Source: a bacterium (lineage in GTDB: Bacteria; Actinomycetota; Acidimicrobiia; Spongiisociales; Spongiisociaceae). From it: 64,000 nt of DNA. The position numbers and the translations under genes are program-made. Each line of letters begins with the position of its first letter. Positions within the stretch are counted from its first letter, which is position 1. Where the stretch lies: positions 78,681 through 142,680 of the forward strand of contig JAPPGU010000036.1 in NCBI GenBank assembly GCA_028821265.1. Reading direction: 5' to 3'. A model generated the notes under the pieces. That model searched no databases. It was not told the DNA's origin and saw only the letters and a program-made list of their open reading frames with translations. Of the stretch, positions 1 to 64,000 are shown in pieces.

Positions 1-1
1 C

Positions 2-607
2 TCGCGCCTGACCGCCCGCACCGCCAGCGAGGAACAGCAAACCTACATGCTGTGGCGGCGGCTCGACGCGCTATCCGCCGACAAACAGACCCGCCGCCTC
101 CTGCTGAACCATGTTCAGACCATTGACACGACCAGGAACATCGGCGAACTCGAACACGCTTACAACTATGTAACCGACCAGATCGAACATGCCGGGTTGG
201 ACCGTTCCGAAGCGGCGGAGCTGCAAGGGAACCTGGACACGCTGGTGAACAGCAAACAGAAAGGCCGGAATCTGGCCGAGCTGATCGTGCTGGTCATGCT
301 GGCGTTCCTGGTGGCGGGTATGGCCGTGTTCGCCCGCACCGAGACACAGGCGTGGCCCGCGCTGGTGAACGATGTGCTGTCGATGCTCTTGGCGTCAGCG
401 GTCACGTTCATGACCGTTCACCTGTTCGACCGACGCTCCGAACGTGACCTCCCCCTCATCACCGACGCCGGGAAGGTCATGTTCCGAACCGTCAAGACAG
501 ACGCGAAGCGCAACCCCAGGGTGGAACAAACCACCACGGTCGGTATCGGGTTCGCCGTCATCGGAATCTACGTATGGCTGATGGCGGTCAAATGGCTGCC
601 CCTCTGA
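2..607 (+). CDS. Hypothetical multi-pass membrane protein, probably 5'-truncated by the window edge
   Basis: Frame is open from base 2 through the ORF-track ATG at 47 to TGA 607; three hydrophobic segments (LIVLVMLAFLVAGMAVF, VLSMLLASAVTFMTV, VGIGFAVIGIYVWLMAV). No family recognised. Confidence 0.6.
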   Translation, partial: SRLTARTASEEQQTYMLWRRLDALSADKQTRRLLLNHVQTIDTTRNIGELEHAYNYVTDQIEHAGLDRSEAAELQGNLDTLVNSKQKGRNLAELIVLVMLAFLVAGMAVFARTETQAWPALVNDVLSMLLASAVTFMTVHLFDRRSERDLPLITDAGKVMFRTVKTDAKRNPRVEQTTTVGIGFAVIGIYVWLMAVKWLPL

Positions 608-1178
608 CCAGTCGGTCACGCTGAGCGGGTCGGACAGTCCGCCGACGATCAGGCCGCCGCGGTGTGTCGGTTTGGCAGCCATTCGCCTAGCTCCGCGTCC
701 GGTCCCCGCTGTTCGGCCAAGTGCGCAACCAGGACGACCTGTCCCAGGGGGCCGGCAGACGACCGTTCCGTCCTGGGTCGTTTCCCAGCGGTCCCGTTCC
801 GGCTGTGTGGCGTCGCCCAGGGCGGGAAACTCCACAACGGCACTTAAGGTGGTGGCCGTGTTCGGTGGACTCAGGCTTAAGCCGTTCCACGGGACGGGTC
901 GGCGGGCCGCTAACCCTCCCCTGCGGGTGCTACTCGTCGGCGGGTTCCCGACGACGCGGCACCAGCCTTGATAAACGCGTTGTCTGCCTATGGTCCCAAC
1001 TGGCGAGCCTCTTAGCCCTGTTCATTTGAACCCGTCCGTCGTCCCCGATGAACCGCTCTGGGCTGTTTTCGGCAGCACCCGAGGCTCCGACCTCTGACAT
1101 GAGCAAACCATCCACAGAAGCCAGCACGCTGGTCGCCGCCGACGATCTGGGACGTCGGTAATGGCGAGTATCCCCTAG

Positions 1179-1252
1179 TGGCCCCGACGGGATTCGAACC
1201 CGCGTTTCTGGCTTGAAAGGCCAGCGTCCTAGGCCGGCTGGACGACGGGGCC
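1179..1252 (-). tRNA. tRNA-Glu (anticodon UUC), CCA not encoded
   Basis: Minus strand reads GGCCCCG...CGGGGCC-A acceptor stem, anticodon arm CTGGC-CTTTCAA-GCCAG, T-arm GCGGG-TTCGAAT-CCCGT; followed by CTA rather than CCA. Confidence 0.97.
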
Positions 1253-1339
1253 TCTGGCTCCCGATCCTACGCGCTCCGCGCTGCGAGAACCGTCGATCAA
1301 CGTTGGGAAAGTTGCTCGGGGACCGGAGGCTAGTGGAGA

Positions 1340-2110
1340 TCAGCCCTGTTCGGATAGAGCGGCGGCGAGCTCGTCCGTACTGAGCGACTCCTTGCGGACC
1401 CGCAGGTCGAGATAGATGACCGTTCCTAGTGCGGCGGTCAACGGGATCGACAGCAGGCTGGCGACCTGCTGCACGAGGTAACCGGTCATACCACCGCTCA
1501 CTCCCAGGACGGAAGAGAGGATGAGTGCGATCACAGCCGACACGACCCCGATGAAGATGACCATGAGGACGATGACGAGCAAGCCGGCGCCGAAGACCCG
1601 CCAGCGCTCGCCCGCCACCAGGCGCCACGACCGCTTGATGCTCTCCATCGGACCGATGCCTTCGATGATCAGGGCCTCCCAGACCACCGCGAGCGACACG
1701 AGAACGAAGATCCCGGGGATGATCAGAAGCACGAATCCGATGGCCATCAAAACCCCGGCCACGATCGTCGCCGCGATGATCGCGATGATCCTCCGGATTC
1801 CGGCGCTCATCGCGTTCCGCCAGTCGGACGGGACATCTGCATACGCTCCGGCAGCCACGAGGACGGCAGCCACGCCCGCCACCATCGAACCGACGACGCC
1901 CACGTAATACCCGAGCCAACCGATGGGAGACGTGCACGTCGTAATGCCGCCCGAGTCCACGCTGCAGCCCCCGACCAGGCTGACGAGGAAGGGGATGAAC
2001 ACGAGCATCAACACGATGGCGAACATCGGGCCGAAGCGGCGCCGGTAGACGGTGAAGGTGGCGTCGACGATTTCGCCGACACCCAGCGGACGCAGTTGCA
2101 GTTGAGCCAT
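1340..2110 (-). CDS. Integral membrane protein (actinobacterial LRPLxxGEIxD N-terminal type)
   Basis: 256 aa, about 6 TM helices, N-terminal LRPLGVGEIVDATF, SIKRSWRLV and C-terminal YLDLRVRKE motifs typical of this membrane family. Confidence 0.85.
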   Translation of the reverse strand: MAQLQLRPLGVGEIVDATFTVYRRRFGPMFAIVLMLVFIPFLVSLVGGCSVDSGGITTCTSPIGWLGYYVGVVGSMVAGVAAVLVAAGAYADVPSDWRNAMSAGIRRIIAIIAATIVAGVLMAIGFVLLIIPGIFVLVSLAVVWEALIIEGIGPMESIKRSWRLVAGERWRVFGAGLLVIVLMVIFIGVVSAVIALILSSVLGVSGGMTGYLVQQVASLLSIPLTAALGTVIYLDLRVRKESLSTDELAAALSEQG

Positions 2111-2116
2111 GCGCCC

Positions 2117-2122
2117 AGCCTA
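2117..2122 (-). promoter_or_regulatory. -10 box (TAGGCT) of a probable leaderless promoter
   Basis: TAnnnT hexamer 6 nt upstream of ATG 2110 with no Shine-Dalgarno between. Confidence 0.55.
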
Positions 2123-2340
2123 CCGGACGGCCACAACGCTGTCCATGGTCAAGCCCTTTGCCTGCCCTCAGGAAGTACCAGACGATGCCAAGCTGCGGCG
2201 TCGCTGCTCTGCCAGAACCGCGTTACGGTCGTGGCGCCGGGGGCGGTGGGGGTTCGGCGACCAGTCCCAACCGCATGAGGTCGGGAGCTACCCGACCAGT
2301 CCGACGGGACACCCTCTCATGCTTCCATCCAGCCCCGTCC

Positions 2341-2349
2341 TGCTAGGCT
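2341..2349 (+). promoter_or_regulatory. Extended -10 box (TGC-TAGGCT) for the P450 fusion gene
   Basis: TGn-TAnnnT 33 nt upstream of ATG 2383; GGAGGGG purine run lies between them. Confidence 0.45.
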
Positions 2350-2382
2350 TTCAATGGTTGGGTAACGGAGGGGACCGGACGG

Positions 2383-4410
2383 ATGACTCTCACCGCAGAC
2401 AGGGCGGTCACTCAGAAGCTCAGCCTGCTGGATGAACTGATTCTCACACTACTCAACGACGAGAGTGGCTACTTCCGGCAGGTTCCAGGGTGGGATTTGA
2501 GTTGTGCCGTCATCGGCGCCGTGCTGGGAGAGCTGTCCCTCCTGTCTCGCATCGACACCGATATGGACTCTTTGATCCTTCTGGATCGAAATGAAACGGG
2601 CGACCCTGCGCTCGATCCCATCCTCGAGAAGATCGCCTCGGAGCCGGTTCAACGAGATGCCCAGTACTGGATCGAACGGCTCGCCCCGCGCGCAGACTCG
2701 ATTGTCGACTTAACCCTTGACCGGCTGGTCGACCTGGAGATCCTCCGACACCACGACGGCGACTTCTGGTCGCTGGCGCCGGGGCTTTGGAAGCAGGACG
2801 AGTACGCCAAACCCGGCGAAGGCACTGCCGCGGACTACGTCAAGACGCGTATCAGCAGGGCGATCTTCGCAAATGAGATTCCGGACCCCAGAGACATCAT
2901 CATAATCTGCCTTATCAATACATGTGACGTCCTACGCTTTATTTTCGAACTCGATGAGGAGTCGGAAAGGCGTGTCGAGTTCATCTGCAAGATGGATTTG
3001 ATAGGCAGGTCCATCGCCGCGGCGGTTAGCCATAACCTGGCCGGGTCTTTGTACAGGCCCTCCGCCTTCGCGAAGCCGATTCCAACTGTCTCGCTTCGTC
3101 ATCTGCTGCGCAGCCGGCACGCTCGCGGAGGCAACATTCCCGCGTTCTTCGCGGAGCTCGCGAAGGAATACGGGCCTGTGTTTCAGATCCGTCCGCCCTT
3201 TGCCAACCCGATCATCTTTCTGGCGGGACCCGAGATGAACCACTGGGCACATCGACATGGGCGCATGTATCTGCGGGCCCGAGACTATCTGGAGGACTTC
3301 GAGAAGTTGTACGGAGGATCGGGGATATTGCCTACCTTGGACGGCGCCGATCATTTCCGGTATCGCAAGTCCATGCAGCCTGCCTATTCGCGCGCCAGGC
3401 TGGAGGCTCGACTGGATGAGGTCTACTCCAACGCCCGCAAGTACATGGCGGATTGGTCTGTAGGAGAGGAACTTCCCGGCAAGACGATGTGCAGGCGCCT
3501 GGTCAACGCGACACTGTCACCGCTGTCCGTCAGTGTCGACACCCAGGACCTCGTAGATGATCTGCACAAGTTCAAGGAACGGGCCCTCCAGACTCATGTC
3601 GTCAGGAACCTGCCCAAGTTCATGCTGCGCACCCCTGGAATGAAGCGGCGGGCAAAGCGGATCGGAGAGGTGGTGGAACGAGTTCAGAATGTCCACACGC
3701 CCGCCCAGCGGGCTGGGTGCCCTCGGGATCTTGCCGATGACCTGCTGAGCATGCACACGAGTGATCGGCAGTTCCTCCCCGAGTCGAACCTGCCGTTCGT
3801 GCTCTCGGCGCCGCTGATCGCAAGCATGTACGTGGGTGATCAGCTTGGATTCATCATCTACGCGATGCTGTCACAGCCCGAGTTCTACGAGAAGATCCGC
3901 GACGAGGCCGATGCCCTGTTCGCTAACCGGAACCCGGATCGTGACGAGATCACAGGACCGGGGATCGACGTCACCCGCCGGTTCATCATGGAGTGCATGC
4001 GGCTCTACCCGATCGTGCCGGCATCGTATCGAAACGTGATGAACACCTGCGCGGTCGACGGATACGAGTTGCCGCAGGGGGCTCGGGTCCTGATCGCCCA
4101 GACCGCCACACACTTCATGGAGGACGTCTTCCCCGATCCCTTCTCGTTCGACATCGACCGCTACCTGCCCCCGCGCAAGGAGCATCTGGGGCCGTCATAT
4201 GCGCCGTACGGTCTGGGTACCCACACCTGTCTGGGATCCCGCTGGACGTCATTGCACCTTGCGATCCATGTGCTGATCCTCGTGCATCATTTCACCCTCG
4301 AGATCGCTCCCGCCAACTACAAGCTGAAGATCAGCGCGTTCCCGTCGGCGTCGGTGAACAAGAAGCTGAAGTTTGTCGTCACCGAGCGGAGGCGCGAACT
4401 GCCCGTCTAA
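2383..4410 (+). CDS. Cytochrome P450 with N-terminal GPP34 (GOLPH3/Vps74-like) domain
   Basis: 675 aa. About aa 12-220 match the GPP34 pattern (LSLLDELILTLLNDESG, GAVLGELSLLSRI, TGDPALDPIL, LDRLVDLEIL). C-terminal ~440 aa are P450: EYGPVFQIR, ExxR (ECMR), PFSFDIDRY, heme-thiolate motif YGLGTHTCLG. Confidence 0.9.
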   Translation: MTLTADRAVTQKLSLLDELILTLLNDESGYFRQVPGWDLSCAVIGAVLGELSLLSRIDTDMDSLILLDRNETGDPALDPILEKIASEPVQRDAQYWIERLAPRADSIVDLTLDRLVDLEILRHHDGDFWSLAPGLWKQDEYAKPGEGTAADYVKTRISRAIFANEIPDPRDIIIICLINTCDVLRFIFELDEESERRVEFICKMDLIGRSIAAAVSHNLAGSLYRPSAFAKPIPTVSLRHLLRSRHARGGNIPAFFAELAKEYGPVFQIRPPFANPIIFLAGPEMNHWAHRHGRMYLRARDYLEDFEKLYGGSGILPTLDGADHFRYRKSMQPAYSRARLEARLDEVYSNARKYMADWSVGEELPGKTMCRRLVNATLSPLSVSVDTQDLVDDLHKFKERALQTHVVRNLPKFMLRTPGMKRRAKRIGEVVERVQNVHTPAQRAGCPRDLADDLLSMHTSDRQFLPESNLPFVLSAPLIASMYVGDQLGFIIYAMLSQPEFYEKIRDEADALFANRNPDRDEITGPGIDVTRRFIMECMRLYPIVPASYRNVMNTCAVDGYELPQGARVLIAQTATHFMEDVFPDPFSFDIDRYLPPRKEHLGPSYAPYGLGTHTCLGSRWTSLHLAIHVLILVHHFTLEIAPANYKLKISAFPSASVNKKLKFVVTERRRELPV

Positions 4411-4433
4411 GGGCGGGCCCGTCGGCTTCGGTG

Positions 4434-5483
4434 CTAGCGGGTCTCCTGATCGGCCGGGTCGGGATAGAACTGGGCGCAATAGCGCCGGAATGGCATGATC
4501 TCGCCGTCGGAGCGACAGAGGCGCGGGCGGGACCGGTATTGCTTGCGGCTCCAGATGATCTCATCCTGCTGGACATCCCGGTACTGCTGGGACGAGATGA
4601 ACCGGTTCATGATTGGGGCTCGCCACTTCACCGGTAGGAACCCCAGGCCCGCGATCCACCGCCCCGGCTTGCGTATCTCCCGCACCTGCGAAACCAGCGA
4701 CAGGTCGATGAGCGAGCCGTCGACAGGCGTCGCCAGCACCCACAGGCGCAGATCCATCCCGATCGAACGCTCGCGGATCTGCACGAACGAGTAGCCCAAT
4801 CCGTAGATCCGGGTGCGGGCGGCCACGTCGAAGGTAAGGGTGATGATCCCCGCAGTCGTCCGGGTGCGCCTGAAGTCGAAGTCGCTCTCCAGGAGCGGCC
4901 CGTCCACGGACACCCGCCCTACGCGGTCCACGCTGTCGTAGCCGTGGACGTAGCGCAGGTGGCCCACGTCGACCGAGTTCTCCGTCGTCTCTTGGGGATG
5001 GCCGGGAAACCGGAGGGTCCTGATCTTGAGACCGGTCCAGCCGGCCTGATCCGGTTCATCCTCTGGCAGATTCCATTGCGGCGCCCGTCCCCTGATCCCC
5101 CACCAGGCGAAGATCAGGCCCGCGATCTCCTGCGTCTCGAAGACGCGTAACCTCGCGGTGGTGGGCGGCGGCGAATAGGGGGTGGCCACGCACTGGCCGG
5201 TGGCGTCGAACTCGTAGCCATGGAACGGGCAGACCAGCCGCCCCTCACAGATGCGACCTCCTGCGGTCGGTCCCAGATCGGCGCCCAGATGCGGGCAGTA
5301 GGCGCCGGCGACGCACACGGTGCCGTTCTCGTCGCTCCAGGCGACGATGTTCTCTCCCATCCATGTCTTTTCGATGATCCCGGCTTCCAGCAGTGCCCTA
5401 CGGCTCGTGACGAAGTACCAGCCCTCGGGAAAGGGAGAAGGCAGCGGGGCATTCTCGAGCACCACCCTACGCCGGGTAGACAT
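4434..5483 (-). CDS. Rieske non-heme iron oxygenase, KshA / cholesterol 7-desaturase (Neverland, DAF-36)-like
   Basis: Rieske ligands CPHLG and CPFHG; mononuclear Fe motif ENSVDVGHLRYVH; C-terminal QDEIIWSRKQY...DGEIMPFRRYCAQFY resembling sterol-acting Rieske enzymes. Confidence 0.88.
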   Translation of the reverse strand: MSTRRRVVLENAPLPSPFPEGWYFVTSRRALLEAGIIEKTWMGENIVAWSDENGTVCVAGAYCPHLGADLGPTAGGRICEGRLVCPFHGYEFDATGQCVATPYSPPPTTARLRVFETQEIAGLIFAWWGIRGRAPQWNLPEDEPDQAGWTGLKIRTLRFPGHPQETTENSVDVGHLRYVHGYDSVDRVGRVSVDGPLLESDFDFRRTRTTAGIITLTFDVAARTRIYGLGYSFVQIRERSIGMDLRLWVLATPVDGSLIDLSLVSQVREIRKPGRWIAGLGFLPVKWRAPIMNRFISSQQYRDVQQDEIIWSRKQYRSRPRLCRSDGEIMPFRRYCAQFYPDPADQETR

Positions 5484-5746
5484 CGCCGACCTTCCTAACC
5501 CGGAACCTCATCATGGGTCCGCAACCGTCACGCATAGGGCCTCCGGAACTGCTGTACACGACCCGGTCCGGCATACCCTAGCCCTGATTACTCGTGTTCT
5601 CGGCACGCCGATGGGACTCTTCGTCGGGCGATCCGTCGTGACTGCTGGGAGCATCGGCGGACCCGGCTTCGGGTTGTTACGGGACCATGGCATCATCAGC
5701 GCGGGCTTCAACAGGCCTTCAAGCAGCGCGAGGACCGGAGCGCCGG

Positions 5747-6169
5747 ATGACCGATTGGAAGAACGTGAACGACTGGAATGCCACGATCATCGAGGAGTTC
5801 CGCGCCAACGACGGCCAGGTGGGTGGAATGTTCGAAGGGAGGACGCTGCTGCTCCTTCACCACACGGGCGCCCGTACGGGTATCCGACGGGTCACACCGC
5901 TCGCGTACCAGAACCTGGCGGACGGCTACGCCGTCTTCGCATCCAAGGCCGGGGCGGACACCAACCCCGACTGGTACCACAACGTGGTGGCCAATCCCAG
6001 GACAGAGGTCGAGGTCGGGACCAGGACGATCCAGGTCCGAGCCCGGGTCGCGACGGGGGAGGAGAGGGACCAGATCTGGAGCAGGCAGAAGCAGGACTAT
6101 CCGCAGTTCGCTGAGTACGAGTCCAAGACATCGCGGGTCATCCCGGTAATCGTGCTCGAACGCGCCTGA
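5747..6169 (+). CDS. F420H2-dependent (deazaflavin-dependent nitroreductase, Ddn-like) oxidoreductase
   Basis: IIEEFRANDGQVGG, LLLHHTGARTG, ASKAGADTNPDWYHN, RVIPVIVLE; start moved to ATG 5747 behind GGAG. Confidence 0.92.
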   Translation: MTDWKNVNDWNATIIEEFRANDGQVGGMFEGRTLLLLHHTGARTGIRRVTPLAYQNLADGYAVFASKAGADTNPDWYHNVVANPRTEVEVGTRTIQVRARVATGEERDQIWSRQKQDYPQFAEYESKTSRVIPVIVLERA

Positions 6170-6239
6170 GCGCGTCAGCCGGGCCGGGTAGCTGGACGGC
6201 AGGCGGCTCGGACCGGCCCGATCTGGCAAACTCGGTCGG

Positions 6240-7499
6240 GTGAACATCGAGCCGGAGACTCCGCTGCGGTCCCTCGACGTGGGATTTGCCCGCGGCCAGT
6301 TCCCCGCCTTCTCCGACGCCCGTCTCGCCGGGTGGGCCCACTTCGAGAACGCGGGCGGATCCTACGCCTGCCGCCAGGTGATCGACCGGCTGACCGGCTT
6401 CTACCGCCGCACCAAGGTACAGCCCGATCATGCCTTCCCGCTCTCGGTCGAGGCCACCGAGGCGATGGAGCACTCCTACCGGCGAATGGCGGGCTGGATG
6501 GGCGTGGGGGTGGATGAGATCCACTTCGGGCCGTCCACGTCGCAGAACACCTACGTCCTGGCTCGGGCGTTCCGCTCGATGTGGCGCGATGGGGATGAGA
6601 TCGTCGCATCCACGCAGGATCACGAGGCCAACGCCGGGGTTTGGCGGCGTTTGGAGGCCACGGGGATCGTGGTGCGGGAGTGGCGGGTAGATCCGGAGAA
6701 GGGAACCCTGGACCTGGCCGATCTCGACGGGTTGATGACCGAGCGCACCAGGTTGGTCGCCTTTCCCCACGCCTCCAACGTGGTGGCCGCCATCAACCCG
6801 GTCGCCGACGTGGTGGCGAGAGCGGCGGAGGTCGGCGCCCGGGTGGTGGTCGACGGGGTGTCCTACGCACCCCACGGCCTACCCGACATCGGGGCACTGG
6901 GGGTCGATGTCTACCTCTTCTCCGCCTACAAGACATGGGGCCCGCACCAGGGGGTGATGTACGTCGGCCGCGACCTCGCCGGCCGGCTCGGGAATGAGGG
7001 CCACTACTTCGTGGCCGACCAGCCCCGCTCCAAGCTGGTGCCGGCCGGACCCGACCATGCCCAGGTGGCGGCGTGCGCAGGGGTGATCGACTACCTGGAC
7101 GACCTGTACACCCACCATGGAGGTCCCTCTGCGACCCCGGTGGCGCGAGGCCGGGCGGTCCATGACATGTTCCGGGCCCACGAGACGAACCTGGCGGACC
7201 GGCTGCTCCGCTACCTGGCCGGGCGGGATGACGTACGGGTGGCCGGCCCGACCGACGCCACCCTGCGGGCCCCCACCGTCTCGATCGTCCCGTTGCGACG
7301 CCCGGTTGCGGACGTCGCGGAGTCACTGGTGCGCAGCCGGATGATGGTCGGTGTCGGGGACTTCTATGCCCCCCGCCTCCTCGATGAGATGCGGATACCC
7401 ACGGAGCCCGGCGTGCTGAGGATGTCCTTCATCCACTACAACACCGAAGGCGAGATCGACCGGTTGATCACCGCCCTTGACCGGGCACTGGATGATTAG
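6240..7499 (+). CDS. Class V PLP-dependent enzyme, cysteine desulfurase-like subfamily lacking the catalytic Cys
   Basis: FENAGGS, DHEAN, VVDGVSYAPH, FSAYKTWGP (PLP lysine); GDFYA sits where SufS has GHHCA. TGG-CAAACT 7 nt upstream of the GTG. Confidence 0.88.
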   Translation: MNIEPETPLRSLDVGFARGQFPAFSDARLAGWAHFENAGGSYACRQVIDRLTGFYRRTKVQPDHAFPLSVEATEAMEHSYRRMAGWMGVGVDEIHFGPSTSQNTYVLARAFRSMWRDGDEIVASTQDHEANAGVWRRLEATGIVVREWRVDPEKGTLDLADLDGLMTERTRLVAFPHASNVVAAINPVADVVARAAEVGARVVVDGVSYAPHGLPDIGALGVDVYLFSAYKTWGPHQGVMYVGRDLAGRLGNEGHYFVADQPRSKLVPAGPDHAQVAACAGVIDYLDDLYTHHGGPSATPVARGRAVHDMFRAHETNLADRLLRYLAGRDDVRVAGPTDATLRAPTVSIVPLRRPVADVAESLVRSRMMVGVGDFYAPRLLDEMRIPTEPGVLRMSFIHYNTEGEIDRLITALDRALDD

Positions 7500-7502
7500 C
7501 TT

Positions 7503-8978
7503 CTAGCCGGCGCCGGCCTGCAGGTCGAGGCGTGCGATGGCTGCGGCAATCCGGGCCAGAGCCACCTCCCCGGGGAGCGCCTCCAGGCTCTCGAACAGGG
7601 GCGGTGAGATGTTGGAGCCGGTGATCGCCACCCGGATCGGCTGCCAACCCTTGCGGGGGTTGAGGCTCTCGGCGGCCAGCATGTCCCGCAAGGCCTTCTC
7701 GATGTTGGCGGCGTTCCAGTCCCCGACATTCTCGAGCATCCGCCGGGCGGCGGCCAGGGCTCGCCGGGCATCGGCTTTCATCACCTTCCGCCAGGCCTTG
7801 TCGTCATAGGTGATGTCCGAGAACAGGAAGCGCGCCGCCGGACCGATGTCGGTGGTCAGCTTGGCCCGCTCCTGGATGAGGGGCGCCAATCCGGCCAGGC
7901 GGCTCCGCTCGTCGCCGTCCAGGTCGCGCCCCAGGTCCTCCTCGACCGAGGCGACCGCCAGATCGGTGAAACGTCCCGTGGCCATCGACCGCATGTACAC
8001 GCCGTTCATCCAACCCAGCTTGTCGGGGTCGAAGACGGCCGGGCTCTTCTGGACGTCCGCCAGATCGAAGGCGGCGATCGCCTCCTCGCGGCCGAAGACC
8101 TCGTTGTCCGGATCGAGCGACCAGCCGAGCAGGCCCATGTAGTTGAACACCGCCTCCGGCAGGTACCCGCCCTCCCGGTAGGCGCGTAGCGACGTGTCGC
8201 CGTGCCGCTTCGACAGCTTCCGCCCGTCAGGGCCGAAGAGCAGCGGGAGATGGGCGTAGACGGGCCGCTCCCCGCCGAGTGCCTCGGTGATCAGGATGTG
8301 CTTGGGAGTCGAGGAGAGCAGGTCCTCCCCCCGGGCTACGTGGGTGATCCCGTAGTCGATGTCATCGACGGTCGACGCCAGGTGGTAGGTAGGGGAGCCG
8401 TCGGAGCGCAGGATCACGAAGTCGTCGATCGCGTCCGCCTCGAACCGCACCTCGCCCCGGACCACGTCCGTGAAGCCCACCGCCCGGCCCGGATTCGAGA
8501 ATCGAACCACCGCCTGCTCCCCCGCCCCGAGGCGTCGGCGGGCGGTGTCCGGGTCGCTGCCGGGGGGACGCCGGACGTAGTAACCGGGGGGTTTCTTCTC
8601 CACCCGGGCCCGGGCCCGCAACTCCTCCATCTCCTCAGTCGACCGGAAGTCGTGGTAGGCGCGTCCCATGTCGATCAACCGGTCCGCCACCTCCCGGTAA
8701 CGATCGAAGCGATCGGACTGGCGATAGGTACCGTGCGGCCCTCCCACCTCCACACCCTCGTCCCAATCCAGACCCAGCCAGCGGAACCCGGAGACGACGT
8801 CTTCTATGTAACGGTCGTCGGAGCGGGCCCGGTCGGTGTCGTCGATGCGGATGATGAAGACCCCGCCGTGGCGGCGGGCGAACAGCCAGTTGAACAAGGC
8901 CGCCCGCACGTTGCCGACATGGAGGTAGCCGGTCGGCGACGGGGCTATGCGTACCCGGACGCGGCGATCGCCGCTCAC
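7503..8978 (-). CDS. gltX: Glutamate-tRNA ligase
   Basis: RIAPSPTGYLHVGN (HIGH), RIDDTD, KLSKRHG (KMSKS). Confidence 0.97.
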   Translation of the reverse strand: MSGDRRVRVRIAPSPTGYLHVGNVRAALFNWLFARRHGGVFIIRIDDTDRARSDDRYIEDVVSGFRWLGLDWDEGVEVGGPHGTYRQSDRFDRYREVADRLIDMGRAYHDFRSTEEMEELRARARVEKKPPGYYVRRPPGSDPDTARRRLGAGEQAVVRFSNPGRAVGFTDVVRGEVRFEADAIDDFVILRSDGSPTYHLASTVDDIDYGITHVARGEDLLSSTPKHILITEALGGERPVYAHLPLLFGPDGRKLSKRHGDTSLRAYREGGYLPEAVFNYMGLLGWSLDPDNEVFGREEAIAAFDLADVQKSPAVFDPDKLGWMNGVYMRSMATGRFTDLAVASVEEDLGRDLDGDERSRLAGLAPLIQERAKLTTDIGPAARFLFSDITYDDKAWRKVMKADARRALAAARRMLENVGDWNAANIEKALRDMLAAESLNPRKGWQPIRVAITGSNISPPLFESLEALPGEVALARIAAAIARLDLQAGAG

Positions 8979-9736
8979 TCGGATACCACCGGATTGGTGA
9001 GGGCGCCCACTCCCTCGAGCGATACTTCCACTACGTCGCCGCTCGTGACGGGCCCGACGCCCGGAGGTGTACCGGTGAGGATCACGTCACCGGGCAGGAG
9101 GGTCATCACGTAGGTCACGAAGGAGATCAGTTCAGCCACCCCGAAGATCATGTCATTGATCGAGGTCCCCTGCCGCAAGACGCCGTTCACGCTGCATTCG
9201 AGGGAGAAGTCCTCCAAGGGATCGTATTCGGTCTCGATGGCCGGCCCGAGCGGGCAGAACGAGTCGAAGCTCTTGGCCCGGGCCGGCTGGCGCTCCTCCC
9301 GGAGAAGATCCTCGGCTGTGACGTCGTTACCGGCGGTGTAGCCGAGCACCACCGAGGAGGCGTCCTCGACCGCCACCCTTCGGGCCACCTTGCCGATGAC
9401 CACGGCCAGGGATGCTCCGTGGTTGACCTCGCCGGACAGGGTGGGCAGCACGATCGCCTGGCCCGGGCCGATGACCGCCGTGGAGGGCTTCATGAACAGG
9501 CTCGGCCTTTCCGGTAGCGGGCTGCCGGCCTCGTCCGCGCCGGAGGCGTAGTTGGCGGTGACGCCTATCACCTTGGTCGGGAACACCGGCGACAGGAGTC
9601 GGGCCTCGCGGAAGTCGACCACGACCTCCGTTGGTTGCCACGCCACGAACGGAGTCCCGTCATGGATGCGGATCCCCTCCGGCTCGACGGCGCCGTAACG
9701 GATGCCCTCAGGAGTCTGCATGCGGACGATCTTCAC
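8975..9736 (-). CDS. Fumarylacetoacetate hydrolase family protein
   Basis: FMKPSTAVIGPG, AKSFDSFCPLGP, MTLLPGDVILTGTP; 4 nt overlap with gltX as in other Actinobacteria. Confidence 0.93.
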   Translation of the reverse strand: MKIVRMQTPEGIRYGAVEPEGIRIHDGTPFVAWQPTEVVVDFREARLLSPVFPTKVIGVTANYASGADEAGSPLPERPSLFMKPSTAVIGPGQAIVLPTLSGEVNHGASLAVVIGKVARRVAVEDASSVVLGYTAGNDVTAEDLLREERQPARAKSFDSFCPLGPAIETEYDPLEDFSLECSVNGVLRQGTSINDMIFGVAELISFVTYVMTLLPGDVILTGTPPGVGPVTSGDVVEVSLEGVGALTNPVVSE

Positions 9737-10137
9737 GGGCGTACGCTCCCTAGTGCTAGCGCATGCGGCGGTCGAGGCCTTAGGCGGAGGTTTTTTCGCG
9801 TTCTCGGGGTGACGGGGTCGGATCTGTCACAGGCTCGCGCCATGTTGGGGATCACCAAATACCCGGCGGCTCCGAGCTCCGACGTCAGCCCGGCCGCCCG
9901 AGGGGTTATCGAACATCGAGAGCGGGCCCCGAGGCCCGGCCCGGCGGAGCGCGCTCTCATCCCAGGAAAGGTGGCGGTGGGGGAGGGCCCGGCGGTGCCG
10001 CCGCACGAGGCCAGTTTTTTGGCTCCACTGGTCGGCGAGCCTGGAGAGAGATCAGACGGTGCCGAGCCGGCGGCCCTCATGACGCGGTCCGGCCGGCTCC
10101 GGACGGCATGAACAACCTGACACCCTCGTCCGGCCGG

Positions 10138-10653
10138 TCAGGCGACCAGGGAAGGGTCAGCCCGGAGACGGGCTCGTATCCGGCGGGGCTCGTCCATGAG
10201 AAGATCGGCCGGAACCGACCCGAGCGCCGAGCGTCCCGGCCAGGGATCGTGCGCCAACTCGTCCAGCCAGCGCTCTCTCACCTCGGCGAGCCCTGCCGGG
10301 GCCCCGCCCGTCCGGGCATAGCCATCGTGCAACCCCACCAGAGACAGCGCAACCTCCACGTCCTGGCGAGTAGGCCCCCGGCGAGCATGGGATGCCCGGG
10401 CGCCTACCAACGCGGAAAGCAAGCTCTCCAGATCCCTGGGCCTCCGGCCCCGATCGAACGAGGCCGCTCTGATCATCTGTAGCCCCCAGCCGGTGTCGGG
10501 GCCCGGCCGCCCGAACGACCCTCCGGATGGTGTCTCGGCGGGAGAAGTGATCTCGCCGGGGCGGGTCGGGCTCCAGCGTCGCTCCGGGGCCCGGTCGAGG
10601 TCTTCGGCGGGTCGCTCCGTAGAGCGCAGGCGGATGTTCGGTTGCCTGCCCAT
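10138..10653 (-). CDS. Hypothetical protein
   Basis: 171 aa ORF with GGAGG upstream, co-oriented between ilvE and the FAH gene; no motif recognised. Confidence 0.65.
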   Translation of the reverse strand: MGRQPNIRLRSTERPAEDLDRAPERRWSPTRPGEITSPAETPSGGSFGRPGPDTGWGLQMIRAASFDRGRRPRDLESLLSALVGARASHARRGPTRQDVEVALSLVGLHDGYARTGGAPAGLAEVRERWLDELAHDPWPGRSALGSVPADLLMDEPRRIRARLRADPSLVA

Positions 10654-10717
10654 CAGATGACCTCCGTCGGGACTTGCATCGTCCCTCGGCGCATCCCGAA
10701 CCGCCTACGGTCGACCA

Positions 10718-11629
10718 CTAGATGTAGTCGAGCCAGTCGGTGTATTCATCCAGCTTGCCGGTGTAGGCGTCGGCGTAGATCTCCTGCGCCCGCCTGGTTA
10801 CCGGGCCGGGACGGCCCGAACCGACCGTACGGTTGTCGACCTCGCGTACCGGTGTCACCTCGGCCGCGGTCCCCGTCATGAACAGCTCGTCGCAGTAGTA
10901 CAGGTCGGAGCGGTGGATCACCTTCTCCACCACCTCGTACCCGTCGTCGCGGAGGAGCGTCATCACCGAGTTGCGGGTGATGCCGTCGAGGCACCCGGCC
11001 GACAGCGGCGGCGTGTAGATGACGCCGTCGCGGATCACGAACAGGTTCTCGCCCGAGCCCTCGGAGATCGAGCCCTCCGAATTGAGCATCAAGGCCTCGT
11101 CGTAGCCGTCCGTTACCGCCTCGCGCTTGGCGAGGATCGAGTTGATGTAGGTCCCGGTCGCCTTGGCGTTCGGGAACGCATCATGGGAGAAGCGACGCCA
11201 CGAGGAGACCTTGACCCGTATGCCGTTGAGGATGCCCTCCTCGCCGAGATAGGCGCCCCACTGCCAGGTAATGATCGCCACCTGCACTTTGGCGTTGCGG
11301 GGATCCAGACCGAGCGCGCCGAGGCCGAGGAAGACGATCGGGCGGATGTAGGCGGATGAGAACTCGTTGGCCCGGACTACCTCCTTGGCAGCCTCGACCA
11401 TCTCGTCCACCGAGTACCCGAGATCCATGCGGTACGACTTGGCGGACCGGGCCAGACGTCTCATGTGGTCGGTAAGCCGGAAACCGGCCGTACCGCCCAC
11501 TGCTTCGTAGGCCCGGATGCCTTCGAAGACACCCGTGCCGTAGTGCAATGCGTGGGTCAGGACATGGACGGTGGCATCCTCGAAGTCAACGATCCGACCA
11601 TCCATCCATATGTATCTTGCCGTATCCAT
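10718..11629 (-). CDS. ilvE: Branched-chain amino acid aminotransferase
   Basis: THALHYGTGVFEGIRAY, AKATGTY, EGSGENLF, LDGITR, GTAAEVTPV. Start placed at ATG 11629, 7 nt after TATCAT. Confidence 0.96.
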   Translation of the reverse strand: MDTARYIWMDGRIVDFEDATVHVLTHALHYGTGVFEGIRAYEAVGGTAGFRLTDHMRRLARSAKSYRMDLGYSVDEMVEAAKEVVRANEFSSAYIRPIVFLGLGALGLDPRNAKVQVAIITWQWGAYLGEEGILNGIRVKVSSWRRFSHDAFPNAKATGTYINSILAKREAVTDGYDEALMLNSEGSISEGSGENLFVIRDGVIYTPPLSAGCLDGITRNSVMTLLRDDGYEVVEKVIHRSDLYYCDELFMTGTAAEVTPVREVDNRTVGSGRPGPVTRRAQEIYADAYTGKLDEYTDWLDYI

Positions 11630-11764
11630 GACCACCATGATAGAACCCGCGCAGACCGAGTAACCCGCATCTGCCCGGTGGTTCCGGCGGCCGGACCGGA
11701 CCGGCCGGAGTCCGGACGCTGCCCCGCGCGGTATCCTGCTGGCTGGTCCTGATGCAATGCGTTC

Positions 11765-12487
11765 GTGAGTAGCCTGCTCTCACCCGATATCTGGGTGTCC
11801 CTGGTGGCCCTGACGGCCCTCGAGATCGTGCTGGGCGTGGACAACCTGGTGTTCATCTCGCTGATGGCCAACAAGCTGCCTCCCGCGTCTCGGGACCGGG
11901 TGTGGAAAGTCGGGCTGGCGATGGCAGCTGCTATGCGGGTGGTGCTCCTGTTCGCCATCAACTGGGTGATCGGCCTTACCGCGCCGCTGTTCTCCGTCTT
12001 CAACCACAGCGTCTCCGGGCGGGACCTGATCCTCCTGGGCGGCGGCGCGTTCCTGCTCGGCAAGGCCGTGATCGAGATCCACGAGCAGCTCTATCCGGGA
12101 TCGCGCCACGACGGTAGGGCCGAACGGACCGCCGCCACCTTCGCAGGTGTGCTGGGCCAGATCGCGTTGCTGGACATGGTCTTCAGCCTGGACTCGGTGA
12201 TAACCGCCGTGGGCATGGCCGACCGGATCGGGGTCATGATCGCGGCCGTGCTCATCGCGGTCGGCGTGATGATGTGGCTCTCGAGCCCGGTCATGCGGAT
12301 CGTCAACGAGCACCCGACCATCCGGATGCTGGCGCTGGCCTTCCTCCTCCTGATCGGGGTCTCTCTCGTCGCCGAGGGCGGTGGCGCCCACCTCCCCAAG
12401 GGCTACATCTACTCCGCTATGGGCTTCGCCGTGCTGGTGGAGATGCTGAACATGCGCATGCGGCGCAACCAGACCATCCGTGAGTGA
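11765..12487 (+). CDS. TerC family membrane protein
   Basis: LEIVLGVDNLVFI, DMVFSLDSVITAVGM, PKGYIYSAMGF. Confidence 0.95.
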   Translation: MSSLLSPDIWVSLVALTALEIVLGVDNLVFISLMANKLPPASRDRVWKVGLAMAAAMRVVLLFAINWVIGLTAPLFSVFNHSVSGRDLILLGGGAFLLGKAVIEIHEQLYPGSRHDGRAERTAATFAGVLGQIALLDMVFSLDSVITAVGMADRIGVMIAAVLIAVGVMMWLSSPVMRIVNEHPTIRMLALAFLLLIGVSLVAEGGGAHLPKGYIYSAMGFAVLVEMLNMRMRRNQTIRE

Positions 12488-12496
12488 TCGGGGTCA

Positions 12497-12946
12497 ATGG
12501 CCAGGGTCCTAGCGTCGTGGTTCGGGTGCGGGTTCATCCCGCGCCGGCTCCGGGGGGCTGACGAGGGCGCCGGGACGGTGGGCGCCCTGGCCGCTCTGGT
12601 ACCGGCCCTCCTCCTCGGCCGGGCCGGATGGGCGGCTCAACTGGCCGCAGCCCTGGCGGTGTGCGCTCTCTCGGTGTGGGCGAGCGGGCACTTCGCCGAC
12701 GAGGGGGACCCGGGATGGGTCGTGATAGACGAGGCGGCCGGAACGTTCATCGCCACCATCGGGGTGTCCCTCCTTCCGGCACTGGTCGGCTTCGTGGTGT
12801 TCCGGGTCGCCGACATCACCAAGCGGTTCCCGCTCGTGCAGAGGGCCGAGACCCTACCGGGCGGGCTGGGGATCACCGCAGACGATGTGGTGGCGGGCTT
12901 GTGGGGCCTCGGCGCGGCCTGGATCGTTCAGGGCCTCACGGGTTGA
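12497..12946 (+). CDS. pgpA: Phosphatidylglycerophosphatase A
   Basis: GTVGAL, DPGWVVIDEAAG, FRVADITK, GGLGITADDVVAG. Confidence 0.92.
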   Translation: MARVLASWFGCGFIPRRLRGADEGAGTVGALAALVPALLLGRAGWAAQLAAALAVCALSVWASGHFADEGDPGWVVIDEAAGTFIATIGVSLLPALVGFVVFRVADITKRFPLVQRAETLPGGLGITADDVVAGLWGLGAAWIVQGLTG

Positions 12947-13020
12947 CGGTGAGGGACCCGACGCAACGAGGGACTAGCTAGCGGCATTATTAGCCGGAAT
13001 CCCTCCCTTGGGCGGAGCGG

Positions 13021-14469
13021 TCAGAGTCCGGCTCGCTCGGTGATGAGGGTTCCGGCCAGTTTCGGGTCGGCCTTTCCGCGGGTATTGCGCATCACCTGGC
13101 CCACGAAGAACCCGACCAGCTTGCGCTCGCCATCCTTGAGGCGGGCGAACTCGTCAGGATTCGCCGCGATCAACTCGTCCACCACCGACTCCAGCAAGCC
13201 CGTGTCGGATATCTGCAGCAGATCGCGGCCCGCAGCCACTTCCGCCGGAGAGCCCTCCCCTGCGATCACTCCGGCCAGCACCTCGCGGGCGGCCGAGCCG
13301 GACAGGGTCCCCTGCCGGATCATGCCCAGCAACTCTGCCAGCGACGACCCGGTCAGAGACGACCCTCCCACCGACGGGATTCCGGCCTTCCGTAGGGAGG
13401 CCACCACCTCACCTGTCGCCCAGTTGGCGGCCTGAGGAGCACCGGCCCCGGCTTCCACGGCATCCTCGAACAGTTGCGCCAGGCCCGCCTCCGCTCCCAC
13501 CAGGTTGGCCGCCTGGGCGGCATCGATGCCCATCTCCTCGTAACGCACCCGCCGGACGCTCGGCAGTTCCGGTAACAGGGCCGCCATCCCGTCTTCCCAA
13601 TCACGGTCGAGTTCCATCGGCACCAGATCGGGATCGGGGAAGTAGCGGTAGTCCGAGCTGCCCTCCTTGATCCGCCCTCCCCTGGTGACGCCGGCCTCCT
13701 CGTCCCAATGGCGGGTCTCCATGACGATCCTCTGCCCGCTCGACAGGCGAGCGGTCTGGCGTTCTATCTCGTACGAGACGGCCCGCTCCAGGGAGCGGAA
13801 CGAGTTCATGTTCTTGATCTCCACCTTCGTGCCGAGTGGAGCCCGGGGTCCCGCACGCACCGAGACGTTGGCGTCGAAGCGGATCGACCCCTCCTCCAGC
13901 CGGGCGTCGGACACGCCAAGAGCCTCCACCAGCAACCTCAGCTCCTGCGCGTAGGCCCTGGCCTGCGCGGCGGACCTGATGTCGGGACGGGTCACGATCT
14001 CGACCAGCGGCACGCCGGAACGGTTGAAGTCGAGCAACGAGTACTCGGCCGCGCTGATCCTGCCGTCGCCACCCCGGTGGGTGCTCTTGCCGGTGTCCTC
14101 CTCCTGATGGACCCGCTCGATCCGGATCCGACCCGGATGGTCGCCGCCCACCTCGAGGTAGCCGTCCACGCAGACCGGCAGGTCGAACTGGGAGATCTGG
14201 TAGTTCTTCGGCAGGTCGGCGTAGAAGTAGTTCTTGCGGTGGAACACCGGGCGGCGGGTCACCGAGCAGTTCAGTGCCAGGCCTATCTGCATGATCCGGT
14301 TGATCGCCTCGCGGTTGGGCACCGGCAACGCGCCCGGCAACCCCAGGCAGACCGGGCAGATGTTGGTGTTGGGCTCGGCGTCGAACCGGGCCGGGCAACC
14401 GCAGAACATCTTCGACGCCGTGGACAGCTCGACGTGGGTCTCGAGGCCGATGACCGCCTCCCAGGTCAC
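13021..14469 (-). CDS. gatB: Asp/Glu-tRNA amidotransferase subunit B
   Basis: IGLETHVEL, CPVCLGLPGALP, RKNYFYADLPKNYQISQ, DYRYFPDPDL; start GTG 14469 overlaps gatA stop. Confidence 0.97.
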   Translation of the reverse strand: MTWEAVIGLETHVELSTASKMFCGCPARFDAEPNTNICPVCLGLPGALPVPNREAINRIMQIGLALNCSVTRRPVFHRKNYFYADLPKNYQISQFDLPVCVDGYLEVGGDHPGRIRIERVHQEEDTGKSTHRGGDGRISAAEYSLLDFNRSGVPLVEIVTRPDIRSAAQARAYAQELRLLVEALGVSDARLEEGSIRFDANVSVRAGPRAPLGTKVEIKNMNSFRSLERAVSYEIERQTARLSSGQRIVMETRHWDEEAGVTRGGRIKEGSSDYRYFPDPDLVPMELDRDWEDGMAALLPELPSVRRVRYEEMGIDAAQAANLVGAEAGLAQLFEDAVEAGAGAPQAANWATGEVVASLRKAGIPSVGGSSLTGSSLAELLGMIRQGTLSGSAAREVLAGVIAGEGSPAEVAAGRDLLQISDTGLLESVVDELIAANPDEFARLKDGERKLVGFFVGQVMRNTRGKADPKLAGTLITERAGL

Positions 14470-15950
14470 CGGACCCCGCCTCTCAGCCCGTATGACGGGT
14501 CGAACGGAACGGTCGTGTCGAAGCCGGCGAGGGATTCCACGGCCGCGGCCACCTGGAACATGACCGCCTCCTCCAAGGCCGGCGCCATCACCTGGAACCC
14601 GATGGGCAGATCGTGGCGGTCCAGGCCGACCGGGACGCTGATGGCCGGATGCCCGGCCAGATTGGACGGGATGGTGAAGACATCGCTCACGTACATCGAC
14701 AGCGGGTCCTCGGTCCGGTCGCCCAGCGGGAAGGCGGTGGTGGCGCTGGTGGGCGAGACCAGCACGTCGCACTGCCGGTAGGCGCGCGCAAAGTCCTCGC
14801 GGATCAGGGTGCGCACCTTCTGGGCCTGGCCGTAGAACGCCTCGTGGTAGCCGGCCGAGAGGGCGAAGGTGCCCAGCAGCACCCGGCGGGTCACCTCGGG
14901 GCCGAACCCGTCGGCGCGGGAGCGGGACATCATCTGCTCGGTGGTAGCGCCGTCCACCCGCAGCCCGTACCGGACCCCGTCGAAGCGGGCCAGGTTGGCG
15001 GAGCACTCGGCCGGTGCGATCAGGTAATAGGCGGAAAGGCCCTGCTCCGTGGAGGGGAGATCGACCTCCAGGGTGACAGCCCCGGCCCCCTCCATGGCCG
15101 CCAGCGCACGGTCGAAGGCCGCCTCCACATCCGGCTCCACCGCATCGGCGCCACCTAGCCGGCGCGCCACACCCACGCGGACCCCGTCCAGGCCCCCGCC
15201 GAGCCGGGCACCTGACGGCTCGATCCCGCCCGGATACGAGGTGGAGTCGAGCGGATCGTGGCCGGAGATGGCGTCGAGCAGGAGGGCGGCATCCTCAACG
15301 CGGTGGGCAATGGGACCGATCTGGTCGAGCGAGGAGGCGAAGGCGATCAGCCCGTAGCGGCTGACCGCTCCGTACGTGGGCTTGGCACCGACCACTCCGC
15401 ACAACGAGGCGGGTTGGCGGATCGAACCGCCCGTATCGGAACCCAGGCCGCCCAAGGCCATTCCGGCCGCAACCGCCGCTGCGCTCCCGCCCGACGAACC
15501 GCCGGGGACCCGGTCGGTGTTCCAGGGGTTACGGGTGGGCCCGAAGGCGGAGTTCTCCGTGGAAGACCCCATGGCGAACTCGTCGAGGTTGGTCTTGCCC
15601 GCGATCAGCGCGCCGGCATCCCGGAGGCGCCGGATTGCTGTGGCATCGTACGGGGGGACGTAGCCGGACAGGATCCTCGAACCCGCCGTGGTCTCCATGT
15701 GCCGGGTGGTCATGTTGTCCTTGACGGCGATCGGGATACCGTGGAGCGGTCCGCGATCACTCCCGGCCGCCAACTCCTCGTCAGCCCGGGCGGCGGCTTC
15801 CATCAGGCCGTCCGAATCGAGGGTCAGGTAGGCGTGGAGTTGGGCCTCGACCATCGAGGTGCGTTGCAGGACCTGTTCGGCCAGCCCGACCGAGGTGACC
15901 GATCCGTCCCGGAGGGCGCGGGCCGCCCCCACGATCGTGGTGAACGCCAC
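14466..15950 (-). CDS. gatA: Asp/Glu-tRNA amidotransferase subunit A
   Basis: GKTNLDEFAMGSSTE, GGSSGGS, GSDTGGSIRQP, SANLARFDGVRYG. Confidence 0.97.
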   Translation of the reverse strand: MAFTTIVGAARALRDGSVTSVGLAEQVLQRTSMVEAQLHAYLTLDSDGLMEAAARADEELAAGSDRGPLHGIPIAVKDNMTTRHMETTAGSRILSGYVPPYDATAIRRLRDAGALIAGKTNLDEFAMGSSTENSAFGPTRNPWNTDRVPGGSSGGSAAAVAAGMALGGLGSDTGGSIRQPASLCGVVGAKPTYGAVSRYGLIAFASSLDQIGPIAHRVEDAALLLDAISGHDPLDSTSYPGGIEPSGARLGGGLDGVRVGVARRLGGADAVEPDVEAAFDRALAAMEGAGAVTLEVDLPSTEQGLSAYYLIAPAECSANLARFDGVRYGLRVDGATTEQMMSRSRADGFGPEVTRRVLLGTFALSAGYHEAFYGQAQKVRTLIREDFARAYRQCDVLVSPTSATTAFPLGDRTEDPLSMYVSDVFTIPSNLAGHPAISVPVGLDRHDLPIGFQVMAPALEEAVMFQVAAAVESLAGFDTTVPFDPSYGLRGGVR

Positions 15951-15953
15951 GGC

Positions 15954-16250
15954 TCAGGCCTCCTCGATGGCCGGCGGCACCCGGAAGAACGGGCCTTCGG
16001 TGTCCGGGGCCTGGGCCAGCACCTCCTCGTGGCCCAGCACCGTCTCCGGGGTGATTCGATCCTCGCGGAAACGGTTGGTCATGGGGAGGGGATGGGAGGT
16101 GGGCTCCACACCCTCGGTATCCACCGCCTGGATGCGAGCTACGTGCTCGAGCAACTCCCGGCACTGGCGCCCGTAGGTGTCCAGTTGCCGGTCGGACAAC
16201 TCGAGACGCGCTAGTCGCGCCACGTGGGAAATGTCGATCTCTATGGCCAC
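15954..16250 (-). CDS. gatC: Asp/Glu-tRNA amidotransferase subunit C
   Basis: HVARLARL, VDTEGVEPTSHP, FFRVP; start GTG 16250, 7 nt after TAACCT. Confidence 0.95.
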   Translation of the reverse strand: MAIEIDISHVARLARLELSDRQLDTYGRQCRELLEHVARIQAVDTEGVEPTSHPLPMTNRFREDRITPETVLGHEEVLAQAPDTEGPFFRVPPAIEEA

Positions 16251-16257
16251 GGGCGGG

Positions 16258-16263
16258 AGGTTA
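16258..16263 (-). promoter_or_regulatory. -10 box (TAACCT) of probable leaderless gatCAB promoter
   Basis: TAnnnT 7 nt upstream of GTG 16250. Confidence 0.55.
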
Positions 16264-16314
16264 ACCGGCAGCGGACGGCATCCCGGATGGCGCGCTGGCA
16301 CCGTTGGGCGCTAG

Positions 16315-16707
16315 CTAACGCGTCAAGGCGGCGGCCAGCCCGTCAGGATCGTCGGTGCCTATCAAGAACTCCTTCTCGGTAAGGGTGACCCGCACCGCGT
16401 CCCGTCCCCACACGTTCCACATCCAACCCTTGGGCGTGCGCCGGATGCCCCACCCGTACCACAGGGGAATCCGCTCCGGAACGGCCGAGATGACCCTGTC
16501 GCGGTCGATCCGCCGGCGGGGCCAGCCGAAGGTGTAGGCCAGAAGGATCTCAGCAGCGCTGACCGTCACTGTCAGCCGGAGGAAGCCCAGGTAGATCAGC
16601 GAGAGCACCGGAAACAACCCGGCCAGGTACGGGGCTCTCTCGGGATCGTTCACCGACGAAAGGAGGACCACCGGGATCCACCAGCAGCACACCACGATCC
16701 AGATCAC
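16315..16707 (-). CDS. Small membrane protein (two TM helices plus a PH-like WYGWGIR domain)
   Basis: Two hydrophobic helices, WYGWGIR, IGTDDPDGL. Confidence 0.75.
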   Translation of the reverse strand: MIWIVVCCWWIPVVLLSSVNDPERAPYLAGLFPVLSLIYLGFLRLTVTVSAAEILLAYTFGWPRRRIDRDRVISAVPERIPLWYGWGIRRTPKGWMWNVWGRDAVRVTLTEKEFLIGTDDPDGLAAALTR

Positions 16708-16736
16708 GGGTGGGCCGGCCTGGGAGTGCCTGTATA

Positions 16737-17798
16737 TCAGCCGGATGGCGCTTCGGCCAGGAAACCGAGCAGAGCCTCCAGTGCCGGTCCCAGGTTGGCG
16801 ATCGGAACGCTCTCCGTGGCCTGGTGGGCCTGGGCAACCTCACCCGGTCCGTAGTTGACCGCCGGTATCCCGTAGCGCGCCAGACGGGCAACATCCGTCC
16901 AGGCCTGCTTGGGAGTGAGCGGAGCGCCGGTGGCTCGGATCAGCCGGTCGAGGTGCGGGTTGCCTTCCGGGACCGGGGCGCCGGGAACGATCTCATGGAC
17001 CTCCAGGGCGTCGGCGGGGGCGGCAATCTCGGACATCCGCCTGCGCGCCGCTTCGGGGGACACGTCGGGCGGGAACCGGTAGTTGAGATGGAGATCGAAA
17101 CGTCCCGGGATCACATTGCGCGCCACCCCGGCGGAAGCCTGGGTTACGGAGAACACCTCGTAGAAGGAAAGGCCCGACACCACGTGTTCCTCGGGCTGCC
17201 GCTCGTGGAGATCGGCGAGCCACGCGCCTGCCTTGGTGACGGCGTTCTCGCCCAGCCAGGGGCGGGCGCTATGGGCGCTCTTGCCCTCGAAACGGACGGT
17301 GGCGTTCGCGGTGCCCTGGCAACCGAGCTGGAGCTCGAGATCCGTAGGCTCAAGCACCACTGCGAACTCAGCCCCGGTCAGCCATGACATCTCCTGCAGA
17401 ACCGGCTCGAGGCCGTTCCCGGCGTCGGGACCCTCCTCGGCATCGTAGAACACGCCGACCACATCGAAAGGACCCTCCCGGACCGCCTCCTCCTCGAGCA
17501 GGTGAACCATGACCGCGACGCCCGACTTCATGTCCGACGTTCCGAGACCGAGCAGCCGTCCTCCCTCGACCTGAGCCGGACCCTGACCTTGGGGAGGCAC
17601 GGTATCGATGTGACCGACCAGCAGGAGGAGTGGGCGCCCGGTGCGGCCGCCTACCGCCAGGCTGTTGCCGATGCGCCGAATGTGCTCGCTCGCATAAGTC
17701 GAACCGAGCCGGCGGGAGAGGGCTTCGCAGAGTTGGCCCTCCTGGCCGGTAGGAGACGGGGTGTCGACCAGCCAGCACAGGGTGTCCAGCACCGTCAT
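16737..17798 (-). CDS. dapE: Succinyl-diaminopimelate desuccinylase
   Basis: GHIDTVP, GTSDMKSG, YDAEEG, HSARPWLGENA, QAWTDVAR. Confidence 0.94.
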   Translation of the reverse strand: MTVLDTLCWLVDTPSPTGQEGQLCEALSRRLGSTYASEHIRRIGNSLAVGGRTGRPLLLLVGHIDTVPPQGQGPAQVEGGRLLGLGTSDMKSGVAVMVHLLEEEAVREGPFDVVGVFYDAEEGPDAGNGLEPVLQEMSWLTGAEFAVVLEPTDLELQLGCQGTANATVRFEGKSAHSARPWLGENAVTKAGAWLADLHERQPEEHVVSGLSFYEVFSVTQASAGVARNVIPGRFDLHLNYRFPPDVSPEAARRRMSEIAAPADALEVHEIVPGAPVPEGNPHLDRLIRATGAPLTPKQAWTDVARLARYGIPAVNYGPGEVAQAHQATESVPIANLGPALEALLGFLAEAPSG

Positions 17799-18934
17799 GG
17801 GCTACCAAGGCAGGTTCTGACCACGTCGATCGCCTGCTCGCATTCGTCCAGGGTGGGTACCAGCGCCAGGCGGATGTGCCCCTCACCGCCAGGGCCGAAC
17901 ACGCGACCGGGAGAGACCACCACGCCGTGTTCCAGGAGGCGCTCGGTAATGGCCACATCATCCTCTACCTTCAACCAGATGTACAAGCCCGCCTCGGATC
18001 CGATCATGGGGTAACCGAGCGCCGCGAACCCTCGAGAGATGATCTCCCGCTTGCGCCGGAACAGGGTACGGCGTTGTTCGACATGGGCATCGTCGTTCCA
18101 GGCGGCGATGGCGGCGGCCTGCGTGAACTCGGGAGGAGCCGTGCCCGTTCCGGTGCGGAGGGATCTGAGCACGGCAATCGCCCGTTCGTCCCCCACGATC
18201 GCTCCGCTCCGGTAGCCGGTCATGCCGCTCCGCTTGGAGAGGCTCAGGTATACGAGCACTCCCTCTGTGCCACCCACTTCGAGCAGGGAAACGGGCGGGT
18301 CGTGGTCGTAGAGATCCACGTAGCACTCGTCGGAGCACAACAACACCTCGTGGCTCTGCCCCCGTTCCCTGAAACGGGCGAGCTCTCCGCGTGAACTGAC
18401 CACGCCCGCCGGATTGTGCGGGCTGTTCAGCCACAACATGCGCGCCCGCTCCCAGGATCGATCCGGGACATCCGAGGCGCGAAACCGGAAGTCGCCCTGC
18501 AGGCGGACGGGGAGGGGTACCGCCCCGGCCAGGCGGGCCCCCCGCTCGTAGATGGGATAACCGGGAGTGGGCCAAACCACCCCATCGCCGGCGTCGCGAT
18601 CAACGAACGCCAGCGCGGTCGAGAAGATGGACTCCTTGGAGCCGGTCGTCGGCAACACCTGGGTGTCAGGATCGACCTCCACGCCGAAGCGGCGACCGGC
18701 ATAGCCGGCGATTGCGCGGCGCAGGGCGGGAAGGCCCATCACGGTGGGGTACTGCGACACCCGTGGGACCGCTTTCTTGAGCGCCTCCGGGATGAAGGGA
18801 GCGGTCGGCTCGCGCGGATCGCCGATCGAGAAGTCGACCAGTGGCCGACCGGCCGCGCGGAGGTGGCGGGCCCGGTCGTGTATGGCCGTAATGGCGTGGG
18901 AGCCGATCTGGTCCAGCACCGGATTCACGCGCAC
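17795..18934 (-). CDS. dapC: Succinyldiaminopimelate aminotransferase (class I/II PLP)
   Basis: FSIGDP, GSKESIF, NSPHNPAG, SDECY, SLSKRSGMTGYRSG; overlaps dapE by 4 nt; GTG 18934 is 6 nt after TACCCT. Confidence 0.88.
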   Translation of the reverse strand: MRVNPVLDQIGSHAITAIHDRARHLRAAGRPLVDFSIGDPREPTAPFIPEALKKAVPRVSQYPTVMGLPALRRAIAGYAGRRFGVEVDPDTQVLPTTGSKESIFSTALAFVDRDAGDGVVWPTPGYPIYERGARLAGAVPLPVRLQGDFRFRASDVPDRSWERARMLWLNSPHNPAGVVSSRGELARFRERGQSHEVLLCSDECYVDLYDHDPPVSLLEVGGTEGVLVYLSLSKRSGMTGYRSGAIVGDERAIAVLRSLRTGTGTAPPEFTQAAAIAAWNDDAHVEQRRTLFRRKREIISRGFAALGYPMIGSEAGLYIWLKVEDDVAITERLLEHGVVVSPGRVFGPGGEGHIRLALVPTLDECEQAIDVVRTCLGSP

Positions 18935-19031
18935 GGGGTCAGGGTAGCGTGATGGCCATGGCAACCCGCTCCGGCCGGCGAACCCCACGGGTGAACCACC
19001 CCATAGAATCCCCTGCCGTGGAGACCCGGAC

Positions 19032-19433
19032 GTGACCGATCGGCGCTACCTCGCCATATTCCTGTTGCTCGGTCTGGCGGCGGTCCTGGTGGTCGTGATG
19101 GGGTTCGTCTTCGGGTCACCGGACACGGGTCGTGAGCCATTGCCTCGTGTGCTCGAGCAGATCTCGCCCCAACCCGGCAGCCAGGTACCGCTCCAGACGC
19201 CCGTCGAGGTGGACGTCCCGGTCGGCTACCGGGTGGAGATCTACATCGACGGCTTCCGGGTGCCCGAGTCGGAGGTACGTTTCGTGGAGGGAACCGGCGT
19301 GCACTCGTGGGCGCCGACCCGTTCCTCGACCATCGTATGGACACCGGGCCCGCACACCGTTCTGGTGAGTTGGCGGAAGCTGAGCGGGCTTCCCGACGAG
19401 GGCCGGTACAGCTGGGAGTTCCGAGTTTTCTAG
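19032..19433 (+). CDS. Membrane-anchored hypothetical protein with probable Ig-like beta domain
   Basis: N-terminal hydrophobic anchor, beta-rich body (PGPHTVLVSW, YSWEFRV); TAGAAT at 19004 and GGAG upstream. Confidence 0.75.
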   Translation: MTDRRYLAIFLLLGLAAVLVVVMGFVFGSPDTGREPLPRVLEQISPQPGSQVPLQTPVEVDVPVGYRVEIYIDGFRVPESEVRFVEGTGVHSWAPTRSSTIVWTPGPHTVLVSWRKLSGLPDEGRYSWEFRVF

Positions 19434-19450
19434 TTGCTAGTTGCTAGTTG
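19430..19450 (+). repeat. Heptamer tandem array (CTAGTTG)x3 with degenerate tail
   Basis: Directly read; begins at the TAG stop of 19032-19433 and degenerates towards the ligA stop. Confidence 0.85.
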
Positions 19451-19456
19451 CTGTTA

Positions 19457-22562
<3,106 letters not shown>

Positions 22563-22566
<4 letters not shown>

Positions 22567-23696
22567 CGCAGGGCGCCTGCTTCGCCGGCGACCAGTCTGG
22601 CCGCGCGGGCTCCTTCACCTTCCCCGGTCGACCACCCGAACGAGAACCGGAGGCACTCCCTGGCCAGGGCGGGGCTCATGCCCATGGCCTCGAGCACGTG
22701 GGAGACCGCGGCCGCGCCCGATTGGCAGGCGGAGGCCGCCGACGCGGCCAGCCCGGCCCGGTCGAGCCGGACGAGCAGCATCTCGTTGCGAACACCGGGA
22801 ATGCGGACGTGGGCGGTCTGGACCATCCGGGGTGCGCCGGCACCGGTGACGACCAGGTCCGGCATCAGCTCGTTCAACGTGGATTCGAAGGCGTCGCGTT
22901 CGCCCATGACCCGGGCGCCGAAGGCACCCCGCTCTTCCTCAAGAGCGGCCATGGCCGCCGCCATCCCGACCACGGCCATCACGTTATGGGTGCCGGAGCG
23001 CCGGCCCAGCTCCTGCCCGCCACCATGGACCAGGGGAACGAGGGGCGTTCCGGACCGGACGTAGAGAAGGCCAACGCCCTTGGGACCTCCGAACTTGTGC
23101 GCGGCGAGAGACAACAGGTCGACACCCAGAACGTCCACATCCACCCGTTCCGACACGTACCCCTGCACGGCATCGGTGTGGACGATGGCCGCGGGATGGG
23201 CCGCCTTGACCCCTGTCACCACCTCCTCGACCGGCAACCGCACGCCGGTTTCGTTGTTGCCCATCATGATCGAGACCACCGCGGTGTCCGCTGACACATG
23301 GGAGGCGACCTCGGCCGGGTCGACGAGGCCATCGGCGGTCACCTTCGCGTAGCTGACCACGGATCCGAAGGAGCTGCAGTGCTCGGCGCTCATGAGGACG
23401 GCGTCGTGTTCCGTGGGCGACGTGACGATGGCGCCGCGGCGGCTGCCCGCGAACGCCCTGCCCTTGATGGCCAGGTTGTCGGCCTCCGATCCACCCCCTG
23501 TGAACACGATCTCGCTCGGGTCGGCATTGATGAGCGAGGCTGCCAGGTCGCGGGAATCCTCGAGGGCGTTCTTGGCGCTCCGGGAGATGGCGTGGCTCCC
23601 TGACGGATTGCCGTAGACGTCGAGACGGAAAGGTTCCATCGCGGCCCACACCTCGGGTCGCAGGGGGGAGGAGGCGGCATGGTCCAGGTAGAGCAT
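22563..23696 (-). CDS. iscS: Cysteine desulfurase (IscS/NifS group I)
   Basis: YLDHAASSP, YGNPSG, HTDAVQ, AHKFGGPKGVG, SAASACQSG (catalytic Cys); coupled to mnmA; ATG 23696 is 7 nt after TGG-CACAAT. Confidence 0.93.
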
Positions 23697-23780
23697 GGTG
23701 GGAATTGTGCCACGACCGGAGCGGAACACGGCACCACCCCGGAGGTATTCGGGTAAATCGAGCCGGACGGGCGGCGTTCT

Positions 23781-23881
23781 AGGAGTGTGCTGAAAAACGT
23801 CCAGTTGGCCGGGGAGCCGGTTACAGGATCCGGTTCAACGCGTGCGGGCCAACCCATCCCCGGCTTTTTCAGCATGCTCCT
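23781..23881 (+). mobile_element. MITE-like inverted-repeat element, family A copy 1 (~101 bp)
   Basis: AGGAGTGTGCTGAAAAA ... TTTTTCAGCATGCTCCT termini with inner TTGGCC/GGCCAA repeat; similar to 36341-36444 and 48749-48851. Confidence 0.8.
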
Positions 23882-25019
23882 ACGAGGAGAGCGCCGCCAT
23901 CAGCTTGGCGATCCGACCCGTGCAGGTCTCGGCCTCGGCCGGGGGGACCAGTTCGAGCAGCCTTCCGGCCACTTCCGTGAAGACCCGGGCCGCAGGACCA
24001 TCTGGTCTGACGACCACCACCGGCTCGCCCCGGTCGGTCCCGGCGCCCAGGGCCGGATCCAGGGGGATCGCTCCGATGAGGGGAACGTTCAGCGAGTCCG
24101 CCAGCGCTTCTCCCCCACCTCGGCCGAACAGCTCGAAGCGCTGCCCGTCCGGAGTCTCGAAGTAGGACATGTTCTCGATCACCGCCACCACCGGCATGGC
24201 GGAGCGGCGAGCCATGTCTGCCACCCTGATCGCCACCTTCTGGGCAGTCAGGGAAGGAGTGGTCACCACGACCATCTCCGACTGGGGAAGCAGGCGTGAC
24301 AGCGCCATCTGGACGTCGCCGGTGCCGGGCGGCAGATCGATGACCAGGTAGTCGAGCTTGCCCCAGGCGACCTGCTGGAGGAACTGCTCCAGCGCCTTGG
24401 AGAGCATCAAGCCCCTCCACATGAGGGCGGTCTCCTCCGACTCGATGATCAGGCCGGTGGACACCACCTCGATGCCGTACGCCTCAACCGGTTGCATGAG
24501 CCTGGTAGCCGGGTCGGCCTCGATCCGGGCGTCGGTCCCCAGCATCCTCGGGATCGAGAACCCCCAGATATCGGCATCGAGCAACCCGACCCGGTAACCC
24601 ACCCGGCCGAGCGCCAGGGCCAGATTGACGGAGACCGAACTCTTGCCGACCCCGCCCTTGCCGCTCCCGACCGCGATCGTCCTGGTGGTGGGCGGCACGC
24701 GGGTGGGTGCTGCGTTCTCCCGGGCGCGGCGGCGAGCCACCTCCATCAGCTCCGAGCGTTGTTTCCGGGTCATGGCCCGGGTCTCGACCACCACCCTTCG
24801 CACTCCGGGGATGGCCTCGATCCTGCGGACGGTGTCGTTCTCGATCTGGCCCCGCATCGGGCACTCGGCGATGGTCAGAGCCAGACCGATGGTCACGACG
24901 CCTTCGTCGAGCACGACCTCGCGCACCATCCCCAGATCGACCACGTCCGAACCCAGTTCAGGGTCCATCACCCCTCGTAGGGCCTCCATGATCCGGTCTT
25001 CGGTCAGGGGATGTGGCAT
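23880..25019 (-). CDS. mrp: Mrp/ApbC (NBP35 family) Fe-S carrier ATPase with N-terminal DUF59 domain
   Basis: VMDPELGSDVVDLGMV and LTIAECP (DUF59), GSGKGGVGKS, DADIWG, DLPPGTGD, ENMSY; start ATG 25019. Confidence 0.94.
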   Translation of the reverse strand: MPHPLTEDRIMEALRGVMDPELGSDVVDLGMVREVVLDEGVVTIGLALTIAECPMRGQIENDTVRRIEAIPGVRRVVVETRAMTRKQRSELMEVARRRARENAAPTRVPPTTRTIAVGSGKGGVGKSSVSVNLALALGRVGYRVGLLDADIWGFSIPRMLGTDARIEADPATRLMQPVEAYGIEVVSTGLIIESEETALMWRGLMLSKALEQFLQQVAWGKLDYLVIDLPPGTGDVQMALSRLLPQSEMVVVTTPSLTAQKVAIRVADMARRSAMPVVAVIENMSYFETPDGQRFELFGRGGGEALADSLNVPLIGAIPLDPALGAGTDRGEPVVVVRPDGPAARVFTEVAGRLLELVPPAEAETCTGRIAKLMAALSS

Positions 25020-25254
25020 GGTCGTCTCCGCGCATCCGTCGGATCGACCCACCTTATCGGCATATCGCAGTTGTCGGCACGCCGGCTCTCCCCGACCTTC
25101 GCCGGCGAACCGGATCACGGAGGGCAACACCGCGCCGCACAGATTCGCCCACTTCCTGCGTCCGATCTCACGGTTGGTTGCCGGCCGCTTGTATAATGCC
25201 TGGGCCGGGCCAATTCCTCGGAATGGCCCGGGACGGTCGATCGGGAGTGCCCGG

Positions 25255-25617
25255 ATGGAACAGCTCGTCAACATCACCACGCGCCGACCGATGAGGGCGG
25301 TCACTCTGACCGACGGAGCGGTTGCCAAGGTGCGTGAGCTGCTGGTCTCCGAGGGGGACCCGGCCCTCGCCCTACGCATGGCCGTCCGCCCCGGAGGATG
25401 CTCCGGATTCTCGTACGAGATGTTCTTCGACTCCGATAGGTCCGACGCCGACGTCGTCGAGGAGTTCGAAGGCGTCGACGTGCTGGTGGACCGCCAGAGC
25501 GTGGACCTGCTGCGCGGCTCGACCCTGGACTACCAGGACGGCCTCATGGGGGCGGGCTTCGCCATCAACAACCCGAACGTCAGCAGGTCGTGCGGCTGCG
25601 GGAATAGCTTTAGCTAG
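25255..25617 (+). CDS. erpA: A-type Fe-S carrier protein (ErpA/IscA/HesB family)
   Basis: PGGCSGFSY, NPN, SCGCGNSF; TATAAT at 25192-25197 upstream. Confidence 0.93.
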   Translation: MEQLVNITTRRPMRAVTLTDGAVAKVRELLVSEGDPALALRMAVRPGGCSGFSYEMFFDSDRSDADVVEEFEGVDVLVDRQSVDLLRGSTLDYQDGLMGAGFAINNPNVSRSCGCGNSFS

Positions 25618-25634
25618 TTGCTAGTCGCTAGTTG
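25614..25634 (+). repeat. Heptamer tandem array CTAGTTG-CTAGTCG-CTAGTTG
   Basis: Directly read; first unit contains the erpA TAG stop. Confidence 0.8.
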
Positions 25635-25743
25635 TCGATGATAACGAGCCGAATGCTGCGAGTTCGTGGGGTGCCGTGGTCGAGTGCCCGAGATCGCCAC
25701 CCGGCGCGGTAGCCTCTGAGCCTCAGGCTACGGAGGCATCGCT

Positions 25744-26136
25744 ATGGCAAAGAGGACTCTTGAAACCCCCAGCGCCCCACCCGCCATCGGTCCGTACACG
25801 GTGGCGATCGAGGCTGCCGGCCTGGTGTTCCTATCGGGTCAGGTGGCGCTCGTGCCGGAAGGTGGGCGAGAGGACGGTGACAGCTCTGCGCAGACCCGCC
25901 AGGTCATGAACAACATCGGCGCCATGCTGGGCGACATCGGCCTCGGTTACGGCGACATCGTCAAAACCACCATCTTCATGGTTGACATCGGGGACTACGC
26001 AGCTATCAACGAGGTGTACGCCGAGTACTTCGATGCCGATCCCCCGGCCCGGTCCGCAGTGCAGGTGTCCGCCCTGCCGGGCGGGTTCCGCGTCGAGATA
26101 GAGATCGTGGCCGCCCGGAGCGGGAACCTGGGCTAA
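25744..26136 (+). CDS. ridA: RidA family reactive imine deaminase
   Basis: APPAIGPYT, FLSGQV, IVKTTIF, PPARSAVQV, VEIE. Confidence 0.93.
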   Translation: MAKRTLETPSAPPAIGPYTVAIEAAGLVFLSGQVALVPEGGREDGDSSAQTRQVMNNIGAMLGDIGLGYGDIVKTTIFMVDIGDYAAINEVYAEYFDADPPARSAVQVSALPGGFRVEIEIVAARSGNLG

Positions 26137-26146
26137 GGCCGGTTCC

Positions 26147-26827
26147 ATGCTGCCGGCAGGCGATGCCGAGGCCTCGGGACATGTGCGACCCGCCTCCTAT
26201 CACGAGAGCGGCACCGTAGAGGCCTGGAACGAGCGGTACGCGACCCGGGGCATGGTTTGGGGAACCGAACCCAACCGGTTCCTGGCCGATTACGCGACCG
26301 GGCTCACCCCTCGCCGGGTTCTCGACCTCGGGTGCGGGCAGGGACGCAACGCGGTGTGGCTGGCCACCCAAGGCCATCGGGTCACCGGGATAGACCTATC
26401 CCCGGTGGCCATCGAGCAGGCCCGCCGGTTGGCGGCCGACCACGCGGTGGAGGTGATCTTCGAGGTGGCGAGCGTGGTGGAGGACTGGACGCCGCCTCCG
26501 GATGCCTTCGACCTGGTCGTTCTGTCGTACCTGCAGCTCCCGTCACATGACCGCCGGGTGGCTCATGCCAAGGCCACTGAGGCCCTCGCCCCCGGGGGGA
26601 CGGTCTGGCTGATCGCCCACCACTCCGACAACATCACGGCCGGGGTGGGAGGGCCCCCGTATCCGGAAGTGCTGTTCAACGAGAGAGCACTCGCCGGCGA
26701 CTTCGTCGACCTGGATCTCCTGAGGAACGAGAAGGTATTCCGCGATGTGGAGGGCGAGGACGGCCTGGTGCGGATAGCCCACGACATACTCCTGGTGGCC
26801 GTCAAACCCGCAGAACCGGACGGATGA
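26147..26827 (+). CDS. Class I SAM-dependent methyltransferase
   Basis: WNERY, EPNRFL, VLDLGCGQGRNAVWLA, GGPP; true start may be slightly downstream. Confidence 0.9.
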   Translation: MLPAGDAEASGHVRPASYHESGTVEAWNERYATRGMVWGTEPNRFLADYATGLTPRRVLDLGCGQGRNAVWLATQGHRVTGIDLSPVAIEQARRLAADHAVEVIFEVASVVEDWTPPPDAFDLVVLSYLQLPSHDRRVAHAKATEALAPGGTVWLIAHHSDNITAGVGGPPYPEVLFNERALAGDFVDLDLLRNEKVFRDVEGEDGLVRIAHDILLVAVKPAEPDG

Positions 26828-27061
26828 ACCGGGTCGCGGTGGATCCGGCGCCATCGCGCATCAAATAGGCCGCGGCCACGCCGGATCGGCATACGACCGG
26901 AACGCGAATGCGTTTCCGATTCAGGCTCGGGCGGACTAGCCTTGCCACGCCACGCCCCGAGATGCCGGGGGTGCGATGATCGCACTGGGGTTGAGGCGGC
27001 CACTCGCCAAGCGGTCTGCTCACCGCGGCATGGGGGATTCCGTTGATGAGAGGATGCTCGT

Positions 27062-28090
27062 ATGGCATACAGGGCTATGTACATCTGGTCGGACGGGACC
27101 GAGCCGACCCCGCTCCTGCGGTCGAAGACCAACGTGCTCAAGGACGGCGAAGAGCCGGGCATCTGGGGCTTCGACGGATCAAGCACCAACCAGGCGCCCG
27201 GAGGCGACTCGGATGTGGTGCTCAGGCCGGTGAAGACCGTTCCCGACCCGATCAGGGGCGGCGACGACATTCTCGTGCTCTCCGAGTGCCTGACGCCCGA
27301 CCTCGAACCCCACCCCACCAATACCCGGGCCGCCTGCGTGGCAGCCTACGAGAAGTACGCCGACTTCAACCCGATCTTCGGATTGGAGCAGGAATACACC
27401 TTCATCACGATGATGGATCCGACGGCCAGCCAGTACTACGGACCCCCGCCGGGGTTCCCGCTCGGCGGGTATCCGGCCCCCCAGGGCCCGTACTACTGCT
27501 CCGTGGGCGCCAATCGCGCCTTCGGGAGGCCCGTGGTGGATGCGCACAGCCAGGCCTGCATCGACGCCGGCCTGTCGATCGAGGGCACCAACGCCGAAGT
27601 GATGCCGGGGCAGTGGGAATACCAGATCGGGCCGCTGCCGCCCGTCGAGGTATCCGACCAGATCCTGATCGCCCGCTGGATGATCGAGCGGATCGCCGAG
27701 GACTACGGCCTCCAGGTGACCCTGCATCCGAAGCCGGTACTGGGTGACTGGAACGGCGCCGGATGCCACACCAACGTCTCGACCCGCCAGATGATGGAGA
27801 GCTACGACGCCGTGATCGCCGCTTGCGAGGCTCTGGGCGCCAACGCGGAGGAGCACGTCAAGAACTACGGCGCCGACATCGAGATGCGGTTGACCGGGGC
27901 GCACGAGACCCAGCGCTACGACCAGTTCAACTATGACGTGTCCGACCGGGGCGCATCGGTGAGGATCCCCTGGACCACCTACAAGAACCAGAAGGGCTAC
28001 ATCGAGGATCGCCGTCCCAACTCGAACTGCGATCCCTACGTGGTTACCCGCCTGATCATGGAGACCATCTGCGGAGCGGCCTCCTCCTGA
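27062..28090 (+). CDS. glnII: Glutamine synthetase type II
   Basis: 342 aa; YIWSDG, LRSKT, WGFDGSSTNQA, PQGPYYCSVG, NAEVMPGQWEYQIG, DWNGAGCH, YIEDRRP. Confidence 0.95.
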   Translation: MAYRAMYIWSDGTEPTPLLRSKTNVLKDGEEPGIWGFDGSSTNQAPGGDSDVVLRPVKTVPDPIRGGDDILVLSECLTPDLEPHPTNTRAACVAAYEKYADFNPIFGLEQEYTFITMMDPTASQYYGPPPGFPLGGYPAPQGPYYCSVGANRAFGRPVVDAHSQACIDAGLSIEGTNAEVMPGQWEYQIGPLPPVEVSDQILIARWMIERIAEDYGLQVTLHPKPVLGDWNGAGCHTNVSTRQMMESYDAVIAACEALGANAEEHVKNYGADIEMRLTGAHETQRYDQFNYDVSDRGASVRIPWTTYKNQKGYIEDRRPNSNCDPYVVTRLIMETICGAASS

Positions 28091-28111
28091 ACCAACCGAC
28101 CCTGTGGTCTG

Positions 28112-28156
28112 AGGCCCGATGCGTGCAGCAATGCGCGCATCGGGCCTTTACTCTTT
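28112..28156 (+). terminator. Intrinsic terminator after glnII (possibly bidirectional)
   Basis: Stem AGGCCCGATGCGTGCA / TGCGCGCATCGGGCCT with 4 nt loop followed by TTACTCTTT; between convergent genes. Confidence 0.75.
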
Positions 28157-28183
28157 CGCACCCTCGCCGGCGGCCGGTAAGGC

Positions 28184-28534
28184 CTACTCGCGGGAGCCGA
28201 CCTTCTCTCTCTCCTTGCCCGGTATTCCGATCAGCGCGCCGGTCAGCAGACCGACGTCCCTGACCAACTGGAGTAGCAAAGCGCCGTGCCTCTCCAGGCG
28301 CTCATCCTGTCGGTCCAGCCGCCCGTCCTGCCGGTCGAACCGCTCATCCTGCTTGGCGAAGCCTTCCCTGATCGCCGCATCTTGGCGGTCGAAGCGCTCG
28401 TTGGTAAGGGCCTTGAACTCATCGAGGCTTCTCTCGATGCTTCGGGCCAGCACGAACACGACCCGCCAGAAGAAAGCGACCGAGATGCCGAACAATCCGA
28501 CGACCACTGCATAGTCCATATTGCTTAACTCCAT
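28184..28534 (-). CDS. Small membrane-anchored coiled-coil protein with RFDRQD heptad repeats
   Basis: One TM helix then ERFDRQD, EGFAKQD, ERFDRQD, GRLDRQD, ERLERHG; ATG 28534 is 7 nt after TACACT. Confidence 0.75.
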   Translation of the reverse strand: MELSNMDYAVVVGLFGISVAFFWRVVFVLARSIERSLDEFKALTNERFDRQDAAIREGFAKQDERFDRQDGRLDRQDERLERHGALLLQLVRDVGLLTGALIGIPGKEREKVGSRE

Positions 28535-28713
28535 TGCTGCCAGTGTAGCCCAGAGCACGGGATGGATGTTGAGCTACACACCCTGCTTCTAGTCATCCCA
28601 CACTCCATATATCGCTATCCGATGATGGTTTCAAGGGGGCTGGTCGGCGAAGCCTCAGTAGTAGCCAGCGTGTCGGGACAGGCAAGGAGTCATCGGGAAC
28701 GTGCCCGGAACTG

Positions 28714-29385
28714 TCAGGCGGCGCCGAAGCCCTGCCGGACGATCTCGCTGATCTGGTCGACCTGTTGTTCGAAGCTGGCCGCTGCGGCCCGGAACTCCAC
28801 CATGGCCGCTCGGCGGTCCTCGCCGGTGTCGGGCGCTCTCAATCCGGTCAGGGCGGCGGCTGCTGCTTCTGCGACTGCGGCCGCCGACTCGTAGACCCGC
28901 TGGTGAGCGTCGGTCAACCCGGCCACGTCCTCTGGGGGCCGGTGGAGCTCCACCGCCTCGCTGAAGACCACGGCGCGCTCGGAGGCAGCGACCATGCCGG
29001 CCTCCGTCTCGGCGAAGGTAACACCGGTCTCATCCCGGTTCTCCCAGGCGTCGTTGACAGCGTTCAACTCCTCGACCAGCGCCGCCAGCGCCGTCTTGTC
29101 CTCGGCCAGGTTGGTGAGGTACACCTCGATCTCGGGCGGCAGGAGGGTCGTAGGAGTGGTGTCTTCGGTCGTCTCGGTCCCGCCATCACCGGCGGATGTG
29201 TCCTCAACGGCCGCCGAGGTTGCGGTCGTGGGCCGAGTAGTGCCCGTTGCACCGGAAGTAATCTCGACGGCAGGCGGCTCCAGACGGTTCACCCAGACCC
29301 AGGTGAACAGGATCATTCCCAGCACTACCAAGGGCAATACCCACCGGCCGGGCCTGGGGTCGGGGTTGGACACCATAGCGAACAA
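28714..29385 (-). CDS. Membrane-anchored hypothetical protein (Thr-rich linker plus helical domain)
   Basis: TM WVLPLVVLGMILFTWVWV, T/S-rich linker, Ala-rich helices. Confidence 0.8.
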   Translation of the reverse strand: MFAMVSNPDPRPGRWVLPLVVLGMILFTWVWVNRLEPPAVEITSGATGTTRPTTATSAAVEDTSAGDGGTETTEDTTPTTLLPPEIEVYLTNLAEDKTALAALVEELNAVNDAWENRDETGVTFAETEAGMVAASERAVVFSEAVELHRPPEDVAGLTDAHQRVYESAAAVAEAAAAALTGLRAPDTGEDRRAAMVEFRAAAASFEQQVDQISEIVRQGFGAA

Positions 29386-29526
29386 CGTTAGTCCGCACGC
29401 GACCGGTTTCCCGGTTATCCCTGGCCAGCGGGTTGTCCGGCGGGGCTGTTAAAGCGGGGATGTGCGGGGTATGTTGTCCGCACGCGCGATGTTCGCCGGC
29501 ACCGGGAGGAACGAAAGGGTCAGCCC

Positions 29527-30312
29527 GTGCCAAACCTTCCACCCGCAACCGACGACCAGGTGAGCGAGCACATGCCTTGGGAGCAGCTCACCATCCCACC
29601 CCAACCCGACCGCAAGATACTGATCTACGGCGTCGCAGCCGGCCTCATCGTCGTGGTGCTGGGCGTGGTCGTCTTCCGGCAGATCAACCGGCCTTCGGCG
29701 CCGGATCTGATGCCGGTCACCCCGATTGCCGTCGCCTCCGAGCCGCTGGCTACCACCACCCTCCCGCCGATGGCTGACCAGGGACAAGCGCCGGCCACGG
29801 TGGCCCTGGCCGAGCCGGAGGTCACCCCCCGGCTCTCGGAGGCCGACCTCATGGCGGTCAACCGGGAAGGTACGGAGCGGACCCTGGCAGGCACCGCCGA
29901 ATGGCTGGTGCTGGAGTTCTTCACCATCGACCCGTCCGAGGTGTGGGCCGATCGGGTGCAGGCCGCTTCCGGCATCCGGCTGCCCGACGGAGTGGCGCCT
30001 GAGCCGTCCAGCGCCGAGACCGTGTCCTATGTGGAATGGACCAGGACCCGATCGGTCACCCAGACCGGACCGGACACCTACCGAGCCCTCGTGCTGATCC
30101 GCCGGCTGGTGGCGCCGGACGGGGCCGGCTTCCGGCGGCTTCCTGTGGAACGGGTGGAAGTGGACCTCCGGGTTGAGGCGGACGGCGAGGTACGCGCCCT
30201 CTCGCTGCCCGAGATCTCGACTCCGACCGAGACGGAGTTACTGCCGCTCCCGGAGACCGAGCTGGCATGGGTGGTGGACTCGGCCGGTATCGGCTGGCCC
30301 GTGACACGTTGA
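29527..30312 (+). CDS. Bitopic membrane protein, weakly TcpC/VirB8-like
   Basis: Single TM, Pro/Thr linker, then AEWLVLEFFT helix and beta-strand-rich C-terminus; family call tentative. Confidence 0.7.
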   Translation: MPNLPPATDDQVSEHMPWEQLTIPPQPDRKILIYGVAAGLIVVVLGVVVFRQINRPSAPDLMPVTPIAVASEPLATTTLPPMADQGQAPATVALAEPEVTPRLSEADLMAVNREGTERTLAGTAEWLVLEFFTIDPSEVWADRVQAASGIRLPDGVAPEPSSAETVSYVEWTRTRSVTQTGPDTYRALVLIRRLVAPDGAGFRRLPVERVEVDLRVEADGEVRALSLPEISTPTETELLPLPETELAWVVDSAGIGWPVTR

Positions 30313-30554
30313 TCGACGGGTTTCCCGATGACGCTAGGCCTGCGGGGACGGTGCGAGTCCGCCCACAGGCGATGCGGAGCGGCCTGTACGGTCGGCTGGT
30401 CACCTCGGCGGTGATACAAGCACTGTTGGGACTCGCATCGGAGGCCTGTTTCTTGCGTTACACACGAGGCCCATCTGTGACCCTGGTCCCCGTATCTGCC
30501 AGGCCGCGCCGGCCAGAAGCCCGACGATCGAGGCCTTCGCGACGGGCCAGTCGG

Positions 30555-31424
30555 CTACGGGCGGTTTGAACGGGCCGCGCTGACCAGTCGGTGGATCTCG
30601 ACCCCGTCCTCGCTGCCACTCTCGCACGCCTGCGCCCAACCGGCGGCGTCCGAACGGTACGTGTCATCCTCGATGGTGACGGATGCCCCTTGGCGGAGAA
30701 GGTGCCGTACCATTTCGAGTTGGCCGAACTGGATGGCGAAGTGCAAGGCGGTCGTATTCCGGTACGGGCGCGCGTCGACATCCACCCCCGCACCCAGGAG
30801 GTAATCGACGACCTCCTTCCGGTCGTTGGCCGCGGCCAGCACGAAGGCCTCGTCCAGGACTTCTGCCGGGTCGTCGGTCGGCGGACGGCCGACAGGTCTG
30901 CCCACGTCGGCCCAGTCCGGCCGGTAGGGGCCCGGGTCCGCCAGCAGCGAACCGTCGGTCGCCACCCAATTCCTGACCATCGGCAGCAGGCCCGCAGCCG
31001 CGGCCAGCCAAAGCGTGTGCCGGTGGAGTCCATGCTCTACCAGCACGTCGGCGGCCTCGGTGGAGCCGTGCATGGCGGCCGACTCCAGCGGCGTGATGCC
31101 AGCGTCGGCTCGGGCGGTAGGGTCGGCGCCGGCCGCCAGGAGTTGGGAGCAGAGGTCCGCCAAGTTCCAGCAGGCAGCGAGATTCAAGGCCCGATCCAGT
31201 TCGGCGCCGGCACCGATCAGCACGCCGACTAGTTCGGGTGAGGTAGGTCCGGCCTCGGGTTGCGTCATCAGTTCGAGCAACGTGTTGCCACCCACCGCTA
31301 GGTTCACCACCTCTGGGTCGCTGTCGAGAACCGCTCGAAGCCCGTCCGCGTCGGGGGATCGAATAGCTCGAATAGCGCGGAGCAGTCGCTCCTCCTGCCC
31401 CGGACGTGTTGCGCCCGATCCCAC
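30555..31424 (-). CDS. Ankyrin repeat protein
   Basis: GITPLESAAMHG, LLAAGADPTAR, LLGAGVDVDAR, TTALHFAIQFGQLEMVRHLL. Confidence 0.9.
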   Translation of the reverse strand: MGSGATRPGQEERLLRAIRAIRSPDADGLRAVLDSDPEVVNLAVGGNTLLELMTQPEAGPTSPELVGVLIGAGAELDRALNLAACWNLADLCSQLLAAGADPTARADAGITPLESAAMHGSTEAADVLVEHGLHRHTLWLAAAAGLLPMVRNWVATDGSLLADPGPYRPDWADVGRPVGRPPTDDPAEVLDEAFVLAAANDRKEVVDYLLGAGVDVDARPYRNTTALHFAIQFGQLEMVRHLLRQGASVTIEDDTYRSDAAGWAQACESGSEDGVEIHRLVSAARSNRP

Positions 31425-31448
31425 ACCACGATCGTACTTGTGGTCTGT

Positions 31449-31706
31449 CTAGTCCGGAAAGTGCCTCTCCAGGATGGTCGCGACCGCGGGGGTGATGCCG
31501 GACCAGTCAGCATCGGGGTGCTTGGTGATGGTTACGAAATCGGCTGTCATGAAGACGCTCATGATCCCTTCGATGCCGAACAGCTCGCGGGCCACGGGAT
31601 CGTCTCCGGCATTAGCCGGCACGTAGCTACGAGGACCGCCCACCTCTACCCCGACGCCGAACTTCAGCGCGTTGGGGTTGGGGGTGTATTGGGGGACGAT
31701 CGGCAC
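31449..31706 (-). CDS. Nfu/NifU N-terminal domain protein
   Basis: TPNPNALKF, LFGIEGIMSVF, DFVTITK, DW; GGAGG upstream. Confidence 0.9.
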   Translation of the reverse strand: MPIVPQYTPNPNALKFGVGVEVGGPRSYVPANAGDDPVARELFGIEGIMSVFMTADFVTITKHPDADWSGITPAVATILERHFPD

Positions 31707-31776
31707 CGGACCTCCTTTGCAGGGGATGCTAATCCCATCCCCTGTTGCTCAACCTCTAGAGCACTACCATCACCTC

Positions 31777-31941
31777 GTGGTCTCCCTGCGAAGCAACCAG
31801 GCGTGCTCTGGCGGTCACCGGCGTCCCGTCGCTGCGTTCCGCTTCCTCAACGTACCGCTGTGGGTACGCCTTCGTCAGCGGGCCTTGCGAGGAACTCCGC
31901 TGCCGACGCCATACAACTCCGCCGTTCCACAGGCAGACCAC
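31777..31941 (+). mobile_element. Palindromic MITE-like element, family B copy 1 (165 bp)
   Basis: GTGGTCT...AGACCAC termini followed by TAG; internal CGTACC-GCTGTG-GGTACG hairpin; closely similar to 36446-36608. Confidence 0.85.
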
Positions 31942-31943
31942 TA

Positions 31944-33368
31944 GTGGTCTCGTCCCTCGAACTCGAGCTCCGGCGCCGGCTCGGCGACGAGCAGGTGGCC
32001 TCCGATCCGCTCGACCTGTACGTGTTCGGCAAGGACTCCGGACTCGTGCGCGGCGAGCCGGGCCTGGTGGTCTTCCCCCGCAGTACCGGCGAGGTGGCCA
32101 CGATCATGCGCCTCGCCGGGCGTCACCGCGTGCCGGTGGTACCGCGCGGATCGGGAACCGGCCTGGCAGGTGGAGCGGTCACCACCGGGCCCCACGTGCT
32201 ACTGGTCACCACCCGCATGAACCGGATCGGCCCCGTCGATGTTGAGAACAGGTGCGTCTGGGTGCAGCCCGGGGTCATCAACCTGGACCTCAGTGTCCAC
32301 ACCACCCCGTTCGGGCTCCACTACGCGCCCGATCCCTCCTCCCAGTCGGTATGCACGATCGGAGGCAACGTGGCCAACAACTCGGGAGGGCCGCACTGCC
32401 TGGCCGAGGGCACCACCGTCAACCACGTGCTGGCGATGGAGATCGTGACACCGGACGGCGACATCGTGACGATAGGCGGGCCGGCGCCGGATCCGATCGG
32501 GCTCGATGTACGCGGCTTGATGGTGGGCTCCGAGGGAACGCTCGGCATCGTCACCGACGCCCTGGTGAACCTGCTCCCCAACCCGCCCGCGTCCCGCACC
32601 ATCCTCCTCGCCTTTCCCGAGGTGCAGAACGCGGCCGCCACCGTCTCGGGGATCATCGCCAACGGGCTGATCCCGGCAGCCCTCGAGATGATGGACCAGC
32701 CGATGACGATCGCGGTGGAGCGTTTTGCGAATGCCGGCTTTCCAACCGAGTCGGCGGCCGTGCTGATCGCCGAGGTGACCGGACATCCGTCAGCGGTGGA
32801 CGCCGAGGCCGAGCTGGTGCGCCGGCTGGCCGTCTCCCATCGGGCCACCCTGACCCGGATAGCCTCCGACGAGGCCGAACGGAAGCGGATCTGGTTGGGT
32901 CGCAAGTCGGCCTTCGGCGCCATCGCCCAGATGAATCCCGACTATTACCTGCACGACACGGTGGTACCCCGGACCCGGCTTGTGGAAGCCATAGAAGAGA
33001 CCTATGCCATCTCGAAGCGTCACGGCATCCCGATGCTGAACGTCTTCCATGCCGGTGACGGCAACCTGCACCCGCTCATGTCGTTCGATGCTTCCGTGCC
33101 AGGGGTCATGGAGCGGGTGGACGCTGCCGGGAGAGACCTCATCGAGATGTGCGTAGCCATCGGCGGTTCGCTGTCCGGTGAGCACGGCATCGGCATGGAG
33201 AAGCGGGATTACATGCCCCTGGTCTTCGACGAGATGGGCCTCGATGCCCAGGCGCGCATCCGCGAGGCTTTCGATCCCGACGGAAGGCTGAACCCCGGCA
33301 AGATCGTGCCACAGGGCTCACGATGCTTCGACTTCGGCCGTCCGCCACCGGTGGGGGTCTGGGTTTGA
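31944..33368 (+). CDS. glcD: Glycolate oxidase FAD subunit GlcD-like
   Basis: PRGSGTGLAGGA, YAPDPSSQ, GSEGTLGIVT, FHAGDGNLHP, SGEHGIG, LNPGK; the longer ORF from 31440 runs antisense through another gene and a repeat, so start set at GTG 31944. Confidence 0.92.
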   Translation: MVSSLELELRRRLGDEQVASDPLDLYVFGKDSGLVRGEPGLVVFPRSTGEVATIMRLAGRHRVPVVPRGSGTGLAGGAVTTGPHVLLVTTRMNRIGPVDVENRCVWVQPGVINLDLSVHTTPFGLHYAPDPSSQSVCTIGGNVANNSGGPHCLAEGTTVNHVLAMEIVTPDGDIVTIGGPAPDPIGLDVRGLMVGSEGTLGIVTDALVNLLPNPPASRTILLAFPEVQNAAATVSGIIANGLIPAALEMMDQPMTIAVERFANAGFPTESAAVLIAEVTGHPSAVDAEAELVRRLAVSHRATLTRIASDEAERKRIWLGRKSAFGAIAQMNPDYYLHDTVVPRTRLVEAIEETYAISKRHGIPMLNVFHAGDGNLHPLMSFDASVPGVMERVDAAGRDLIEMCVAIGGSLSGEHGIGMEKRDYMPLVFDEMGLDAQARIREAFDPDGRLNPGKIVPQGSRCFDFGRPPPVGVWV

Positions 33369-34447
33369 GCCTCGCCAGCTCGACGGACGGGGTCTCGGGC
33401 CTACCGACCGCCACGCCCGAGACCATCGAGGAGGCGGCCGGCCTGATGGCCAACCTGCCGGCCGGAGGAGACCGCATCCGGATCCACGGCGGTGGCTCCC
33501 ACCGGGGCATCGGATACCCGGTGACCTCCGACGTGGTCCTTTCCACGTCCCGGCTGGATCGCGTGGTGGCGTGGGAGCCGGACGACCTGACCGTGGTGGT
33601 GGAGGCCGGGGTGCTGGTCGAGGAACTCGAGCAGATGCTGGCGTCGAAGGGCCAGACCGCCCTGCTGCCCGAGCAACCTGGAACCGGCACGGTGGGCGGC
33701 GCGATCGCCACCGCCATATCCGGATGGCGGCGTTACCGGTACGGCCCGATCCGGGACCGGGTGCTGGAGACGACCCTGGTGTCCAGCGATGGGCGGGTGG
33801 TCACCGCCGGCGGCCGGGTGGTGAAGAACGTGACCGGGTACGACATTCCCCGCCTCGCCACCGGCTCGCTCGGAGCCATGGGCCTGATCGCCCGGGTCTG
33901 CCTCAAGTTATGGCCGGTCCCACAGGCATCCGCGACCGTGCCCGTGGAGTCCCCCGAAGAGGCGCTCGAGGTGGCCTATCGGCCTCTGGCCGTATTGGAG
34001 ACCCGGGAGGGCACCGCCGTATTCCTCGGAGGCACCCCCGAGGAGGTGTCAGGCCAGGCTGCCGCGCTGGGCGCCATACCCACCCCGGGGCTCAACTGGC
34101 CGGACCATCCGTCCGGAGCGGTTCGCTTCTCGGTGCGGACCCCGCCTTCGTCCCTGCGTGGCATCGTCGATGGGCTCGACCCGGGCTGGACGTACCTGGC
34201 TCAATTCGGAGTCGGCGAGGTAACGGTTGGCGCCGACGAGGTCGACCTCGAGGAACTCGGCGAGTTGAGGGGCCGGGCCGAGTCCCTCGGAGGGGCTCTG
34301 TTGATGCTGGACGCGCCCCAATCGGTAGCCGGGGCGTTCGACCCGTGGGGAACGCCGCCCCCATCGATCGAGATCCAGCGGCGAGTCGTCAACCTGTTCG
34401 ATCCCGGCCGCAGGATCAACCGGGGCATCCTGCCGGGCCGGATCTGA
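33365..34447 (+). CDS. glcE: Glycolate oxidase FAD subunit GlcE-like
   Basis: WEPDDLTVVVEAG, GGRVVKNVTGYD, GSLGAMG; TTG start overlaps glcD stop. Confidence 0.88.
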   Translation: MSLASSTDGVSGLPTATPETIEEAAGLMANLPAGGDRIRIHGGGSHRGIGYPVTSDVVLSTSRLDRVVAWEPDDLTVVVEAGVLVEELEQMLASKGQTALLPEQPGTGTVGGAIATAISGWRRYRYGPIRDRVLETTLVSSDGRVVTAGGRVVKNVTGYDIPRLATGSLGAMGLIARVCLKLWPVPQASATVPVESPEEALEVAYRPLAVLETREGTAVFLGGTPEEVSGQAAALGAIPTPGLNWPDHPSGAVRFSVRTPPSSLRGIVDGLDPGWTYLAQFGVGEVTVGADEVDLEELGELRGRAESLGGALLMLDAPQSVAGAFDPWGTPPPSIEIQRRVVNLFDPGRRINRGILPGRI

Positions 34448-34448
34448 G

Positions 34449-35696
34449 ATGAGCTGGGTCACCCCTCACGCGCCACGCCCGGACGAACTCTCCTCATGCA
34501 TCCAGTGCGGGCTGTGCCTGCCCAGCTGCCCTACCTTCCGGCTGACCGGACTCGAGACCGCCTCGCCGCGGGGACGGCTGACCGCCATGTCGGCGGTGGC
34601 CGCCGGAAGACCCGTGGACGGCCGCTTCGAGGAGATCATGGGGGCATGCCTGCAGTGCCGCGCCTGCGAGGTCGTCTGCCCGTCGTTCGTTCCGTTCGGC
34701 CGAGCCATGGAGGGAGCGAGAGCCGAGATAGCCGCCCAGACCTCAGGAATCGACCGCCGGCTCCGGCGGCTGGTGACCGCCCGCCTGCTGCGTAGCCGGA
34801 CGGCGGTTCGATTGGGGACGCTGGCCGCATCGATCGCCCAGTCGCTCCAGCTGACCAGGCTGGCGCCGCGCCGGATCCGGGGCAACCTGACCGGGCTCCG
34901 ACCGCTCAAAGCAAGGCCTCCCTCGATCGTGGGGAGGATCAGGGCCGCGGAGGGGGAGAAACGGGGGGTGGCCGCTCTGGTGGCCGGTTGCGTCATGGAC
35001 GCCTGGTTCGGAGATGTTCACACCGCCACCGTCGAGCTGCTGGCGGCGGCCGGGTGGGAGGTCGTCTCACCCCGGGGTCAAACCTGTTGCGGAGCGCTCG
35101 CCGCGCATGACGGCTGGGCGGATGACACCCGGAAGATGGCCTCCGTGAACATGGCGGCCTTCCGGGATGTGGATCTGGTGGTCGTCAACTCGGCCGGATG
35201 CGGGGCCCATATGAAGGAGTACGACCATTGGGTTGACGGCGGGGAGGATCTCGCCGCCAGGGTTGCCGACGTGAACGAGGTGGTGGCGGAGGCGATCACC
35301 GACGGGAGGCTTCCCCGATTGAGCGCCGATGGCGGCCTGGTGGCGGTGCAGGATCCGTGCCATCTCCGGCACGTGCAACGGATTACCGACCAGCCCCGGG
35401 CAATCCTGGCCGCGGCCGGTCTGACCGTGGTCGAGATCGACCCGAGTGGCCTGTGTTGTGGCGCGGCGGGCATCTACAGCGTGCTGGAACCTGAGATGTC
35501 GCGCCGCCTCGGCTCGTCGAAGGCGGGACAGGTGGAAGCGACCGGAGCACCTCTCGTGGCCAGCGCCAATCCGGGATGCGAGATCCAGCTGCGCTCGTAT
35601 CTGAGCGAACTCGGGCACGCGGCCCGGGTCGCTCATCCGGTGGAGATCTACTGGGAAGCACTGCAGCGAGCCGATAGACAGGCTGCCGTGAGGTGA
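34449..35696 (+). CDS. glcF: Glycolate oxidase Fe-S subunit GlcF-like
   Basis: CIQCGLCLPSCP, CLQCRACEVVCP, two CCG domains, QDPCHL, SANPGC. Confidence 0.92.
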   Translation: MSWVTPHAPRPDELSSCIQCGLCLPSCPTFRLTGLETASPRGRLTAMSAVAAGRPVDGRFEEIMGACLQCRACEVVCPSFVPFGRAMEGARAEIAAQTSGIDRRLRRLVTARLLRSRTAVRLGTLAASIAQSLQLTRLAPRRIRGNLTGLRPLKARPPSIVGRIRAAEGEKRGVAALVAGCVMDAWFGDVHTATVELLAAAGWEVVSPRGQTCCGALAAHDGWADDTRKMASVNMAAFRDVDLVVVNSAGCGAHMKEYDHWVDGGEDLAARVADVNEVVAEAITDGRLPRLSADGGLVAVQDPCHLRHVQRITDQPRAILAAAGLTVVEIDPSGLCCGAAGIYSVLEPEMSRRLGSSKAGQVEATGAPLVASANPGCEIQLRSYLSELGHAARVAHPVEIYWEALQRADRQAAVR

Positions 35697-36331
35697 CCGA
35701 CTACCCGCCATACGACCGGCGGCGCCGGAACCTCCTGGAGCTGCTCCCCCAGATCTTCCAGCCCGGTTCCGAGGTCTGGCGGTGGGCGACCATCGGCATG
35801 CAGTCGCTGCGGATGGTGCTCGGGGTGGTCCTGGCGGTCATCGGCACCGGACTCGCCGGAATGGGGATCGGGCTGGCCCTGGGTGGGTTCGGCCTGCTCA
35901 CACTCGACCTGGCGCCGCCCGAGTCCGAAGTCCTGGCGGTCGGGGTAGCAGTGTTGATGCTCGGCGCGGCGGTCATAGGGATGGCCACCGAGTGGGGCCT
36001 CGGGCCCTCCGTTCTGCGGGTGGAGGCCGAGCCGTGGGAGACGCTGCTTACCTGGGTGCCGGCCATTCTGGTCGGCATCTGGGTGACCGGCCGGCTGGCA
36101 GGTTTGGCAACCTCGACGCTGGCCCGCTTCTCCGAATTGTTCGACCTCGTGCCGGCCTATCTGGGCGTGGTCGGCGGCCGGGCCTGGCCGGCAGGCTTGA
36201 TCGCCCTGGCGCTGGCGTGGCCGGCCCTCCAGTACGGAGCACCCCGCTACCCGTGGATCGCCGGCAACGTTGCTTCCCTGCTCTACGCGCCCTGGATGCT
36301 CCTCGTCATCCTGGAATACCGGAGCGGTTGA
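35693..36331 (+). CDS. Hypothetical multi-pass membrane protein
   Basis: 212 aa, about 5 TM helices, 4 nt overlap with glcF. Confidence 0.75.
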   Translation: MTDYPPYDRRRRNLLELLPQIFQPGSEVWRWATIGMQSLRMVLGVVLAVIGTGLAGMGIGLALGGFGLLTLDLAPPESEVLAVGVAVLMLGAAVIGMATEWGLGPSVLRVEAEPWETLLTWVPAILVGIWVTGRLAGLATSTLARFSELFDLVPAYLGVVGGRAWPAGLIALALAWPALQYGAPRYPWIAGNVASLLYAPWMLLVILEYRSG

Positions 36332-36340
36332 GCAGGAGCG

Positions 36341-36444
36341 AGGAGGGTACTGAAAAATGTCCGGTTTGGCCCGTGTTCGATCTCACAACCCCAGGTCAAA
36401 CCGTCGGGGGCCAAATACATTCCCGTCTCTTCCAGCACCCTCCT
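36341..36444 (+). mobile_element. MITE-like inverted-repeat element, family A copy 2 (~104 bp)
   Basis: AGGAGGGTACTGAAAAATGTCC ... TCTTCCAGCACCCTCCT, inner TTTGGCCC/GGGCCAAA. Confidence 0.8.
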
Positions 36445-36445
36445 A

Positions 36446-36608
36446 GTGGTCTGTCGGCGAAACAACCGAGTGCTCTGGCGGCCATCAGCGTCCCGTCGCT
36501 GCGTTCCGCTTCCTCAACGTGCCGCTGCGGGCACGCCTTCGTCAGCGGGCCTTGCGAGGAACACCGCTGCCGACGCCATACCACACCGCCATTCCACAGA
36601 CAGACCAC
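36446..36608 (+). mobile_element. Palindromic MITE-like element, family B copy 2 (163 bp)
   Basis: Perfect 10 bp terminal inverted repeat GTGGTCTGTC/GACAGACCAC, preceded by CTA; internal CGTGCC-GCTGCG-GGCACG hairpin. Confidence 0.85.
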
Positions 36609-36627
36609 AGGCGCCCGGTGGCGAGGC

Positions 36628-38391
36628 CTACATGCGAGCCGGAACTTCGATACCCAGCAGGTCGAGCAGGAGTTCCAGCACCCGGCGCGTGGTCCGGACC
36701 GTCCCCAACCATGAGGACTGCAGCCCGGGGTCGGGCTCGGTCAGGATGTGGCAGGCCTCGTAGAAACGGCTGAAGTCGGCCGCCACCTCGTAGGCGAACT
36801 CAGCCAGATGGTTGGGGGCGCGCAGTTCAATGGCCCGGTCGATCACCTCGGGTAGCTGGAGGAGGCGTAGCACGAGCCTGGTCTCCGTCTCGTGGCGCGG
36901 CGGCAGGACGGTACCCGGCGCCAATCCCTGACGGGAGGCCCGCGCCAGGATCGAATCCATGCGCACGGTCGCCATCTGCAGGTAGGGACCGGTCTTACCT
37001 TCCAGCGCGGTGAAGCGGCGCACGTCGAAGACGTAGTTGGACGTACGGTTGTTGACCAGGTCGCCGAACTTGAGGGCGGCGATCCCGACCTGACGCGCTA
37101 TCACCGCTCGTTCGGCCCCGGGATAGAGGGCTGCCAGATCCGACTCTTCCAGACGGGCCGCCGCGGCGTTCGTGACCATGTCGATCAGGTCTCCCAACCT
37201 GAGCACACCGCCCTCCCGTGTCTTGAAGGGTGTGCCATCAGGCCCGTTCATGGTTCCGAATCCGATGTGCTCCATGGCTGCCCCTCCGGACAGGCCGGCC
37301 CGGCGGGCGGCCCGGAACACCTGCTCGAGGTGGTAGGACTGGCGAGAGTCGACCACGTAGAGGATTAGGTCCGCCCCCAGTTCCGAGACCCTCATCTGGA
37401 TGGTGGCCACGTCGGTGGTGCCGTATAGGAAGGCCCCGTGGGAGGTCTCCAGCACGAGGGGCGTGATCTCGGCCTTGTCGTCAGGCCGGCTCACTTCGAT
37501 CACCACCGCTCCAGCCGACCGGACCGCAATCCCCCGGGCGAGGGTCCCATCCACCATCGGTCGGAGCAGGTCCCGGACCGTGCTCTCCCCGTACCAGAGG
37601 TCGAACTCCACCCCCAGGTCGGAGAAGTCCTGCTCCTGGGAGGCGCGGGACACCCGGACGAAGTGCTCCCAGATGGCCACGTACCCGGGCCGGCCCGACT
37701 GGAGCTCGGTGGTGGCAAGCCGGGCCTCCGCGGCCACCGCCTCGTCATCTGCGACTTGCCGGGCCATCTCCGGATACCACTCCTGGAGATCGGCCAGGGT
37801 GACGTCGAGGGGGTCTTGGTAGGGACCCTCGTAGGATCCGTCGAAGTGAGCCAGGTCGGGATGGCGCCGGCGGGTAGCCACGATGAGCATGCCCATCTGC
37901 AGGCCCCAGTCACCGAAGTGGGCGTCTCCCAGCACCTCGTGTCCGGCGAAGCGGAACAGCCGCTTGAGCGTGTCCCCGATGATCGTGGCCCGAAGGTGCC
38001 CGACATGCATCGCCTTGGCGACGTTCGGCCCCGCAAAGTCCACTATCACGTTAAGCGGTTGCCCGACCGGGGGCACCCCCAACCTCTCGTCCCGCGCCAT
38101 GGCGTCCACGCCGTCGGCGAGGGTCCGACCGGTCACGGTCAGGTTGATGAAACCCGGCCCGGCGATCGAAACCGAAGCGAGCCTGTGGTCGCCCTCGATC
38201 CACCTCACCACTTCCCCGGCTATGTCGCGAGGGCTACGACCGGCGCTCCGAGCGGTGGCCAGCGCGCCGTTGCATTGGAACTGGCCCAGGTCGGGACGAT
38301 CCGAGACTTGAACGCCGCCGAACGAGGCATCGAGACCGGCGGCTTCGAAGCCGGCCGCCACGATCCTGGTCAGATCCGAGAGAAGGCTCAT
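36628..38391 (-). CDS. argS: Arginine-tRNA ligase
   Basis: AGPGFINL, PNVAKAMHVGHLR (HIGH), GDWGLQMG, PFKTREG, EGKTGPYLQ; start ATG 38391. Confidence 0.96.
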   Translation of the reverse strand: MSLLSDLTRIVAAGFEAAGLDASFGGVQVSDRPDLGQFQCNGALATARSAGRSPRDIAGEVVRWIEGDHRLASVSIAGPGFINLTVTGRTLADGVDAMARDERLGVPPVGQPLNVIVDFAGPNVAKAMHVGHLRATIIGDTLKRLFRFAGHEVLGDAHFGDWGLQMGMLIVATRRRHPDLAHFDGSYEGPYQDPLDVTLADLQEWYPEMARQVADDEAVAAEARLATTELQSGRPGYVAIWEHFVRVSRASQEQDFSDLGVEFDLWYGESTVRDLLRPMVDGTLARGIAVRSAGAVVIEVSRPDDKAEITPLVLETSHGAFLYGTTDVATIQMRVSELGADLILYVVDSRQSYHLEQVFRAARRAGLSGGAAMEHIGFGTMNGPDGTPFKTREGGVLRLGDLIDMVTNAAAARLEESDLAALYPGAERAVIARQVGIAALKFGDLVNNRTSNYVFDVRRFTALEGKTGPYLQMATVRMDSILARASRQGLAPGTVLPPRHETETRLVLRLLQLPEVIDRAIELRAPNHLAEFAYEVAADFSRFYEACHILTEPDPGLQSSWLGTVRTTRRVLELLLDLLGIEVPARM

Positions 38392-38417
38392 ACGAACCCG
38401 GCAGGATACAGCAATCA

Positions 38418-38459
38418 CTAGTTGATAGTTGCTAGTTGATAGCTAATAGTTGATAGTTA
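38418..38459 (+). repeat. Heptamer tandem array (C/A)TAGTTG x6, partly degenerate
   Basis: CTAGTTG ATAGTTG CTAGTTG ATAGCTA ATAGTTG ATAGTTA read directly. Confidence 0.9.
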
Positions 38460-38467
38460 TATGGGAA

Positions 38468-39208
38468 CTAGAAACCAAGAGCCATCGCGAACCAGGCGCC
38501 GGCGACCATGAAGGGGCCGAACGGCAGGTGATCGTGGCGGGTGATGCGGCGCAGGGCCAGCAGCAGGACGCCCACTGCTCCGGCCAGCAGGAACGCGCCA
38601 ACCAGGGCCGCCACGGCGGTTGCCCAGCCGCTGTAGCCGGCGAACAGCCCCAGCAGGAGGGCCAGCTTGACGTCGCCCATCCCGATGGCTCCTCGGGTCA
38701 CCAGCGCCGGGACCAGCAGCGCGACGGAGTAACCGAGGCCGCTGGCCAACGCTTCCGGCACGTCGCCGATCCGACCGTCCAGAAGCGCGCCGCCGGAGAG
38801 CAGTAGCAAACCAACCGCGGTGCCGGGTACGAGCACCCGGTTGGGAAGACGGTAGCTCCGGAGATCGACGAAGCTCAGCGCCACCGTCACCGTCACCATC
38901 CAGAGAAACGATGCCAGGGTCCACCGCACACCGACCAACCCGACCGTCCCGGCCCAGGCAACTGCAGTCACCGGCTCCACCAGCCGGTAGAAAGCCCCGG
39001 CCGGCCGGTGGCATCGTGGACAGAAGTCCCCGCTTCCTGCCCACCACCAGAGAGGCACGAAGTCCGCCGGTCGGACGGGACAGCCGCAGGTCGGACGGCA
39101 GGCCAATGCCGACCTGAACGGCGCCCGCTCCAGCTCGGCCCGGATCAGGCTCACCAGCAGTCGGCCCGCAAACAGGCCCAGAACTCCCGCGACCAGGTAG
39201 AGGGGCAC
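38468..39208 (-). CDS. Prepilin peptidase (A24 family)
   Basis: N-terminal Cys cluster, VDLRSYRLPN, GMGDVKL, LPFGPFM; follows aroE as in other Actinobacteria. Confidence 0.9.
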   Translation of the reverse strand: MPLYLVAGVLGLFAGRLLVSLIRAELERAPFRSALACRPTCGCPVRPADFVPLWWWAGSGDFCPRCHRPAGAFYRLVEPVTAVAWAGTVGLVGVRWTLASFLWMVTVTVALSFVDLRSYRLPNRVLVPGTAVGLLLLSGGALLDGRIGDVPEALASGLGYSVALLVPALVTRGAIGMGDVKLALLLGLFAGYSGWATAVAALVGAFLLAGAVGVLLLALRRITRHDHLPFGPFMVAGAWFAMALGF

Positions 39209-39211
39209 CGC

Positions 39212-40024
39212 CTAGCGGGTCGCGGGCTCGGTGGGCGGATCGCCGTGTCCGGCGAGCGCCGCCAGCATGACGCTAGGAGGCACCTCCACACCGGTCCAGA
39301 TGGCGAACGAAGCCGCCCCCTGGCCGACCAGCACCAACTCCCCCGACGCGACCGGCAGGTTCCGCGCCGCCAGCACAGCTTCGGCCGGGGTCGGCCCGCC
39401 CCCGTAGGCCAGTTCCACCAGACCCCCCGCCTCGTCCAGCACGCCGGCCGGGAGGGCCTCGCCACGCATGCCGAGCGGGGTGGCGTTGACCAGTACCGCA
39501 CCCGGCACCGGCTCCCCCCACGGAGCCACCCCGGCCGTGGCGCCCACTCGGGCTACCAGCTGATGGGCTGCTTCCGGACGCCGCGCCGCCACGAAGACCT
39601 CGTGATCGGCCAGAGCCAGGAGGGCCGCGGCGGCAGCGGAACCCGCGCCCAGCAGCAACACCGGAGCATCGGCCGGGAGTCGGGCGTGCCGCCAGGCGAA
39701 GCGCACCCCTTGGGGGTCGGTGGAGTCGGCATGAAGCCGGCCGTCCTCCATCCAGAGGGTATTAGCGCCGCCCGAGCGAACCACGGCTCCCGAGCGCCGG
39801 TCGGCCAACCCGGCTGCCAGAGCCTTATGGGGCATCGTCACGTTGGCGCCGGTCAAGCGCCCGGATCGGAGATCGTCCGCCGCCCGTCTCATGCCGCGGT
39901 GGTCAACCCGGCGCCTGCTGTACGTGCCCTCGAGTCCGGCGAACTCCAGCGCGGCGGCGTGGATGACCGGCGAGAGCGAATGGGCCACCGGGTCGCCGAG
40001 GACCGCCAGGCGGAGGTCGGCCAT
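39212..40024 (-). CDS. aroE: Shikimate dehydrogenase
   Basis: GDPVAHSLSPVIH, NVTMPHK, ANTL, GAGSAA, NATPLGM. Confidence 0.93.
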   Translation of the reverse strand: MADLRLAVLGDPVAHSLSPVIHAAALEFAGLEGTYSRRRVDHRGMRRAADDLRSGRLTGANVTMPHKALAAGLADRRSGAVVRSGGANTLWMEDGRLHADSTDPQGVRFAWRHARLPADAPVLLLGAGSAAAAALLALADHEVFVAARRPEAAHQLVARVGATAGVAPWGEPVPGAVLVNATPLGMRGEALPAGVLDEAGGLVELAYGGGPTPAEAVLAARNLPVASGELVLVGQGAASFAIWTGVEVPPSVMLAALAGHGDPPTEPATR

Positions 40025-40029
40025 CCAGA

Positions 40030-41157
40030 TCAGCCGATCCCCAGGGCGTCCGCCTGCTGCTTGGCCACCAGGAAGTCGTCGTAGTCGCTGAAGAAGGAGT
40101 GGGCGCCGTCGTCCGAGGTGAGAACGTAAAAGAGGTAGTCGGTGTCCGCCGGGTCGATGACCGCTTCGATGGACTTGGCGCCTGCCGCACCGATCGGCGT
40201 CGGCGGGAGACCGGCTATCAGGTAGGTGTTGTAAGGGGACTCGAACTGGAGGTCCTCGAGCGTCGGCGACCGGCCCCGGTCCGCCATGGCGTAGAGAACG
40301 GTGGCGTCGATCTGGAGCGGCATGCCCCGCTCCAGCCGGTTATTGATAACGCTGGCGATCAGCGGCCGGTCCTCATCCGTACCGGCCTCGGCCTCCACCA
40401 GAGAGGCCATCACCAGGCCTTCGTACACCGAGAGTCCTCGCCCGGTAACCGCGGACCAGTCGTACGTCTCCAGACGTCGCTCCAGCTCGGTAGCCAGCCT
40501 TTGCAGCATCTCGGCCGGTGTGGCGTTACCAAAGAACTCGTAGGTAGCCGGGAACAGGAGGCCCTCCCATACCGTCCTGTCGAGACCGACGGGCAGGTAG
40601 GCGGATGTCACGTCCCCGCTCAGGAGGGCCGCCGTGAAGTCCTCCTCCGAATAGTTGCGGGTGGCCTGGGCCAGCACGTCCAGGAGCTCGGCGAGCCGGA
40701 GTCCCTCAACCACCGTCACCCGGAACACATCGAGGGACGGCCCCGCTATGAGGAGGTCCACGATCTCGTCGAGGTCGGTCCCGGTAACCAACTCGTAGGT
40801 ACCGGCCTTGAGGAGGCTGCCTGCCTCACGCGTCCGGACCAACGACTCGAACTCGATGGCGGAGGGCACCACGCCGTTGCCCACGAGGATGCCGGCGATG
40901 CTACGGGCGCTGGACCCCGACGGGATCTCCACCACCACGGTGCGACCCGGCTCGACCTCGGCGGTCTGATCCCCTCCACCGAGCCCGCCCAGCCGGTTGA
41001 CCCAGTCGCCCAGGCCGGCGCCCCCCACCACCAGGGCGTAGGCGACGACGGCAGCTACGAGAAGGCCGGTGATGGCGCCTCGGGCTCGGATAAGCAATCG
41101 GTCCTCACCTCGGTTGTAACCCTCCGGTGGAACGTCCGGTCGCCGGTAGGCACTCAT
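40030..41157 (-). CDS. mltG: Endolytic transglycosylase MltG
   Basis: N-terminal TM, EGLLFPATY, ASLVEAE, LQIDATVLY, SPYNTY, GLPPTPI. Confidence 0.95.
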   Translation of the reverse strand: MSAYRRPDVPPEGYNRGEDRLLIRARGAITGLLVAAVVAYALVVGGAGLGDWVNRLGGLGGGDQTAEVEPGRTVVVEIPSGSSARSIAGILVGNGVVPSAIEFESLVRTREAGSLLKAGTYELVTGTDLDEIVDLLIAGPSLDVFRVTVVEGLRLAELLDVLAQATRNYSEEDFTAALLSGDVTSAYLPVGLDRTVWEGLLFPATYEFFGNATPAEMLQRLATELERRLETYDWSAVTGRGLSVYEGLVMASLVEAEAGTDEDRPLIASVINNRLERGMPLQIDATVLYAMADRGRSPTLEDLQFESPYNTYLIAGLPPTPIGAAGAKSIEAVIDPADTDYLFYVLTSDDGAHSFFSDYDDFLVAKQQADALGIG

Positions 41158-41597
41158 TCGACCCTCGCGCGGGCTTGGCTATCGAGATAACCCTGGAGCA
41201 TCACCGCGGCCGCCACCTTGTCGATCCGTCGGCGGCGCTTAGCACGGGAGGTCCCGGCCGCCACCAGGACGCCTTCCGCGATCCGGGTGGTGAGCCGCTC
41301 GTCATACAGGACCACGTCCACCCCCACGAGGGGCCGGAGCCGATTGACGAACCGGCGGGTCCTGCGGGCGGCCGCCTGTTCGGTGCCATCGAGCGAGACC
41401 GGCAGCCCCACCACCACCTTGTCCACATCCTCCGAACCGACCAGGTCGGCCAACCGGCGTCCGAGCCCGGGGCCCGCCTCGAACACTCCGAAGGGATGGG
41501 CCGCGATACCGAGACGGTCGGAAAGCGCAACGCCCACGCGCCGGCTTCCGTAGTCGATGCCCATGATGCGGCTGGCTCCTCCCGGTCCGGCGCTCAT
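41154..41597 (-). CDS. ruvX: Holliday junction resolvase-like protein RuvX/YqgF
   Basis: GIDYGSRRVGVALSD, VVGLP, DERLTT, IDKVAAAVMLQ. Confidence 0.95.
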   Translation of the reverse strand: MSAGPGGASRIMGIDYGSRRVGVALSDRLGIAAHPFGVFEAGPGLGRRLADLVGSEDVDKVVVGLPVSLDGTEQAAARRTRRFVNRLRPLVGVDVVLYDERLTTRIAEGVLVAAGTSRAKRRRRIDKVAAAVMLQGYLDSQARARVE

Positions 41598-44218
41598 CAG
41601 GCACTCAGACGGCGCGCCACCGCCTCCCGGATCGCGTCCAGAGCCTCGCCTACCTTGTCGCCCCTGGGTCCGCCCGCCTGTGACAACTCGGGATCGCGAC
41701 TGCCGCCTCCTCCGAGGAGCTTGGCGCCCACCAGCACCAGATCGGCCACCGAGACACCCCTGTCGACCAGGTCACGGGTCGCCAGGCCGACCAGCGCCCC
41801 CTTTCCGCCCGCCCGGCTCCCCAGCACCACGACGCCGGACCCGAGCCGGTCCCGGACCTGCGCCCCCACCTGGCGCAACGCCACCGGGGCGTGATCGTCG
41901 AGTTCGGCCACCAGCCACGAGGTATCGCCGGTACGCCGGGCGGCACCGGCCAGGTCGGCGGCGATCGCAGTCCTCTCCTGCCGGCGGCGCTGGTCCAATT
42001 CGCTCTGGATGGCGTCGGCCCGCTCGGCGAGCCGGCGCACTCCCGCCGGGACCTCCGACATCGACAGGCCAAGGAAGCGACCTACGTCGGTCAGTTGCTC
42101 CCTCGCTTCCCTGGCATAGGAATAGGCGGCCATACCGGTCAGAGCCTCCACCCGGCGCACGTTCGATCCGATAGAGGATTCGGAGGTGACCAGCAGCGGT
42201 CCTACCTCCGCGGAACTGCCCACATGGGTGCCACCGCAGAACTCGACCGAGAAGTCCCCCACCGAGACCACCCGCACCCGCTCACCGTACTTGTCACCGA
42301 AGAAGGCCAGCGCCCCCATCGCCTCGGCCTCGTCCTTGGACGTCTCGAGCAGGCCCACATGATGGTTGTCCACGACCCGCTGGTTGACCAACTGCTCCAC
42401 CTCGCCGAGCTCTTCGGCGGCCACCGCCGTGTAGTGGCTGAAGTCGAAGCGGAGCCGCCCGTCCTGGACCAGGGAACCGGCCTGGTTGGCGTGCTCCCCT
42501 ATCACCTCCCGGAGCGCCCAATGGAGGAGGTGAGTACCGGTGTGGGACTTGCGGATGCGGTCGCGCCGGGGGCTGTCGACACGGGCATCCACTTCCTGGC
42601 CGGTCTGGACGAACCCGCTCTTCACCTTGCCGTGGTGGCCGTGCAAGCCGGTCACGGCCGCTTGCGTGTCGCCTACCTCGATCTGTCCGGTCACCGACGC
42701 GATCAACCCGACATCACCCACCTGCCCACCGGCCTCGGCGTAGAACGGTGACCTGTTCAGGAAGACCTCCACCTCCTGACCCTTCTCGGCCCTCTCCACC
42801 AACTCCCCCTCCCGGAGTATGGCCAGGACCAGGGCGGGCGAGTCGTCCCTGACGTAACCCAGGAACTCGGTGGGGCCTACGGTGTCGAGGATTCGCTTGT
42901 AGGAGTCCACGCGGACCGCCTCGGCTCCCCCCTTCCAAGCGGCCTTGGCGCGGGCCCTCTGGGCGGCCATCTCGGCCTCGAACCCGTCCAGGTCCACCTC
43001 GCGCCGCTGCTCCTCCACGATCTCCCGGGTGAGGTCGATCGGGAAGCCGTACGTGTCATGCAGCTTGAAGGCCAGGGCGCCCGACACAACGGCACCCGGC
43101 TCCGAACCCACCAGTGCCTCGTCCAGCATCTGGGTCCCGGCGGCGAGGGTGCGCCGGAATCGGGACTCCTCACGCTCGAAGACGTGCCGGATGAAGTCGA
43201 GGTTGGCCTTGAGTTCCGGGTAGGCATCCTCCATGATGTCGGCGGTCACCTCGGCCAGCCGGGGCATGATGAGGCTCTCGCTACCCAGTTGCCAGGCGTG
43301 GCGCACCGCTCGACGGATCAGGCGCCTCACCACGTAACCCCGGCCTTCGTTTCCGGGCAGGGCGAGGTCGCCGATGAGGAACGTGGAGGCGCGGGCGTGG
43401 TCGGCCAGCAGGCGAAGCGCCACGTCGACCCGTTCGTCCTCGCCATAGGTCCGGCCCAGGGCCCCGGAGGCGGCCGCCAGCACGTCATGGACGCAGTCGG
43501 CCTCGAAAAGAGTGTCGACTCCCTGGAGGATCATGGCCAGACGCTCCAGCCCGGTGCCAGTATCAATCCCCTTGGCAGGGATGTCGCCGACAACGTGATA
43601 GGGCTCATCCTGGATGTTCTGCATGAAGACCAGGTTCCAGAGCTCCACGAACCGGTCCTCGCCACCACCGATCGGGCCCCCGTCAGGCCCGTAGGCAGGG
43701 CCCCGGTCGATGAAGATCTCCGAGCACGGACCGCACGGACCGGGAATGCCCATCTGCCAGAAGTTGTCCTTACCGCCCCGCTGCACCCGATCAGGTGGAA
43801 CCCCGATCGAGTCGATCCAGATCTCCTCGGCCTCGTCGTCGGTCTCGTACACCGTGTACCAGAGACGTTCGGGATCCAGGCCGAGCGGTCCGGTGACGAA
43901 ATCGAAGGCGTAGCGGATGGCCAGTTCCTTGAAGTAGTCACCGAAGGAGAAGTTGCCGAGCATCTCGAACATGGTGAGATGGCGGGCAGTGGTGCCGATG
44001 ATGTCGATGTCGACCGTTCGCACGCACTTCTGGATGCTGACCGCCCGGGGCCAGGGCGGCTCCTCCTCCCCGAGGAAATAGGGCTTGAACGGGACCATGC
44101 CGGCGTTGGTCACGAGCAGCGTCGGGTCGGTGGGGATCAGCGACGCGGACGGCCGAACTACGTGATTGCGTTCGGCAAAGAAGTCGGTGAAGGCGCGCCG
44201 GATGGCATTGGCTCGCAT
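41597..44218 (-). CDS. alaS: Alanine-tRNA ligase
   Basis: NAGMVPFKPYF, GPCGPCSEI, WNLVFMQ, HTGTHLLH, FCGGTHV, GGGG C-terminal DHHA1 domain. Confidence 0.98.
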   Translation of the reverse strand: MRANAIRRAFTDFFAERNHVVRPSASLIPTDPTLLVTNAGMVPFKPYFLGEEEPPWPRAVSIQKCVRTVDIDIIGTTARHLTMFEMLGNFSFGDYFKELAIRYAFDFVTGPLGLDPERLWYTVYETDDEAEEIWIDSIGVPPDRVQRGGKDNFWQMGIPGPCGPCSEIFIDRGPAYGPDGGPIGGGEDRFVELWNLVFMQNIQDEPYHVVGDIPAKGIDTGTGLERLAMILQGVDTLFEADCVHDVLAAASGALGRTYGEDERVDVALRLLADHARASTFLIGDLALPGNEGRGYVVRRLIRRAVRHAWQLGSESLIMPRLAEVTADIMEDAYPELKANLDFIRHVFEREESRFRRTLAAGTQMLDEALVGSEPGAVVSGALAFKLHDTYGFPIDLTREIVEEQRREVDLDGFEAEMAAQRARAKAAWKGGAEAVRVDSYKRILDTVGPTEFLGYVRDDSPALVLAILREGELVERAEKGQEVEVFLNRSPFYAEAGGQVGDVGLIASVTGQIEVGDTQAAVTGLHGHHGKVKSGFVQTGQEVDARVDSPRRDRIRKSHTGTHLLHWALREVIGEHANQAGSLVQDGRLRFDFSHYTAVAAEELGEVEQLVNQRVVDNHHVGLLETSKDEAEAMGALAFFGDKYGERVRVVSVGDFSVEFCGGTHVGSSAEVGPLLVTSESSIGSNVRRVEALTGMAAYSYAREAREQLTDVGRFLGLSMSEVPAGVRRLAERADAIQSELDQRRRQERTAIAADLAGAARRTGDTSWLVAELDDHAPVALRQVGAQVRDRLGSGVVVLGSRAGGKGALVGLATRDLVDRGVSVADLVLVGAKLLGGGGSRDPELSQAGGPRGDKVGEALDAIREAVARRLSA

Positions 44219-44225
44219 CCGTTGC

Positions 44226-44231
44226 AGGTTA
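44226..44231 (-). promoter_or_regulatory. -10 box (TAACCT) of probable leaderless alaS promoter
   Basis: TAnnnT 7 nt upstream of ATG 44218. Confidence 0.55.
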
Positions 44232-44323
44232 GCCCTGAGCGGCAGGTTGCCGGTGACCCCGGATCAGGAGCGCGAATTCACTCATCCACGGTGCGAACCC
44301 GAGCCACGACCGTCCTATCGGTG

Positions 44324-45682
44324 CTAATCGCCTGCCCTGGTAGGACGGCCCAGTACCCGGTCCCATTCCTCGAGCCGGTCGGCAACGCCCGCCTCCCTGC
44401 CCTGGCGGGTGGGTCGATAGAGGATCCTCCCCTCCATCTGCTCCGGAAGGTGAGGCTGCTGAACGAGATGTCCCGGTCCCGTGTGGGGATCAACATATCC
44501 CGCCGGCGTGCCGTCTACCTGCGACGACACCAGCCGCCCGCCGGTGGAGCGGAGATGGGCGGGAACGGTGGCGGCGGGTGTCTCCTCGACCGCCCGGCGG
44601 GTCGCGCCCATCGATCTCTTCACCGAGTCGGACTTGGGAGCGGTGGCCAGGTAGATCGCGGCCTGCGACAGGTTGTAGGCCGCCTCGGGCAGGCCGACCA
44701 TCGCCAGGGCCTGAGCGGCGGCCACCGCCTGGACCAGAGCGTCCGGGTCGGCCATGCCCACGTCCTCGGAGGCGAAGATGACCATCCGTCGTGCCACGAA
44801 CTCCGGATCCTCGCCTGCCGACAGCATGGTGTGGAGCCAGTAGAGGGCGGCGTCGGGGTCGGAGCCCCGCATCGACTTTATGAAGGCCGAGATGACGTCG
44901 TAGTGCTGGTCGCCCTTCTTGTCGTAGCGGATGATGCGGCGCTGGAGGGCCTCCTCCACATCCCGGTAGGTGATGGTGGTCCGTCCGCCGCCGCCGGCCA
45001 CGATGGCGGCCAGTTCCAAGACGTTGAGCGATAGCCGGGCGTCCCCTCCCGCCCGACGGGCCAGGGCCTCGGCGGCCGACGGGTCGATCGCCATCGCTGC
45101 GGAACCCAGCCCCCTCTCGCGGTCGGTCAGGGCCCGCTCGAGAAGCTCGACCACTTCGGCAGCGGACAGCGGAACCAGACGGAGCAGGGTGCATCGGCTG
45201 ATCAGGGGGGAGTTGACCTCGAAGAACGGGTTCTCGGTGGTAGCGCCGACCAGTATGACGGTGCCGTTCTCGACCCCGGGCAGCAGGGCGTCCTGCTGGG
45301 CCTTGTTGAAGCGATGGATCTCGTCCAGGAAGAGCACCGTTCGAGTCCCTTGCTCCCCGAGCCGGCGCTCCGCTCCCTCCAGGACCCGGCGGACGTCACG
45401 CACCCCGTGAGCGGACGCGGTCAGCTGCTCGAATACCGCGTCGCTCTCGGAGGCCATGAGCCGGGCCAGGGTCGTCTTACCGGTACCCGGCGGTCCGAAC
45501 AGCAGGACCGACACCAGGCGGCCGGATTCGACCATGGCGCGGAATGCGGCGCCCTTCCCGAGAAGATCGGGCTGGCCCACCACCTCTTGCAAGGACCGGG
45601 GACGCATGCGGTCGGCCAGCGGGGCCACCCGGCGCCGGCGTCTCTCCCGGCCGGCGGAGAACAGGTCGGGTTCGGACGGCAT
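44324..45682 (-). CDS. rarA: Replication-associated recombination protein A (MgsA/RarA)
   Basis: PLADRMRP, GPPGTGKTT, DEIHRFNKAQQD, ATTENP, ISAFIKSMRGSD. Confidence 0.96.
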   Translation of the reverse strand: MPSEPDLFSAGRERRRRRVAPLADRMRPRSLQEVVGQPDLLGKGAAFRAMVESGRLVSVLLFGPPGTGKTTLARLMASESDAVFEQLTASAHGVRDVRRVLEGAERRLGEQGTRTVLFLDEIHRFNKAQQDALLPGVENGTVILVGATTENPFFEVNSPLISRCTLLRLVPLSAAEVVELLERALTDRERGLGSAAMAIDPSAAEALARRAGGDARLSLNVLELAAIVAGGGGRTTITYRDVEEALQRRIIRYDKKGDQHYDVISAFIKSMRGSDPDAALYWLHTMLSAGEDPEFVARRMVIFASEDVGMADPDALVQAVAAAQALAMVGLPEAAYNLSQAAIYLATAPKSDSVKRSMGATRRAVEETPAATVPAHLRSTGGRLVSSQVDGTPAGYVDPHTGPGHLVQQPHLPEQMEGRILYRPTRQGREAGVADRLEEWDRVLGRPTRAGD

Positions 45683-45694
45683 CCCGGTTACCGG

Positions 45695-47494
45695 TCAGGA
45701 TCCGGCGGGCTCGGAAGGCCCCGTCGGGGGTTGGTCCGTGGCGGCCAGGGCCGCCTTGGCGGTGGCCGTGAGGTCCAGGCCGAGTTCCTCCAGGTGGTCA
45801 TCGACCACCCGGGTCGGAGCGGTGGTGAGCGGATCGGCGCCGCTCTGGGTCTTGGGGAACGGGATCACCTCCCTGATACTGGCCTCGTTCTGGAGGATGG
45901 CTACCAGGCGATCGATCCCCACCGCGAAACCGGCATGGGGTGGTGTCCCGTAGGCAAGGGCCTCCAGGAACCAGCCGAAACGGGACTCGGCCTCCTCATC
46001 GGAGATACCAAGGGTCTCGAACACGGCCCTCTGCGTATCGGGGTCATGGATCCGCACGGAGCCGGAGCCCAGCTCGGACCCGTTGAGCACGAGATCGTAA
46101 GCCTGGGCCACCGCCGTCTCCGGCCGCTCGCGCATCTCCTCCACCGAGACCGGGGCGGTGAAGGGATGGTGGGAGGGGACCAGGTCACCACCCTCGGTCG
46201 TCTCGAAGACCGGGAAGTCCACTATCCAGACGAAACGCAGTTCCTCGTGGCTACCGGGCCGGCCCAGTTCCAGACGGATCGCGCCCAGCACCGAGGAGGC
46301 CATGGCAGCCCCGCCGGCCACCAGCAGCAACAAGTCGCCCGGCGATGCGTCCAGTATCCGGGTCGCCTCCGCCATCTCGGCGCTGTCCAGGAACTTGGCC
46401 ACGGGCGACCGCCAACCGCCGTCTTCGTTGACCACGGCCCAGACCAGGCCGGCTGCGCCCAATTCCCTGGCCCGGCCCACCAGACCGTCCAGTTCCGCCC
46501 GGGAGGGACTCATCGGCCCTGCGTTGATGCCCCGGACCACTCCCCCCGCGTCGAGAGCGCCGCCGAAGCCGCGGAAGCCGGTGCCCGAGAACGCATCCGA
46601 CAGCTCGGTCACGTCCATGCCGAACCGCAGATCGGGCTTGTCGGTGCCGTAGCGGGCCAGCGCCTCGTCGTAGGTGATCCTGGGTAGGGGTAGGGGGAGT
46701 TCGATGCCGCGCAGGTCTCGCACCACGGCCGCCACCACCCGCTCGATGGCGGCGAAGACGTCCTCGCGTTCCCAGAACGATCCCTCCAGATCCAACTGGG
46801 TGAACTCGATCTGGCGGTCGGCCCGCGTGTCCTCGTCGCGGTAGCAACGGGCGATCTGGTAGTAACGCTCGACGCCCGCCACCATGAGCAACTGCTTGAA
46901 GAGTTGGGGGCTTTGGGGCAGGGCATAGAACCGGCCGGGCCGCAGCCGGCTCGGCACCAGGAAGTCCCGGGCTCCCTCGGGCGTCGAGTTGACGAGCGTG
47001 GGAGTCTCCACATCCAGGAAGCCCAGGTGGTCAAGGGTACGCCGGATGGCGCTGATGCACCTGGAACGGGCTCGCAGATTGGCGGCCATGCGGGGGCGGC
47101 GCAGATCGAGATAGCGATACTCGAGCCGGATCCGCTCCTCGGAGTGGGAACGGTCGTCGATCATGAAGGGGAGCGGGGCCGCCCGGCTCAACACCTCGAG
47201 CACCCCGGCTTCCACCTCGAAGTCCCCGGTGGGAAGGTCGGGGTTCTCGGTCCCCGCCGGCCGCCGGCGGAGCGTGCCCTCGACCCGGACGCAGTACTCC
47301 ATGCGGAGGTCCGATGCCGATGGGACCACCGCCGGGTCGACCACCACCTGCACTATCCCCCGCCCGTCCCTTAGGTCGAAGAACGAGATGCCACCCAGGT
47401 CCCTGACCCGAGCCACCCAGCCGGCCACCTTCACATGCTGATCCAGCTGATCCGGTCCGAGCTCGTCGGCGAAGTGGGAGCGGTAAGCAGTCAT
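45695..47494 (-). CDS. aspS: Aspartate-tRNA ligase
   Basis: RLEYRYLDLRR, STPEGARDF, LPQSPQLFKQLLM, GSVRIHD, YGTPPHAG; ATG 47494 overlaps hisS stop. Confidence 0.97.
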   Translation of the reverse strand: MTAYRSHFADELGPDQLDQHVKVAGWVARVRDLGGISFFDLRDGRGIVQVVVDPAVVPSASDLRMEYCVRVEGTLRRRPAGTENPDLPTGDFEVEAGVLEVLSRAAPLPFMIDDRSHSEERIRLEYRYLDLRRPRMAANLRARSRCISAIRRTLDHLGFLDVETPTLVNSTPEGARDFLVPSRLRPGRFYALPQSPQLFKQLLMVAGVERYYQIARCYRDEDTRADRQIEFTQLDLEGSFWEREDVFAAIERVVAAVVRDLRGIELPLPLPRITYDEALARYGTDKPDLRFGMDVTELSDAFSGTGFRGFGGALDAGGVVRGINAGPMSPSRAELDGLVGRARELGAAGLVWAVVNEDGGWRSPVAKFLDSAEMAEATRILDASPGDLLLLVAGGAAMASSVLGAIRLELGRPGSHEELRFVWIVDFPVFETTEGGDLVPSHHPFTAPVSVEEMRERPETAVAQAYDLVLNGSELGSGSVRIHDPDTQRAVFETLGISDEEAESRFGWFLEALAYGTPPHAGFAVGIDRLVAILQNEASIREVIPFPKTQSGADPLTTAPTRVVDDHLEELGLDLTATAKAALAATDQPPTGPSEPAGS

Positions 47495-48738
47495 CAGCGC
47501 CCTCCCTCCGGACCGCCGATCACCCACGCCGCCACCTCGCCGGCGGGAATGGTGCGCTCATCGCCCGAGCTGAGATCCTTGGCCGTCACCATCCCCCGGT
47601 CCCACTCGGCGCCGATCACCACCGCCAACGCCGCGTCACGTCGATTGGCCGCCCGGAACTGGGCCTTGACGGATCGGCGGCCCGCCACCAGGTCACACCG
47701 GACCCCCGCTGCCCTGAGGCGACGGGCGAAGGCATGGGCGAGGCTGCGGCGCTCCTGGTCGGCCACCACCAGGAACACGTCCAGCGCCCGCGCCGGAGGG
47801 CTCTGCCCGGCCGCCGACAGTATCCGGTCGAGCCCCAGCGCCAGACCGACGCCCGGTAGGTCCCCGCCGCCGAGCAGCCGGGACAACCCGTCGTAACGGC
47901 CGCCGCCGCCCACCGCATTGTGGGCCGCGGCATAGCTGGGCGGGATGTACTCGAACACGGTGCGGTTGTAGTAGTCCAGCCCCCGCACCAGCCGGGGGGC
48001 GTGCCGGTGTGCTATTCCGCGTTCCTGGAGACCGGCGATGAGCTGGTCGTGGTGGGCGGCGGTCTCCCCCTCCAGATAGTCGAGGGGAACGGGAGCGTCA
48101 GCCACCACTTCCCGGTCGGCTTTGGAGTCGAGCACCCGCAACGGGTTGGTATGGATCCTCCGGACAGCATCCTTGGAGAGCAGGTGGCTTCGCTCGTCAA
48201 GCCAGCCCGACAGCAGGGCATGGTAGGCCACCCGATCCGGGGCGTCCCCGATGGAGTTCACGTGCACGACCACGTCGCCGAGGCCGCAATCCAGCAGGTA
48301 GCGATAGCCGAGTTCGATCACCTCCAGGTCGGCCTCGGCGTCAGGGGCGCCCAGGTACTCGACCCCCAATTGCCAGAACTGCCGGCGACGGCCCTCCTGC
48401 GGGCGTTCATACCGGAAGCACGGCCCCGAGTAGGCGCCCTTGAACTCGCCCGACAGGCCCCCCTGGATGTAGGCCCTCAGAACACTGGCGGTGACCTCGG
48501 GACGGAGAGTGAGATGCCGCCCTCCCTTGTCCCGGAAGCTGTACATCTGCTTCTCGACCACCTCGGTAGCCTCGCCCACCCCCCGTGCGAACAGGTCGGT
48601 GGCCTCGAATATGGGGGTGGCGACGTAGGCATACCCGTACTGTTCGGCCAGCAAGTCCCAGGAACGGAGCAGCTCGCGCCAGCGCCGGGACTCCGGGGGC
48701 AATACGTCGTCGGTGCCCTTGGGCGCCCGGAAGCTCAT
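47494..48738 (-). CDS. hisS: Histidine-tRNA ligase
   Basis: PKGTDD, LRPEVTAS, FRYERPQEGRRRQF, LVRGLDYY, GGGRYDGL; start ATG 48738. Confidence 0.97.
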   Translation of the reverse strand: MSFRAPKGTDDVLPPESRRWRELLRSWDLLAEQYGYAYVATPIFEATDLFARGVGEATEVVEKQMYSFRDKGGRHLTLRPEVTASVLRAYIQGGLSGEFKGAYSGPCFRYERPQEGRRRQFWQLGVEYLGAPDAEADLEVIELGYRYLLDCGLGDVVVHVNSIGDAPDRVAYHALLSGWLDERSHLLSKDAVRRIHTNPLRVLDSKADREVVADAPVPLDYLEGETAAHHDQLIAGLQERGIAHRHAPRLVRGLDYYNRTVFEYIPPSYAAAHNAVGGGGRYDGLSRLLGGGDLPGVGLALGLDRILSAAGQSPPARALDVFLVVADQERRSLAHAFARRLRAAGVRCDLVAGRRSVKAQFRAANRRDAALAVVIGAEWDRGMVTAKDLSSGDERTIPAGEVAAWVIGGPEGGR

Positions 48739-48748
48739 GCACACACCC

Positions 48749-48851
48749 GGGAGGGTGCTGAAGAAGACGGGGATCTTGGTTGGCCGCACATCTTGACCAG
48801 GGGTTTCATTCTAGGCCTCCAGGCCAACTGGACATTTTTCAGTACCCTCCC
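48749..48851 (-). mobile_element. MITE-like inverted-repeat element, family A copy 3 (~103 bp)
   Basis: Minus strand GGGAGGGTACTGAAAAATGTCCAGTTGGCC ... GGCCAAC...TTCTTCAGCACCCTCCC. Confidence 0.8.
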
Positions 48852-49486
48852 AGAAAGGGATTGGAACGCCGCTCGCGGCCGATCGTGGTCGAGGGACCAT
48901 GGCCCGGCATGACGGTTACCCCGTCGTCGAGGGGGATCACTTTCTCCCTCATGCTCTTCATGAGGGTCTGGTAATCCCCGCCGGGGAGGTCGGTTCGGCC
49001 GATCGAGCCGGCGAACAGCTGGTCGCCCGAGAAGAGTATCGCCTCTTCGGACAGATAGAAACAACAGTGCCCGGGAGTATGTCCGGGCGTAGCCACTACG
49101 TCGAGCCGGAGTCCGGCCAGATCGAGAGACAGGCCGTCGGAGAGCTCCCGATAGCTCTCGGGCGACCGGTAGTCCCCCGGCGGAACGGTCCCCATCAAGG
49201 TGCGGAGCTGCTCCTCCGGACGACGGGCCAGGAAGTCATCATCAGGGTGGAGGTAGACGGAGACCCCGGTTCCGGCCACGAAGCTACCGGCGCCTCCCAG
49301 GTGATCGACATGGCCATGGGTGACCAGTAGGGCCGTCGGGACCAGGTCATGCGCCGCCAGCAGACCGGCGACGGGGTCGAGGCAGTCCGGTGGAGCATCG
49401 ATGACGACAGCCGGCCCGCCGGTCTCGGGGGCGACCACGTAGGTGTTGGTGGCGGCCAGCCACAACTCGAGTCGACGGATGAGCAT
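48839..49486 (-). CDS. MBL-fold metallo-hydrolase (glyoxalase II-like)
   Basis: THGHVDH, TPGHTPG, SGDQLFAGSIGRTD, PGHG, NPFL; usual position upstream of hisS. Confidence 0.93.
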   Translation of the reverse strand: MLIRRLELWLAATNTYVVAPETGGPAVVIDAPPDCLDPVAGLLAAHDLVPTALLVTHGHVDHLGGAGSFVAGTGVSVYLHPDDDFLARRPEEQLRTLMGTVPPGDYRSPESYRELSDGLSLDLAGLRLDVVATPGHTPGHCCFYLSEEAILFSGDQLFAGSIGRTDLPGGDYQTLMKSMREKVIPLDDGVTVMPGHGPSTTIGRERRSNPFLGGY

Positions 49487-49539
49487 ACGGCGGCCAGGTT
49501 AGAGTCGACGGATGGCGCCCCACCGGGCGCTTGCTGGCA

Positions 49540-51732
49540 TCAACCCGGCCGCAGGCGGAAGGCTTCGTAGACGCTGGCAACCCGGCGCACGCCTGCCAGC
49601 AACCGGTCCAACTGGCCGGGATCCGATAGCTCCACCTCGTATCGGAGGACCGCGACCCGGTCGCGGTCGGTCCGCGAGGACGCCCCCACGATGTTGGCGC
49701 CCGCATCCGATATGACCGAGGTGATGTCCCGAAGCAGGTTGGGCCGGTCGAGAGCCTCCACCTGTATCCACGCACTGAAGCTGCTGAGCTGGCCCGGCGC
49801 CCAACTCGCCTCGATCATGCGCTCCTCCTGGCCGGCCAGGCGCTGCATATTGCTGCATTCGGTGCGATGGATCGACACTCCTCGACCGACTGTGACGAAC
49901 CCCACCAGATCATCGCCGGGTACCGGACTGCAGCACCGGGCGATCCGGACCCAGACGTCATCGAATCCCTCCACTATGACACCCTCGCCGGCCGGTCGGT
50001 CCGTCCTCCGCCGCACCGGGTCTAACGTCCCGAGATCCTCCCCCACCACCGGAGTCGAGAGCACCCGCTTGATCCGGCTGACGACCGTCTGCGGGGCTAC
50101 CGCACCGTCCCCGACCGCTATGTACATCGTCTCCGTGTCGCGGTAGCCGAGCGTGAGGGCCACGTCGTGAAGCACCCTGGTCCGCTCGTTCTTGATGATG
50201 TGGACCCGGTCCCGCCTGATCAGGTCCTGGACGGCGTCCCGTCCCGACTGGAGGGACTCCTTGCGGCGAGCCCGTGAGAACCACTGCTTGATCTTGGAGC
50301 GGGCCTTGGAGGTGCGGACGAAGCCGAGCCAGTCCCTGGTGGGTCCGGAGTCGTCGGACTTGGTGGTGATGATCTCCACGATGTCGCCCGATTGGAGCTC
50401 GGTGGCCAGGGTCACCAGCCGTCCGTTCACCTTGGCTCCCACGCACCGGTGGCCCACCTCGGTGTGGACCGAGTAGGCGAAGTCCACAGGAGTGGCGCCG
50501 CGCGGCAGGGTCTTCACGTCCCCCTGCGGGGTGAGCACGAACACCAGGTCCTCGTACAGGTCGAGCTTGAGGTTGGCCAGGAACTCGGCCGGGTCCTCGT
50601 AGTCGGCCGGCAGGTTGCGGAGATCCACCATCCACGCCAGGTCGGTGCTCGTCCCGCCTTCCTTGTATCTCCAGTGGGCGGCGATGCCGAACTCCGCGCG
50701 CAGATCCATCTCGTGAGTGCGGATCTGAACCTCCAGCGGCTTGCCGTCGGGACCGATCACGGTGGTGTGCAGGCTCTGGTAGAGATTGAACTTGGGAAGG
50801 GCTATATAGTCCTTGAACCGCCCCTGGACCGGAGTCCACCGGGAGTGGACCAGCCCCAGCGCGCCGTAGCAGTCCTTGACTATCTCCACCAGGATCCGGA
50901 TACCGATCAGGTCGTGGATGTCCTCGAACGACAACCTGCTGTCGACCATCTTGCGGTAGATGGAATAGTGGTGCTTCGGGCGTCCCTTGAGCACCGCGTC
51001 TATCCCGGCTCGGGCCAGTATCTCACTCGCCTCCGACATGACCTGGCGGATCACGGCCTCCCGCTCGGGCGCCCGCTGCCGGATGAGGTCCTCGATCTCC
51101 TGGTAGCGGCCCGGGTACAGGATCTCGAAGCAGAGGTTTTCCATCTCATGCTTGACCTCCTGGAAGCCCATCCGATGAGCCAGCGGCGCGTAGATCTCCA
51201 GACTCTCCCGCGCCTTGATTTGCTGGCGCTCCACCGGCAGCGGATGGATGGTCCTGAGGTTGTGGAGCCGGTCGGCGAGCTTGATGATCAGCACGCGCAC
51301 ATCCTGAGCCATGGATACCACCATCTTGCGGATGGTCTCTGCCTGGGCCTCCTCCCGCGTGATGTCGAACTCCACTCCGTCCAGCTTGGTGACCCCGTCG
51401 GTTATGCGGGCCACGTTCTCACCGAACAGGTCCTCGACTTCGCGGAGGGTCAGGTCGGTGTCCTCCACGGTGTCGTGGAGCAGTCCGGCGGCGATCGTCT
51501 CGGCATCGAGCCCGTACTCGGCCAGGATCTGGGCGACCGCGATGGGATGAGTGATGTAGGGGTCGCCGGACAGCCGGAACTGGCCGGCGTGGCGGCTCTG
51601 AGCCAGGTCGTAGGCATGGATGATGATGTCGTCGTCGGCATCCGGGAAGTGGCGTCGAAGGGCAGCGAGGATCGGTTCCAGCTCGGCTTGGGCGGCATCG
51701 TGGCGACCGCGCGCTACCGCTAGGTCTGTCAT
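49540..51732 (-). CDS. relA: Bifunctional (p)ppGpp synthetase/hydrolase Rel
   Basis: LLHDTVEDT hydrolase, YQSLHT and EVQIRT synthetase, TGS (TPVDFAYSVHT), CC and ACT domains. Confidence 0.97.
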   Translation of the reverse strand: MTDLAVARGRHDAAQAELEPILAALRRHFPDADDDIIIHAYDLAQSRHAGQFRLSGDPYITHPIAVAQILAEYGLDAETIAAGLLHDTVEDTDLTLREVEDLFGENVARITDGVTKLDGVEFDITREEAQAETIRKMVVSMAQDVRVLIIKLADRLHNLRTIHPLPVERQQIKARESLEIYAPLAHRMGFQEVKHEMENLCFEILYPGRYQEIEDLIRQRAPEREAVIRQVMSEASEILARAGIDAVLKGRPKHHYSIYRKMVDSRLSFEDIHDLIGIRILVEIVKDCYGALGLVHSRWTPVQGRFKDYIALPKFNLYQSLHTTVIGPDGKPLEVQIRTHEMDLRAEFGIAAHWRYKEGGTSTDLAWMVDLRNLPADYEDPAEFLANLKLDLYEDLVFVLTPQGDVKTLPRGATPVDFAYSVHTEVGHRCVGAKVNGRLVTLATELQSGDIVEIITTKSDDSGPTRDWLGFVRTSKARSKIKQWFSRARRKESLQSGRDAVQDLIRRDRVHIIKNERTRVLHDVALTLGYRDTETMYIAVGDGAVAPQTVVSRIKRVLSTPVVGEDLGTLDPVRRRTDRPAGEGVIVEGFDDVWVRIARCCSPVPGDDLVGFVTVGRGVSIHRTECSNMQRLAGQEERMIEASWAPGQLSSFSAWIQVEALDRPNLLRDITSVISDAGANIVGASSRTDRDRVAVLRYEVELSDPGQLDRLLAGVRRVASVYEAFRLRPG

Positions 51733-51735
51733 GGC

Positions 51736-52263
51736 TCAGCTGTCATAGGTCAGGATCGAATACAGATCGACTCCGTCCAGTGTTTCCCTTCCACCCAGAA
51801 AGGTCAGCTCGATGAGTACCCCCATACCGACCAACTCCGCATCCAGACCACGGATCAGGTTGGTGCCCGCCCGGGCCGTGCCGCCGGTGGCTATCACGTC
51901 GTCCACCAGCAACACCCGATCGTCCGGGCCGACGCCATCGACATGAACCTCCAGCGCATCCAGCCCGTACTCGAGCTGGTACTCCTCCTTGCGGGTGTGG
52001 TAGGGCAACTTTCCCGGCTTCCGCAAGGGCACGAACCCGCAACCGAGGACGAGCGCCACAACCGGCGCCAGCACGAAACCCCGGGCCTCGATCCCCGCCA
52101 CCATGGTCACGCCTGAGTCCTCGAACGGAGCCGCGATCAACCTTGTGGCCAACCGGAGGGCGTCGGGATCGGCCAGGAGCGGTGTGATGTCCTTGAACGT
52201 CACCTCCGGAACCGGGAAGCCGGGGACGTCACGGACCAGCGTGCTCAACCGACCGACATCCAT
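51736..52263 (-). CDS. apt: Adenine phosphoribosyltransferase
   Basis: FKDITPLL, GIEARGF, RKPGKLP, LEYG, VDDVIATGGT; ATG 52263 is 7 nt after TAGGAT. Confidence 0.96.
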   Translation of the reverse strand: MDVGRLSTLVRDVPGFPVPEVTFKDITPLLADPDALRLATRLIAAPFEDSGVTMVAGIEARGFVLAPVVALVLGCGFVPLRKPGKLPYHTRKEEYQLEYGLDALEVHVDGVGPDDRVLLVDDVIATGGTARAGTNLIRGLDAELVGMGVLIELTFLGGRETLDGVDLYSILTYDS

Positions 52264-52321
52264 CACCGTCATCCTAGGAGGGTGGTCGGATAGAGCCGGG
52301 CGGGAGGGACGCGGGTCTCAT

Positions 52322-53332
52322 CTACTTCTGCCTTCGAGCGGTCTGCTGGCCTCTGGAACTGAGACGGTGACCGGCGGGTCTCGAGCCACCGGCCTTGCGT
52401 TCCGACCGGTAGCGGCGCCTCGACCACTCCGTCTCGCGTTCCTTCCACAGGGCGAGCAGCGGCGCGGCCACGAATATCGACGAGTAGGTACCGGCAGCGA
52501 TCCCTACGAACAGCGCCAGCGCGAAGTCGCGGAGCGTGCCGGCTCCCAGCAGCAACGAGCCGATGAACAGCAGGGAACCAACCGGGAGCAGGCTGGTGAG
52601 CGAGGTGTTGATGGATCGCATCAACACCTGGTTCATGGACCGGTTCACCAGGTCGGTGTAGGTACGCCGGTCCCGGTCGGACTCCACGTTCTCCTTGATC
52701 TTGTCGTAGACGACCACGGTGTCGTAGAGGGAGTACCCGAGGATCGTGAGCACCGCCACCACCGTGGCCGGGGTGACCTCGAAGCCCAGCAGCGAATACG
52801 CCCCCGCCGTCAGGATCAGGTCGTGCAACAGGGCCGCTATGGCGCCGATCGCCATCTTCCACTCGAACCGGATGCTGATGAAGACCACCACCACGCCCAG
52901 GAACACCAGCAACGCCTGCATCGCCCGCCCGGCGATCTGGCGCCCGAACGTGGGGCCCACCGACTCCACGTCGGTCACTTCGATCGTGGTCCCGGCCACC
53001 TCTACGAGTGACACCACCATCGAGCGCTCGGTGTCGAGGTCGACCGCTTCGGTCTGGATCCGGATCGAAGTGCCGTCGTCCACCAGCTGCACGCGGGCCG
53101 CGGCGCCCATCGATCCCAAGGCCGAGCGGATCTCACCGATACCCGCGCCGGCCGGGTTGGGCATGCTGATGGAGGTACCACCGGTGAAGTCCAGGCTGAG
53201 GTTGAGGTTGCGGATGCCCAGGCTCAGCAGGCAGAGCGCGATCGCGACGCCCGAGACGATGAACCACCGGCGGGCCTGGCCGACGAAGTCGATCGAGGTC
53301 TCGGCCCGGTAGAGACGGCCGATCGCGCTCAT
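52322..53332 (-). CDS. secF: Protein translocase subunit SecF
   Basis: LDFTGGT, VGPTFG, GYSLYDTVVVYDKIKEN, RSINTS, GTYSSIF; start ATG 53332. Confidence 0.96.
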   Translation of the reverse strand: MSAIGRLYRAETSIDFVGQARRWFIVSGVAIALCLLSLGIRNLNLSLDFTGGTSISMPNPAGAGIGEIRSALGSMGAAARVQLVDDGTSIRIQTEAVDLDTERSMVVSLVEVAGTTIEVTDVESVGPTFGRQIAGRAMQALLVFLGVVVVFISIRFEWKMAIGAIAALLHDLILTAGAYSLLGFEVTPATVVAVLTILGYSLYDTVVVYDKIKENVESDRDRRTYTDLVNRSMNQVLMRSINTSLTSLLPVGSLLFIGSLLLGAGTLRDFALALFVGIAAGTYSSIFVAAPLLALWKERETEWSRRRYRSERKAGGSRPAGHRLSSRGQQTARRQK

Positions 53333-54858
53333 CGCGAGGCCCCCTGGGGCAGCTGCTGTCCGGTCGTGCCCCGGATGCTGAAGAACCCGCCGTCGCCGAG
53401 CCGGCTCCGGGCCATGATCGCCGACGCGTTGCGCGTGAACACTACGAACACGATCACGTCGAGCACCGTGGCGATGCCCAGTGCCTGGGCGAAGCCCTTG
53501 ACCGGACCGATCGCCAGCGCCCACAAGAGCACCGCGCCGACGAACGACACGAAGTCGGCGGTGAGGATGGTCCGGAAGGCCCGCCGGTAGGCCTCCCTAT
53601 TGGCGTCGACGACAGTCCGGCCGTTGCGGATCTCCTCTTTGGTCCGCTCGAACAGGACGATGTAAGAGTCGGTGGTGATCCCGATCGACACGATCACCCC
53701 GGCCACCCCGGAAAGGGTCAGGGTAAGGCCCTGCCAGGCTCCGAGCACCCCGAAGATGACGATCAGCAGGCTGCCGAACACGGTCAACCCCAGCAGGGTC
53801 ACCAATCCGAGGGAGCGGTAGTAGACCATCAGGAAGAACACCACCAGCACCAAGGCCCCCACGCCCGCGATCAGTCCCGCTCGTAGGGAGTCCTCGCCGA
53901 GGGTTGCCGAGACCTTCTGGACCGCTGATCGCTCGAAGGCCACCGGCAACGACCCGTACCGCAAAACGGTGGTCAGATCCTCGGCTTCCTCCTGTTGGTC
54001 CTCCGACGCGCCCAGGGTTATGACCGCGGTACCCCCGCTGATTCCGTCCGGACCGACGCCGGCCGAGATCTCCGGCGCCGAAACAACCGCTCCGTCCAGC
54101 ACTATCGCCAACCGGCGGTTGGGGGTTCCCATGGGATACTGGGCGAGCAGCCCGGTGACCGCCGCGAACCGGCCGGCGCCCTCCCCGGTCATGTTGAGCT
54201 GCACCGTCCATGCGCTATCGGCATACTGCCCGAAGAGGGCTAGGGCCGAAGCCACCTCCGCGCCGGTCAGGAGGCTCGGCACGGTGGGCAATCGGGAACA
54301 GTCCAGCCCGTGGTTACAGATGCCCTGGCGATGGGCGGCGATGTCCGCCGGGCCCACCTCGTAGACCGCGGCGATGTTCCCCAGGTCGTCGTACTCGGGC
54401 AGGAACGATCTGTCCGCGTTGATGTCGTCTTCGACGGTGAGCCCGGTCTCGGGGTCGACGCCGTCGGGGAACACGAAGCCTTCACCCTGCTCCCCCGCCC
54501 CCAGATACGGTGAGATGGACAGGACCGGCCGGAAGGACAGCAGCCCGGTTCTCCCCACCGCGTTCAGCGCCCGCTCCTGATCGGTCACGCCGGGCAACTG
54601 GACCAGTATCGAAGTTCCTCCGGTGATGGAGATCTCCGGCTCCTGGACGCTCCCGAAGTCCTCGATCCGCCGCCTCATGACCTCGACCGCGGTCTCGATC
54701 ACTCTCTCGTCGGTGCCTTCCGGCCCCTCCAGGATGACCGAGGTTCCGCCCTGCAGGTCAAGGCCCAGCCGGGGGGTCCAGCCGAGAGCGAAGATCGCAA
54801 CCAGCCCACCCCAGGCGAGACCAGCCAGGATGACGACCGCGAGCCAGCGGCGAAACAC
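53329..54858 (-). CDS. secD: Protein translocase subunit SecD
   Basis: LGLDLQGG, AIVLDG, LRYGSLP, GITTDSYIVLFER, VKGFA. Confidence 0.96.
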   Translation of the reverse strand: MFRRWLAVVILAGLAWGGLVAIFALGWTPRLGLDLQGGTSVILEGPEGTDERVIETAVEVMRRRIEDFGSVQEPEISITGGTSILVQLPGVTDQERALNAVGRTGLLSFRPVLSISPYLGAGEQGEGFVFPDGVDPETGLTVEDDINADRSFLPEYDDLGNIAAVYEVGPADIAAHRQGICNHGLDCSRLPTVPSLLTGAEVASALALFGQYADSAWTVQLNMTGEGAGRFAAVTGLLAQYPMGTPNRRLAIVLDGAVVSAPEISAGVGPDGISGGTAVITLGASEDQQEEAEDLTTVLRYGSLPVAFERSAVQKVSATLGEDSLRAGLIAGVGALVLVVFFLMVYYRSLGLVTLLGLTVFGSLLIVIFGVLGAWQGLTLTLSGVAGVIVSIGITTDSYIVLFERTKEEIRNGRTVVDANREAYRRAFRTILTADFVSFVGAVLLWALAIGPVKGFAQALGIATVLDVIVFVVFTRNASAIMARSRLGDGGFFSIRGTTGQQLPQGASR

Positions 54859-54873
54859 GGGAGAGTTCTACTC

Positions 54874-55173
54874 CTAGGAGGAGTCGGCGTTCATGCGGGA
54901 TGCCACGGCGCTGCGCAGCACCCTGATGCGCCCTTCCTCGATGCCGAGGGTCACCCAGTCGTCGCCCAACCCGACGATCACTCCCATCAGGCCACCGATG
55001 GTGCGAACCTGATCGCCGACCTCCAGGGCGGCCGACAGAGCTTGCTGCTTCCGGGTCCGCTTGCGCTGCGGCCGGATGATGAGGAAGTACATGAGCGCGC
55101 CGAGAAGCAGCAGCGGCCAGAGGACGCTTAGACCGCCACCGCCGGCTGTCTGGGCAATGTACGCAACGGACAC
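54874..55173 (-). CDS. yajC: Preprotein translocase subunit YajC
   Basis: YFLIIRPQRKR, GDQVRTIGG; between tgt and secD. Confidence 0.93.
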   Translation of the reverse strand: MSVAYIAQTAGGGGLSVLWPLLLLGALMYFLIIRPQRKRTRKQQALSAALEVGDQVRTIGGLMGVIVGLGDDWVTLGIEEGRIRVLRSAVASRMNADSS

Positions 55174-55282
55174 GTTTTCACACCTCTTTCGGATCGGTAT
55201 TGCTTTGACCGGCTCGGATACGTACCCACCTGTAGGAGGGTGGGTCGATGGTAGCGGTCATGGCGAGGAGGGGAAGTTGAGG

Positions 55283-57444
<2,162 letters not shown>

Positions 57445-57693
57445 CGGATCAACCTGGTGGTGGGCCGGTGGTGAGGGCTCGGTGGGCAAGGGATAGTCTG
57501 GCAGGGGAACCCGGACCGTCGGAGGCGCCTCGCGATATCCGAGCCACCTCCGCCCCGTCTGTCGCTAATGGAACGATGGTAGAAAGGTTAACTAATACTA
57601 AAATAGTAAATCATTGAACTGGTCGTAGGCGATCGTAGTCTTGACCGAAGCGCCGAGATCAAATCGTATGCGCGGTACCGGAGTAGTGACCTA

Positions 57694-59952
57694 TTACTGC
57701 TCGGCAAGGGCTGCTTCGAGGATCTTGGCCTTGTCTAGTGTGCCTTGTTCGCCGACAGTGACAGTGACCTTGTCTATGTCGCCGGTAAAGGCGAAAGGCG
57801 CCTCGTAGTCCGGGCAGACGGACAGCCCCCTGTCCAAGCCGCAGTTCAGGCTGCCGTGGGCGGGGAAAACCCAGGGAATCGTCATGCCGATGCGGCCCCC
57901 CACGGGCTCGGCGTCCCCGACGACCAACTCTACGTCGCCGCGATGGTCCGCTTCTTTGCTGTAGGTCACCGAGACCCTGATCGGGCCGTCACCTGCCGGT
58001 AGTGGAGCGGTCACCCGGTACTCCCGGATGCCGCACAGGTTGTAGACGAACCGGATCTCCCCGTCCTTGGCGAACAGGGTGTAGCCGCCGAAGCGGTTGC
58101 CGTGGGCGAAGATGACGCCCTCGGTCACGCCGGACGGGTTCGGGGCAATGGTTGTGGAGATGTGGAAGTCCCGGTTCAGTGTGTTGACCGCTCCCCGGGC
58201 GAAGACGGGTTGGGAGTTCGGCAGGTACTCGTAGGTATCCCGGTGGGGCCCGATAGAGGGACGGGGGTCGGGCCAACGTTCGTGGCCGCGGTCGTCGATG
58301 GGGAGAACGTTGTATCGGCCCGCCTCCACCCACCAGCGATCGACCAGGTCGTGGACGATTTCGGGATACGTGTCGGAGAGGTCACTGGTCTCGTTGGGGT
58401 CGTCCTCCATGTTGTAGAGGAACCAGCGGTCCTGGTCGAAGTTGCCCCGGCTGCTCATGGGCGCGTGGTCGGCGACCGCCTTCCAGCCGTCGTAGTAGAT
58501 GGCGCGATGGCCCAGCATCTCGTAGTACTGCACGAGCTTGCGGGACTCGGTCTCGGGCTCCAGCACGCTGTACCACATGCTCACCCCTTCGATCTCGGAC
58601 TGGTGCACGCCGCCGATGATCGAGGGAGGGTCGATGTCCAGGGCCTCCAGGATGGTGGGCATGACGTCGGTCACATGGTGGTACTGGCGCCGTATCTCGC
58701 CGGCGCCCCGGATCCCCTTCGGCCACCGGATGATGAACGGGTCGGCGATCCCGCCCTGCCACACCGAGCGCTTCCACTCCCGGAACGGTGTGTTGCCGGC
58801 CATCGACCAACCACGCGGATAGTGGTTCATGTAGCCGGGCCCGCCGATCCGGTCGATGTGTTCCAGCAGTTCGGAGAACTCCGGGAACAGGGCGTTGTAC
58901 ATGGCGTACTCGTTGACGATCCCGTGCTCCTGGCCCTCCAGGCTGGCGCCGTTGTCGGAAAGGAACACGATCATCGTGTCGTCCAGGCGGCCGATCCGGC
59001 GCAGGAACTCCACCACCCGCCCGATCTGCCGGTCGGTGTGGGTGATGAAGCCGGCGTACACCTCCTGCATGCGGGTGTACAGGCGTTTGTGGTCGTCCGA
59101 CAGGGTGTCCCAGGCCGCCACTCCCCAGTTTCGCTCCGGGAGTTCCACCGATTCCGCCATCAGCCCCAGCTCCTTCTGGCGGTCCAGCACGCGCTGCCGT
59201 TCCACGTCCCAGCCCTCGTCGAAGACACCCCGGTAGGCGTCGGCGTACTCCGCCGGTACGTGGTGGGGCGAGTGACCGGCCCCGTAGGCCAGGTACAGGA
59301 AGAACGGCTTGGCGGGATTGGCCGAGTGGGCGCCCGCCAGGTAGTCGATGGCCCGGTCGGTCAGGTCGACGCTCAGGTGGTAACCGTTTCCGCCGGGACG
59401 GTCGACGAACTGGTTGTCCTGGGCCAGGGCGCCCGGGTGCCAGTGGTCGATCATTCCCATCAGGAAGCCGTAGAACCGTTCGAAACCCCGACCCAGTGGC
59501 CAGCGGTCGAACGGTCCCACAGCGGTCTGCTCGTAGTCCGGGGTCAGGTGCCACTTGCCCACAGCGAAGGTGTTGTAGCCGCGGTCCCGCAGCACCTCCG
59601 ACAGCATGCCGTGCTCGGCGGGCATCACCGCGTTGTGGCCCGGATAGCCCATCGCCAGCTGCGGGATGCTGGCCATGCCGGAGCTGTGATGGTTCCGCCC
59701 GGTCAACAGCGCCGCCCGGGTCGGTGAGCAAAGGGCGGTGGTGTGGAAGGCCGAGTAACGGATCCCGTCGGCCGCCAGCGCGTCGATGTTGGGTGTGCGG
59801 ATCGACGACCCGTAGCACCCGATCTGTCCGAAGCCGACGTCGTCCAGGAGGATCACCACCACGTTGGTCCGGCCGTCGGCAACGGGCGAGGATTGCGGCC
59901 AGCGAACCTCGGACTCTTCTCTCGTCTTTCCGACTCTCTGAGGACCGCCCAT
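57694..59952 (-). CDS. Arylsulfatase (Cys-type, formylglycine-dependent, long AtsA/AtsD-like form)
   Basis: LLDDVGFG, CSPTRAALLTGR, VGKWHL, SDNGAS, C-terminal beta domain; no signal peptide seen; GGAG upstream of ATG 59952. Confidence 0.94.
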   Translation of the reverse strand: MGGPQRVGKTREESEVRWPQSSPVADGRTNVVVILLDDVGFGQIGCYGSSIRTPNIDALAADGIRYSAFHTTALCSPTRAALLTGRNHHSSGMASIPQLAMGYPGHNAVMPAEHGMLSEVLRDRGYNTFAVGKWHLTPDYEQTAVGPFDRWPLGRGFERFYGFLMGMIDHWHPGALAQDNQFVDRPGGNGYHLSVDLTDRAIDYLAGAHSANPAKPFFLYLAYGAGHSPHHVPAEYADAYRGVFDEGWDVERQRVLDRQKELGLMAESVELPERNWGVAAWDTLSDDHKRLYTRMQEVYAGFITHTDRQIGRVVEFLRRIGRLDDTMIVFLSDNGASLEGQEHGIVNEYAMYNALFPEFSELLEHIDRIGGPGYMNHYPRGWSMAGNTPFREWKRSVWQGGIADPFIIRWPKGIRGAGEIRRQYHHVTDVMPTILEALDIDPPSIIGGVHQSEIEGVSMWYSVLEPETESRKLVQYYEMLGHRAIYYDGWKAVADHAPMSSRGNFDQDRWFLYNMEDDPNETSDLSDTYPEIVHDLVDRWWVEAGRYNVLPIDDRGHERWPDPRPSIGPHRDTYEYLPNSQPVFARGAVNTLNRDFHISTTIAPNPSGVTEGVIFAHGNRFGGYTLFAKDGEIRFVYNLCGIREYRVTAPLPAGDGPIRVSVTYSKEADHRGDVELVVGDAEPVGGRIGMTIPWVFPAHGSLNCGLDRGLSVCPDYEAPFAFTGDIDKVTVTVGEQGTLDKAKILEAALAEQ

Positions 59953-59991
59953 CACCTGCTCCAATCAAGCCTCGCCGGGGTCGGGGGGCTC

Positions 59992-61056
59992 CTACCGGCC
60001 GTCCTGGGCTGCCGAGTCATCTTCGAGTATCCAGATGTGCTCCTTGGGCAACTCGACGAACACCTGGTCGCCCGTGTTGAGAGTGACGGACGGCGGGGCG
60101 TGGACCGTCCATGTGGTGTCCGCCAGCTGCACGAAGACCTGGGTATGGGTACCCATGTATATCGCCGAGGTCACCGTCGCCGGAAGGTTGTTCTCCCCGC
60201 CCGGCCGGTTCGACAGCTCCAGGGTCTCCGGCCGCGCCGTGACGACGACCGGCCCATCGCCGGTGGCGGCCACGTTGTGGCCCACTGCGAGGTCGCCCGC
60301 GCCTGTGCTGACCACGTCGCCGTGGCGAGTCCCAGGCAGGAAGTTCTGGCTGCGGAAGAAGCTGGCGATGCCGGCCGTGCGGGGATGGCGATAGAACTCG
60401 TCCGGCCTGCCGACCTGCTGCAGGGTCCCGTCGAACATCAGGGCGATCCGGTCGGCGAGCATGACCGCCTCCTCCTGGTCGTGTGTCACGAAGATGGCGG
60501 TGATTCCCAGGTCACGCTGGATCGAGCGGATCAGGTGGCGCATCGTGATACGCAGGTTGGCGTCGAGGTTGGCGAGCGGCTCGTCGAGTAACAGCACCTT
60601 GGGATGGGTGACCAGGCCTCTGGCCAGGGCCACCCGCTGCTGCTGGCCGCCGGATAGTTGGTGCGCCTTGCGCGTCCCGAAACCGGACAACTCTACGCGT
60701 TCCAGCATTTCCTCCACCCGCCGGTTGATCTCGCCCTTGCCCATGCCAGCCATCTTGAGGCCGAAACCGACGTTCTGGGCCACGGTCATGGTGGGGAACA
60801 GGAGATGCTGCTGGAAGATCAGCACCGCTTCGCGTCGTTCGGTAGCGACGTCCACCACCGACGAACCGTTGAACAGGACGTCCCCGGTGGTGGGGCGGGC
60901 CAGCCCGGTGATCATCCGCAGGGTGGTGGTCTTCCCGCAGCCGGAAGGACCGAGCAGGGCAACCATCTCCCCGGAGGCGATTTCCAGGTTCAGGTCCCTG
61001 ACCGCCCACTTGTTACCGAAGGCTCGCCCGAGATGGACGAGAGACACATCCGTCAT
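59992..61056 (-). CDS. ABC transporter ATP-binding protein (PotA-like with TOBE domain)
   Basis: GPSGCGKTT, LSGGQQQRVALAR, LLLDEP, VTHDQEEA. Confidence 0.95.
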   Translation of the reverse strand: MTDVSLVHLGRAFGNKWAVRDLNLEIASGEMVALLGPSGCGKTTTLRMITGLARPTTGDVLFNGSSVVDVATERREAVLIFQQHLLFPTMTVAQNVGFGLKMAGMGKGEINRRVEEMLERVELSGFGTRKAHQLSGGQQQRVALARGLVTHPKVLLLDEPLANLDANLRITMRHLIRSIQRDLGITAIFVTHDQEEAVMLADRIALMFDGTLQQVGRPDEFYRHPRTAGIASFFRSQNFLPGTRHGDVVSTGAGDLAVGHNVAATGDGPVVVTARPETLELSNRPGGENNLPATVTSAIYMGTHTQVFVQLADTTWTVHAPPSVTLNTGDQVFVELPKEHIWILEDDSAAQDGR

Positions 61057-61934
61057 ACCTTGCCGAAACCTCCCATCACGGTCGAGCCGCGCCCCAACGA
61101 CCTAGAGGTCAGGATCAACACCATGACCGCGGGTGCGACGAAGATCAATGTAATCGAGGCCGCCACCGCGGCATTGCCCTGCCCGAGGAACGGGAAGAGC
61201 ACCATCGGCAGGGTGATCAGAATTCCGCTGCCGATCAGAACCGTGGTCACGTACTGCGACCACGAGATCAGGAACGTGAAGAGGCAGGCCACGAGCAGTC
61301 CCGACGAGATGGCGGGCAGGGTGACGTACCGGAACACCCGTATCTTGTTGGCGCCGAGGGTCCGGGCCGTCTCCTCCAGGGCCGGGCTGTAGTTGGCGAA
61401 CACGCTGGACATCACCAGGACGAAATACGGTGTGGCCGGTATCAAGTGGACCAGCGACACGCCCAGGACGGTCGCGGTGAGGCCCAGCCTGATGAACACG
61501 ATGTGGATCCCCATGGCGGCTACCAGTGCAGGCACGATGATCGGCATCATCAGAATCCACTCGACTATCCGCTTGCCGCGGAACTGGTGTTGACCCAAGG
61601 CTCGGGCTGCCGGCATACCGACGAGGAGCGCCAGAGTGGTGGTCAGCAGCGCGATACGTAGGCTATTGCCGAGTGATTCGAACACGCGCGACGTGTCGTC
61701 GATGGTGTACGTCCACGCGTCGAGGCCCCACTCGCCGGGAACAACGTCGGGATAGTGCCAGCGGAAGGCGAAGGACCTGAGTAGCAGCGACACCCCCGGC
61801 AGGACCACCGATACCACGATGATGGTTACCGTGGCCCACCGCAACCAGTTGATCTGCCGCCGCTCAGGTAGCAGTCGTTCGCTCACTGCCTGGTCCGGAC
61901 CGGGGGCAGGTCCGGGAGTAGGTGTCGAGGTCAT
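61053..61934 (-). CDS. ABC transporter permease
   Basis: 6 TM, EAA-type loop LEETARTLGA. Confidence 0.93.
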   Translation of the reverse strand: MTSTPTPGPAPGPDQAVSERLLPERRQINWLRWATVTIIVVSVVLPGVSLLLRSFAFRWHYPDVVPGEWGLDAWTYTIDDTSRVFESLGNSLRIALLTTTLALLVGMPAARALGQHQFRGKRIVEWILMMPIIVPALVAAMGIHIVFIRLGLTATVLGVSLVHLIPATPYFVLVMSSVFANYSPALEETARTLGANKIRVFRYVTLPAISSGLLVACLFTFLISWSQYVTTVLIGSGILITLPMVLFPFLGQGNAAVAASITLIFVAPAVMVLILTSRSLGRGSTVMGGFGKV

Positions 61935-61953
61935 CGGATCCTGACCGCCCGTC

Positions 61954-62916
61954 TCACGTCGACCTCGAGTAGCGGGCCAGCCGCCTGTAGGCGATCAGAA
62001 GGAGGACCGTTATGACGGCCAGCACTATGGCAATGGCCATCCCCTTGGGCCTCGATGTCAGCTCGGGACGCTGGAACTCCCGGAAGGCTTGAACCGGAAG
62101 GGTGGTCGGGAAACTCTGTCCGAGCAGGAGCGGGATCTCGAAGTTCGCGAACGTGAAGGCAAACACGATGATCCACGTGGATACCACCCCGGGCATGATG
62201 AGGGGCAGCAATACGTGCACGAGCCGCTGCCGCTTGGTAGCTCCCAGGGTCTGGGCGAGTTCCTCGTACTGGGGACCGACACTCTGAAGGATGGCGAGCA
62301 CCACCAGGCCTACGAACGGTATCTCCTTCCACATGAACGACAGCATCACTCCGATGCTGGCGTTGTCGTACAGGATCGCCGGGAAGTCGCCCGGAGCGTT
62401 GATCAGTCCCAGTGCAGCTCCTATGCGAGACAGGAGACCACTCTGGGCGAACAGCAGGATGACGGCGCTGGCGGCCACCAGGTGGGGTACGGGGAGAGGA
62501 ATCTGGAATAGGAACGTCGCCAGACGGCTACCCGGGAAGCGCTGCCTAAGGACGAGAGCCGCGCCGACGGCGAAGACGGTCGACAGCAGCGTGACCGAGA
62601 AGGCGATGCGGAACGTGGTCCACAGCGAGACGAGGAAGTTCCGGTCGGTGACCGCGTCCACGTAGTGGCGGAAGGTGAACTCGGTGAGGCCGGCGGCCGG
62701 GAAGTAGCCGAGGCTCTGCATGAGACCCGCGACCAGCCCCCCGAGGAACAGCAGGAGGATCACCGCCATCGCCGGCGTCAGCATCAGCGGGATCTTCAGC
62801 CGCTCCCTCAGGGGCGTCTGGCGTCGTTCAAGCGTCATGGGACCGAGCTCGGTCCCCGACGGAGGTGGCGTGGGGCCGGTTGCCTGAGCGGGCGCCGGCC
62901 CCACCGTGCTGCTCAC
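61954..62916 (-). CDS. ABC transporter permease (YnjC-like)
   Basis: PHLVAA, WKEIPF, YEELAQTLGA, FEIPLLLG. Confidence 0.92.
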   Translation of the reverse strand: MSSTVGPAPAQATGPTPPPSGTELGPMTLERRQTPLRERLKIPLMLTPAMAVILLLFLGGLVAGLMQSLGYFPAAGLTEFTFRHYVDAVTDRNFLVSLWTTFRIAFSVTLLSTVFAVGAALVLRQRFPGSRLATFLFQIPLPVPHLVAASAVILLFAQSGLLSRIGAALGLINAPGDFPAILYDNASIGVMLSFMWKEIPFVGLVVLAILQSVGPQYEELAQTLGATKRQRLVHVLLPLIMPGVVSTWIIVFAFTFANFEIPLLLGQSFPTTLPVQAFREFQRPELTSRPKGMAIAIVLAVITVLLLIAYRRLARYSRST

Positions 62917-62923
62917 CTCTTGA

Positions 62924-64000
62924 CTAGGCCTCGAGGACGTTCTCGATCCAGCCCGCCTCCATCTGCGTTGGCCAGGAGGCGTGCGGCTCGGGCAATCCGG
63001 CCGCGGCTAGGACGTCGAAGGGAAGGGTTGCCACTCCCCGGTCGTACGAGTTGAGGATGTCACGCTCTTCCTGTGTCCAGGTCGTGGTGTCTGTCGGGAG
63101 CCCCCATCCCCACTGCTCCGGGTTGGCCTGGATCAGCTGGTTCTCGGTGCTGAGTATGTGGTTGGCGACGATCATCGCGCCCGCCGGGTTTGAGGCGTTC
63201 TTCGGGATCGTCACGTAGTTCTTGTTGGTGAGCGTCCCCGTGTCCATCACCCAGGTGCGGATGGTGTCCGGATACGTGCCGTTGTTGATCAGGGTTGACG
63301 GCCGCCGCGGGTTTAGCGACATGCCGAAGTAGACCTCGCTGTTAGCCAGCAGGTCCTGCAGGGCCCCGATACTGGTCGGATAGGTGTCGCCGCCGCGCCA
63401 CAAGTCGGGCTCGATGTCGTTCAGGTACTCCCACACCTTCGGCGCGATGCTGTCGAACACCGCCTGGTCGAAGGGTTGCTGGAACACCGAGTAGTCGTCG
63501 GCCGCCCAGTAGAACATGTGCTTCACAAAGCTCAGGCCGTGGAAGTCCGGCGGGGCCATGTAGGTGAACAGGCCCGGGTTGGCGTGAACCCACTCCGCCA
63601 GTGCCTCGAAGGTCCTGGGCGGTTCCGGCACGTAGGCCGAGTTGTACACGAAGACCATCTGCGCCGATCCCCACGGCGATTCGAGGCCATCGACCGAGAC
63701 GCCGAAGTCGTAGGCGATCGAAGGGTCGTCCCAGTTGACATGCGCCGCGTTGGGGATCCCCTCCGACCACGGTCCGAACAGGAGCTCAGCTTCCTTCAGG
63801 GTCTTGAAGTTGTCACCGTTGATCCAGATCATGTCGACGCTGCCGCCTTCGGTCACCCCGGCCTGGTGCTCGTTGAGGACCAGGTTGACGGCTTCTACGG
63901 TGTCGCCGAGCGGGACCCGGTTGAGCGTGACGTTGTAACGCTCCTTCACGACATCGCCGATGTACGTGTCGACCCAGGAGTTGAGGTTCTCGTTGCCGCC
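62924..64000 (-). CDS. ABC transporter substrate-binding protein, YnjB-like, 5' end beyond the window
   Basis: Frame open to base 64000 (GGNENLNSWVD); GSVDMIWINGDNF, ESPWGSAQ, FTYMAPPDFHG motifs. Confidence 0.88.
   Translation of the reverse strand, partial: GGNENLNSWVDTYIGDVVKERYNVTLNRVPLGDTVEAVNLVLNEHQAGVTEGGSVDMIWINGDNFKTLKEAELLFGPWSEGIPNAAHVNWDDPSIAYDFGVSVDGLESPWGSAQMVFVYNSAYVPEPPRTFEALAEWVHANPGLFTYMAPPDFHGLSFVKHMFYWAADDYSVFQQPFDQAVFDSIAPKVWEYLNDIEPDLWRGGDTYPTSIGALQDLLANSEVYFGMSLNPRRPSTLINNGTYPDTIRTWVMDTGTLTNKNYVTIPKNASNPAGAMIVANHILSTENQLIQANPEQWGWGLPTDTTTWTQEERDILNSYDRGVATLPFDVLAAAGLPEPHASWPTQMEAGWIENVLEA

Follow-up and report, generated by a model that had tools for sequence, protein, structure and literature searches.

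A GPP34–cytochrome P450 fusion protein from a sponge-associated bacterium as a candidate sterol-tailoring oxygenase

The gene described here comes from a sponge-associated bacterium and encodes a protein of the already published GPP34_L family; it lies in a window of 64,000 nucleotides, the whole stretch of DNA that was analysed. The reading that we favour, at about an even chance of being correct, is that the protein is a cytoplasmic sterol-tailoring oxygenase carrying a non-catalytic GPP34 adaptor domain. GPP34_L is the name given to the architecture in which GPP34 is combined with a cytochrome P450; of 663 long GPP34 proteins 656 have it, and every one of these comes from a sponge symbiont (Ferreira et al. 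2025, Microbiome 13:4, PMC11706023). Few genomic features mark sponge symbionts of many phyla as consistently as this fusion (Ferreira et al. 2025), and the novelty that an earlier note on this DNA had implied gives way to an architecture already in print. In the same note no characterised enzyme is known to have this architecture, and none was found in the literature searched. That literature, which was mostly without subscription journals, yielded neither biochemistry on GPP34_L nor a printed link of GPP34 to sterols in bacteria, and sterols go unmentioned in the main text of Ferreira et al. (2025, PMC11706023).

Table 1. Features of the fusion gene and its convergent neighbour, in positions of the window.
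Feature	Position	Strand	Basis
GPP34–P450 fusion gene, GPP34_L family	2383..4410	+	ORF, translation, both Pfam domains
GGAGGGG, Shine–Dalgarno-like	2367..2373	+	Read from sequence
GPP34 (GOLPH3/Vps74-fold) domain, residues 15–215	2425..3027	+	Pfam, PDB profile, fold search
Cytochrome P450 domain (predicted), residues 241–661, E-class fold	3103..4365	+	Pfam, PDB sequence matches, Foldseek
I-helix, residues 467–497, ASMYV-GDQ	3781..3873	+	Helix in AF2 model, alignments
Heme-thiolate Cys616 codon (predicted), in YGLGTHTCLG	4228..4230	+	Motif; Cys column invariant in 34/34
KshA-family Rieske non-heme-iron oxygenase, 349 aa, convergent neighbour	4434..5483	-	Pfam, PDB, motifs

The ORF listing and the translation agree on a single frame of 675 aa that opens with ATG and is free of internal stops, 9 nt downstream of the GGAGGGG motif. 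Pfam places GPP34 (PF05719; E=1.4e-28, 100.8 bits against a cut-off of 29.1) ahead of p450 (PF00067; E=5.5e-37, 128.1 bits against a cut-off of 22.8), and the latter match spans profile positions 13–455 of 462. The full-length AF2 model of the fusion reached a pLDDT of 83.9 and a pTM of 0.77, and a two-chain complex prediction of the P450 and GPP34 domains, run without controls, spoke neither for nor against contact between them (score 0.00, mark 0.32). The make-up proposed in the earlier note—one uninterrupted 675 aa ORF, an N-terminal GPP34 region, an entire P450 including the heme Cys and no redox-partner domain—is borne out in each part by these bit scores, by a fold that is that of GOLPH3/Vps74, by the finding of Cys616 and by the fact that only the GPP34 and p450 families match.

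That note had also named an assembly artefact as a possible objection, and the objection fails because contigs from two studies cross the domain junction. Single contigs span it in run X2 (2749–4145) and run X3 (2664–3722), runs X1 and X2 being possibly the window's own source sample. Both Pfam domains are present in 120 of 120 homologues among the matches listed (67–97% identity, 622–739 aa), several of these two-domain homologues sit on contigs of more than 3 Mb, and the fusion is encoded at 27 loci in species-representative genomes; on these grounds an artefact is ruled out. The top three sequencing runs (X1, X2 and X3, with shares of 0.89, 0.63 and 0.31) carry the label sponge metagenome, with contigs that match at 95–100% identity. 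A coral metagenome run (X7) contributed pieces of 22–139 nt only and, like the other runs with small shares, has no bearing on habitat, and there was no RNA run among the sequencing runs listed as carrying the fusion.

The C-terminal domain is predicted to be a heme-thiolate P450 that belongs to no named family. Its heme motif, YGLGTHTCLG, begins at residue 609 and its ExxR motif, ECMR, at residue 537, and the columns of Cys616, E537 and R540 are invariant in all 34 aligned sequences. In canonical P450s the I-helix motif (A/G)Gx(D/E)T contains an acid–alcohol pair that serves O2 activation. This pair is missing from the ASMYV-GDQ of the query, from the clade to which the query belongs and from 21 of 34 long forms, with an AG[LI][DEH]T-like motif in 13 of the 34 and a CYP51-like H-T in the I-helix of some divergent family members. 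P450s without the pair exist, and its absence therefore does not exclude P450 membership. Sequence matches in the PDB are to CYP725A4, CYP120A1 and CYP51 at about 20% identity, the CYP51 chains matching only over the C-terminal half (E=6e-18). The top Foldseek hit of the full-length model is the P450 domain of M. capsulatus CYP51 (6mcw), with BM3, CYP97 and CYP184 practically tied with it (TM 0.78–0.81 relative to the target). No family-level match, to CYP51 or otherwise, was found in NCBIfam or the PDB, and an ESM Atlas search with the P450 part returned generic 'cytochrome P450' clusters only. The PDB neighbours CYP51, BM3, CYP97, CYP120 and CYP184 are practically tied, and the substrate of the P450 is not readable from its sequence.

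The GPP34 domain keeps the fold of GOLPH3/Vps74 without the basic residues of the PI4P pocket. A profile of the N-domain built from 28 sequences matches GOLPH3 (3kn1, E=7.9e-20) and Vps74 (E=3.6e-18) in the PDB, where a single-sequence phmmer search with the domain gave no match. The AF2 model of the N-domain (pLDDT 86.8) finds GOLPH3/Vps74 as all of its top six Foldseek hits (probability 1.00, TM 0.56–0.66) and as its sole significant PDB folds. The projecting beta3/beta4 hairpin is kept at residues 121–131, with strands 121–124 and 128–131 present in both AF2 models and, in the HMM alignment, falling where GOLPH3 has its hairpin. In the accessible part of the description by Wood et al. (2009), eukaryotic GOLPH3 is an adaptor that holds lipid- and glycan-modifying enzymes at a membrane, its PtdIns4P pocket consists of W81, R90, R171 and R174, and the beta-hairpin is tied to PtdIns4P binding. 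Mapped on an alignment of roughly 20% identity, R90, R171 and R174 fall on I44, D105 and V108 of the query, none of the three basic. W81 falls on P35, and two residues later the query has a Trp that recurs in 23 of 34 long forms and could be equivalent, its position being uncertain. The R90 column is basic in 0 of 34 long and 0 of 28 short forms and the R171 column in 0 of 34 long forms, and a basic residue occupies the R174 column in 10 of 34 long and 17 of 28 short forms. The domain is acidic, with a pI of 4.5 that would repel anionic membranes, and the N-domains of all 34 long forms have a pI below 6.

These results bear on the model of the earlier note, in which a basic pocket in GPP34 binds phosphoinositide or another anionic lipid and thereby does the work of the TM anchor that eukaryotic P450s have. 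Such a model would suit a soluble P450 that has no TM segment, a hairpin of the kind linked to PtdIns4P binding (Wood et al. 2009, as far as its text is accessible) and partner genes that suggest lipid-type substrates. Against the pocket itself stand the I, D and V found in place of the three arginines, an R90 column that is never basic in long or short forms and the low pI, and we regard the model as quite improbable.

A second role for the same domain was proposed with the family: GPP34_L would be a secreted, PI4P-binding effector that is exported, binds host PI4P on the phagosome and halts its maturation, with the P450 as an unspecified helper (Ferreira et al. 2025, PMC11706023). In its favour are the presence of GPP34 in 153 of 160 sponge-symbiont Actinobacteriota genomes against 0 of 109 free-living MAGs, the restriction of the long forms to sponge symbionts and the expression of GPP34 in 45 of 107 MAGs (Ferreira et al. 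2025, PMC11706023). The rarity agrees with our class sample, in which 1 of 150 other Acidimicrobiia genomes has GPP34 above the cut-off and 0 of 150 has the fusion (the source genome additionally holds a short GPP34 copy), and the GOLPH3/Vps74 fold is confirmed. Against it, a 19-residue hydropathy scan of the fusion revealed no TM-like or signal-like segment, no signal peptide and no hydrophobic N-terminus; the highest value, 1.97, lies within the GPP34 core, compared with 3.28 in the neighbouring membrane protein. Conservation does not extend to the basic PI4P residues, the domain is acidic, and the conserved partners described below are cytoplasmic or membrane lipid enzymes. Moreover, a heme P450 depends on a reductase system, which would stay behind in the bacterium and thus argues against a secreted effector. 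Secretion data were not found in the accessible text of Ferreira et al. (2025), and the effector role seems to us unlikely.

The surroundings of the gene bear on the sterol-tailoring reading. With the single fusion protein as query, 27 orthologous loci were found at 57–86% identity, a set that reaches only the query's own subfamily (at least 57% identity) and that comes from MAGs of seven lineages (Acidimicrobiia, Dehalococcoidia, Binatia, Thermodesulfobacteriota, Alphaproteobacteria, Latescibacterota and Pseudomonadales); many of these loci are close kin, and they are therefore not 27 independent cases. By tblastn, 20 of 27 loci have an orthologue of the Rieske neighbour no more than 10 kb from the fusion and 7 lack one at that distance, a count used in place of the 22 of 28 from blastp clusters, which was inflated by shadow ORFs opposite the FAD gene. 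Within the same distance, a methyltransferase with CMAS and Sterol_MT_C domains occurs in 13 of 27 loci (missing in 14), an HpnN-like MMPL/HAE3 RND transporter in 14 of 27 and an FAD amine-oxidase-like gene in 7 of 27. At least one of the four partners is present in 26 of the 27, the exception (L011) having none. Only the five closest Acidimicrobiia share the window's other neighbours, or six in the case of the membrane protein.

The spacing of these genes is close at several loci. At six of them (L013, L017, L020, L023, L024 and L026) the methyltransferase or the Rieske gene is on the same strand as the fusion and 15–53 nt from it, and the locus of the closest relative (L024, 86% identity) shares the window's synteny, except that there the methyltransferase is inserted and separates the fusion from the Rieske gene. 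In the window only the Rieske gene adjoins the fusion, and the methyltransferases of the source genome are on other contigs. The one locus of a divergent long form that was examined (L035) has no cassette gene within 10 kb. Nine short-GPP34 loci (including the source genome's own, L003, and L036–L042) have no P450, Rieske, SMT or RND gene within 10 kb at E<1e-6, and the proximity of P450 to short GPP34 genes reported for two clades (Ferreira et al. 2025, PMC11706023) was not reproduced at these nine. A quick ML tree was made from 26 fusion proteins, with L012 and L027 left out as split or merged ORFs; grouping in it is mostly by phylum, with two Latescibacterota rows within a Chloroflexota group (SH-aLRT 91).

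The Rieske neighbour ends 23 bp from the fusion, stop codon to stop codon. It matches the Pfam families Rieske and KshA_C (KshA_C at 80.2 bits), carries CxH..CxxH and HxxxxH motifs, has KshA (4qdc, E=1.5e-22) as its best PDB match and is the only KshA_C gene of the source genome. An identity as SdmA was considered and ruled out, the NF052579 model scoring 27.5 bits where its cut-off is 600. Of 150 other Acidimicrobiia genomes 36 carry KshA_C, and the 'sterol-sensing' Pfam of the RND transporter also matches in 6 of 14 control genomes; neither is therefore sterol-specific. None of the 150 other Acidimicrobiia genomes sampled and none of 14 control genomes has Sterol_MT_C. Where the domain occurs, in the cassette and in the source genome, it scores 59.9–80.9 bits against a cut-off of 21.7; the source genome has two genes with it, and one of them is 71% identical to the cassette methyltransferase. 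The lipid or sterol substrate suggested in the earlier note gains support from the homologue of sterol methyltransferases and the Rieske oxygenase of KshA type that lie beside orthologues of the fusion.

The favoured reading draws these elements together. The fusion would be a soluble two-domain protein, probably cytoplasmic, whose P450 may oxidise a sterol alongside the adjacent KshA-type Rieske oxygenase and two sterol-methyltransferase homologues whose genes lie on other contigs, as part of a gene set that recurs in loci from several phyla of sponge metagenomes. The GPP34 adaptor would bring the oxygenase to a membrane or to a partner that handles sterols and would not act as a phosphoinositide reader. 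The sterol would probably be host-derived, because the source genome shows no triterpene cyclase: no squalene or oxidosqualene cyclase domain was found in this genome, which is 84.6% complete. Among five other genomes, three have a cyclase domain, none near the fusion; this search does not separate SHC from OSC and so speaks neither for nor against de novo synthesis in the five.

Host sterols could also serve as food. In a catabolic scheme the KshA-like oxygenase would open ring B and the P450 would hydroxylate the side chain in the manner of CYP125. The KshA enzymes that are the best solved relatives of the Rieske neighbour fit such a scheme, as do the missing cyclase and a KshB-type reductase gene on another contig of the source genome (C62), and genes for steroid catabolism are reportedly present in host-associated metagenomes (Holert et al. 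2018). The scheme has to contend with a recurring SMT homologue and RND transporter, whose functions are anabolic or in transport, and with the observation that no other catabolic gene recurs among the gene clusters of the 27 loci, and we give it only a slim chance.

It might alternatively be supposed that the cassette acts on a non-sterol isoprenoid, a squalene-derived or polyprenyl lipid of the bacterium's own that is methylated and then exported by the RND transporter much as HpnN exports hopanoids. Squalene and botryococcene methyltransferases provide the model for the methyltransferase in such a pathway. The source genome does hold an hpnCDE-like operon of two SQS_PSY genes and an amine oxidase, which makes an endogenous squalene-derived substrate possible. 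The models that the RND protein matches best are HAE3 at 220 bits and HpnN at 124 bits, neither reaching its cut-off, and the cassette FAD enzyme bears a weak likeness to HpnE and protoporphyrinogen oxidase. However, Sterol_MT_C is matched well over its cut-off, the Rieske oxygenase belongs to the KshA family, and in vitro work has shown that bacterial SMTs of sponge symbionts methylate sterols at C-24 (Brown et al. 2023, Nat Commun 14:1859, in its accessible part). This pathway, too, we judge improbable.

A broader form of the sterol-tailoring reading, possible but on balance doubtful, is that the fusion, Rieske oxygenase, SMT and RND transporter make up a cross-phylum set, probably spread by transfer, for the uptake, re-tailoring and return of host sterols by unrelated sponge symbionts, in which GPP34 is a docking module that joins enzyme to membrane, as in the Golgi, but without PI4P. 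In that case symbiont enzymes would make some of the odd sterols of sponges, including side-chain-alkylated ones used as animal biomarkers, and the enrichment of GPP34 in symbionts would reflect sterol handling and not escape from phagocytosis. The link of the fusion to SMT and steroid-type oxygenase genes gives a testable biochemical hypothesis that competes with the phagosome-effector idea. It bears on the dispute over the bacterial share in the alkylated sponge sterols that are taken to be the earliest biomarkers of animals (Brown et al. 2023, in its accessible part), and it would offer a first way into the function of bacterial GPP34 domains and into a pre-Golgi role of the GOLPH3 fold.

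Set against known systems, the window protein shares with GPP34_L its domain order, a length near 675 aa and an origin in sponge metagenomes, here from an Acidimicrobiia genome, with no structural difference between them; it is the proposed function that differs, sterol tailoring inside the bacterium in place of a secreted PI4P effector. The accessible part of Brown et al. (2023) describes SMT clusters in which SMT homologues lie beside Rieske-type sterol enzymes in uncultured sponge symbionts, a likeness to the 13 of 27 fusion loci with an SMT. Those clusters contain sdmA/sdmB and an oxidosqualene cyclase, whereas the window's Rieske protein is not an SdmA equivalog and the source genome is without a cyclase; the words 'P450' and 'transporter' are absent from that paper's main text. 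The nearest sequence or fold neighbours of the P450 domain are the CYP51–ferredoxin fusion 6mcw, CYP120A1 and CYP725A4. In 6mcw the fused partner is a ferredoxin, and BM3-type fusions likewise join a bacterial P450 to a second domain that is a redox domain, whereas GPP34 has no flavin or iron–sulfur family match and sits N-terminal to the P450, and so cannot supply electrons. With eukaryotic GOLPH3/Vps74 (3kn1, 2zih) the bacterial domain has the fold and the beta-hairpin in common (TM about 0.6). The eukaryotic domain is basic, with the basic PI4P residues, and binds enzyme tails in trans, whereas the bacterial one is acidic, lacks those residues and is fused directly to its enzyme.

The gene that joins a GPP34 domain to a cytochrome P450 is an additional member of a published, uncharacterised family, GPP34_L, the name given to the same architecture by Ferreira et al. 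(2025, Microbiome 13:4, PMC11706023). According to the main text of that study, 656 of 663 long GPP34 proteins are GPP34 with P450, this monophyletic group is confined to sponge symbionts and spans the majority of the 20 phyla covered, and GPP34 gene expression was detected in 45 of 107 MAGs; the role of the P450 is left open there. The novelty implied by an earlier note on this DNA is therefore superseded. What is added here is a negative result for the PI4P pocket and a cross-phylum linkage to sterol-type genes, which was found neither in literature searches nor in that main text, where the terms 'sterol' and 'steroid' have zero occurrences.

The gene occupies one ORF of 675 aa that opens with ATG, has a GGAGGGG motif 9 nt upstream and shows zero internal stops in translation. 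It encodes both a GPP34 domain and a complete P450, at the coordinates and with the content that the earlier note had read. The heme-ligand motif YGLGTHTCLG with Cys616 and the K-helix ExxR (E537, R540) are both unchanged in every one of the 34 family members aligned. The fusion is no product of misassembly: all 120 homologues among the matches listed (67–97% identity, 622–739 aa) have both Pfam domains, several on contigs >3 Mb; 27 loci in the species-representative genomes scanned encode full-length proteins 57–86% identical to the query; and single contigs span the domain junction in two of the three best-matching sequencing runs. These runs, labelled sponge metagenome and drawn from two studies, match the fusion stretch with shares of 0.89, 0.63 and 0.31; X3 is independent, and X1 and X2 possibly come from the window's source sample. 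Some copies have a broken or frameshifted appearance, through either sequencing error or decay: the split and truncated ones in the table, and two homologues (P0191, P0258) whose C-termini fail to align in family alignment A1.

Coordinates of the fusion gene, its parts and related features
Feature	Sequence	Position	Strand	Detail
GPP34-P450 fusion gene	window	2383-4410	+	
GPP34 (PF05719)	fusion protein	15-215		Pfam E=1.4e-28, 100.8 bits
p450 (PF00067)	fusion protein	241-661		Pfam E=5.5e-37, 128.1 bits
Beta-hairpin strands, N-domain model	fusion protein	121-124, 128-131		
I-helix, model	fusion protein	467-497		
I-helix segment, family alignment A3	fusion protein	474-492		
Junction-spanning contig, run X2	window	2749-4145		
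Junction-spanning contig, run X3	window	2664-3722		
Low-GC stretch	window	2401-3900		GC 0.57-0.60
Sulfatase-family gene	window	57694-59964	-	756 aa
Nearby paralogues	locus L010	4987-7011, 10001-12028		
Nearby paralogues	locus L012	7773-9797, ~10001-12025		in tandem
Split fusion	locus L027	9983-12118		3 ORFs
Truncated fusion	locus L021	10001-11845		
Short GPP34 region, own genome	contig C16, locus L003	8360-12498		GPP34 of 213 aa
hpnCDE-like operon, own genome	contig C17, locus L044	3288-6501	-	two SQS_PSY, amine oxidase

The P450 domain is assigned to the E-class with no named family, because its relatives by fold are practically tied and NCBIfam gave matches far below threshold only. The closest solved sequences are taxadiene 5-alpha-hydroxylase (7e-23), CYP184A1 (7wzl), CYP120A1 and CYP51; in the fold comparison the top place goes to the CYP51 domain of M. 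capsulatus (6mcw), with BM3, CYP97C1, CYP184A1 and CYP120A1 practically level. At the expected place of the I-helix acid–alcohol pair, canonically AGx(D/E)T, the query reads ASMYV-GDQ. The pair is missing in 21 of 34 long forms, and an AG[LI][DEH]T-like motif is kept in the other 13. Two I-helix types occur in the family: the query type, AS(M/I/V)Y(V/L)-G, with acid and Thr both absent, and a divergent type, AG(L/I)(D/E/H)T, with an H-T in three members, as in CYP51. Known P450s that lack the I-helix Thr use substrate-assisted or peroxide-type chemistry. Pfam and NCBIfam detect no flavin or Fe-S domain in the fusion, and no TM-like or signal-like segment occurs along the protein.

The dip in GC over the fusion compares with 0.65–0.69 on both flanks, and its GC3 of 0.76 with 0.81–0.89 for flanking genes (the adjoining Rieske gene is flank-like, at 0.85), values that would fit acquisition by transfer. 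In a quick tree the proteins fall mostly into groups by phylum, with short inter-phylum distances.

The fusion converges stop-to-stop, 23 bp apart, on a 349-aa Rieske + KshA_C oxygenase with intact metal motifs, which among solved structures is closest to KshA enzymes (E=1.5e-22); an SdmA equivalog assignment was ruled out (27.5 bits vs 600). The comparison covered 27 orthologous loci in MAGs of seven lineages: Acidimicrobiia, Dehalococcoidia, Binatia, Thermodesulfobacteriota, Alphaproteobacteria, Latescibacterota and Pseudomonadales. No more than 10 kb from the fusion lie a Rieske orthologue (47–95% identity) at 20 loci, an ~825-aa MMPL/HAE3 RND transporter at 14, a methyltransferase of ~350 aa that combines CMAS and Sterol_MT_C domains at 13 and an ~460-aa FAD amine-oxidase-like protein at seven, although many loci are close kin and the effective n is below 27. 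At least one partner is present at 26 loci (the exception, L011, has none), the methyltransferase or transporter at 19, and the linkage is seen in six of the seven lineages. Partner order and orientation vary; at six loci a methyltransferase or Rieske gene lies on the same strand, 15–53 nt from the fusion. For the window's remaining neighbours, recurrence is limited to close Acidimicrobiia: the nearest five for the genes of an F420H2 reductase family protein, an aminotransferase and GltX, and six for that of a membrane protein. The closest locus (L024, 86% identity) has the window's synteny, but with the methyltransferase between fusion and Rieske gene. Binatia and Thermodesulfobacteriota loci each carry a pair of neighbouring GPP34-P450 paralogues, with a total of three long forms in the Binatia genome. 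Elsewhere in the window, the sulfatase-family gene sits among housekeeping genes (LigA, ArgS, AlaS, AspS, RelA/SpoT, SecD, TGT, GatA, GltX).

The window's own genome (2.6 Mb, 84.6% complete) has only two P450 genes, and the Rieske neighbour is its sole KshA_C gene. It also encodes a KshB-type reductase, an SSD-type RND protein 33% identical to the cassette transporter, an FAD gene fragment at a contig edge and, on other contigs, two Sterol_MT_C genes, one 71% identical to the cassette methyltransferase. Alongside its hpnCDE-like operon, no squalene or oxidosqualene cyclase domain is detectable at this completeness. A short GPP34 is present besides the fusion, between acyl-CoA dehydrogenase and MFS_3 transporter genes, both of which likewise border it in a relative from the Acidimicrobiia (L040), and a Pyr_redox_3 flavin monooxygenase-type gene lies 3 kb away. 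Of 150 further genomes sampled from the class, one has GPP34 over cut-off, none has the fusion or Sterol_MT_C, and 36 have KshA_C.

The most economical reading, in which our confidence is about evenly divided, places the fusion and the adjacent Rieske gene in a predicted sterol-tailoring set common to sponge symbionts, because these partners recur and because in vitro methylation of sterols at C-24 was shown for SMT homologues of sponge-symbiont metagenomes, which are clustered with Rieske-type sterol enzymes (Brown et al. 2023, PMC10070321). The sterol would be supplied by the host, since no cyclase is detectable in the genome; an endogenous squalene-derived substrate is possible instead. Counting against sterol tailoring, the methyltransferase is missing at 14 of 27 loci and at the window's own, and neither the SSD nor the KshA_C family is specific to sterols. 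We consider a catabolic role improbable, and a non-sterol isoprenoid substrate seems equally doubtful.

The GPP34 identity of the N-terminal region is borne out by Pfam, by a 28-sequence profile that finds human GOLPH3 (3kn1) with E=7.9e-20 and yeast Vps74 with E=3.6e-18, and by an AF2 model (pLDDT 86.8) whose only significant PDB folds are GOLPH3/Vps74 chains (top 6, probability 1.00, TM 0.56–0.66). The PtdIns4P site of GOLPH3 consists of R90, R171, R174 and W81 (Wood et al. 2009, PMC2806290). As mapped by HMM alignment at ~20% identity, R90 corresponds to I44 (basic in 0/34 long forms and 0/28 of the short-form alignment), R171 to D105 (0/34, with 29 D/E, and 2/28) and R174 to V108 (10/34 and 17/28); W81, counted as uncertain, falls on P35 in a mostly Pro column, with Trp two residues on in 23/34 long forms. 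The domain's pI is below 6 in all 34 long forms and 4.5 in the query. Judged from these columns and its acidity, the domain has the GOLPH3 fold but lacks the basic pocket for phosphoinositides, which counts against two proposals. Ferreira et al. suggested a secreted GPP34 that binds host PI4P and blocks phagosome maturation, which we think unlikely for this protein. We give similarly little credence to a GPP34 domain that anchors the enzyme on anionic lipids. The interpretation in the earlier note is thus supported in part: docking through a basic pocket is not, and its remark that it knew of no characterised enzyme built this way still holds, literature searches having returned neither such an enzyme nor a second paper on the architecture.

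The GPP34 domain looks like a portable non-catalytic module, because besides P450 it is fused to Rieske, ABC ATPase and STAS domains. GPP34+Rieske fusions are reported in two genomes and GPP34+PotA fusions in five (PMC11706023). Among the homologues scanned, P0141 (872 aa) has two GPP34 domains followed by P450, P0134 (444 aa) is a tandem GPP34, and P0249 (358 aa) has STAS followed by GPP34, a form not met in the passages of Ferreira et al. consulted. By analogy with Vps74/GOLPH3, we infer that the domain may serve as an adaptor that positions enzymes. The basic PtdIns4P residues of GOLPH3 set it apart from the query, which has the fold and the beta-hairpin in common with GOLPH3 and Vps74.

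Follow-up and report, generated by a model that had tools for sequence, protein, structure and literature searches.

In an uncultured sponge-associated actinobacterium, the gene for a GPP34-P450 fusion protein and the gene for a Rieske oxygenase form a conserved pair. The pair is the smallest nucleus of a set of genes which sponge bacteria of many phyla share and which, as judged from sequence, probably modifies host-derived sterols. Of all genes in a lipid-tailoring module that has spread horizontally among sponge-associated bacteria, these two appear to be the most constant. A sterol-tailoring module built around them, with host sterol as its substrate, is the best overall explanation of the findings and is held with somewhat better than even confidence.

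The features of the locus within the window, that is the whole stretch of 64,000 nucleotides that was analysed, are listed in Table 1.

Table 1. Positions of the genes, domains and spacers at the locus of the pair, in window coordinates.
Feature	Position	Strand	Description
Upstream flank ORF	1340..2110	-	256 aa, no Pfam family; left edge of ~3.1-kb insertion
GPP34-P450 fusion gene ('GPP34_L' type)	2383..4410	+	675 aa, single ORF without stops
GPP34 domain of fusion	~nt 2425-3027	+	Pfam PF05719, residues 15-215, 100.8 bits
P450 domain of fusion	~nt 3103-4365	+	Pfam PF00067, residues 241-661, 128.1 bits
Heme-ligand Cys616 codon of fusion	4228-4230	+	
Spacer between convergent 3′ ends of fusion and Rieske genes	4411..4433	.	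23 bp
Rieske non-heme-iron oxygenase gene, KshA_C type	4434..5483	-	349 aa; Pfam Rieske 58.3 bits and KshA_C 80.2 bits
Divergent intergenic region, Rieske gene / F420 gene	5484..5686	.	203 bp
F420H2-dependent quinone reductase / DDN-family gene	5687..6169	+	160 aa; Pfam F420H2_quin_red PF04075 126.1 bits, TIGR00026 105.6 bits; ancestral flank

The TAA of the fusion gene ends at 4410 and the stop codon of the Rieske gene, on the reverse strand, starts at 4434, leaving exactly 23 bp between the two 3′ ends. A site scan gave no terminator-like site in this spacer and no promoter-like consensus in the divergent region between the Rieske and F420 genes. Of the other long ORFs annotated in positions 1-9113, one encodes a cysteine-desulfurase-like protein, one is gltX and the rest have no family match, and no ferredoxin, KshB-type reductase or steroid-catabolic gene was found among the long ORFs of that range; ORFs between 8975 and 12000 were assessed by comparison with relatives. 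An earlier sequence-only reading had placed three ORFs here, two of them tail to tail and 23 bp apart and the third, an F420 reductase, divergent, and had noted that no ferredoxin, KshB-like reductase or steroid catabolic gene was nearby; the ORFs are real, their families are those given by Pfam, and both the coordinates and the absences agree. The arrangement is no artefact of assembly, since short contig pieces from 'sponge metagenome' runs of two studies (4140-5039 and 4134-4483) bridge the fusion/Rieske junction and independently assembled genomes of the genus show it again.

The fusion has at least 584 related stretches, and the best 80 of these show 64-86% identity over the full length. 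A Rieske homologue (at least 50% identity) was found within 10 kb of the fusion at 65 of 80 fusion loci, and at 54 of the 60 that had full flanks. Seen from the Rieske gene, the fusion lay within 10 kb at 67 of 80 loci (57/66 with full flanks). The co-conservation claimed in the sequence-only reading, which was to stand or fall by this comparison, is thus borne out in both directions. The coupling is not obligatory, since 15/80 fusion loci lacked a Rieske gene, about nine of these being on cut or short contigs, and 13/80 Rieske loci lacked the fusion. The order of the pair varies among loci, the two genes being adjacent and convergent, adjacent and divergent, or 1-6 kb apart. The MAGs in which the pair occurs are labelled as at least nine phyla, and the record titles name Acidimicrobiia, Dehalococcoidia, Binatia, Latescibacterota, Nitrospirales, Thermodesulfobacteriota, Opitutia, Palauibacter, and Alpha- and Gammaproteobacteria. 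DNA of the window itself is present in 'sponge metagenome' runs of three studies, one of which is possibly the window's own source.

Among homologues from MAGs of many phyla, identity to the fusion protein is 57-86%, and the fusion gene has a GC content of 59.7% versus about 69% for the flanking core genes. In the P450 domain, the heme loop PYGLGTHxCLG with Cys616 and the ExxR residues E537/R540 are invariant among 24 aligned sequences. The canonical I-helix motif of P450s, (A/G)Gx(D/E)T(T/S), provides the acid-alcohol pair for oxygen activation, whereas this acid-Thr pair is missing from the fusion P450, where the family reads A-S-x-Y-(L/V)-G-D instead, with Y or V in the threonine position compared with 'ASYDTT' in CYP725A4 and 'AGHETT' in CYP184A1. 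The lack of the conserved threonine, which is new here, suggests that the fusion P450 may be something other than an ordinary monooxygenase.

Neither the cluster ligands of the Rieske protein (C63/H65/C85/H88) nor its mononuclear-iron ligands (H175/H180/D307) vary among 13 sequences, and both sets align with the motifs of KshA, an enzyme of actinobacterial steroid degraders with the iron ligands His181/His186/Asp304 (PMC4064121). KshA (PDB 4QDC, 2ZYL) is also the nearest solved structure (profile E 2e-31), with which the protein has in common the Rieske domain, the KshA_C catalytic domain, the His-His-Asp set of iron ligands and a conserved tail at the C terminus. It differs in an identity of about 30% over the aligned ends only, these being residues ~5-178 and ~302-343 (the N-terminal ~178 and C-terminal ~42 residues), the substrate-pocket region failing to align, and in its surroundings, as there is no adjoining KshB and no KshB-type reductase or steroid-catabolic context either around the window's gene or in the conserved neighbourhoods. 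Many uncharacterised KshA_C proteins of about 340 aa (31-42% identity) are closer to it than KshA, with 427 representative clusters at E 1e-30 or better and KshA at 1.5e-22 in the PDB set, values that are not directly comparable because the PDB set is much smaller. Orthology with characterised KshA, which would call for full-length similarity including the substrate pocket, is not borne out, given the end-only alignment and these closer relatives. Identity with SdmA was rejected, the NCBIfam equivalog NF052579 scoring 27.5 bits against a cut-off of 600 and over the Rieske domain only. The KshA_C-type catalytic domain is common to the cholesterol 7-desaturases Neverland and DAF-36, and ESM Atlas neighbours of the Rieske protein are automatically named 'cholesterol 7-desaturase', which is taken as a lead only. 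The whole 2.6-Mb MAG of the window, 84.6% complete, holds a single KshA_C gene.

Genes of sterol type were found in the company of both partners. An SMT homologue with a Sterol_MT_C domain was nearby at 27/80 fusion loci and 52/80 Rieske loci, an RND transporter of the MMPL/Patched/sterol-sensing kind at 44/80 and 62/80, and a FAD amine-oxidase-like enzyme at 49/80 of each. In the congener G004, genes for an SSD-RND transporter, GPP34-P450, squalene epoxidase and a cyclase follow one another in the same direction, and the cyclase reaches 705.8 bits on the model for 2,3-oxidosqualene cyclase versus 281.3 on that for hopene cyclase; cyclase and epoxidase together lay within 10 kb of the fusion at 3 of 187 loci. 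The SMT homologue, the SSD-RND transporters and the squalene epoxidase and oxidosqualene-type cyclase of G004 lend support to the earlier preference for sterol-type tailoring over catabolism. Identity between the module SMT and the other SMT of the genome is 43%, and where the former stands beside the fusion in other genomes it belongs to the same general family as the bacterial SMTs reported from sponge symbionts in the available texts of PMC10070321 and PMC9531527. The gene clusters of Brown et al. 2023 (PMC10070321) and the 'CSGs' of Kelly et al. 2022 (PMC9531527) also come from uncultured bacteria of sponges in which SMT homologues occur and sterol genes move horizontally, but as described in those texts they are built around cyclase, CYP51, ERG24 and sdmA/sdmB. 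In the available main text of the former 'P450' and 'Rieske' occur 0 times, and in that of the latter 'GPP34' and 'Rieske' occur 0 times.

Within the genus the module is dispersed over the genome, with joint absence. The window's genome has a module-type SMT on contig C62, 71% identical to the SMT beside the fusion at locus L019, and the first genes of contig C12 are, in the order of L019, FADOX (the FAD enzyme, truncated at the contig end), MFS and LppX. With further module genes thus on other contigs of the same genome, the self-contained 'compact unit' of the sequence-only reading does not hold. Candidate electron donors in trans are a reductase-like, Fer2-containing 351-aa ORF beside another Rieske ORF and one Fer4_15 ferredoxin. 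On the complete chromosome G007 the SMT (0.57 Mb), FADOX (0.99 Mb) and the pair (3.26 Mb) are at separate places, and in G011 (95% complete) the fusion, Rieske, SMT and FADOX genes are all missing together. G004 and G022 have the fusion and no Rieske gene, and G008 has an intact fusion beside a Rieske gene cut down to residues 116-349, and a frameshifted FADOX. No cyclase was found in the window's genome, which suggests a substrate from outside the cell; because that genome is only 84.6% complete, its lack rests mainly on the congeners, where among 12 genomes a cyclase was found in G004 only and 9 of the 11 cyclase-less genomes carry SMT, fusion and Rieske genes together. A host-derived lipid, which had been suggested from the window alone, would fit these counts.

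That the pair and its module act on a non-sterol lipid, be it a triterpenoid such as a hopanoid, a carotenoid-like polyene or an unsaturated acyl chain from the cell's own envelope, is conceivable because the module SMT matches on NCBIfam only generic and cyclopropane-fatty-acid methyltransferase models, all below their cut-offs, but it is considered unlikely. Hits of the methyltransferase extend to the CMAS (mycolic acid cyclopropane synthase) family and to cyclopropane fatty-acid synthase models, but its Sterol_MT_C domain reaches 58-60 bits, far over the cut-off of 21.7. Similarly, the module RND transporter is about as weakly similar to the hopanoid transporter HpnN as to the sterol transporter BstA, but it bears Sterol-sensing and Patched domains. 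The FAD enzyme has an amine-oxidase/phytoene-desaturase-like fold, and the combination of an LppX/LprG-type lipoprotein and an MFS transporter is reminiscent of the export of envelope lipids in mycobacteria. Sterols are favoured by the G004 squalene epoxidase and cyclase, the latter better scored as oxidosqualene than as hopene cyclase, by a steroid hydroxylase as nearest solved relative of the Rieske protein and, as a weak lead only, by the CYP51 sterol demethylases that are the top structural matches of the fusion P450 model.

The fusion has the architecture of GPP34_L, with PF05719 N-terminal and PF00067 C-terminal in one polypeptide, and it fits the long-form GPP34 clade of sponge-associated bacteria by its identity to relatives and its presence in sponge runs. 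For such long forms, which according to the available text of Microbiome 2025 (PMC11706023) occur only in sponge symbionts, a role as secreted PI4P-binder has been proposed there, and the fusion could accordingly be a eukaryote-like effector blocking phagosome maturation, with the Rieske gene an incidental neighbour. The two-domain architecture and the sponge-metagenome habitat, seen also in the runs that contain window DNA, are the same in both cases, and the GPP34 profile matches GOLPH3 and Vps74, although weakly (E 5e-5). The PI4P pocket of GOLPH3 comprises W81, R90, R171 and R174 (Wood et al. 2009, PMC2806290, available text). The equivalent of W81, W37, is invariant in the fusion family, but R90 appears as I/V44, R171 as D/E105 and R174 as V/I108, so that three of the four PI4P-binding residues would be replaced, a feature new here for which the alignment of R171 and R174, around a 10-residue gap, is uncertain because the profile match is weak. 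A simple hydropathy scan gave no N-terminal hydrophobic stretch in the fusion protein. The effector role, which is judged improbable, is further opposed by the reciprocal linkage of the fusion to lipid enzymes and exporters across phyla and by its place beside squalene epoxidase and oxidosqualene-type cyclase in G004, and the complete P450 with its invariant heme ligand speaks for catalysis. The window gene differs from the published GPP34_L in being tied to Rieske and sterol-type genes, and 'sterol' occurs 0 times in the available text of PMC11706023.

In this genus the pair sits alone as an insertion of about 3.1 kb between core genes. In the sister-genus genome G012 the pair is absent and the two flank genes are contiguous, the homologue of the 256-aa flank ORF (L210 8735-9043) adjoining the F420 homologue at a distance of about 500 bp. 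A gene for the F420H2 reductase was near the fusion at 2/80 loci and near the Rieske gene at 2/80, all in the window's own genus. Because of these low counts and the empty site in G012 the reductase stands outside the unit, in which the sequence-only reading had included it; it is an ancestral flank and a mere neighbour of the pair. The pair itself is chimeric, which is new here, and consists of an Acidimicrobiia-type fusion and a Dehalococcoidia-type Rieske gene. The fusion of the genus clusters with Actinomycetota (SH-aLRT 97-100) and its Rieske gene is nested in a Chloroflexota clade (SH-aLRT 95). Monophyly of the Actinomycetota Rieske genes was rejected (p-AU 0.012), as was the Rieske grouping imposed on the fusion (p-AU 3e-34), in AU tests whose group was chosen after the first tree was viewed. 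A mobile accessory patch in which the two genes travel as functionally unrelated passengers, linked by co-transfer only, is a very improbable explanation. Much of the co-occurrence could descend from few transfers, because both trees largely track the phylum labels (12 and 11 label changes versus a minimum of 8), loci of kin are not independent counts, and some genomes retain one gene without the other. The linkage nevertheless outlasts many changes of order and spacing, the partners in this genus are of different ancestry and yet 23 bp apart, and module genes dispersed over the chromosome are absent together in G011. Hardly any credence is given to the pair starting steroid catabolism for carbon and energy with a KshA-like ring hydroxylase and a side-chain-oxidising P450, for although KshA is the closest solved homologue of the Rieske protein and actinobacterial steroid degraders pair KshA with P450s, the genome has one KshA_C gene and no adjoining KshB, the annotated and conserved neighbourhoods hold a methyltransferase and exporters with no catabolic genes seen, and the genomes of the genus are small (2.3-3.7 Mb).

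For the favoured sterol-tailoring module we infer from sequence that the substrate is a sterol and that it comes from the host, and likewise the reactions on it and what the GPP34 domain does. The cell would import sterols that it presumably cannot make itself, because a cyclase was not found in its genome. The N-terminal GPP34 domain, its PI4P-binding arginines lost, would hold the P450 at the membrane or at the lipid substrate and so take the place of the membrane anchor of eukaryotic microsomal P450s, and the P450 would oxidise the sterol. The KshA-like Rieske oxygenase would hydroxylate or desaturate the sterol ring system, electrons for both enzymes coming from reductases and ferredoxins encoded elsewhere. 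The SMT (C62) together with the FAD oxidoreductase, MFS transporter and LppX-like lipoprotein (C12) would finish the dispersed pathway. A more far-reaching proposal, put forward tentatively and with considerable doubt, is that GPP34 is no host-directed PI4P binder but a bacterial membrane-docking or sterol-handling domain in place of the microsomal anchor of a sterol P450. With the Rieske oxygenase, the divergent SMT and the exporters it would turn sterols of the host into the unusual sponge sterols with modified rings and side chains, and these would be returned to the holobiont. If true, symbionts of many phyla, and not the animal alone, would shape 'sponge' sterol profiles and fossil biomarkers, and the independent recruitment of both partners in this genus would mean selection on the enzyme pair itself.

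The three open reading frames that the sequence-only reading had joined into one sterol- or lipid-tailoring unit were all recovered, in high-GC DNA of a 2.6-Mb metagenome-assembled genome (MAG) that is 84.6% complete, at the coordinates listed in the Table. The GPP34-P450 fusion gene and the Rieske oxygenase gene are convergent with a spacer of 23 bp, and next along the window, beyond the F420 gene, lie a cysteine-desulfurase-like gene and gltX. Scans of the intergenic spaces for consensus promoters and terminators gave nothing above chance. On the other side of the fusion, a 335-aa arginine-rich ORF (P0004, 930-1937, minus strand) shares its strand with the 1340-2110 ORF, overlaps it in a different frame and looks like a high-GC shadow frame, not a gene.

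Table. Genes of the window locus and of the epoxidase/cyclase run in congener G004 (locus L211, G004:C1:44000-62000).
Feature	Sequence	Coordinates	Strand	Description
GPP34-P450 fusion	window	2383-4410	+	675 aa; GPP34 residues 15-215, full P450 domain 241-661
Rieske protein	window	4434-5483	-	349 aa; KshA_C catalytic domain
F420H2-dependent quinone reductase / DDN-family protein	window	5687-6169	+	
G004 run	L211	7189-15186	-	
SSD-containing MMPL/RND	L211	12715-15186	-	
GPP34-P450	L211	10681-12705	-	
Squalene epoxidase	L211	9137-10597	-	
Oxidosqualene-type cyclase	L211	7189-9132	-	

Relatives of the fusion were found in at least 584 stretches of a collection holding one genome per species, and the best 80 loci were analysed with 10-kb flanks; the Rieske protein had relatives in at least 591 stretches, of which again the best 80 loci were taken. 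The proposed co-conservation of Rieske genes with GPP34-P450 homologues was borne out in both directions. Rieske homologues with an identity of 50% or more occurred in 65 of the 80 fusion loci (54 of the 60 with complete flanks), and the fusion in 67 of the 80 Rieske loci (57 of the 66 with complete flanks), counts that are descriptive and not independent trials since the genomes are kin and many share common ancestry. Other companions of the fusion in its 80 loci were a FAD amine-oxidase-like gene (49), a sterol-sensing-domain MMPL/RND gene (44), a sterol methyltransferase (SMT) homologue (27) and an AcrB-type pump (9), and those of the Rieske gene were the RND transporter (62), the SMT (52) and the FAD enzyme (49). 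Gene order differs by locus, the two genes being adjacent and convergent as in the window, adjacent and divergent, or with one to three genes of this wider module between them. The MAG titles of the loci name Acidimicrobiia, Dehalococcoidia and other Chloroflexota, Binatia, Latescibacterota, Nitrospirales, Thermodesulfobacteriota, Opitutia, Palauibacter, and Alpha- and Gammaproteobacteria. In several genomes (loci L049, L053, L057, L068, L080, L083 and L119, and also L020 and L022) two fusion copies occur no more than 10 kb apart; with 63-71% identity to the window's protein they are tandem or near-tandem paralogues.

The boundary of the unit is given by G012, a complete genome of the sister genus, where the left flanking ORF (window 1340-2110) and the F420 gene have homologues some 500 bp apart (67% identity for the F420 gene), with the cysteine-desulfurase-like gene, then gltX and the three genes after it following, all in window order, and where fusion and Rieske are both absent from the site. 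Since these flanks are contiguous without the pair, the pair is an insertion of about 3.1 kb. The F420 gene, present in 2 of the best 80 fusion loci and 2 of the best 80 Rieske loci and carried by G012 without the pair, is accordingly a flank. The tailoring reading finds support in the two oxygenases, whose enzyme chemistry we infer, but not in the F420 gene. GC content rises from 59.7% in the fusion (GC3 76%) to 65.8% in the Rieske gene and 69% in cysD and gltX (GC3 88-89%). The cysteine-desulfurase-like gene of G012 (G012:C1:791033-792275; L207, L208 and L210) is read in two pieces with an in-frame TGA, which a frameshift, pseudogenisation or recoding could explain.

The ancestry of the pair was investigated in loci with both genes at no less than 90% coverage and without stops, 139 in number and 119 after removal of same-isolate repeats, together with the window. 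Phylum labels cluster in both gene trees (12 and 11 label changes versus about 41 when shuffled), and fusion and Rieske distances correlate (Mantel r 0.47, 0 of 999 permutations). The window genus is discordant between the two trees. Its fusion groups with other Acidimicrobiia at support 97-100, with a median identity of 70.2% versus 64.3% to Chloroflexota, and its Rieske protein is nested in a Dehalococcoidia clade (SH-aLRT 95), with a median identity of 71.4% to Chloroflexota (maximum 78.0%) versus 67.8% to other Acidimicrobiia. AU tests were run on 35 of the 120 rows, the Actinomycetota group having been named after the first tree was seen. Holding all Actinomycetota together was rejected for the Rieske protein (p-AU 0.012, 35 rows, post hoc group), and forcing the Rieske-type grouping on the fusion was rejected at p-AU 3e-34 (35 rows). 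Other Acidimicrobiia carry the order fusion, RND, FAD enzyme, Rieske, whereas the window genus has fusion and Rieske alone, 23 bp apart. We argue that partners of different origin standing side by side mean that the pairing itself was selected; that their donors differed is a genetic argument of an unusual kind for fusion and Rieske working together.

The remaining module genes are in part found elsewhere in the window's own genome. Its two SMT homologues lie on other contigs than the pair, and the one on contig C62 is of the module type, sharing 71% identity with the SMT that neighbours the fusion in locus L019 and 43% with the other copy. At the start of contig C12 the contig end truncates the FAD enzyme to its N-terminus; an MFS gene and an LppX-like gene follow, in the order of L019. 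An orthologue of the sterol-sensing-domain RND transporter was not found in this genome (best match 30%), and neither was a squalene/oxidosqualene cyclase at its 84.6% completeness; a cyclase occurs in only 1 of 12 genomes of the genus (G004), though 10 of the 12 are at least 93% complete. Sterol_MT_C was detected in 11 of the 12. On the complete chromosome of congener G007 the SMT lies at 0.57 Mb, the FAD enzyme at 0.99 Mb and the pair at 3.26 Mb, and in G011 (95% complete) fusion, Rieske, SMT and FAD enzyme are jointly absent, from which it follows that the module is dispersed in the genus, yet present or absent as a set. A counter-example is G008 (L003, L014 and L046), where the fusion is intact but the Rieske protein is cut to residues 116-349 and the FAD gene is frameshifted over two frames (G008:C2:431580-432892); this may be partial decay of the system. 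A short GPP34 gene that stands alone and shares 39% identity with the N-terminal domain of the fusion was seen on contig C16 of the window's genome (42292-42903, plus strand), and such a gene occurs in nearly all genomes searched of the genus and family.

The conserved neighbours comprise a methyltransferase carrying CMAS and Sterol_MT_C domains, an MMPL protein of about 830 aa that has Patched and sterol-sensing domains, an enzyme of the flavin amine-oxidase fold, and an MFS transporter with an LppX/LprAFG-type lipoprotein. G004 has a 53%-identical fusion in a co-directional, tightly spaced run of transporter, GPP34-P450, squalene epoxidase and cyclase (Table). On the oxidosqualene cyclase model the cyclase reaches 705.8 bits, short of the curated cut-off of 851, and on the hopene cyclase model 281.3. 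No Rieske gene was found in the run, and the SMT of G004 is a 46-aa scrap elsewhere in the genome. Cyclase and epoxidase lie within 10 kb of a fusion in 3 of 187 loci, two of them without any other companion gene.

The cofactor ligands of both oxygenases are intact. In an alignment of 24 fusion proteins that span several phyla (columns 76% identical on average; L031 and L037 were dropped from it for stops in translation), the heme cysteine loop PYGLGTHxCLG (C616) and the ExxR motif (E537, R540) are invariant in all 24. The I-helix reads A-S-x-Y-(L/V)-G-D and lacks the usual acid-threonine pair when aligned to ASYDTT of CYP725A4 and AGHETT of CYP184A1. The AlphaFold2 model of the whole fusion is moderate (pLDDT 69.5, pTM 0.61), and Foldseek ranked CYP51 of Methylococcus first (TM 0.73-0.75, 20% identity), so that a likeness of the modelled P450 to CYP51 may serve as a weak lead. 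In the Rieske protein the cluster ligands C63, H65, C85 and H88 and the iron ligands H175, H180 and D307 are invariant in all 13 aligned proteins (L035 having been dropped for stops), and the iron ligands align with those of KshA, given as His181, His186 and Asp304 in the available part of PMC4064121. KshA is also the nearest solved structure, with a profile E of 2e-31 versus 1.4e-21 for SxtT and 1.6e-13 for DdmC, the alignment covering only ~178 N-terminal and ~42 C-terminal residues. With a score of 27.5 bits, where 600 is the cut-off, the protein is not an SdmA. A tblastn search of plasmids with it gave as sole matches entries named 'Rieske 2Fe-2S domain-containing protein' at less than 34% identity; the ESM Atlas returned generic P450 and Rieske clusters alone, and cluster look-ups yielded no informative names. 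On contig C62 of the window's genome (97300-99369) a 405-aa Rieske ORF adjoins a 351-aa ORF that ends in a plant-type 2Fe-2S domain; they look like an oxygenase-reductase pair, and the reductase could be an in-trans donor for the window's Rieske protein. Another candidate electron donor is a Fer4_15 ferredoxin at about 27.9 kb on contig C17. A relative, P0154 (645 aa, 41% identical to the window's protein, with cluster members on 88 contigs titled Acidimicrobiia), is a KshA_C-type oxygenase with an N-terminal extension of 295 residues without a Pfam match, an unexplained second fusion type in the family; hhalign found no similarity of the extension to the GPP34 profile, which speaks against a GPP34-Rieske fusion.

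The GPP34-P450 architecture was published in 2025, and the available text of that paper (PMC11706023) proposes a secreted, PI4P-binding effector that blocks phagocytosis. The GPP34 profile does match GOLPH3 and Vps74 weakly (E 5e-5), a single-sequence search of the PDB giving nothing, and of the four PI4P pocket residues reported in the accessible part of PMC2806290 (W81, R90, R171 and R174) the tryptophan is kept as W37. The three arginines, however, align to I/V, D/E and V/I, with some uncertainty close to a 10-residue gap, the fusion showed no N-terminal hydrophobic stretch in a hydropathy scan, and its lipid-gene company counts against an effector, a reading that is thereby weakened. The rare GPP34-Rieske fusions described in the same portion of PMC11706023 fit a GPP34 domain that serves oxygenases. 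Modelling the Rieske protein in complex with the GPP34 domain gave a score of 0.01, which carries no weight either way.

Window DNA was found in 'sponge metagenome' runs, with shares of sampled words of 0.90 and 0.66 in one study, its possible source; a second study reached 0.29 and many others about 0.1. Pieces of at least 90% likeness came from runs of three studies, and one run (X4) has almost no cover over the middle of the fusion. RNA runs were absent among the listed matches, which has no bearing on expression.

No paper joining GPP34-P450 to sterol genes was found in the literature searched. The word 'sterol' is absent from the available text of PMC11706023, and a preprint on SMTs (10.64898/2025.12.19.695621) mentions neither P450, Rieske and GPP34 nor a gene cluster; bacterial SMTs of sponge symbionts were published in 2023 (Brown et al., PMC10070321, as far as its available text goes), and the supplements of PMC11706023 and PMC10070321 may list these neighbours. 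New from the window are a minimal form with just two genes, an empty site proving the F420 gene to be a flank, partners dispersed yet jointly present or absent within one genus, an epoxidase/cyclase operon in a congener, and the chimeric ancestry of the pair.

Evidence for the earliest animals is drawn from sponge sterols and their fossil steranes. The bacterial contribution to sponge sterols is disputed, according to the accessible part of Brown et al. 2023 (PMC10070321). Of a symbiont gene set that is very widespread, the locus is the simplest version found in nature, with two oxygenases alone; the remaining module genes can be identified elsewhere in a small genome without a detected cyclase, which makes the pair tractable for sterol tests. 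Sterol tailoring is a testable alternative to the idea of a phagocytosis-blocking effector for GPP34-P450.
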